A stretch of 62,338 nucleotides of DNA, the filler included, from Sluysia triapertura (Eukaryota), in NCBI GenBank assembly GCA_046118255.1. It is 5 parts of 5 records of this genome, joined end to end, with 100 filler letters (N's around TTAATTAATTAA, not from the genome) between each part and the next. Parts side by side here need not be neighbours in the genome. Positions count along the whole stretch, not along the records: positions 49,994 to 62,338 come from JBJNIA010118084.1; 4 more parts are not named here. One strand, written 5' to 3'. The notes beneath the pieces are model-generated. The model did not search any database and was not told where the DNA came from. It saw only the letters and a program-made list of their open reading frames with translations. A program made the translations under genes and the position numbers. Below, one piece after another: positions 1 to 62,338 of this stretch. Within the stretch, counting starts at the first letter, position 1. Every line of letters starts with the position of its first letter.

Positions 1-13405: not shown

Positions 13406-14489
13406 GAGGTACTACAAAGTGATATATTATGCAATGTTAGCTCGAGAAAAATAGTATTGATATTCTTGTGTTTTTGTTACTTTTATTTTAAAATATCAAA
13501 TTATAAGTCAATAATTAAACAAATTCGGAATCTCAATATGCTTTTAAAATATCACAATATTCTTTTATAATAATACAATTCTAATATATATAAATAAAAT
13601 CAATTACTTTTTAATGGTAATATGCTTTCAATATACTTTTTAAATGTTACAATCAATAACTGTTCTTATACGAACTTACAGTTACAAATCTTTAACCAAA
13701 AAATTCTAAAAATTACTACCAGGTGTTTCACAACTTAATATCATTAAATTTTGACTCCCGTATTAACAACAATAAAATAATAAAAGAGAAGCACAAGAGA
13801 AACACTAACCTTAATAAATTTCTTTATCAGCTTTAATCAGCTGCTGAAGAATAAACCTCAATCTCACTGTTTTCCATAAATGGATTGAAGTAACGTTCTT
13901 AAAGCTTAATAAGTCCTTGTTTTTAATAGCCTTTTTCCAATTCTCTCTAGCCTTTTTCTAATTTTCCTTCAAAAACATGACTGCTTATATAACAGTTTGA
14001 CAATCATTCATGAGATTGGAAATTGGACAAGATGGAAATAATTACTTATTTAATTATCTATTCTTTATGGTCGGCCATAAGCCGACCAATTTTAACGACT
14101 AAATTTTAACAGTAATTTCCCCCTATTATTATATTTTATAATTACGCAAAGATAATGGGATTTTTGTTAAACAATCCATTTATCTTTTCAACATAATTAA
14201 ATCACAAATTAATTATAAGTCATTGCGTGAATATTTTGTCATTAATGCAATTTATTAACTTAAATTAAGGATAGAATTAATGAAATACTAAATTTATATA
14301 GAAATTTTTTGTATAAAACGTTGTGCGTCAACCATAAGTCGCAAGTATAGTTCATTAACAAATTTGAATTAGTATCCTCACGAGCATCAATTTAATGCAT
14401 ACTTTAATTATACTTAAATATCATAACATATATAACTCTAATTTTAGATTATATAAACGAACTGAAATAACTAATTTTTATGATAGCTG

Positions 14490-14804
14490 CGTTGGAGTGC
14501 TTCGCAACACTTCATCATTAAAAATACTTAAAAACATATCTTTATACATAAATTCTTATATTATTTTATCTTAAGCAAACATTTTTAATTAAGTTACTTA
14601 ACAAATGTATTTTAATATTTTAACAAATAAAACCTTATAAATGGTTATTTCTTCATGTCTTTCATTCTTTTGTTTTGATTCAAATATTTTTTACATTTAT
14701 TTGTCATCAGCGTTAATCATAATGTTTCATCACGATATTTATTTCATTTTTATGTCGTGAGTCATAACCCTTAAGTTCCTTCTTATCCTTAACTAATCCC
14801 AACA
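14490..14804 (-). mobile_element. Solo LTR-like repeat, family B (TGTTGGGATTAG...CTCCAAC)
   Basis: TGTTGG/CCAAC inverted termini. Homologous to 38145-38290 (-) and 45357-45590 (+). No clear TSD. Confidence 0.55.
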
Positions 14805-15077
14805 TTTTTATTGTACATAGATTAGATGATAAACGTTTGAAGCATTATTTGTGATGCGCATTAATAGATTGTAATTTCAAAAGTATCAACATTAGTTTAA
14901 ATTTTAATGATGTATTTAAATTTGTTTAACAAAAAAAATAGTTAACTTCATATTGATAATCTCATCATATCTAGATTAGATGTGAAACATTTATAAGATT
15001 ATTCATGCTACGTTATTTATGACAGATCTACGTAAATGACAGATCTTATCGTAACAGTATAAATACAATGCTGTAAG

Positions 15078-15272
15078 TGATCACGAAAAACATAAACCAT
15101 AAATATAAATTATTCATGTTATTTAACAACCAATCACGAAAGACAAAACCATACTGCATAAACCAACCATGTTATGAATCAAGAAAAGATAAAGCATATC
15201 GTATAAATTATTCCTGTTATGTAACAATTGATCACGAAAAAGATAAAACATATTGTACAAATTATTTATGTA
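15078..15272 (+). repeat. Degenerate 45-54-bp tandem repeat x4 (DHEKDK.Y..NY.CY-like)
   Basis: Recurrent atcacgaaaa.gataaa.cata...aaattatt..tgttat motif. Confidence 0.55.
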
Positions 15273-16769
15273 GTGTTATAAAAGGAAATATCACTATCTT
15301 AGAATTTTAATTCCTAAACCAAGATAGTTGTGAAGGTCCACTTTATGAAAATTATGGTACGAATTTAGAAAATAAAAAGAATCGTGATTAATGTTATGTA
15401 TCCAAAATTTTCATATCGCGATTTCATAAACAATTTGAAAGAACAATACAGAGCGGAAAGATTTTAGTCAGAATATCGTCAAGTCTCACTCACATTTATC
15501 AAATGTTTTGCTTATCAGTCCAATGAGGAATGCACAATTTATATTATGAAGAATTGTAAGTGATTTACCTTTTTAAATGATTAATTTACTTTCTGATGCT
15601 AGAAATTTAATTTCGTTTTTAGTAATTTTTAAAATAGAGTTTTGTCTTTATTTTATTTATGCAAAATTAATAATAACTTGCATAAATAATCAATGAAACG
15701 TTAAGATATTTCTATATCATTATTAAATTTTTCATTATAATTTTTAAACAAGATTCAACAAATTTTTCTTCATTTATCACTTGTTTTAATGGTAAACGTT
15801 AATATCAACATTAAGTTGCGCATAATTAACTCGCATTTTGTAAAAGAAATATTCCATTTCTGTAAATATTTTTGTATTTCAATATTTTTGTAAAACATAT
15901 TGTATATTATTTTAATTTTTAAATCACAATTATTTTAATTTTAATTTTTTACGATATTTTTATGATTTGATTCTATATCATAGCATTCATAATTTTATAC
16001 TGTTTTAATTTCAATTTTATCTTATTTTAATTATGAGAGCAGAATATTTTATTGCGAAATAAAAAACATAAGCCTATAAATACAAATTACTCACAATCAA
16101 TCTTACTCAGTTATTCAAGATAATTTTCAAATTCTTCAAAGAATATTTCAAAATGATTTTGTCCTCTACTAAAGGAATTTATTCGCGAAGCTATCTTTCA
16201 GTAATTAATTCTTTTTGGAAACAAATTTTCGCTTGGATTATCTTGTATTGGAGAACATATATTAAAAGATTGGTGTTTTTTGAACAAATATTCCATGATA
16301 TGAAATCGTAAGTTAATTCTTGATAACTATAATATTTAGTTTCAACTATAATATTTAGTTTCAACTTCTAACAGAAAACATTTTTTAATTATCAAAAAGT
16401 CAAGAATAATTCGAATTAACATCAATTTTTTAAGATCTAAAAATTTTTGTCAAAGGAAAACTGTAGATTTAAATTGTCTTTATATTATCATTATTATATT
16501 TGTTTTTATATTGTGTAATTTTATTTACTTTTTCATAAAAAAAGCTTAGTATTGAGTTGTTTAACTTATTTGTAAACTAATAGCTAAAATAATAAAGTAA
16601 AAATTTGTTAACCAGCAATTAGAATATTGATTAAGCATAATTTTGAAAATTGCATTTATTTACATTAAGTTTAAAAGAGGCACCATAAATAAATTCGAAA
16701 TTCTAAAGTTTGAAGATATAAGACTAATAGATACGTAATTGTCATTGAATAAAAATTATATTGTGTTTT

Positions 16770-18270
16770 TTGCATATTATTTTAAGGACCCTCTTTCGTA
16801 GGAAACTGACTCATACCTGTAATCGTGTCTTCCATTGGGATATTAATCACAGGATTACAGGGGAATCCATAAAAGAAATTGATTGTAATTGTTGCGTTTT
16901 ATGAGCCTTAAGCCCATAAATATTATTTTATTTTAAGTATTTTAAATGCGTTCACTCAATTTGTAACTAAATCGAAGGCTCCTTTGATTATAATAATTAA
17001 TTTCAACTTTATAAATTCCGTATTTTGTAAAAACCCTCAAATAACCCTATAATAATAATAATCATCATCATCATAAAAATAATAATAATATTATATTAAT
17101 AACATTATTATTAATCTTGTAGTAATGATAATATTTATAATTATATTAATAAATATTTATTAATATAATAAATTAATTAACAATATTTATTAAAGAGTTT
17201 TTATGTAAATTCTATTAAAATTTATTTTACTGACATTTAAAAGTAAAACATTTATTTCGAGAAATTATTAATTAATTTATCAAAGCATAAAATTATTAAA
17301 TGAGAAAGATATCACAAAGGAATTATTTTTGTTTTTTTTAAACTAATTTCAAATGAATCTTTTAATTGAAATTAATTGACATATTGTTAATAAAAGTGAC
17401 AATTTGTGAAGAGGTCATTTATAATTTGATCGATTTAATTTACTTTTAATTAGGAATTGCAATTAATATTTTAAATTATGTAATTGAAATGAGAATACAA
17501 TAAATACTCGAAATTTAAATTAAAATTAAAAAAAATGAAGATAATTTAAATTTTTTAATGATTTTATAATAAAAAGTTAATTTTTAATTATTATCTTTCC
17601 TTTAACTAATTGTTTAAGTAAATAAATTATTGATTTTATAGAGTATTAAAACTATTCTGAATAATAAGTCATTAGTTTTAATTTTTTATTGCTTCACTCT
17701 TTAGCATAAACTACTTTATGCTAAGATTTTTAAGTGGGAATTATTCTAATTATTCTAATATACTAATGATAATATAAATTCAGTTTGTCAAGTCACACCG
17801 AAACGAGAATAATTGAATTGTAAAGATAATTGAAGTAGTACTTGTAATAAAATGTGATGTGTGAATGAATAATGTCTTTAGTACAAGTTTAAACGAGCAT
17901 ATAGGATAGCAGAAACAACCATTAAATACTGCGGTTCGGAAAACTGATATTTTACGCATATAATTTCGATAGTTATATGAAGACTATATAACTTCTTTTA
18001 TATGTTTTTGCGGTTAAGAAATTAATAAATATAATCATTATGATTAAAATTAAAAGTGATTAGTTAAATTTTAAGACAGTTAATGAGAAGATTAGGCATA
18101 TTAATTATCCATTTTCTGAGTTTATTATTTCTTAAAAATTCAACAAATTTAAAACTTTACTTATGGCTTCGCCTGTAATCCAGTGATTAATATCCCTATT
18201 GAAGACACGGTTACTTATAAATGTCAGTATATTGCTTAAAGAGCATAACATATTTTAATAATATGCTGCG
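16770..18270. repeat. Inverted pair of ~70-100-bp repeats about 1.3 kb apart
   Basis: 16805-16872 (gtaatcgtgtcttccattgggatattaatcacaggattacagg) is an approximate reverse complement of 18161-18228. Confidence 0.65.
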
Positions 18271-19637
18271 TTGTTCTTAACCTTACAGAATAAAGCAAAA
18301 TTTTAAGTACTAGACTTACCGATTAGGGTTAGCCGTTTAATGTGGAGGTTAAACAATTTTATTAAGTTAGTTATTAAATGAGATTTTACGTATCCGAATG
18401 AAATTCGGTGAGAAAAACCTTTATTACTTTGAAACTATAGAATTTGCACTGATTCATTAAATGAATCTATCAACTTTTCAAAAAAATTTTAATTATATAA
18501 TTAAACAATTATATAATTATATAATTTTTAACATTATATAAGCATCTTGCGAACATACCAAAAGTTAGACTAATACTTATCTACATTTCACACACTAAAC
18601 ATATTAATAACTAACGATATATTAACATTTTCAGCTAAAGACATTATTTCATTTAGAACATTAGGCTGAAGTATCTAAAATTCATTTTTTATTTAATTTT
18701 TTTAAGTAATTTTTTATTTATAATAATAATAATTTTTATTTTAAATTAATTAATTTAGTAAATTTTTATAATGAACAATTTTAAATAGATTTTATAATAT
18801 TTTTGTAAATTTTCAAAAATTAAAAAATTTAAAAAATACAAATCAAATTTATGTACATTCTTACAATATTTAAGAAATATTAAAATTAGTTTTGTTTATA
18901 TAAATCAATTTATATAAATCAATATGGAAGTCAACAAAAAATCGATGTAAATATAAATACAACAACCCAATATTTGGAGATTAGAATACACGATTTTAAA
19001 TATATTCATTTGGTTTTATCCACAACAACAGCTATTTCCAGGTATAGGTAAATTTTATAAACATAAGTTGCTAAAATCCTAATCGTAAACGATAGGAGTA
19101 TTAAAATCTACGTAAATTATAATCGAATATCCTATACCGTAAATGGTCAATTTTCATTTAAAATCACATTAATTATACCTAAGCCTTAAGTTTAAGGTAT
19201 TAAATTCCATATCGTTATTATATTAATACTTATTTTATTGTTAATTTGGTGTTTGATTTACAATTAATAAATTTATTAGAGAGTTAAAAGTATTTTTTGT
19301 ATTAAATTACTTTTGACATCAGATTGTAATAGGTTGGTTTAAATCTTAAAATTTCGTCAGACCGTGAAAAGGCTGACTTAAATTATAACACTCTAATTAA
19401 ACTATAACAATTTGACTTTAGTAAGAGAGTTAACCTCAATTGCAATAAATTAAAGTATACATAATCTTCATTTCAATAATTTGAAATCATTGTATAAGCA
19501 TCCTTCCTATGACAAAAGCTAATTTCTTTCCTTTGTAAAAATCTAATTATAACGTCTTCGTTCAGATATAAAACGTGTCTAATTAGTAGGACTAACTTCC
19601 AGAGTTTATTCATTTTGCTAGTTAGGTTTCTTTAAGT

Positions 19638-19760
19638 AAAACCACAGCAGTATGCTGTGGTTTTTTCTTAATACTAAACCTACGGCAAAATAAAATTTGA
19701 GCAGGGTCTGGCTACAGTAAGCGTCTTACAGCTAATAGTTGGCACCTCTGTAGCTTATAA
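19638..19760 (+). repeat. Dispersed repeat with a 12-bp hairpin, homologous to ~44950-45060
   Basis: AAAACCACAGCA-GTA-TGCTGTGGTTTT, followed by cggcaaaata...cagggt...tacagtaa.cgtctta...tagttggc shared with the second copy. Confidence 0.55.
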
Positions 19761-22700
19761 GTGAAAATTCTTATTTAACTTAATGTAAGAAATGATTGTT
19801 AAAGAATAAAACGAATTAAAATTAACGTGAGTTCACCAACGTACTGGACTTACCAGCGAGGGCCAGCCGTTGGATTTTAACGTAAGAAAAGATGCTTGAC
19901 TTTAAACTATAGAGATTTTACCTAACACCTTAACTCTGGAGGTAAGTTTTTTGGAAATATAATTATGTTAAACTCAATAAATTTAAATGATAATGTTGCG
20001 TGGATTCCGTTATATGGAATCAGAAAAAATAGATTTTGCTAACTAGAATTAACTTCTAGTGTGTGAAAACTTTTGAATCAATTAATTTTAAGATTTTGAA
20101 ATTACAATAACGAAAGCTAAACAACAATTGAACATTTTATTAACAAAATTAATGTGATTAAAGAATAAAAGATTAATATATTAAAGAATAAAATAATAAA
20201 ACGAATACGTAAAACTAAGTATAATTAGTTAATCACAATAAGATTTTATAGAATATTTTTCTACAGATCTTTATAAGATCCAAATTAAAAATAATGAGTT
20301 TACGTATATTTTACTTCTGATATTCAATGAATATCTAACCTTATAAAAACTTAACCTAACGTGATCCGTGCAATGACTTGAATAATAAAACTTTGAACAA
20401 CGAAAGGCTTATAAACAAGATTTTATTGTGTAAATTTATAAGCAAGAATTTATTGTGTTTTTGATACATTTTTGATAACGTATTTATAGTTGTTTTAATC
20501 TGACCTTGGTCAGATTAAAACAAAATAATATATTTTAGAATTTTAGAAGAATTAAAATTAACAAAGTAAAAATTTAAAAATTTATTTTAAAATAAAATTT
20601 AAAGATAAAATTTAAAAATTTTAAACGTACTTTTTTCTTTTAGTAAATCTCCGAAAATAAATTAATAATTTGATTAATAATTACAAACGAAAATAAATTA
20701 ATAATTTGAATGATAATTGTAAAAATCAATAATATAATAATAATAATGAATTACACATAAATCATAATATAACAACAAATAACAATGATTATACACGTTT
20801 GAATGATAACAAATAACAATAATCAGATTATACACGTCTGTCACAATATTATTATTATTATTAGTATTAGTATTATTATTATCATTATTATTATTAACAA
20901 ATAATAAATAACAAATTAAACAAATAACAAGGTTGAATTTATTTTTCAACATAATAATAATTTAAAAATATAAATAATAATAATGAATAATGTTATTAAT
21001 TGTTTATTATAATTAATAAGTGTATTCCAATCATAGCTTCCAGAAAATGTTCGCTCACGTATAATCATTGAGCGAGTAAGAAATAAATCTGTATAATTCA
21101 ATAAAAAAATAATTTCTACATTTTCGTATGTTTAAATCGCATCATCATCTTTTGAAGAATGATTTTGGAATATAATATAATTTGTATTTCTTTAAAATCG
21201 TTTTCAATAAATTGCGATTTGTAAAAACAATTATATCCTATTTTTAGTTTACCGGATAAAAATGCTTCTAGCCATGATAAACGTGCAGAAAATCAAACGA
21301 ATCCGTATGATATGAGAAAAATACTTATTAGTAAATAAAACCTAAGCCTTGTGATACAAAACAAGAGAAAGTTTACTTGAAAGAATGACAATTTTAATCA
21401 TAAATTGAAACATTAATCATTTTCGATAGCATATATAACAAAATAAATAATAATAAAACGACATAATCAAGTACTATTAAATGTTTCTATTCGATTTTAT
21501 CGTTCGTACTGTTGATAAAAAGAATGGAAAAGTATGAAACTATAATTGAAAAATAAAATATGAAGCTAACAGTTAAATCAATGTTACTACATCTTCCATT
21601 TGTCGGTAATACTGCAAAACTGGCCAGAATTATAAATTTCAGAGCTAACTTTAAATTATTGGCATTGTAGAAATTTTCAACGAAGTAATTGATAATCAGC
21701 AAATTAATAGGTAAATCATAGGATAAATGAGTTGAGTGATCATACATTATACATTAGAGTAGATGAGTTAATAAGCTTTTTAATAATATTTAAAATTCAA
21801 TAAAAAATAATTTTATTTTATTATTCATTTTTATATTTTCAGATTTGTGATGGCAAGACAAAGTTTCAAAATAATCTGGTTGTTATTTTTCATTCTGATA
21901 TTTTTATTTCACAACATTAATTTTTTTTATAATGCCTTATGAGGAAATATTTATTAATTGCAATAAAACAACCAAGATCATATTCACAGACATTATAATA
22001 TATAATCGAAAACAAAATGTTCAAACACTAAACAATGGATATTTCGTAATCAATAACGCTGTAGACAATATCACAAATATTGTTAAAATAAGAAATACTA
22101 CGTAGGGATACATTTTTAATGATCTAGCCAAATATGGTCCTTAAAACACTTTGTGTAGAATGCATTTGTTCTGATGGTAAAGCTTTAGTGAATAACGATT
22201 CACCACAATCGTTAAAGTAAAGATAACCAAATATTGTTTTACATAATAAAACAATATGTAAAATTTTTTCTTCTGAATTCACAAAATATGTGGAGGCCAA
22301 CATGTAACCTTAATAATTTTATTAAAATTCACAATTCATATTTCCCATAACACTCATCCCAATATCAACAACTCACACTTCAAAATTCACAATTTAATAC
22401 AATACAATTAAATTCATACTCGTTTAACACCACATAACAACTTTGTAAAAATTCTTTTCACATTCACAAAAATATACTCTCATTTATCAAAACATTTTAA
22501 ATCTGTAAAAAATAACATTGAAACTACAATCACAGTGGAAATTTATCAAGAGACATTTTCAAAACATTTCAAATATTCTAAATTCATGATCTGCATCATT
22601 TAATCCTCTACAACACTTAACGATGTCACTACATAAACAATTCAATTTAAATTACATTTTAACATCATGCAATCATTTCTCGAACATACTAAAAGTTATT

Positions 22701-23531
22701 TTATTCACATTTTACCAAAATACACCTTTTTATCATATCAATAACTCAGGATCTATCAACATTTTCAGCTAGAAACATTATCCTATTTAGAATATTAAAG
22801 TGTATTCTAACTTCCACATAAACATACATTGTGCCTCAAAATATCTAACACCTAAAAGTATTTACATTTAATTAAGCGAAAGTAATACAAGAAAAGATTA
22901 TGTTTCTCCTTTACCTTTAACTTTTAATATGTCAAGGAGTTTAAGAATTAAAAGTAAGATCGTATAATTTTAGTATTTCGAAGACTTTATGTGTTTATTA
23001 ATAATAATAATAATGATAATAATAATAATAATAACATTTTTTTATTATTACTACCATCACTATTTTTAATTTTTATTATTATTTTGGCCAAAAATTATTT
23101 ATTTGGTAACTCCCACTACCAGTGGGGACTATTAATTTACAATGACAGTCAATGTCACTACTGATAGTGATTCACTCGTCAAGTGTTCAATTATAATTTT
23201 TATTCAATTATTTAACCAGAATTAATTTATACATTGCTTTTATATGTTTCTGATTGGATAGCCAATCAGAGTTACTTCACACTCAGTTTTATTACTAAAT
23301 TTTGGCAGCATGGTATCAGCACAAGATTCATAGATTTTTTGGCATCAATAATTCTCGTTTGCTGATAAAGTTTTGTTACAATCTGTGTTTGATTTAAATT
23401 ATTAAAAGATTTTCACAATTTTCATAAATTATTTGGCAACAATCTATTTATCACAGTAATATCATTATTTATTTTTTGTTTTAAAAAAAAGACATATTTT
23501 TGCAGTTTTTTCATTAATTATTTGATAATAA

Positions 23532-23930
23532 GTTATGATTTTTAGTAATGATCGAAGTAAAGTTAATGATGATGAACGTAACGATTATATAATATAATTA
23601 GCTACGAAGCTAAATCTAATATGTTTCATAACAATAAAGATACCAATGTCCCAATTATAATTCTTAGTAATGACCGAAATAAAGCTAATGATGATAAACG
23701 TAGTGATTATATAATATACCGTTGCGAAGTTAAATCTAATCTGTTCTATAACAACAAAGGTACCCATGTTCGAATCATGATTTTTAGTAATGACCGAAAT
23801 AAAGCTAATGATGGTAAGCGTAACGAATATATAATATACAACTATAAAGTTAAGTCTAACTCGATTTACAACAATAAAGATATCAATGTTCCATGTTTGA
23901 TGTTTTGCAGTGATCAGAATAAAGCTATTA
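23532..23930 (+). repeat. 120-bp (40-aa) tandem repeat, ~3.3 copies, reading frame kept over most of its length
   Basis: NNKDTNVPIIILSNDRNKANDDKRSDYIIYRCEVKSNLFY / NNKGTHVRIMIFSNDRNKANDGKRNEYIIYNYKVKSNSIY / partial third copy. The first copy is frameshifted. Confidence 0.75.
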
Positions 23931-24255
23931 ATTATAATTATTAAAAATTAATAATTATAATTATGCTTGACACGAATTTATGCTAATTAGGAGAGACAAA
24001 CTTACCGATGGTAAAACCAGCAATCAAGAAAGAAATGATGTACTTTTTATTTATCGTAAAGACAAAATTTATAAACCTAAATGTCTTAGAATTAAAATTT
24101 TTAATTTATTTGTTTAAAATATAATAATTTGTTTAATAATATAATGTTTTTCGAACAAAAAATTTTTCAAGACACGAATTATGATAATAATTAATTTTAA
24201 ATTTCATAAAGCTCAAAATAAATCAAATTTAAATTTAAAAAATAATCTAAGATCT

Positions 24256-24755
24256 TTAACCATCAAAAACATACACCACAAAATACAATGCAATAATCAT
24301 CCAAATATAACCAACAATTAATGTAATTAAACCAGTTAATAAAACACTTCCATCTTTAACATATTTAGATACCCATTGAAGAATAACATAGATAATTATG
24401 ACTGATATACCGGCTACTAAATATAAATAACTATAATGGACTTCCGTCCAATTAAAATGTCGAATAGTTACTGGCGGAATTACAGCTTCTAGTGCCATTA
24501 AACAAAAATACGACGTAAAAACTATAGTAAGTAAGGATGCTTGGACATAGTGACGATAAAGTTCCAAATTATGCCAGAATTGTTTCAGTCGATCCATACA
24601 TGTTATTTTTTATACCAGGACTCGCAATCAACATCTTCATCGATTGATACCTTATGTTTATCTGGATCACAGATTTTTTGTTTAGAATGCGATTTCTTGA
24701 TTTTTTTGTTATTATATTTTTCCATATTGAATGCAAACTTCTTTTCAGCTTTCCT
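24256..24755 (-). pseudogene. MFS transporter fragment (MFSD8-like, TM7-TM9 region)
   Basis: Hydrophobic helices with LEAVIPPVT..FNW, LYLVAGI and SKYVKDGSVLLTGL, resembling MFSD8 ET..TP.T...W and LSKR..DR.LLL.GL. The upstream hydrophilic loop appears joined by a 1-nt frameshift in an A-run near 24610. Confidence 0.55.
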
Positions 24756-24985
24756 TCAAAACATTTGTGTAGCCAGTAATTATGGCGAACCGCATTTTTC
24801 CAATTACGATGTTCATTTCTAAAATACATGAATTCAGTTTGCATCCAGTTATATATCTCGCTTAAGGTTAATTGTTGTTCAAGTGATTCTTGAATAGCTG
24901 TTTTAATTAAATTGACATAACTCATTCCAGGACGTGTCGGATTATTTCTGTAATAATTTCGACAGGTCGCTAAAGAACCATTCAA
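24569..24985 (-). CDS. FoxP-type forkhead domain fragment, intronless and divergent after KCF
   Basis: RNYYRNNPTRPGMSYVNLIKTAIQESLEQQLTLSEIYNWMQTEFMYFRNEHRNWKNAVRHNYWLHKCF aligns with FoxP [37 protein letters not shown]...YFR...TWKNAVRHNLSLHKCF. Confidence 0.75.
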   Translation of the reverse strand: MNGSLATCRNYYRNNPTRPGMSYVNLIKTAIQESLEQQLTLSEIYNWMQTEFMYFRNEHRNWKNAVRHNYWLHKCFEGKLKRSLHSIWKNIITKKSRNRILNKKSVIQINIRYQSMKMLIASPGIKNNMYGSTETILA

Positions 24986-25392
24986 TCTAAAACTTGATCA
25001 TTTGCTTCGACAATAATATTAAAATATCATAAGCTGATTTCTTATCAGTACTTCCCAATATATTGATCACGTAAAATAACAATTTCATAACATAACAATT
25101 AATAACTTCATAGTAACTCAGAAGAATGTCGAATTTAGCATGGAAGTAAAATGACCAGATTCACACATACATAAATTTGGGCGTAATGTGCCCTGACATA
25201 AGTTTTGGATTTTAATATTGTTATGTGGTCGAATATTTAATATTATAAGATTTGAAGTTGGACGATGAATGTTAGTTAAATTATTTTGAGGGCTTATATA
25301 TAACTAAAGTACTTGTATTGTAAGATAAGTACTTCGGTAAGGATATGGTGATCCATGTTCAAGCATTATTAATATCTGACAAAAATATAAGT

Positions 25393-26304
25393 TTATATGA
25401 GATGTACATGACAATATGAATGACGTATAAATAAATGGGTTGCAAAGATTAAATCAAGCGGCAACGCTTTAAACTTTGTCATTTCGTAAAGATTTATATT
25501 TCTTAATATTTTATACATTGTCAAGATCAATTTTTTATTAATTAGACGAATAGGACCTATATTACAATTACAAGAGTTGTTGAATAATGTTTTTACATAA
25601 TTAGTATAATTCAAATAATTGGTATAATTAGATTTATTTAAAACATCATATTTATAGTAACTAGAATCCGTAAAATTTATTACACTTATTAAAATTTTAT
25701 TCAGAACAAATTCTTCTTCACCATTATTAAAACTAGCTGCAGCCCAGCTTACCGGATCCGAATCAGCTTGCATCCTAATCAAATTATAAGAAAATAAATT
25801 GATAATTTCATAATTTACATATATATTAAATAATTTCCAATGAAATAGTGCGTACTTACCTTGATGATAGGTAAGTAGACATTTGATAACACTAATGTTA
25901 GTATTCCCAATGATTAACAAGAAAACACTAATTAATTTAGATCTGTTGAAAGTATTTTTATATGTATAACGCCTGATACTAATAAAAGATATTTTGGGTT
26001 GCATTATATTGGTCTGAGAGTATAAACATTCTCTGGTATGACTAAGTTGACTTATACTAATTTCATAAACTTTAACTTGGCTTGAGCTCAAAACATTAAT
26101 CAAATTACCTTGAATGGTACTGTTAAATATTGCAAGCAATTCTTCCTGGATTAGGAGATCGATTAAGTTTGACCGGATCTGTGTCGACACAAGATATACG
26201 ATGGGCGAAAATTTTGTGGATAGAACATCAAATAGCATACTAAATTGTCCAATAAATGATAACTGCAGATTTAGGAAACATAACTCCTTTATATCATTAT
26301 ACAT
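25393..26304 (-). CDS. 303-codon ORF of unknown function (may be a mosaic of exon fragments)
   Basis: Long for such AT-rich DNA. Contains donor-like GGTAAGT and GGTAATT sites. No family recognised. Confidence 0.25.
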   Translation of the reverse strand: MYNDIKELCFLNLQLSFIGQFSMLFDVLSTKFSPIVYLVSTQIRSNLIDLLIQEELLAIFNSTIQGNLINVLSSSQVKVYEISISQLSHTRECLYSQTNIMQPKISFISIRRYTYKNTFNRSKLISVFLLIIGNTNISVIKCLLTYHQGKYALFHWKLFNIYVNYEIINLFSYNLIRMQADSDPVSWAAASFNNGEEEFVLNKILISVINFTDSSYYKYDVLNKSNYTNYLNYTNYVKTLFNNSCNCNIGPIRLINKKLILTMYKILRNINLYEMTKFKALPLDLIFATHLFIRHSYCHVHLI

Positions 26305-39870: not shown

Positions 39871-40072
39871 CCCATTAAGGAGCAGATTTTTTTCAAAATT
39901 TAAAAAACATGACATACATTTAGTATATCACATTACATACATTTTTGTGTACGCAACACATACTAATGCAATGATTGTGCTAGGAAATTTCATTATTAAA
40001 AATATATTTGCAATAAATAAAAAATATGAACAGTAAAGTCGTCATTTGACAACCATGGTTAATAATAATGGG
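39871..40072. mobile_element. piggyBac-like MITE (202 bp)
   Basis: TTAA|CCCATTA ... TAATGGG|TTAA. Confidence 0.6.
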
Positions 40073-40094
40073 TTAATAATTTTTTAGTAAAATA

Positions 40095-40430
40095 CCTTAA
40101 GTATAGCATGCCAATATTCATAGTAATTTATTTTGTTAATTTCGTCAAAACTATAGTTCGAAGGAGCAAGGTCTGAGCTGATATCAATGAAGATTTTGTT
40201 TTTTGGTGTTATTTTACTGAAGTAAAACTCCATTTCAGTCGATTAATAAGTATGGATCAATAACAGTAGTTTTGTTTCGATTTTATCTAACATATATTTG
40301 AGTCGATCAATTCGAAGTGAACTGTGTCTTCAAAATGCCTCCACATACAAATATACTTTTTGTAACTACTGGCAAACCAATTTCTCCTTTCTTTAGGCTT
40401 ACCAAGCGAATACTGTTTACTGAGGATCAG
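40095..40430 (-). mobile_element. mariner transposase remnant
   Basis: WRHFEDTVHFEL, NGVLLQ*NN (HDNA region) and SSDLAPSNY (YSPDLAPSDY motif, ~40153-40179), in the correct order. Confidence 0.7.
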
Positions 40431-41914
40431 TGTTTAGTGGTTTTTGTAGGGTTTTTCGTTCAATTAAATAATCTTTGAAATCAATTAAAAAAGAAGTTAA
40501 ATTAAAATCAACTTAAAATATAACTTCCCAATTATAACATCTATTCATGTAACCAAGCACTTTATGATAAAATTATCTACAGTGTTCGCCAGTAATTTCA
40601 ACAGTACAACCGGGAAAATATAGAGGTGATCTAAACTTACGCTCGAAATGAAAGATTCAAATATTAATAAAAGTGGATCTGATTTAGTAGAATATTCTTC
40701 AAGTGTCTTTTGGATTATTCTTTCCTTGTCATTGGCTCGGTGTAATAATGGTGGAAGAGTTTACTGTTGCCTTATGGATGGTAGTTTGATTGTTTTTTGT
40801 TTTTTCGCTATTTACATTGTGGTATGTGGAAATGACACATGGATTGTCTAATTTTCAAATTTTTTAAACGATATTTTTATTTTTTAGATTAATTTATTTA
40901 ATTTAAATTCTTTTTTACACAATTTATTGATTGCAGAGATTATCTAATTGATTGATTGCAAAGATTATTTAATTGATCGAAAAGCACTATATATAAAATT
41001 CTACTTATTTTATTGAATACACATGCACACCAACAAGACTAGCTAGTAACATGAATTTATTGATTTGCAATAAGTTGTTTGTACATGGAAATAAATTACA
41101 TAACATTAAAATGCACCAATTATCTGATCTACCCATGCTGAACCGTTTACCATCCATAAATAATGTGCATTCCGTGTCACGCTATCTTATATAAAAGAAA
41201 GAACGCATCTGATTGGTTCTCTGGAATTATCCATATCAATTCACGATAATTGAATAATATTTCCAAAATTTAAATATATTTCATAAAATAACTATATAAA
41301 TAATAAAAATGTTCACAGCAATCATAAAATACAACGAACCCTTGCAGGAACTCGAATGCTGTCTGCTCCGTATTAAATGTTCAGTCAAAAAATGTTTGAA
41401 TTTGAAACTGGAATTATAAATCCTTTTGTAAAACGAAAAGTTCTGACTATTTTGATTCATAAATTGATTTGGTTGATCTTTTGGTGTACTTTTCGTTACC
41501 ATCTGCGCAGGATTACCAGTAGAAGAAGTAGCATTGTGTACATTTACCTCCATTGCGTTTGTATTGGTTTCTGTTGTCATATCAACCGATTCACTAAAAT
41601 AATTACATTTCTTCGTAATTAGTAAAAGAAATTTGATGTACAGAGTACTTTATTAAAAATTAAACAAAAAATCCCGAAAAACAAAACAACAGCTGCTTTT
41701 ATATTTCCAAAAAGCAATGAATTTTAATAGCGACTTTATTTATGAAAGCTACTGACCAATAAAATACGATTATTTTAAGCATATTTAAAACGAACCAAGC
41801 ATAATTTTTATAATTCATATTTACTGTCAGACAGTCATTATATTTTCTAAATACTAAATGTATTTATTATATTATGGCCAATAATTTTACAATTACATTA
41901 TGTTAAAATAATAA

Positions 41915-42606
41915 TGTTGGGATAGTATAATTGACTATAAGAATCTAAAATTGTTAGACGGAACTGATAGTAGACAAAATGACTCAGAAGTGATTCTAGG
42001 TCATCAAGGATTCGCCTATGCCAATTATTGGTGATTCTCGACGACCTGATATACAGACTCGCGGTACTTCCTCATCATAACTGTTCTTGACTGATGTCAA
42101 GACCCCCATGAACCTGAAGAAAAATTCGAGATAGCCCGAACCACCAATACCGCGAAGTATACTGATCTCCAGGACAAACTGCAGGAACACTGAAGTGCAA
42201 GGTATCGTTGTAGCTTTGGGATCATGGAATCCCGAGAATGACACTTGGCTTCCATAAGGCCGAAATCAAGACCTCGGTACGACTAGCTGTGGAGTCCTCG
42301 AATAACGCAGACCGCGAGAATATCCTGCAAGGTCCTTGAAAGAAAGAAAATTGTTTCTCGACACAAGAAGACCTTCCTTCTCCGAAACATCTTTTTTAAT
42401 CATCGAACTGCGCAGCGAGAAGGCCTGGGTCCATTTTATGAAGTGTAACATTTGATGAGCCCACATATCGCATAAATGACTTACAAAATGTTTGAGATCA
42501 AACATAATTGCATTGGATGAGATAAGATGGGATACAGGCTTAAAGTACCATAGAATAATGATAGTATAATTGACTAATAAAATAAAATTGTTAGATGGGC
42601 TGATAG
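41915..42606 (+). mobile_element. Two-LTR TRIM-like copy of the tRNA-bearing element (LTR1 interrupted, LTR2 truncated)
   Basis: LTR1 = 41915-41970 + 42401-42450 (ends TGTAACA). PBS-like TTTGATGAGCCCAC at 42451. ~77-bp internal region. Purine-rich GGATGAGATAAGA at 42515-42527. LTR2 = 42528-42606. Confidence 0.7.
41971..42400 (+). mobile_element. 5'-truncated RLE-type (NeSL/Utopia/R5-like) non-LTR retrotransposon
   Basis: RRPDI (42039-42053), LTDVKTP, FEIARTTNTAKYTDL and VVALGSWNPEN (ALGSWNPEN at 42213-42239) match the PD..D / K..KY / GxLGSW motifs of restriction-like endonuclease domains. Confidence 0.8.
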
Positions 42607-45356
42607 AAAACCAATATATAAATTACGAAAAAAATTATTTTATATTATAATCAATAATTTATTATAAATACTTTGAATTTATTTATCTCTTCGGATTTCA
42701 ATACTCACTGTAATTAATTAAGTGTAAATCTTTGGTGTCTCCATATTCAACATGGGTTTATAAAGTATAGAGTAAGCATAATTTACAAGTTAATGATAAA
42801 TTTAAATAACTCTATGATTACTAAATTTATATACATGTCAACTCAAATATATGTCAAATAGTCATGTATTAACATATTTGCATTCTTGGTCGTCCAGAGT
42901 CCATTGGATCCTAGATACAAACCTTGGTTGGAGTGGTTACCTTTGTGATAAAGTTTCACATGTTTTCTGTTTTAAAATACTTTATTGATATTCTAATGTA
43001 ATTTCTAAAATCTTATATTAACAAAAACCTATCTCCACGAGATAAGAGCTGAATTCCAGATAACTGCGATCAAAGAACACAAATCTAGAATATCTAGAAG
43101 TAATTCTGTTTTAGTCATCTCATACTGGAAATATAAGATAATATCTGCAAACCTCAAAATCGGCAGATGTGATAGGAAATATTTATCAGAACAATGGAGT
43201 AAAAAGCCTTTCAGTTTAAAGAGTTGCATCTCTAAAGATCTGGATAATTGTAGACGCTAAAAAGGCATGCATTCTCAAGTTCAAAATTACACTATGAAAG
43301 ATCTAATCGGAGAAAAACAAAACAAAGAAAATTATCTGAACTATTCTTAGATAAAGGATGTACAGTGACTACTTTCTAGAATAGGCTTGATAAATCATAC
43401 TATATTTACAAGGATAATATTAATGTACCAAAAGGTATGAAAAAATAAAGCAGAGAAAATAAGAAAAATTATGAATTTTTCTTGTAATAACCAAATGTGA
43501 ATTATAGAAATTTAGAGATCCTGGATGAGTTCAATAAAATGTTCACTTTGGTCTTTTCGATGATTCACTTTTTATTGCACTCTCATTTCTAATGATAATT
43601 TAAAATAAAAATATTAGATTTTTTACAAACTTACAAATAGTTCTGAATTTTAAAAGTTAACAATAATCGAACAAAGATAGCGACACAAAATAATAATAAT
43701 GCCTATGTTTTCATATCAGTTTTATTTTTATTACATTGTAAAATAAAAGAATAAAATGATTGATAGATTGATTTAACTTAATTTGGTAATCATTAAATAA
43801 TATCTGCAATAATAATCAAGCATTTTGTAGATTAACTGATTAAACTTTTCTCATATTTAATCATCGAAGATAATGAACTATCATTAAATTATTGCTGATA
43901 TACTTGTATCATTATCACTGTAAATAAAACACATTTGAATTGTTTCTCTTCGATTCAAACATTCATAAGTATAAACTAAAATATTTAATTTTTAGTTTAA
44001 CAAAAATAAAATAAAGATTTACAAATAGTGATAAATTTCAAATAAATTATTTTATTTTTACTTTTTTCAATCAATACTTATTTAAATTTATTAAAAAGCA
44101 TATTATAATCAAAAAAATCACTTACATATATCTTTTCTGGAACAAGTACAATATATATTGAATATAAAATTGATTATGAATTTCTAATTCGCCAATAAGA
44201 ATCATGTAATTGTATGTGTGTATGTGTGTGCTATTTCATGCAGTGTGAAAAAGTGAAATTAATCTACATATCCGAGTTTTTGAAATGATACTAAAAATAA
44301 AACTAATGACAGACCATTTTTGTGTTTGTGTGTACAATTAATTTATATATTTTGAATAAATAAGAATGCGAAATTTGTAAATTCATTAATGTGTCAACTA
44401 AATCTTTATTGTTATTGCTATTGTCATTGTTATAAAGGTAAATTTTACACAATAATTGAAAATATGTTTCAAAATGATTCAATTTCAAAATCAGCTACTT
44501 TTAATTAAGTAGAAATGAAGCTAATTGTTTTATTTGCCAAATATCCATTTTTTAATTGATGTTACATAAGCATTATTATTCAGTCTACTATTATAAGTAG
44601 TATAATATTATAAAGATGGCGATCTATATTTTTATAAGATATTTGATATTTGATGCACATGTAAAGTAACAGATTTAAATGCCGTAAAATCCTTCGTTGA
44701 AACAGATCGAGTTCAAAGTATTTGATGTGGATATCATAGAAAATTATAAATGTGGAAATATTTGATGGTTAACAACAATATATGATGATTTAGAATGATT
44801 GTCTCAAAATAATAATCGTAAATAACATAATTGTTTTATGATAATTTAATGTAATAAAATATAATAAAATTTGAATTATAAATGTTTGTTTAGTATTACC
44901 CAGGTGTTTTGACAGTTGCATCATGTAGGTCTTAGGAGGATGACATCTATCGAGCATGCTACTGCTGTGATATTACTAACTCTTAACCTCCGGCAAAATA
45001 TTTTTTGACAGGGTTCGATTACAGTAAACGTCTTATAGTTGGCGTTTCTGCAACTTGATAAATTAGCTACTATCATAAATCTAATCTTACAATCAATTTA
45101 ATACTTAAGGGTCTATATTATAAACACAACGCTAATTTAATTAATAAAACTAACAATTTGAAACTGTATTAATTAATAAATTCAACTAAGAAAAGATATA
45201 AAACTACGAAGATTATGAAAAAGAAATAAAACTCAACTAAATCATAACTGTTAAAGTTGAAACTCTCTTTCAGTCTTTAACTTATGATAAAAATTAATTT
45301 ACGTGTACTTTCGATGAAACTTTATTCTTTCTTTAGAAGTTTAAAATTTTAGTGTA

Positions 45357-45590
45357 TGTTATTGTTGAAGGATAAGGGTTGATATAGGGTTAAAACTTAG
45401 GATAACAGAATAAGGTGAACGTTATTAAAGGTATTATGATGACTGTAATAGTAGGATAAGCATATAAAATACTTAAATCAAGATAAAATAATGAAAAACA
45501 CGAAGAAATAAGCCTTTACAAGGTTTTATCTGTTAAAATATTAAAGTACGTTTGTTAATTAAATTTAATTATAATTTGTTTAATTTCATA
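45357..45590 (+). mobile_element. LTR family B copy
   Basis: Homologous to 38145-38290 and 14490-14804. Confidence 0.55.
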
Positions 45591-45810
45591 AACTCAATAA
45601 AATGTTATTGAAAAAACAGAAAAATGCAAAGTTGTTTCTGTTTCGGTAATATTACGGTGAATGATTTATTTTAAGCGCTTCTGAGTACTTACTTTGTAGT
45701 AGATATGAGCTCAATATAGATTAATATATTATTATAATTAATTTTAGTCATATTATATTAATTTTAATTTAATTTTTTTGCCAATAAAAATATAAATTGG
45801 TGGCAATATA

Positions 45811-46275
45811 CAGTGGTGGCCAAATTATTAGATTAAGACCTTTTTTGTGATAAAATTTTACAAGGATAATATGAAACTTTTAATCAAAAGTGCATAAATA
45901 CACAACATTTACCGGCAGTTGTCACGGAAAATGTAAAATGTTGGAAAATAACTACTTTCTCCAAAAAATTTTGTCGAAAATAAAATAATAGATACTGAGA
46001 TCCAAAACATACAGAAATTTTTCATGTAGAATGTAATAACACAATTTACTACAAATCAAACATGTACAAACTGTTGTATCGGCACTACTTTATTTGCCCT
46101 CCTTTGTTATCCAATAATTTTCTGATCCTTAAAGGCGGATGCCACGGATGAGCTTGGGTCACAAGTCTTTGATCTCGTCATCATGATATTAATCAGGGTT
46201 TCTATAAGTTGGTTTATCAGACTTTCTATGGGATTCATGTCTGAAGAGTTTAGTCTAATAATTTGGCCACCACTG
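45811..46275 (-). mobile_element. Internally deleted Tc1-family DNA transposon (465 bp)
   Basis: 26-bp TIRs CAGTGGTGGCCAAATTATTAGA(T/C)TAA (25/26 identical), TA on both sides, and transposase C-terminus NSSDMNPIE...RIRKLLDNKGGQIK*. Confidence 0.92.
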
Positions 46276-46559
46276 TACATAAAAGTAGCATAATTTTGTA
46301 ATAAAACTAAAGAATAATATATTTCATTAGATCGAATTTCTGAATTGTAGTTCCCTCAAAATCAATAAAATCTATTAAGTTATTATTATTTTTAAAGAAT
46401 TTTTCAAATCTTATCGTCTAAATCTTTTTCATTCAAGTTATAGTTATCGTACAAGTCTAAGCATACATAAACAAACATATTATAAACGTTTTTGCACAAT
46501 AAGCGTCATTAAAAGCATAAAATTCGATTACAATAAGTAAATTACATTAATAAAATCAT

Positions 46560-47408
46560 TGAAATTACACATGATCCACTTTTATGTAATTGCACATTGG
46601 ATATTGCTTTATTAATATTCCTCAGTGAATTAAGTATCTCTTTGATCTCTTTGAAACAAAGACTAATAATAGATAGATATCATGTTTATATAAAATTATC
46701 CATCGTATTTTGAGTTAAAAATAGTGATAAACCAATTGACTATTTACTTTAGTCTCCTAGACACTGATCAATTAGTAAAACATCTTCGTTGTCCTAAAAA
46801 AAACCCTTGCTTCAATTATTTCCATATCAACTGATAAGGTCATACACCTTTTCTAAAGATAATTTGAAAGTGCAGCATGACATCTAAAGTTCATATTTCA
46901 CTTGATTCTTTATTGCATTTTATTTTTATTTTACATTCCTGTTTATAATACATTCAATTTTTATAATTAAAACATTAAAATTTGACAACATGTCAAAATA
47001 ATATTATTTACTGAATCGATTTTCTAAAATTATAAATTCAAAATAAAATAGTTAAATTTAATATCAATATTATTTATTTATTTTGTGTTTACATTTCTAA
47101 CAATAAAGTTAATCTGAAAACTTAAAAAGGTTGTATTTTAATAGAAAAAAAACATACTTTGACGTTTGTTTTACCAATTTGTTCGATTTCTTCGTTACTG
47201 ATGATTTAATATTGAAAATACTTTTAAAATTGCTTGACTTGGAAGGCAGAGCACCACCAGATAAACTACGACGCCTTGCAGTTTTAAACACTCTTTCTTC
47301 TGCTTTGTCTTTAGTTTTATTTGTATCATTCGTACTGTCATTAGCACAATTTAAATCCGTAAACATTTTGATGTCTATTTATTTACTTAAACTAGACTGA
47401 CTTGACAT
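46560..47408 (-). pseudogene. Exon-like fragments of an unknown gene
   Basis: MSSQSSLSK*IDIKMF...KTARRRSLSGG...KQTS followed by a GTATGT donor. Further coding-like pieces near 46900 and 46660. In-frame stops present. Confidence 0.25.
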
Positions 47409-47699
47409 TAACGATACACAAACCATATACAAAAATTATTTTTGATTAGTACTAGAATCACGTGGTGTATTAACACAGTGGCAGAAAGAATGACGAATAA
47501 ATTTGCATATATTTTTCATACAAATTGAAAACACACAAACTAATAAATAATTTAACCAATGAATAATTCATTTGTAGTATGATTTAATTTAGTGTTTTTA
47601 TGATACATAATATAGAAGCCGGAATTATTCCTAAATATTTATTTATGGCTATATTAATTTTATTTTTATCGTTTAGATCAATATTATTGTTTTATTTAT

Positions 47700-47739
47700 T
47701 TATTACTTATTAATATTATTATTGTTATTATCATTATTA

Positions 47740-47790
<51 letters not shown>
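47700..47790 (+). repeat. (ATT)n microsatellite
   Basis: Read directly. Confidence 0.9.
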
Positions 47791-47792
<2 letters not shown>

Positions 47793-49348
47793 AGTATCTG
47801 TTATTGTTGCTTATATTTATAAATAGTAATAGAAATAAAATTTTAGTAGAAAATTTCTATTTTTAGACACATTTTAAAACTCGTTATTTTAAACTAGATG
47901 CATCATTGTATAAAGTTGATTAAGTTAAATATTAATTTGTTTTATCAGAGATACTACTTTGTTTTTATATTTAGTATTAAAAATTTGTTAAATTAAATAT
48001 TTAGTGATTTATTAATTTCTGATAATCAAACTGAAATTAAATCGGTCAATAAAATTAATAAGATTAGTTTAATTTTTAGTAAAAATGTAATTATTATTAT
48101 AAAATTTAATAAAAATTGCTATAATAATAAATTTTATAGTTATTTCTGGTGAACAAATAGTTTTGATTGGGTATGTATAATGGGTACGTGCGTCCATAAT
48201 TGATTTTAGGAATGTCTATCTGTTAAACCATTATCTTAAAACCTTTTATGAAGTATTGAAGAAACTGAGCATCTGTCATCACACCCATCTAAAATTATGT
48301 TATATGCTACAAAAAAATCTTTTAAAAATCACTTTAAAAAAATTTATTTTCCAAAAAAAAGAAAATTATCTTCTAAAAATAGAATATAAGTGTCTAGAAT
48401 GTTTTAGAACATTCCATGCTGGTATATAAACTAACATCAGTTCAATTTAGTACACATAATTTTAAATACAATTTTCGGATGCCATCTTGTTTTCTAATAG
48501 CAAATTATTGGTGATTCAGAGTTATTTGGTGCTAATTTCAATCAGATATTTTGGAAATTAATTTATCGAGGATTATTTATTTTAATGGAATTCCACCATT
48601 GTGATTGGAATCGCAAAATCCACGATTCATAAAAATATTTAAGAAACCCGATCTAATGAGTTCAATTATGCAGTTCAAAATTATACAAAATAAATAAATT
48701 TTGGTTTTGAAGATCTAACATTCCTTTAAAACCTATTAAATCACAAAATAGATCAATGAGTTTATTGATTAAGTGTACTGTTTTAAATTATAAATGCTAT
48801 CAAAAAGAGATATAAAAGAAATATAAAAATTAAGTTTATTATTTATTGTGTATTTTATGTGTTCTGTTTTCTACGAACAATTATGATTATTCTTAAAATG
48901 GGTTCGCCTACGATAAACGTTTTATCTTATAAAAGGACGTCTTCGTAGGATTTTAACGCGACTTAAAAAATTAAAGATTAAGGTATTCAAAGTGACAACG
49001 TTATCTCTATAAATAACAGTCAGAATAATGTTGGCTCGAAAAGTTTGATTCTTTAATGAAGACTTATATTAATTCTTTAACAAATGCTTAAAAAGAAACG
49101 AATGACGGATAAGAGGCGTCAGCTAAATTTATTTTATAATGTTTTTCTTATTCTATAAAATGCTTAAATGTATGTAACGTTTTGGTTTATTAATTAACAA
49201 TTATTAATCTTATGAATGAAATCTTTATGTAAATTCTAATATTAATACTTAGGTATTCAAAATTTGTCTGCTCAAACGTAATAACTTCTTCGATTTATTT
49301 AATTCACTTTTCTCTTTGATTTATACGTCAAAATATATTAATACGAAC

Positions 49349-49637
49349 AAAATCTTTTATCGTAAAAAATTCTAACAACGGGATATACTTCAAAATTCTT
49401 TTATTGTGAAAATTCTAACAACGAGATATATTTCAAAATTCTTTTATTGTAAAAATTCTAACAACGAGATATATTTCAAAATTCTTTTATTGTAAAAATT
49501 CTAACAACGAGATATATTTCAAAATTCTNNNNNNNNNNNNNNNNNNNNNNNNNNNNNNNNNNNNNNNNNNNNNNNNNNNNNNNNNNNNNNNNNNNNNNNN
49601 NNNNNNNNNNNNNNNNNNNNNNNNNNNNTTTATTGTA
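49349..49637 (+). repeat. 43-bp tandem repeat (at least 4 copies) spanning a 100-N gap
   Basis: CAACG recurs at 49376, 49419, 49462 and 49505. The unit resumes (TTTATTGTA) after the gap at 49529-49628. Confidence 0.9.
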
Positions 49638-49893
49638 CAAATGAATATTAATAAAAATATAATAATGATTATTAAATTTGTATAAAATAGCTAGTAAATT
49701 TAAGTATATTTTAACCCGAAGAGTTATTCTTGGGTTCTAAGAAAAATTGATAAAAATTATGAGTTTAAGTCGAATTTTAATACACCTTTTATTAGGGTAA
49801 TAAACCTATTAATAATAAGCTTACTTAATTAATAAAATTAAAATAAGTTGTTCCAATAAATTGTCGAAGAGATTCCGAAATTTCTAATCGAAT

Positions 49894-49993
49894 NNNNNNN
49901 NNNNNNNNNNNNNNNNNNNNNNNNNNNNNNNNNNNNNTTAATTAATTAANNNNNNNNNNNNNNNNNNNNNNNNNNNNNNNNNNNNNNNNNNNN
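49894..49993. other. Artificial scaffold-joining linker
   Basis: 44N-TTAATTAATTAA-44N. Confidence 0.95.
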
Positions 49994-50699
49994 ACATACT
50001 AATTATTATTAGTTTTATTATTATTACTATTTTATTACAATTTATTATTATTAAAGTCATTTTTATTATCATTATTATTTATTGTTATTATTTTTATTAT
50101 TATAATTATTTGTAAAATTGTCATTTTCATTTGCACCATGTGCCATCATTCAATACAGATTTTTCACCTGCACTAGTTGACAGATTTAAATTAAAAAGGC
50201 ACTATTTCATTATAATGATTGTCAACTAGTGGTAGTTACTATGCGCAAAATAATTAGTATATCTGTCAGTTGATTGGACATCCAATCATCCCTGTGTTAT
50301 TACACTCACTCTCTTAATACTCATTGGGAGTCCAATCACATTTGGTCTGACAATCATGTCTAGAAAATTATAATTCACAATTAAAAATATTATTTTGCTA
50401 ATACAAGACACTCAAAATATTAGAAATCTAATCAAAAATTTGTATTAATCAAATAACTTAAAGAGTAAAAAACAATTAGATCAAGTCAGATTAATTTATG
50501 CAATATGATTACGCCAAATCTGATAGATATCACTAAAAATCCTGATTTACGTCAAAATTTTATGTAATTGATATGTTTTATTTATAATCGTCTAAAGTCA
50601 TCATCATCATTGAGCAACCTCTACAATGGTAATTCATTTTCAATCATAGTACTAAATTTTATTCAAAAGTATACAGAAATTTGACTTTGAATATCGTAT

Positions 50700-51545
50700 A
50701 AAATTATCGTCCATTGATAAGTATCGTTGCTTGATAAGTACTCGTAATCAAGCTCAAAAAGATTTTATTTTATGTTTAGTCTTGCCAACATTACATCAAT
50801 TAAAAGTTAGTGATAGTAATCGAAAAGTATATGAATGCATAAGTATATCTTATCAGCAACAATACATTATTGAGTTTACCGAATTTTAGAGAAATTCTAC
50901 TTTAAGCGAATTACTTAGTCGAATAAGAAATAATTTTAATGATAATAAAAAAACCAAGCTCAATTATTTAAGTATATAATAATTCAATTGATACTTCAAA
51001 GCTAAGTCTTACTCTTGCTAAAAGTCAATTAAAGAATGATCAAATTCAAGAAATAACGTTACACATTGATATATGTAAAACATGAAATTCTTATACATAA
51101 TTCATGTCTATTTACAGGTATTCCTTGTTGCCTTAACGAAAGCCATGTAAATAAATATGATTCTAGAGAAGATAGATGTACAAGAGCGTGCATAATTCTA
51201 TCATATAATGTCGATTTGCTTGATAATAAAACTACAGTAGATTATTTAGCATTGATTCAACAGCCCACTTTCAACGATTATTCTTTTAACGAATTTGATA
51301 TCGCAAACAATTGTGTGCTTCCAATAACTACATCACTAATCAGTAATTCTTCAAATCAACAGAAATATGAATTCTTTCGTAAACACAAACGAACAGCTTA
51401 ATGTCCATTCCATTGAATAAATTGGGTGAATGCTATAAATATGGACAATCTTGTTATTTTTATCATAATATCTAAGAGATACGTTATATTTATGCTAAAC
51501 AAAACATTTAGATCACTTAGAACGTGTAAATAATTTAAGCTGATA
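50700..51545 (+). pseudogene. Disrupted ORF ending in a CCCH-type zinc finger (repeat-family copy 2)
   Basis: HKRTA*CPF...LGEC-YKYGQS-C-YFY-H-NI...HLERVNNL. Homologous to 12007-12170. Confidence 0.45.
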
Positions 51546-51939
51546 AAGTTAAAGATAAACTCATAGTTAACAAAAATAATGCTGAGTTCTTGGACAATAC
51601 TGCACCTACTAGTTCTGTTGATGATTTAGAATCAAAAGTAATTTTGATTCTTTTTATTTAAGAAATCCTTAATTGAAGAAACTTATGACGTGTCGAAATG
51701 AAAAGAGCCCATTCAACATCATAAATAACTCAGTATAACCTTTATGTTCAAGACAATAAAAAGTAAATCGCTGTTTGTTTTCTCGGTCATTTTGTTAATT
51801 ATGAAAAATAAATATAAATTATTAAATTATATTAAATTTATTTAATTTTATGAATCATGAAAAGAAAGCTTTTAAGTTAATTCATGTTAAAAACGCAAAT
51901 AAAGTTTATAATCATCATTTAACACCAAACATGCTTAAA

Positions 51940-53775
51940 GGTTTTATTAAGGTTCCAAAGTTATTTAGTAATTTATAAGGCATTCAGATGTTTTCACATT
52001 CACCTCTCTGATTCCTTTTTCTATTTCTTCATGTTAATTATTGCCATATGAAAGTATCTCTATTATTTTAAAGAAAGATTTTATTTCTCAAACATTTTAA
52101 ACATTTTATTCACTTTATAAAATTACTCGAAGATCTTCAATGCTTATCGAGGTTTCCAGAATACTTAAAGGTTAATAAGATTTCAGATGATCTCAAAATT
52201 AACAAACTATTATAATGCCTTCAAAGGTTTTTCAAGTCCACTGCAAGCCTCCACAAGGTCTCGACACCTTATATAAGTCTTTGGAATGTCAAGGTATTCT
52301 TTAACTGCGATAATTATTATAGATGTTTTTATTTTCGTTATTCTTTTTCCAATAATGGTTGAAATTTCAATCTATCAATTTGTATCAACTCTTTCTTCAC
52401 TTTGTGATTTTATGTCTCTTACTAATCTCCTAATCCACATTTGGACAATTCCAACATATCTCAGGCACCCAATTAAACATGATTAATTTGCCAACAATAG
52501 ACCGTATTTAAATTCAAAATTACAATAAAAAAATTTAAGAACCTAAACAAATATGTTCATTTTACAGAACATATCCGTCACAACAAGTCAGACACTAGGT
52601 CCCATTTCCACACCAGTGCAACATACAATACCATTTCCATCACTATAGAGACCTATCTTTCTCAATACTAATTCAAAACCAAACATGAAAGAAATCATCC
52701 AAAAACCAAATGCACAACCAACAACCTTCAACAAACTCATCAAATAAAAAATAAGAATAAAACTTTGACAATAAATTATAATACTTAGGTATCAAAAAAT
52801 TTGAAATTGAAAATAAATGTATTATTAATAAACTATAACTATTATTTAAGTCTCAGAAACGAATAAATAAATAATTTATCCATATTTAGTCAAATAATTT
52901 ATTTATATTTAACTAAATAAATCAAATAAGTACTTTAGGTAATTAATTTATGATTTGTTTAAATTTTTCAATAAAGATTTAAAATAAAGCATTTATTTTT
53001 TTTAATTGTTCAAAGATGTGACCATGGAAAATGTCACGCACATCGATGTAGCACAATTGATGTTGTGCAGAAAATTTCAAACTCACTTCTAAATTCTCCT
53101 CTTCCATAGCAATCATCTCGTATTCAATTCATTATATTTGCATCATTCTAAGAATAAAAAATTCAACATTGCAAAATTAAAAATTAATTAAAATTAAAGT
53201 TTTCCTTGCATGTACTCGGTCAAATTCAACATAGCATTCCGCATTCAAAAGTTATTCACAAAACGTCCTTTTTAATTAAGTTAATTAAGATTTTTAATTA
53301 TTAATTTATTTTTAGACTGAATCTTATTCTATTTTTAACGGTTTTATTGAACTTCTAAAGTTATTTAGTAATTTATAAGGCATTCAGGAGGTTCTAGATG
53401 TTTTCACCTTCACCTATCTGATTCCATTTTCTACTTCTTCATGTTAATTATTACTATACTAGATTTATTCTTAATACCAAAAACAATGATTTTATTTCTT
53501 AAATATTTTAAAGATTTTAAATACTTTATAAGGTTACTAAAGGATCTCAAATGCTCATCGATGTTCCAAGAATACTTAAAGGTTACTAAGGTCTAAAATG
53601 ATCTAAAGGTTCACAAGTTCAAAGAAACCTTAATGCTTCTAAAAGTTTTCCAAGTCATCCAAGCTTCCATAAAGTTTCAAACCCTTATATAGGTCTTTGG
53701 AACTCTAAGGAATTCTTTAGCTGTTAACATTATTATAGATGTTTTCAGTTTCATTATTCTTATTCCAACAATGTT
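51940..53775. repeat. Diverged ~430-bp direct duplication (51940-52360 and 53340-53775)
   Basis: Shared aaagttatttagtaatttataaggcattcag, gaatacttaaaggtta and ccttatata.gtctttggaa blocks in the same order. Confidence 0.8.
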
Positions 53776-56440
53776 TATCATTTTTTCCTTCATTTTATAA
53801 TTTTATATGTATTTATTCGTGTCGAGATCCCAACACAATTTAGTTCTAAATAATTTTCACAATCTACTTTACTATTATCGGACAAATCTGGTGTGTAAAG
53901 GTTTCATTAAGTTTACCTAAGTTGTAATTACGTCCAACTTTTGATTTCGGACTATCTCTGTTATTGTTGATTATTTGAGCAGTTTTTATAATCATATTAT
54001 TACATATATAATTTTGATTTTTCATTTCCAAAAAGGTTCATATGTCCAACAACAAGTTTCTTACATAATTCAAAATGAATAACAGAGCCTTACGATGGTA
54101 AATCAGTGCCTGCATAAGTTTCTATATATATTACATGCATTGCAGTAAAATTCTGTAACATTAAAAACTGATATGTTAAAAAATAACATTTTCTCATTAT
54201 TAAAGATAATATGAATGGCCTTTAGCGTACACCTCGGATAAATCATGCTTTTGAATCTTAGTTGAAAAGTTTTATAATTACGATCAACATGTTTACACGT
54301 TTTAGGTTGACTTTACACATCGGTTGAATCATCTTTTAATAATTCTTATATCAGATCACCTTTTGTATAAGAAATCGTAGATCATTTTAAAGCATCAATA
54401 ACTAGCAAATTCTTAGAAATTATCGATAAAGGACTTCAGTATTTTTAATTTATTTGCTTGGAGTCTTGGCCGTTTCATATAAGTATTACTTTTTTTATTT
54501 AGTAATATATTTATTTAATTTTCTAGTACTTTGTTTAAAATTATCTAAAAATTAATAAAAATTGCATTGTAAAATGTTTAAATATCAATTAAAAACTGTA
54601 ATAGATAAAACCATAATTAGATATAATAATATTATTACTATTATTACTCTAAGACTTTGCTGTTATAACTAGATATAACGTGATATAATATAATGTGATA
54701 TAATTTGTAAATTATTTTTTGTTTTTGATTATGAAATGAAAATATAGGCTTGACAATAATGACGCAATTTTTTAATTTTATATTAATTTTTGAATTTTTA
54801 ATTTTTAATTGCTTCACAAGAATGCAATAAGTTTGTTTGTTTCTTTATATATAATCGTTATAGAAATATGAATTCATTATTTTGACATCAAAATACATAT
54901 CATTCATGTCTCAATGGTGATAAAATTGTTATATTTTATATGTATTGAGTAATTTGTTTAATAATTTGTTTATGTAAGATGTGTTGATGTGTGTTTCTTT
55001 GTGATTGTGGTGAGTTGATTTTGAGTTAACCACAATCATAAATCTATTTTTTAAAGTCTTTGTCATTGTTTCTTCAAAATATTTTATTTTCACTTTCAAT
55101 TTTATGGCATTAATTTACAAATTTATTGAATTTGCATTTTTTATGAAGTTATTTTGACATCTAGATTATATTTTTAAAAATGTAAATAGAATCTTTAATG
55201 TATTTTTATTGCAGTTTTATTTATTAAGATAATCCTAACTTATTGAGTCCTATGAAAGAATAAAAATAACGAACTTTATATCGACTTTATTTATTTTTTG
55301 AAGTTATAATTAGAAATAATTAGAAACAAGTTTAAATAAATCGAATAGTTCACGTTTAAATTAATGTGTTCATCAAGTTAAAAATAGAAAATCAATAATT
55401 GTAATGTATAAATTNNNNNNNNNNNNNNNNNNNNNNNNNNNNNNNNNNNNNNNNNNNNNNNNNNNNNNNNNNNNNNNNNNNNNNNNNNNNNNNNNNNNNN
55501 NNNNNNNNNNNNNNNNNNNNNNNNNNNNNNNNNNNNNNNNNNNNNNNNNNNTAAAATTTTGTTAATTTTGTTATAATTGACTAAAGACGTCACGGTCAGG
55601 TTAAAAGTAGTGTATAAAGAATAATATTTACAGTAAAAGAGACAAAAAATTTGATAAATTTGTAATCTTTGGAGAAGAACTTGATTCTTATTGAAGATAC
55701 ATATCGCTGAAGAAATAAATCATAATTCTTTAAGAAAATTTGAGATCTATTACTGTATTCGTTAGTTAATTTTTATATAAGTTTTAATTTATTTTTAAAA
55801 GAACAGTAAATTTTGCTTAATTTTCATAATTGATTTAAAAAGAGATCGTTTTAAATCATCTAGCCAAATAACCTTTAATATTGCAAAAGAAAAGGTTATA
55901 TTAAAATCTATAAACTTTTATCTATATTATAATAACTGAATTGTAAATTTTTTCTGTATTTCATATAGTATACTTTATTAGTTATTATTTAGTTGTTTAA
56001 TTGATATCGAATTATAAGGTACCGATTTTATATTCGGCCACAACATATACACTTAAACTTTAGAGAATTTTTAGAAAAATAGAAACCGATTTTATCGGTA
56101 GTAAAATCAATTAAAACCATTTTAATAAAAGGAACGGTAAATTCATTATTAACATCTTTTCGAGTAAAATGTATTACCCTACAATCCATTAAAAATCTAA
56201 TTGCCAAGTAAATGCATTATAATTTCTTAAAATATTCTGATCATTACACTGACATTGTCCAATAAAACATTATAATTCATTAGACATTTAATAGATTATT
56301 GATCACTGTTAACCTCCATTAACTATCTTTTGTTTGCTACTTACAACTTAGCCCTTAAGTGTGTAAGACTAAGATTGTAAGGAACTCACGTAAATTACAT
56401 TTCTTGAGTGCATAACGCAAAAAAATATTGTAAAATAAAC

Positions 56441-57384
56441 TGGTGCCTAGAGTGAGGATCGGCATTCAGAAGAATATATAAGATAAATATAGATTTCACA
56501 TGTGTAAGTATAAGTGTTATAAATCTTAATTTCATTTAAAAAGTTACATTGCTCTACCCTAAACTAATTAAGATTATAAGTAAGTAAGATTTAAGCAATA
56601 AGTAGATAAGCAAATTGCTACAGAGCAAAACTATGTTGCATTGCCTAATGATTTTAAAGAATGTATGGCTCACTTAGCCAGAGATATGTGCCTTATAATG
56701 GCATTTCTTGAAATGAAAAAAATTGACGGAGCAGAGGAAGATCTCTGAGATTTCTTATTTGAATATGAAAGTATCGCCGAAGCAAACGGCTGGAATGAAC
56801 CCGAAAAAATAAAAATAATTCAGAATTATTTAACTGGAGTGGCGATAATAAGGAAATAAGTAATAATAATAAACAATATTTGAATGAATTTGTTAACGCC
56901 TTTACTGAGGAAATAGAACTCGACGACATGGGAAAATACTGGACTAAAATGTTAAATGCAAGAAAGCAAAAATCAAACGAACCTATATATGAATTCGCTT
57001 GTGGTCTTAAAAGTCTTGTTGCCAGAACAAAGTCTCTGAAGATAAAAAAGAATCGATATTAATAGACAAATTAAAAACTGGCTTACGACCAGAATTAAGG
57101 ACATGTGCTACCTTAATTGGAGGTAAACCTTTTAAAGAAATAATTAAGAAATTAAGAAGTCTAGAACGATCTTATAAAGATAACATTATATAAGTGATAA
57201 CGAAGATAAAAATAAAGTAGATAAAAGTCCCAAAATAAGAAGAAATATAAATAATTATAATTATAGATAATTATAATAATAATTCAAATTATGATAGATA
57301 TAACGATCGAAATAGTAGAGGTAATTCAAATAATTATAGAGGTAATACAAATAATTATAGAGGTAATACAAATAATTATAACAC

Positions 57385-57419
<35 letters not shown>

Positions 57420-57655
57420 GGAGTAAAGGGTTCATAACAATAAAATAAGTAAATATGGTGCATCTAACTATGAGAAAAGACCAGCACCAAGATGGACACC
57501 TAATTCTAATATTAATAATCCAAATAATTATAGAAATAGAAGCAAAAACCCAATAAGATATGAAAATAATAAGACACAAACTAACATAGATGGGGAAATA
57601 AATTTCGATAATTGCGGTAAGTATGGACACTATGCAAGGAACTGCAGAAAATTAA
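56441..57655 (+). mobile_element. Ty3/Gypsy element 5' part: PBS and disrupted gag with CCHC knuckle
   Basis: PBS TGGTGCCTAGAGTGAGGATCG resembles the complement of the elongator tRNA-Met 3' end. gag reads DGAEEDL.DFLFEYESIAEANGWNEPEK..YLTGVA, RKQKSNEPIYEFA, KTGLRPEL and DNCGKYGHYARNCRK. Confidence 0.85.
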
Positions 57656-58065
57656 AACAAAATATGTTTACTCAAAATTTTACTAAGGTAAGTGGTCCAC
57701 AACAACAAAGATGCTAAAGTCCTAATAGGAGAATAAGATTCAATGATAATAAAAACGATAAGGGACAAATAAATTGCAATTATAAAAATCAGGCAAATTA
57801 CAAGTTTAAAGATGGAATGAATGAATATAAAGAAAAACCTGAAATTCTTGAAATTTTTTCTCAACATATTTAATCTAATATTTTGTTTAAATAAAGCGAA
57901 ATGTGGAAATTGACAAAAAATGGAGTATAAATACTATTTCGATCAAATTAAATTCAATTTAATTGGTTATTGGATATTATATAAAATAATTTTTATTTAA
58001 AATATTACATAAAGCAAAAAGTCGATAATAATTTTTATAAAAAAATAAAAATTTAATTAAAAAAA

Positions 58066-61000
58066 ATGAAAAAATTTTTTAACAAACATGGTACCAATAA
58101 TAAGCTTACTCATCTTAAACAAGAATCTACTATGGATGAACATATAATCAGTTTAGATGAATTGGTAAAACGTCTTGAAACTAATATAGAGACTGGTAAA
58201 GAAGCATCAACTGCTAAGTTACAATTAGAAAAAGACGGTAAAAATGCATTAACACCTCCACCAGATAATTCTAAATTAATTATGTTTTTAAAACAATTAT
58301 TTGGCGGTTTTCAAATTTTACTTTGGATAGGTTCTTTGCTATGTTTGGTAGCTTACGTGATTACTTATGCTACTATGCGTGTACCACCCAAAGATAATTT
58401 ATATTTGGGTATTGTATTAGCAGCAATTGTAATATTAACTGGTTTGTTTGCTTATTATCAAGAAGCTAAATCTAATTCAATAATGGATTCCTTTAACAAA
58501 ATGGTACCTCAACAAGCAACAGTTATTCGTGAAGGTAAAGTTATCTCATTACCAGCTGATGAATTAGTTGTTGGTGATTTAGTTGATATAAAAAGTGGTG
58601 ATCGTATACCAGCTGATGTTAGGATTTTAAATTCATCAAATTTTAAAGTAGATAATTCTGCCTTAACAGGTGAATCAGAACCACAAGTTCGTAGTGCTGA
58701 ATTTACTAATGCTAATCCTTTAGAAACGAGAAATTTAGCGTTTTTTACAACAATGGCTGTTGAAGGTAATGCACGTGGTATTGTAGTAAATACTGGTGAT
58801 AGAACAGTTATTGGGCGTATTGCTACTTTAACTACAAATATTGTTGGCACTGAAACGCCAATTAGACGTGAAATAAATCACTTTATTAATATTATTACTT
58901 ATATTGCTTTTGTTAGCGGTATATGCGTATTTGTTGCATCTTTAGTGTTGGGTAATCCATGGATTGATGCTGTTTTATTTCTAATTGGTGTAATCATAGC
59001 AACTGTACCGGAAGGTTTGTTACCAACTGTTACTGTAGCTTTAACATTAACAGCTAAACGAATGGCTTCTAAAAATTGTTTAGTACGAAATTTAGAAGCT
59101 GTTGAAACGTTAGGCTCAACGAGTATAATATGTTCAGATAAAACTGGTACATTAACTCAAAACCGTATGACAGTTGCTCATGTGTGGTATGATGATGTTA
59201 TACATGAAATGGATACTACTGGTGGTTTAGTACCCGAAGAAATTAAAAGTGAATTGATGGAATCTAAAACGTGGGATTATATGGGTTTGATTGGCTTATT
59301 GTGCAATAAAGCCGAATTTGAAGCTAATCAAGATGGTTTACCAATTTATAGGCGTGCATGCAGCGGTAGTGGTTCAGAAATTGGTATTTTAAAATGTTTT
59401 GAAAGATATTATAAAAGTAATATTACTGTTCGTAAAGAAAATAAATTGATAGCTGAAATACCATTTAATTCAACAACAAAACTACATTTTACTGTTTATG
59501 AAATTAATGGTGCTAATTATGTGTTAATGAAAGGTGCACCTGAACGTGTTATTGAGCGTTGTTCAAGTATTTTAATAAAAGGTGAATATCAAAATTTATC
59601 CGAATCATGGAAAGAACGCTTTCAAATGGTTTATGAAGAACTAGGAGGTATGGGTGAACGTGTTTTAGGTTTTTCTATGTTAAAATTACCAGAATCAAAA
59701 TTTCCATTAGGCTTTAAATTTAATACTGATGATGTAAATTTTCCAGAAAGTGGATTAGTATTCATTGGTTTAATATCTATGATAGATCCACCTAGGGCCT
59801 CTGTACCAACTGCTGTAGAAAAATGTAAACGAGCAGGAATTAAAGTTGTAATGGTAACCGGTGACCATCCAATCACCGCTGTCGCAATAGCACGTAATGT
59901 TGGTATTATTGATTATAATTCGATTTTAGCCAATGATGTAGCCAAAGCTAATAATAAATCAATAATAGATATGAAAAATAGTAAAGAAGCTCAAGCTATT
60001 GTTATAACAGGTACTGAATTGAAAAATATTTCTCCACCTGATTTAATATCGATTGTATCTAATTTTCCACAGATAGTATTTGCACGTACAAGTCCACAAC
60101 AAAAATTGATTATTGTTGAAGCATTTCAGAATGACGGGAGAATCGTTGCTGTTACTGGTGATGGTGTTAATGACAGTCCAGCATTGAAACAAGCTGACAT
60201 TGGTATTGCTATGGGTATAACAGGGAGTGATGTCAGTAAACAAGCGGCTGATATGGTTTTATTGGATGATAATTTTTCTAGTATTGTAGTTGGAGTCGAG
60301 GAAGGGCGCATTATTTTTGATAATTTGAAAAAAACCATAACTTATACGTTATCATCGAAAATTCCAGAATTAGTACCATTTTTATGTTATTTAATTTTTA
60401 GTATACCATTGCCATTAGGACCTATTACTATCTTATTGATCGACCTAGGTACAGATTTATTACCATCAATTGCTGTGGCTTATGAAACTGCAGAAGCAGA
60501 TATCATGTCAAGGCCACCACGTGATGCGAAAACGTCTCGCTTAGTTGGTGACATATTAATATCAGTATCATATGGACATTATGGAGTTTACAATGTAGTA
60601 GCTGGATTTTTTACGTATTTCATTATAATGGGTCAAAACGGCTTTAAAGTAAGTAAATTAGTAGGTCTTCGTGATCAATGGGACGATATTTCGATTCAGA
60701 TCGTAACGGATTCGTACGATCAAGAATGGAGTTACAATCAACGTAAAAGTCTTGAATACACCGCTCAAACAGGTTATTTCAATGCAATTGTTATTATGCA
60801 GTGGTTTGTATTGTTCGTATGTAAAACGCGGAAAAATTCCTTTTTTCATCAAGGTATGCACAATATGCCAATGAATATATCTCTGGTCGCTGAAACATGT
60901 CTAGCATTATTTGTAACATATGCACCTTGTGAAAATATACTGCGAACTTATCCATTGTGGCATCAATGGTGGTACCCGGCTTTCCCTGTTGGAATACTTT

Positions 61001-61083
61001 TGTTTGTACAAGATGAAATACGTAAATGTTTTATAAGAAAGTTACCTCCTGGTAACTGGGTGGAAAAAGAAACTTATTATTAA
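58066..61083 (+). CDS. ATP1A: Na+/K+-ATPase alpha subunit (P2C P-type ATPase), intronless, divergent cation sites
   Basis: 1005-aa ORF with TGES, PEGL, DKTGT, KGAPE, DPPR, MVTGD, GDGVND, IDLGTD and C-terminal WVEKETYY. Confidence 0.97.
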
Positions 61084-61335
61084 AGTAAAAAATATTCTCT
61101 TTCTATTTATTGATTTGTAACAAAATTCATTGTAATTTATTTTTTAATGCCGGATTACTGAATCCATCAAAAATGTAATTTTAATTTTGTAGTGCTAAAC
61201 AGTAGAACATGTGGATTTTTCTTATTTATATTTATGGTGATCCTTTTCTAAAGGCTCCAATATAGACAAATTATCTCAATTTAATTCTCCCTGGTACGAT
61301 GTACGAATCCTCGATTAATAAGTTATAGTATATAA

Positions 61336-62338
61336 TAGGGTGGATTGAAAAAGAGAAAATATTGGAATATCATTACGGAACTCCGTATTTATTTGACAAA
61401 TGACCTCTGAAATAAGAAACAAAATTTTAAATTGCTTTTGTATTAAAGGAAGTGCCCCATTTTTAAATCTGAAAAATTGCATTAATCAGCATTTTCAGCT
61501 TGATGCATTCTATTATTACTTTATTAATTTTAAGATTTAGCATGTATATTTTGCTTCTACTTTGTATGTCTGTTGTTTATTTCGATTGTAGGTTATTTAT
61601 TTAGAACAATACATTGAATGTTTGTAACTTAATGACTATGCGAACTTCCTAACAATGTACTGTCAACAAATCTTCAAGTTGCATAGTATTTCTTGCATAT
61701 GAAAAAAGAAAGAATGATTTAAACAAAGACAAATACAGAGCTGTATGAGATGCTGTTATCAGTCTGTGGAACAAAGCTTCCAATCCCACGATCTGAATCA
61801 GGTTCAGAACTGTCTCGTTCTAAATTAAGTTCAACACCTTTCTAGCCACTTTGGACTCATTGTTTGATATATCTGCATGTAAGTGCAGTATGTCTTATGA
61901 CAATTCTATAAAACAATTCTATAAAATTTGAAAGTTCCACCAGATGAACTGTTGTTTTTATATGATCAAAAAAACTTTCGCAAAATGTAGACTTGCAAAT
62001 ATAGACTTCCAAGCAACAACCAGACTTCAGAAGCGTTTACAACGGAAAACTAAAGAAGAAACGAGATGTAAAATGTCAAGAAAATTTTCAAATGCTGAGA
62101 GTAACTTAAATCTTAGTGAAGAACAATCTAGTAACAGTTGTGCAAGTGATCAAAGTGTTGTAGAGTACAGCGATGACGATAGTGATGATAAATTCGGTAG
62201 TAGTGATGATGTAGGTGAAAGTCAGATACGAATACCCCTTCAATATTATGCAAAAGAAGCAGACAGATGATGATATTGCTAAATTCAGCAATGAGCCACT
62301 CACTTTGAATTACAAGAACCACACTCAAGGAGTGGAAC
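61336..62338 (+). mobile_element. DNA transposon 5' part with disrupted transposase (hATm-like), running off the window
   Basis: Starts TAGGGTGG. Translation gives LPNNVLST, LWNKAS.PT, LFDISACKC and KVPPDELLFLYDQKNFRKM. The superfamily label is from memory of such elements. Confidence 0.6.

What the first reader, a model, noticed from the sequence alone, without database searches (positions are those of the whole stretch)
41915..42606. TRIM architecture: LTR, PBS-like site, 77-bp core, PPT-like tract, LTR
Seen: after ...TGTAACA comes TTTGATGAGCCCAC, a short non-coding core, a purine-rich GGATGAGATAAGA, then the LTR start again. Established: a PBS begins TGG and complements a tRNA 3' end, and TGGCGAGCC is tRNA-Arg-like. 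Inference: the full element is ~390 bp, among the smallest LTR retroelements, with a tRNA-derived promoter and a different tRNA as primer.
Basis: partly seen in the sequence, partly recalled or inferred. Interest (0 to 1): 0.7.

Follow-up and report, generated by a model that had tools for sequence, protein, structure and literature searches.

The report
Flatworm tRNA-bearing mini-retrotransposon, LINE-hit
This is a decayed two-ended copy of a tiny protein-less jumping element whose end repeats carry a tRNA look-alike, likely of the Helenus kind described in 2024 but not listed for flatworms, and a piece of a second, likely site-specific, jumping element sits inside that look-alike.

Summary
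The LTR-core-LTR layout is real, and the core is not a chance spacer. In one sequencing run both junctions recur in other copies: the LTR-end/PBS junction at about 191,000 summed depth against about 30 for unique flanks, and the core/LTR-start junction in 17-19 contigs that read TGT where this copy has AGA. A solo LTR in the window holds a tRNA-like sequence (Rfam, 36 bits) and an exact 4-bp TSD. This fits Helenus TRIMs (Kojima 2024); the host is a triclad flatworm, a phylum missing from that paper's list. Corrections: the core is 74 bp here and likely about 93 bp in the family (element about 405 bp, ordinary for Helenus). The 5' LTR holds a 430-bp, 5'-truncated piece with restriction-like-endonuclease LINE motifs, ending within one base of the LIN15_SM site in tRNA genes. 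The 3' LTR is cut off, so no whole-element TSD can be tested. The primer is undecided (Trp 8/10, Arg 7/9, iMet anticodon arm 9-nt core). The scan noted this family and the LINE before on other DNA of this genome. New member of a known kind.

The parts
41915..41970 (+). 5' LTR, left part (TGT start, an internal deletion of about 29 nt near the start, ends in the first bases of the tRNA-like A box)
   Evidence: most copies carry extra bases before 41921/41923 (loose ends in 56 and 135 contigs)
41971..42400 (+). 430-bp 5'-truncated insert, likely the 3' end of a restriction-like-endonuclease (NeSL/LIN-type) non-LTR retrotransposon; broken by stops and frameshifts; T-rich 3' end; replaces about 13 nt of the A box
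   Evidence: translation shows RPD-x14-D-x-K, KY and LGSW in order, the motifs of PMC4838377; repeated in the run (depth 1,700-19,800) and continuing upstream in 8 contigs; empty LTRs join 41970 to 42401; database searches gave no confirming hit
42401..42450 (+). 5' LTR, right part: anticodon-arm region of the tRNA-like sequence, B box lost by a deletion of about 16 nt, TTTT run, ACA end
   Evidence: alignment with solo LTRs
42451..42464 (+). decayed primer-binding site (TT + TGATGAGCCCAC); primer tRNA undecided
   Evidence: position as in animal Helenus internal regions; junction deeply repeated; motif matches
42451..42524 (+). internal region, 74 bp, non-coding; likely lacks about 19 nt at 42474/42475 relative to the family
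42515..42524 (+). decayed polypurine tract (8 of 10 purines; other copies read G at 42517)
   Evidence: (402 of 518 depth, 19 contigs)
42525..42606 (+). 3' LTR, truncated in the A box at the same base as the 5' LTR's left part; start decayed to AGA
13250..13405 (+). solo LTR of the same family, 156 bp, with whole tRNA-like part (13318-13388) and exact 4-bp TSD GAGG
   Evidence: Rfam RF00005 36 bits, E 0.00069; not called by ARAGORN; TSD
37713..37854 (-). solo LTR of the same family, 142 bp, A box partly deleted, flanks TATA/TAAA (3 of 4)

Best explanation
The locus is a decayed two-LTR copy of an abundant non-coding repeat whose LTRs carry a tRNA-like sequence, likely a Helenus-type TRIM of about 405 bp, with a 430-bp piece of a likely site-specific LINE inserted in the A box of its 5' LTR. 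Shown: the layout, the repetition of both LTR/core junctions, the tRNA-like part, the 4-bp TSD of a solo LTR, and the insert. Inferred mechanism: RNA polymerase III would start at the tRNA-like A/B boxes of the 5' LTR, sometimes read through the TTTT run behind them, cross the core and stop at the same run in the 3' LTR, giving an RNA of about 320 nt with the tRNA-like part at both ends. A host tRNA would prime at the PBS, the PPT would prime the second strand, and the reverse transcriptase and integrase of an autonomous Gypsy-type element would insert it with a 4-bp duplication. Recombination between LTRs would leave the many solo LTRs. Later, a LIN15-like endonuclease would have cut the tRNA look-alike and inserted a 5'-truncated LINE copy by target-primed reverse transcription. 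This copy is likely dead: A box split, B box deleted, PBS and 3' LTR start mutated, 3' LTR cut off.
For: LTR-end plus first 24 nt of the core: flat summed depth 191,334 at 42448-42467 against about 27-30 in unique flanks. Core 3' part covered by 19-27 other contigs, of which 17-19 read on into a TGT LTR start. Five contigs go on behind 42474 with one 22-nt string whose last three letters equal 42475-42477, and a loose end before 42488 (2 contigs) matches that string plus the window's next bases at 21 of 30 by hand: a 19-nt deletion in this copy, family size about 405 bp. Solo LTR 156 bp, TA/TG...CA, tRNA-like 36 bits with TAGCT, CGG and GGTTC boxes, TSD GAGG (any identical 4-mer at that distance 0.9%). 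Sizes, TT-TGG start and G-rich end of the core, and 4-bp TSD match animal Helenus (PMC10886601). No TTTT on the + strand in the core or pre-tRNA LTR part (weak: 17% of 142-nt windows lack it). Insert: RLE motifs in order; 3' junction within one base of LIN15_SM's in tRNA-Arg genes; 2 of the 12 displayed rows of table 5c join an LTR left part at the A box to other points inside the insert (42143, 42167), i.e. independent truncated insertions at the same site. Host: top 11 beta-catenin hits are triclads, 70-80% identity.
Against: Only this locus's own contig spans LTR-core-LTR in one piece among the 8 of 86 records shown; two-LTR copies elsewhere are inferred from two separate junctions. The core's 3' part is about 200-fold less deep than its 5' part (300-840 against 191,000), which is not explained by a call; several contigs with the 3' part have other sequence upstream, and 4 go on behind 42524 into a different TG-starting sequence. 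The two LTRs (42 of 47) are no more alike than each is to the solo at 37.8 kb (31 of 35, 30 of 33). TGG is not shown for the family, no host tRNA set was available, and no whole-element TSD can be read. Four protein searches did not confirm the insert as a LINE (the one hit P0121 is an unrelated repeat protein). All copy evidence comes from one run, probably the source of this assembly.
Confidence: 0.82

Rival explanations
1. The abundant element has the same LTR and PBS but a longer or different interior (a LARD-like or autonomous element), and the 74-bp core here is an internal-deletion derivative or a minor subfamily.
For: Depth falls from about 191,000 to about 420 at 42475; other contigs holding the 3' core have unlike sequence upstream (loose ends before 42475, 42481, 42488); 4 contigs pass from the PPT into a different TG-starting sequence.
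Against: The 22-nt string behind 42474 runs back into the window's sequence at 42475-42477 and a second contig pair carries both pieces, which points to only 19 missing bases; short deep contigs are easily lost at the 80% threshold against a decayed copy (inference).
Confidence: 0.1
2. Two solo repeats (tRNA-derived SINE or solo LTRs) lie side by side by chance with ordinary DNA between them.
For: The family is very dense (3 loci in 62 kb here); the two LTRs are not more alike than other copies; no TSD brackets the pair.
Against: The spacer is itself repeated and joined to LTR ends on both sides in other contigs; the first LTR has no TSD of its own (ATAA / TTTG); TG...CA ends, 68 nt upstream of the tRNA-like part and a 4-bp TSD are not SINE features; chance adjacency about 0.01.
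Confidence: 0.04
3. The element is a TRIM primed not by a tRNA 3' end but by the anticodon arm of initiator tRNA-Met (half-tRNA priming, as in Ty5/copia and most fungal Helenus), which would point to another kind of partner.
For: Fungal Helenus interiors begin ggttatgagccca (DataS1); the window has the 9-nt core ATGAGCCCA at the same offset, 4 nt behind the LTR, the only such 9-mer in 123,320 positions.
Against: It needs 3 transversions in the first 4 bases; TT followed by TGG is the animal Helenus pattern; half-tRNA priming goes with Copia and 5-bp TSDs in PMC10886601, whereas the solo TSD here is 4 bp; an earlier unchecked note of the scan (e1-9808870) files the family under the Trp class.
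Confidence: 0.07

Closest known systems
Animal Helenus (TRIMp3), Kojima 2024, PMC10886601; in size closest to bivalve and nemertean families (LTR 104-193 bp, interior 87-268 bp); Trp-type PBS as in Helenus-2_SyJa and Gypsy-32_NVi
   Same: Two short TG...CA LTRs with a tRNA-like part (box A TRGCY and YGG, box B GGTTC) followed by a T run; short non-coding interior starting TT plus PBS and ending G-rich; 4-bp TSD; many solo LTRs; total about 400 bp.
   Different: Host is a triclad flatworm; Platyhelminthes is not in Table 1 or Table S1. AT-rich LTR 5' part. This copy carries a LINE-like insert in its A box. Sequence homology to named Helenus families was not computed; the paper regards Helenus as probably of several origins.
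LIN15_SM and LIN25_SM (NeSL-related RLE non-LTR retrotransposons of Schmidtea mediterranea), Kojima and Jurka 2015, PMC4640811, S6 Fig
   Same: Planarian host group; same orientation as the tRNA-like target; T-rich then A 3' end; 3' junction at the end of the D arm, within one base of LIN15_SM's; S6 Fig also shows LIN25_SM copies in a tRNA-like stretch of Polinton-4_SM.
   Different: Target here is a tRNA look-alike in a mobile LTR, not tRNA-Arg genes; no RT domain is present here, so the clade is not tested.
Cassandra and Ajax TRIMs (as described in PMC10886601)
   Same: Pol III promoter-like small-RNA sequence inside LTRs of a TRIM.
   Different: They carry 5S rRNA-derived sequence; Ajax makes 5-bp TSDs.
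ta-TRIM of taeniid cestodes, Koziol et al. 2015, PMC4558846
   Same: A flatworm TRIM with PBS, PPT, solo LTRs and mostly 4-bp TSDs in Echinococcus.
   Different: About 198-bp LTRs, about 590-bp interior, tRNA-Leu primer; the passages read name no tRNA-like part in the LTR ('polymerase III' has 0 occurrences); reported absent from other flatworms.

Membership tests
Helenus (TRIMp3) | Two LTRs with TG...CA ends around a short interior | tested here: met
   5' LTR TGT 41915 ... ACA 42450; 3' LTR from 42525 (TGT in 17-19 other contigs), truncated at 42606; met with decay
Helenus (TRIMp3) | tRNA-like sequence in the LTR with box A (TRGCY, YGG) and box B (GGTTC) | tested here: met
   solo LTR 13318-13388, Rfam tRNA 36 bits; in the finding's own LTRs the boxes are split or lost
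Helenus (TRIMp3) | PBS directly behind the 5' LTR, complementary to a host tRNA | tested here: inconclusive
   TGA instead of TGG here; Trp-type 8/10, Arg-type 7/9, iMet-arm 9-nt core; family letters not displayed; no host tRNA set
Helenus (TRIMp3) | PPT just before the 3' LTR | tested here: met
   42515-42524, 8 of 10 purines; other copies richer in G; weak on its own (0.8% of 9-mers are as G/purine rich)
Helenus (TRIMp3) | 4-bp TSD (animal families) | tested here: met
   exact GAGG at solo 13250-13405; 3 of 4 at solo 37713-37854
Helenus (TRIMp3) | TSD around a whole two-LTR element | not testable with these tools
   3' LTR end is missing here; no assembly held; contigs break at the repeat
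Helenus (TRIMp3) | Under 1000 bp, non-coding, interior shared among copies | tested here: met
   74 bp here, about 93 bp inferred; both junctions repeated
Helenus (TRIMp3) | Pol III transcription and mobilisation by an autonomous Gypsy element | not testable with these tools
   not shown experimentally for Helenus either (PMC10886601); no partner sought genome-wide
RLE non-LTR retrotransposon (NeSL/LIN group), the insert | RH, K/R-PD, D/E, K..KY and G.W motifs in order at the ORF's C end | tested here: inconclusive
   RPD, D-x-K, KY, LGSW seen in order across broken frames and RH upstream in other copies; no database hit
RLE non-LTR retrotransposon (NeSL/LIN group), the insert | Fixed 3' end, variable 5' truncation, specific target site | tested here: met
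   three different 5' junctions at the LTR A box (41973 here; 42143 and 42167 table 5c); 3' junction within one base of LIN15_SM's; 3' junctions of other copies were not displayed
RLE non-LTR retrotransposon (NeSL/LIN group), the insert | Reverse transcriptase placing it in the NeSL/LIN lineage | not testable with these tools
   only the last 430 bp are in the window
tRNA-derived SINE | tRNA head at the 5' end, simple-repeat or LINE-derived tail, no integrase-type ends | tested here: not met
   68 nt precede the tRNA-like part, TG...CA ends, 4-bp TSD, 17-nt tail
Cassandra / Ajax | 5S rRNA-derived sequence in the LTR | tested here: not met
   Rfam scan of the window finds tRNA only

The most novel reading that the evidence does not exclude
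A planarian site-specific LINE of the LIN15 type has moved from real tRNA genes to the tRNA-mimic promoter of a very abundant Helenus TRIM and uses this mobile element as its main landing pad, knocking out the TRIM's A box with each insertion; the host would be a new phylum for Helenus. A further, less likely twist (about 0.07) is half-tRNA-iMet priming in an animal TRIM with 4-bp TSDs.
Probability: 0.5. Interest if true: 0.6.

Novelty: new member of a known kind. Interest (0 to 1): 0.4.

Why it matters
It would extend Helenus to Platyhelminthes and supply the interior (PBS, PPT) that solo LTRs cannot show, turning a 'tRNA-like repeat' into a defined TRIM. Thousands of such LTRs would inflate tRNA and SINE annotation in this genome. 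The nested insert offers a testable case of one retrotransposon targeting another's Pol III promoter, and an abundant family gives material to test the still unproven Pol III transcription of Helenus.

Tried and rejected
No whole genome is held for the window, so copies were judged from one run's contigs. No RNA holder listed. ARAGORN finds no tRNA gene; the tRNA-like part folds no better than shuffles (z -0.57) and has an irregular anticodon arm, so a working tRNA gene was rejected. Protein searches with the insert read through with X at stops: one spurious hit among 1.84 billion (P0121), none in the word-indexed search, Pfam or PDB sequences; the middle of that query is out of frame, so these blanks are weak. 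The second read-laying run was meant to show the family's PBS letters but listed no substitutions, because the deep contigs are short. The four S. mediterranea tRNA-Arg genes printed in S6 Fig of PMC4640811 fit the PBS at no more than 6 of 10 by hand; the ACG isoacceptor is not printed there. The core has no second copy in the window. A 15-nt AT-rich likeness between 42640-42670 and the LIN25_SM tail was dismissed as low complexity, since no tRNA-like remainder follows. The bacterial promoter scan is irrelevant to this host and gave chance-level counts. Earlier findings by sequence: none; near: none.

Full report
Setting. The window is AT-rich animal DNA (GC 0.20-0.32). An exon of a beta-catenin gene at 28992-30383 has triclad flatworms as its 11 best hits of 249 (79-80% to two species listed as Bdelloura candida and Camerata robusta, 70-74% to the other nine, then 47% or less). 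No whole genome is held. One run, X1, holds the stretch; it may be the source of the assembly, so it shows other copies in the same genome and is not independent support.

The observation. Self-comparison finds the same repeat at 13250-13405 (+) and 37713-37854 (-). The first is a whole 156-bp unit with a tRNA-like part (Rfam RF00005, 36 bits, E 0.00069; one of 2 matches at E up to 5), a TTTT run, an ACA end and an exact 4-bp duplication GAGG; the second has flanks TATA/TAAA. Against these, 41915-42450 is one LTR split by a 430-bp insert (41971-42400) and shortened by two deletions, 42451-42524 is a 74-bp interior, and 42525-42606 is a second LTR that stops in the A box.

Is the interior conserved? 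laid 3,593 contigs on 41700-42900. Unique flanks have summed depth about 16-39; LTR parts 17,700-66,000; the bin with the LTR end and PBS 160,758; the bin 42479-42519 695. Of 189 substitution rows 40 were shown; four lie in or at the interior: 42511 (27 contigs), 42517 A to G (19), 42525 A to T (17) and 42527 A to T (19). So other copies have this 3' interior and pass from it into a TGT LTR start at 42525. laid 86 contigs on 42440-42536. Depth is flat at 191,334 over 42448-42467, across the LTR end and PBS, with no indel rows, and falls to 417 at 42476. Five contigs go on behind 42474 with one 22-nt string ending in the three letters found at 42475-42477, and a loose end before 42488 (2 contigs) matches that string and the following window bases at 21 of 30 (hand count). 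I infer that this copy lost 19 nt and that the family is about 156 + 93 + 156 = 405 bp. The tool warns that summed depth is no copy number; I use it only to say 'repeated by orders of magnitude'. Against this reading: among 8 of 86 records shown only this locus's contig spans the stretch, the 200-fold depth step is not explained by a call, several contigs have other sequence upstream of the 3' interior, and 4 continue behind 42524 into a different TG-starting sequence. The two LTRs are 42 of 47 alike, no more than either is to the 37.8-kb solo.

Primer. The site reads TT TGATGAGCCCAC. Each is unlikely by chance at this position (rough 0.001-0.02), but neither read-laying run displayed the family's letters here, and no host tRNA set was available. 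TT-TGG starts and G-rich ends are the rule in the animal Helenus interiors seen, so a tRNA 3'-end primer, Trp somewhat ahead of Arg, is the most likely.

The insert. Its + strand frames give RPD-x14-D-x-K, then KY, then LGSW, broken by stops and frameshifts; 8 contigs continue upstream of 41973 with sequence that encodes an RH motif. These are the conserved RLE motifs named in PMC4838377 (passages). Four searches did not confirm this by homology. Empty LTRs join 41970 to 42401 with about 13 A-box bases between, so the insert replaced them; its 5' junction has a short microhomology with the A box. Its 3' end, a T run then AA(T), abuts the end of the D arm, within one base of where LIN15_SM sits in planarian tRNA-Arg genes (PMC4640811 text passages; S6 Fig parts 1-2 of 3). 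Two of the 12 displayed rows of table 5c (59 in all) join an LTR left part at the A box to other points inside the insert, which suggests repeated, independently truncated insertions at this site. The 3' junctions of other copies were not displayed. Why the 3' LTR breaks at the same base as the 5' LTR is unexplained; a cut by the same endonuclease followed by deletion is a guess.

Mechanism. See Best explanation. Shown: architecture, repetition, tRNA-like boxes, solo TSD, insert. Inferred from LTR-retrotransposon biology and PMC10886601: Pol III transcription, tRNA priming, Gypsy-type partner. The + strand lacks TTTT in the interior and pre-tRNA LTR part, as Pol III read-through would need, but 1,054 of 6,072 sampled 142-nt windows lack it too.

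What is known. Kojima 2024 (PMC10886601; main text parts 1-4 and 6 of 6, supplement parts 1, 10, 11 of 11 and searches of the whole file) defines Helenus exactly so: 311-1263 bp, tRNA-like LTRs, 4-bp TSDs in animals. Its lists hold six animal phyla and no flatworm (0 hits for six flatworm terms in the supplement). Searches for a flatworm report found none: Helenus + TRIM + tRNA + LTR retrotransposon, planarian + TRIM + LTR + tRNA-derived + non-autonomous, TRIMp3, Platyhelminthes + terminal-repeat retrotransposon + miniature, Helenus + flatworm from 2024. Repbase could not be searched and may already hold such a family. The known flatworm TRIM, ta-TRIM (PMC4558846, passages), is larger and Leu-primed. 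PMC13570524 cites Helenus only in passing (passages).

Earlier notes of the scan. I had reached the Helenus and LINE leads before looking. The scan has many unchecked notes on the same family in other pieces of this genome; one gave the Trp lead and a 410-bp size, one the LIN15 paper. They are not counted as support.

Verdict. A real, decayed two-LTR Helenus-type TRIM in a triclad, with a likely LIN15-type LINE fragment in its promoter. New member of a known kind; interest 0.4.

Noticed in passing
window 14571-14804 (-), 38145-38290 (-), 45363-45583 (+): A second repeat family; two copies begin TGTTGGGATTAG, sharing the first 8-9 bases with the TRIM LTR; right ends not defined. A possible LTR of a partner or sister element.
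   Followed up: partly
window 42524 (other copies): Four contigs pass from the PPT into a different sequence starting TGTAG, perhaps another LTR family sharing this interior end.
   Followed up: no
window 27908-33331 (+): Beta-catenin-1 gene, several exons; best hits are triclads.
   Followed up: partly
window 58057-61083 (+): Single uninterrupted 1008-aa frame of a P-type cation ATPase, Na/K-ATPase alpha-like (Pfam hits; subtype by recall).
   Followed up: partly
window 24256-24997 (-): A Forkhead-domain frame (E 5.5e-20) overlapping the start of an MFS transporter-like frame (E 4e-6, below cut-off); odd juxtaposition.
   Followed up: partly
window 3420-3745, 23533-23893, 49348-49528: Tandem arrays of 51, 120 and 43 bp; the 51-bp array has open D/N/Y-rich frames.
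   Followed up: no
window 51935-52360 and 53335-53776: Direct duplication, about 76% identical, 1.4 kb apart.
   Followed up: no
window 950-1360 (-): 136-aa frame that looks like a C-type lectin domain by eye (recall); no Pfam hit at E 0.01.
   Followed up: partly
window 41970 and 42606: Both LTRs of the element break after the same TGATAG in the A box; unexplained for the 3' LTR.
   Followed up: partly

Follow-up and report, generated by a model that had tools for sequence, protein, structure and literature searches.

The gene at 58066–61083 and its surroundings

The window is the whole stretch of DNA that we analysed, 62,338 nucleotides from Sluysia triapertura. Its piece from JBJNIA010118084.1 (positions 49,994–62,338) holds the following features. 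Motifs within the protein are given by amino acid position.

57000–57884: upstream high-copy repeat (depth 2 × 10^3 to 9 × 10^3) that includes a degenerate gag-like zinc-knuckle remnant
57663–61365: single-copy island, one 3703-nt unitig at a depth of about 20, with repeats on both sides
58066–61083, + strand: complete coding sequence without introns, 1005 aa plus stop, for a diverged alpha subunit of the P2C (Na,K/H,K-type) ATPases
59137–59139, + strand: codon of D358, the phosphorylated Asp of the DKTGT motif, by direct codon reading
aa 201, + strand: TGES, intact in the 1005-aa protein
aa 489, + strand: KGAPE, intact
aa 596, + strand: MVTGD, intact
aa 697, + strand: TGDGVND, intact
61066–61080 (aa 1001), + strand: C-terminal KETYY, retained, by direct reading
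61248–62300: downstream high-copy repeat, with a summed word depth of 3 × 10^4 to 9 × 10^4 versus 20 for the gene

The coding sequence contains no in-frame stops, whereas each of the other five frames contains 44–123. Pfam identified the Cation_ATPase_N, E1-E2_ATPase, Cation_ATPase, Hydrolase and Cation_ATPase_C domains, all above their gathering scores. A phmmer search of the PDB had Na,K-ATPase alpha1 as the top match (E = 0, 1288 bits), followed by non-gastric H,K-ATPase (1142 bits), gastric H,K-ATPase (about 1100 bits) and SERCA (about 345 bits). The domains, the catalytic motifs and the full-length PDB matches together confirm the protein as a P2C ATPase alpha subunit. In the beta-binding M7–M8 loop it has SYDQ, compared with SYGQ in all other proteins compared, and no beta subunit gene was found within the piece.

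Ion-site residues of the encoded pump

In the phmmer alignment residues 13–1005 of the protein correspond to residues 24–1016 of the pig pump (3wgu_A), a constant offset of 11, and pig alpha1 numbering is used below unless noted. The ion-site region contains these features.

59002–59004, + strand: T313, pig N324T in M4, codon ACT (codon read; HMMER alignment iaTvpeg/vaNvpeg)
59023–59040, + strand: M4 signature LLPTVTVAL, with P320 = A331P (59023–59025) and A325 = C336A (59038–59040), common to the trematode K776 paralogue
60352–60372, + strand: M5 segment S763-S764-K765-I-P-E768-L769, pig T774S, S775, N776K, P778, E779 and I780L (ytlsSKipe/ytltSNipe)
60358–60360, + strand: K765, pig N776K, codon AAA (codon read), a predicted tethered cation
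60592–60594, + strand: N843, pig Q854N in M7
60799–60822, + strand: M8 segment Q912-W913-F914-V915-L-F-V-C919, pig Q923, W924, A925F, D926V and C930 (mqwFVl/vqwADl)
60808–60810, + strand: V915, pig D926V, codon GTA (codon read), with loss of the site III carboxylate; the codon of F914 is TTT
60889–60894, + strand: A942-E943, pig 953 (GCT, 60889–60891) and 954 (GAA, 60892–60894; E954 retained), aligned as lvAEt/lfEEt

The first-pass annotation had listed N324T, N776K, D926V and E953A, codon coordinates for N776K and D926V, the offset of 11 and a set of retained residues, and codon reading and the HMMER alignment bear out all of these. The Lys and Val codons are also secure at the level of the reads. 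One public run, possibly the source sample, holds the stretch; it has no letter that differs within the coding sequence. Sequencing error at the K776 and V926 codons is excluded by this depth-20 unitig and by a relative (P0001/L001) described below.

Because N776 is present in 117 and D926 in 119 of the best 120 database matches, K776 and V926 are real departures from a nearly invariant pattern. E953A, also listed at first, proved uninformative because position 953 is not a conserved acid; it is Phe in 84 of the best 120 matches, as in most invertebrates, and Glu only in vertebrate-type sequences.

Sites I and II keep all their carboxylates (E327, E779, D804 and D808), and Y771, T772, S775, T807, Q923, W924, C930, R933, E954 and KETYY are also retained. 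By contrast, the canonical Asn pair at 324 and 776 is replaced by Thr and Lys. In the Na-bound E1 state N324 (N333 in the numbering of that paper) hydrogen-bonds N776 (PMC10756188). Among the site III ligands D926V, Q854N and T774S are changed, with A925F next door, and Y771, Q923, W924, E954 and C930 are kept. The first-pass assignment of D926 to Na+ site III agrees with published work, which also describes Gln873 of the non-gastric H,K-ATPase (equivalent to pig Q854) as coordinating site III (PMC9463140).

From these features we propose that the gene encodes a working, single-copy, intron-free Na,K-ATPase alpha paralogue with remodelled ion sites and a reduced stoichiometry, a reading to which we assign a probability of roughly 0.6. 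It is rather improbable that the pump still moves 3Na:2K, or is an electrogenic 2Na:1K pump, with D926V compensated or the lysine swinging out so that affinities are merely tuned. This alternative would fit the presence of the site III supports Q923, Y771, W924, E954, C930 and the KETYY tail, and Artemia alpha2KK is electrogenic despite K776. However, Na+ affinity drops more than 100-fold when D926 alone is neutralized, and neutralization by C930R gives an electroneutral pump (PMC9463140). The protein studied here has Val in place of the Asp, together with Q854N and T774S.

Related pumps and the origin of the gene

Among 5.8 billion proteins the sole close relative was P0001, from another sample, with 71% identity overall and 77% in M5–M10; after it, the next-best database proteins were at most 60% identical. 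A contig index had no record of the protein itself. P0001 shares the set of T324, K776, V926 and N854, has SYGQ in the M7–M8 loop, and is the only other aligned sequence with Asn at 854. The codon for K776 is AAG in P0001/L001 versus AAA here, and that for V926 is GTA in both. Comparison of the coding sequence with L001 gave a dN of 0.239 and a saturated dS. Because a relative this divergent keeps all four residues with different codons at such a dN and with dS saturated, the pump is under constraint. These comparisons indicate that the remodelled ion-site state is selected and is kept in at least two species.

A retrocopy under relaxed constraint, or a decaying or regulatory protein that does not pump, would have acquired its odd residues by drift. 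The gene is intron-free and lies amid transposon remnants, its branch is long (0.53–0.59), and SYGQ has become SYDQ. A search for RNA runs containing the gene found none, the stretch being present in a single sequencing run that is not recorded as RNA. Nonetheless, the 1005 open codons set against the stops in the other frames, the intact catalytic motifs, and the dN and dS relative to a protein with the same four residues make this explanation very unlikely, and we favour a constrained, working pump.

K776 also occurs in trematodes (an intron-free paralogue that keeps D926), in Daphnia, in a toad, in bdelloid rotifers (with V926) and in protists. I780L accompanies it in all K776 lineages examined with the exception of the toad pump. 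A non-acidic residue at 926 in combination with K776 was found in the rotifer Didymodactylos (K324/K776/V926), in seven rotifer-like metagenome loci, in Sphaerothecum and in four further clusters. A motif scan of metagenomes returned 11 K776 loci, each of which was rotifer-like or partial and none of which was close to the gene at 58066–61083. In raw counts K776 was associated with loss of D926 (9 of 12 rows versus 5 of 42), and with independent pairs the association was not significant (median p 0.6).

The trematode K776 set comprised proteins of Clonorchis (P0368), Opisthorchis (P0369), Paragonimus (P0371 and P0372), Fasciola gigantica (P0374) and Echinostoma (P0375). In the databases these paralogues are annotated merely as Na/K-ATPase alpha, and a literature search turned up no publication about K776 pumps in flatworms. 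The trematode paralogues resemble the pump studied here in having K776, a residue other than Asn at 324 (Met in their case), I780L, the M4 signature LLPTVTVAL and no introns. They retain D926 and Q854, both of which the present pump has lost.

The uninterrupted trematode genes are 3012 nt long in Clonorchis, 3003 nt in Paragonimus and 3096 nt in Fasciola gigantica. As a comparison, the canonical Clonorchis pump gene, with its introns, spans 32.9 kb and a rotifer pump gene 12 kb. The gene at 58066–61083 probably originated as an old retrocopy, and the same retrocopy may have been the source of the trematode intron-free K776 paralogue. Proteins from the two sources have no indels in common, and a tblastx comparison of the flanks of the trematode genes with the piece gave matches at chance level only.

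The likeness to rotifers is of another kind. The bdelloid Didymodactylos carnosus protein (CAF1030376.1, P0273) and the rotifer-like loci share K776, V926, T774S and I780L, with an M5 that is almost identical. By contrast, the rotifer pump has K324, the canonical M4 sequence LLATVTVCL, Q854 and introns, which in the rotifer-like loci are short. The similarity of M5, a similarly low GC content and a rotifer sister group that the AU test does not reject could together suggest that the gene comes from a contaminating or associated organism, such as a rotifer, rather than from the assembled animal. We consider this hardly credible, given that the gene is contiguous with repeats that occur thousands of times in the run holding the stretch, that it is without introns where the rotifer genes have them, and that its identity to the rotifer protein is not above that to canonical pumps.

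In trees the gene falls inside the bilaterian pump radiation and outside the vertebrate clade. Quick trees disagree about its sister group, and the more careful one ends in a polytomy. The AU test rejects neither the trematode (p-AU 0.54) nor the rotifer (p-AU 0.59) group, and a joint clade with the trematode K776 paralogues has a likelihood slightly above that of the free quick tree. Columns diagnostic of phyla, too few to use, gave two of six flatworm and one of four deuterostome states for the protein and P0001. The pump had initially been called a flatworm one; the trees, which do not single out a sister group, leave that assignment no more than plausible. An independent origin had also been suggested. 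The Daphnia KK and toad K776 pumps each nest with the canonical pumps of their own group, which supports an origin of the lysine here separate from those of fish and branchiopods; K776 may, however, have come down from an older intron-free paralogue shared with trematodes and not have evolved anew in this lineage.

Predicted transport cycle and comparison with known pumps

In Artemia alpha2KK lysines occupy positions 324 and 776; its stoichiometry was measured as 2Na:1K, and the Lys at 324 rescues K+ affinity (PMC10756188). It (PDB 8k1l) and the Daphnia KK pump are like the present pump in K776, in replacement of Asn 324 and in I780L. They differ in having Lys at 324 where the present pump has Thr, and the branchiopod KK pumps nest with canonical crustacean pumps. 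Artemia alpha2KK also retains all site III residues including Asp906 (PMC10756188), whereas the equivalent change here is V926. The parallel with Artemia made in the first-pass annotation therefore holds for the lysine and fails for site III. Because the present pump lacks the site that alpha2KK keeps, its stoichiometry would be expected to lie below 2Na:1K.

A second parallel had been drawn with salmonids. The freshwater gill isoform of these fish, alpha1a, reportedly has Lys at the M5 Asn (776), Val at the M8 Asp (926) and Ser at 954. A lower Na+/ATP ratio has been proposed to follow from the Lys and Val, in aid of Na+ uptake from fresh water. K776 and V926 would thus be shared. The present pump keeps E954, in contrast to the reported Ser of salmon, and adds N324T and Q854N. 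The two are of independent origin: salmonid alpha1a is a recent duplicate of vertebrate alpha1, induced in fresh water in an ion-absorbing epithelium, whereas the gene here represents a deep, intron-free lineage that is 58–59% identical to any alpha1. Published support for this parallel comes from a statement that freshwater fish have K785-containing alpha1 and, in the reference list of the same paper, the title of Jorgensen 2008 (J Membr Biol 223:37) with 'lysine, valine and serine substitutions' (PMC10756188).

Published mutants allow a mechanism to be proposed. The M5 lysine sits in the ion cavity, pumps with N333K/N785K move 2Na:1K, and lysine at 785 (pig 776) preserves Na+ selectivity (PMC10756188). 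By analogy with published mutants, D926V would abolish Na+ binding at site III and K776 would act as a tethered cation occupying one of the shared sites, with N324T removing the Asn partner of position 776. Because site III would be disabled and the lysine would fill one shared site, fewer ions per ATP than 3Na:2K should be moved. In the simplest cycle one cytoplasmic cation (Na+, or less likely H+) would leave and one K+ would enter, with little or no net charge. A lower ion count would permit a steeper Na+ gradient to be sustained, as others have suggested for the uptake of ions from dilute water. The single N785K mutant has lowered Na+ and K+ affinities (PMC10756188). Because of this, and because position 324 has Thr and not the rescuing Lys, the pump may be poorly active or altered in specificity.

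Such a cycle resembles that of the H,K-ATPases and of NKA C930R, where a disabled site III, with a tethered M5 lysine in the H,K pumps, leads to a prediction of electroneutral exchange (PMC9463140). H,K-ATPases keep the Asp and neutralize it with Arg 930, and they have Lys 775, Ile 924 and Ala 778. At these marker positions the present protein has C930, S775, W924 and P778. An H+/K+-type or non-selective cation/K+ exchanger, exporting protons in place of Na+, is an unlikely identity for the pump, although less so than the alternatives considered above. In its favour, strict H+ selectivity is predicted to need a destroyed site III together with a tethered lysine occupying site I (PMC9463140), and the protein lacks D926, has an altered Q854 and carries an M5 lysine. 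However, its lysine is at 776, a position at which Na+ selectivity is kept (PMC10756188), rather than one residue earlier at 775, as in the H,K-ATPases; the latter placement, given in the first-pass annotation, agrees with published mapping (PMC9463140). The three other H,K-type markers (778, 924 and 930) are in the Na,K state, and the PDB bit scores rank NKA alpha1 above the non-gastric and the gastric H,K-ATPase. We thus continue to favour a Na,K-type pump of reduced stoichiometry.

More tentatively, we suggest that the present pump and P0001, with site III dismantled (D926V, Q854N) and a tethered lysine in a shared site, are electroneutral exchangers of one cation for one K+, and that they are the derived end of an old intron-free retrogene family that flatworms, trematodes among them, would have retained alongside the canonical pump. 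This broader idea seems to us considerably less secure than the reduced stoichiometry itself. If it is true, the K776/V926 pair arose separately here, in rotifers and in salmonids, of which rotifers and salmonids live in fresh or dilute water. The Na+/H+ selectivity of the present pump and of P0001 would then test a 2022 prediction on the origin of H,K-pumps from Na,K-pumps.

It was not until 2023 that Na pumps of reduced stoichiometry were demonstrated, in Artemia, and the authors named other K785 pumps as the next to examine (PMC10756188). Judged by its residues, the pump at 58066–61083 is of this known kind, the noncanonical lysine-bearing pumps, and is a new member in that it joins the lysine to loss of site III. 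It would go a step beyond Artemia by adding to the lysine the loss of a third site that serves Na+ alone, a pairing that also occurs in rotifers and reportedly in salmonid gills. Its coding sequence offers a ready construct for determining the ion count and a possible shift of selectivity toward protons, and it points to an unannotated family of intron-free K776 pumps in liver and lung flukes.

The coding frame and its surroundings

The AT-rich piece at 49994–62338 (GC 0.17–0.37) contains a single long open reading frame, which lies at 58066–61083 on the + strand and runs for 1005 codons without an intron. Codon reading found no stops in this frame and 44–123 in each of the remaining five. The product has five P-type cation ATPase domains (Pfam) and each of the motifs DKTGT, TGES, KGAPE, MVTGD, TGDGVND, and KETYY. 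In a sequence search of the PDB its top matches were Na,K-ATPase alpha1 chains (E=0, 1275–1288 bits), with lower scores for Artemia alpha2KK (1186 bits), non-gastric H,K-ATPase (1142), gastric H,K-ATPase (~1100), and SERCA (~345). Residues 13–1005 align with 24–1016 of pig 3wgu_A; therefore the offset of 11 between the two numberings used in the first-pass annotation holds.

Among public runs one contains the stretch, possibly the source sample and hence not independent support, and no RNA run containing it was found. In that run 57663–61365 is one 3703-nt unitig at a depth of ~20. The sole differing letter sits upstream of the ATG, and the coding sequence is without differences. Repeats with summed depths of 10^3 to 10^5 flank the gene on both sides. 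Within the upstream repeat, at a depth of 2x10^3 to 9x10^3, an open stretch at 57433–57717 (+) has a degenerate zinc knuckle of CCHC type at its end (NCGKYGHYARNC) and looks like the gag remnant of a retroelement. Downstream, 61248–62300 is a very high-copy repeat (summed word depth 3x10^4 to 9x10^4 vs ~20 for the gene) that includes a 108-residue ORF rich in acidic and Ser residues (61944–62270). There is also a run of N at ~55410–55550, either an assembly gap or a mask.

Residues at the ion sites

Direct reading of the codons bore out all residue coordinates proposed earlier.

Ion-site codons of the window gene, with own numbering and then pig alpha1 numbering
59002–59004, +, ACT: T313, N324T
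60358–60360, +, AAA: K765, N776K
60805–60810, +, TTT GTA: F914–V915, A925F and D926V
60889–60894, +: A942–E943, positions 953 and 954

Among the best 120 matches from 5.8 billion proteins, N776 is present in 117, D926 in 119, and N324 in 117. Codons, alignment, and these matches together confirm that the ion-site residues are unusual. The exception is E953A, which should be dropped: 84 of the 120 have Phe at position 953 and Glu is restricted to vertebrate-type sequences, so no conserved acid has been lost here. A wider ion-site table added three changes, Q854N, T774S, and I780L. Of these, Q854N (M7) was seen only in the window protein and its closest relative, and I780L accompanies K776 in all K776 lineages examined except the toad pump. 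In the PDB alignment, the first residue of the M1–M2 cardiotonic-steroid site is changed as well (T100, pig Q111T; 58363–58365), with N122 retained. Substitutions of Q111 reduce ouabain sensitivity in other animals.

The sole close relative, P0001, comes from a Logan contig of SRR33002330 (3503 nt) that carries its complete ORF, and is 71% identical overall and 77% in M5–M10. All other proteins, among them the canonical pumps of humans, insects, and flatworms, are at most 59% identical. P0001 likewise has T324, K776, V926, and N854, its K776 codon is AAG vs AAA in the window gene, and dN between the two is 0.239 with dS saturated. Judged from this comparison, the four-residue state is inherited and maintained by selection, rather than an error or the product of drift in a defunct gene.

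Lysine 776 in other lineages and kin of the window gene

We surveyed K776 with an exhaustive search of cluster representatives, two region-limited searches, and a metagenome motif scan. The sequences recovered show that K776 arose several times.

K776 pumps, with residues at 324 / 776 / 926
Window gene and P0001: T / K / V
Didymodactylos carnosus (bdelloid rotifer): K / K / V
Seven rotifer-like metagenome loci: K776 / V926 (only these two positions read)
Sphaerothecum (protist): N / K / V
Nonionella (foraminifer): N / K / A
Cluster P0133: N / K / I
Cluster P0151: N / K / A
Cluster P0164: S / K / A
Cluster P0153: T / K / T
Cluster P0136: I / K / D
Daphnia: K / K / D
Rhinophrynus (toad) alpha1-like: N / K / D
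Trematode paralogue (Clonorchis, Opisthorchis, Paragonimus, Fasciola gigantica, Echinostoma): M / K / D

In raw counts D926 is missing in 9 of 12 K776 rows vs 5 of 42 N776 rows; on phylogenetically independent pairs, which are too few, the association is not significant. The seven metagenome contigs (L010, L014, L021, L028, L034, L037, L046) are eukaryotic, low in GC (0.25–0.31), and have short introns; their pumps carry VQWTVLLCCKSR and are most like the bdelloid rotifer protein. Single changes also occur in otherwise canonical alpha1-like pumps, N776K in Rhinophrynus dorsalis (P0094) and D926I in the sturgeon Acipenser oxyrinchus (P0319), and otherwise canonical aphid pumps (P0288/P0289) have N324A/E779Q/D926N. 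A second pump of the ostracod Darwinula stevensoni (P0373) carries its lysine where H,K-ATPases do, at 775, with M324, P778T, D926N, and C930L. In the tree it branches next to its canonical Darwinula counterpart, and therefore this H,K-like state evolved within a crustacean Na,K-pump lineage.

The Daphnia and toad K776 pumps group in trees with the canonical pumps of their own groups. The window lysine therefore arose separately from both and, by extension, from the one in fish alpha1a. The convergence with fish and branchiopod pumps suggested earlier is real. In structure, the trematode paralogue is the closest kin of the window gene. Both proteins have the M4 signature LLPTVTVAL (A331P, C336A), and the fluke gene is also intron-free (Clonorchis, 3012 nt; Paragonimus, 3003 nt; Fasciola gigantica, 3096 nt), whereas the canonical gene of Clonorchis extends over 32.9 kb and the K776/V926 gene of the rotifer over 12 kb. 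One quick tree joined the window pair to Clonorchis (support 82) and a second left this link open. In the careful tree the pair fell among the bilaterian pumps (97/93), as part of a three-way polytomy of long branches. AU tests rejected neither a clade with trematodes (p 0.54) nor one with rotifers (p 0.59), diagnostic columns are too few to place the pair, and we found neither indels common to the pair and the trematode paralogue nor synteny of the window gene with trematode K776 genes. The flatworm assignment of the first-pass annotation is thus plausible but tentative. The window gene is likely an old retrocopy, and a single origin with the fluke gene is possible.

In Clonorchis (CM030369.1, L002) and Paragonimus (JTDE01003231.1, L005) the intron-free gene lies beside or inside an opposite-strand kinase gene, of MAGUK type in the former (Pkinase, L27, PDZ, SH3, guanylate kinase) and with only a partial protein-kinase product in the latter; this neighbourhood may be conserved. 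An older Clonorchis model (P0003, GAA48524.1) has an internal tandem duplication of ~155 residues, probably an annotation or assembly artefact; the newer 1003-residue model (P0368) is without it.

Predicted ion transport

The Na+-only site III has side-chain ligands from Q923 and D926, and the Gln equivalent to Q854 likewise coordinates it (PMC9463140). Neutralizing the site III Asp in alpha3 (D923N) lowers Na+ affinity >100-fold and leaves K+ affinity untouched, and C930R, which neutralizes this Asp, yields an electroneutral Na,K-pump (PMC9463140). Lysine at 776 lies within the ion cavity and stands in for one bound cation, and N333K/N785K pumps run at 2Na:1K (PMC10756188). Because the window protein combines both changes, site III would be out of use and K765 would fill one of the two shared sites. 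We infer that each cycle would take one cation out and one in, moving almost no net charge or none. With a smaller ion load per ATP, more free energy would be available for each ion, an argument used for Na+ uptake from dilute water. The salmonid gill pump has the same K776/V926 pair, and the argument fits its presence there and in rotifers. The case for reduced stoichiometry is weakened by Thr at 324, where Artemia has an affinity-rescuing Lys, and by SYDQ in place of SYGQ in the beta-binding loop.

The main rival is that the pump exports protons, as H+ selectivity is predicted from loss of site III together with a tethered lysine (PMC9463140). However, the position of the lysine, P778, W924, and C930 all speak for Na+. 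At the marker positions mapped from PMC9463140 (S775, P778, W924, C930) all four residues are in the Na,K state, and lysine at 776, unlike at 775, keeps Na+ selectivity (PMC10756188). The interpretation given earlier is supported in part. Its analogy with Artemia stands in that both are lysine-substituted pumps, but it understates the change because Artemia alpha2KK keeps every site III residue (PMC10756188) and the window pump does not. Its residues place the window pump among the known lysine-substituted noncanonical sodium pumps; its site III is dismantled to an unusual degree, and an intron-free gene family unreported so far forms the context.
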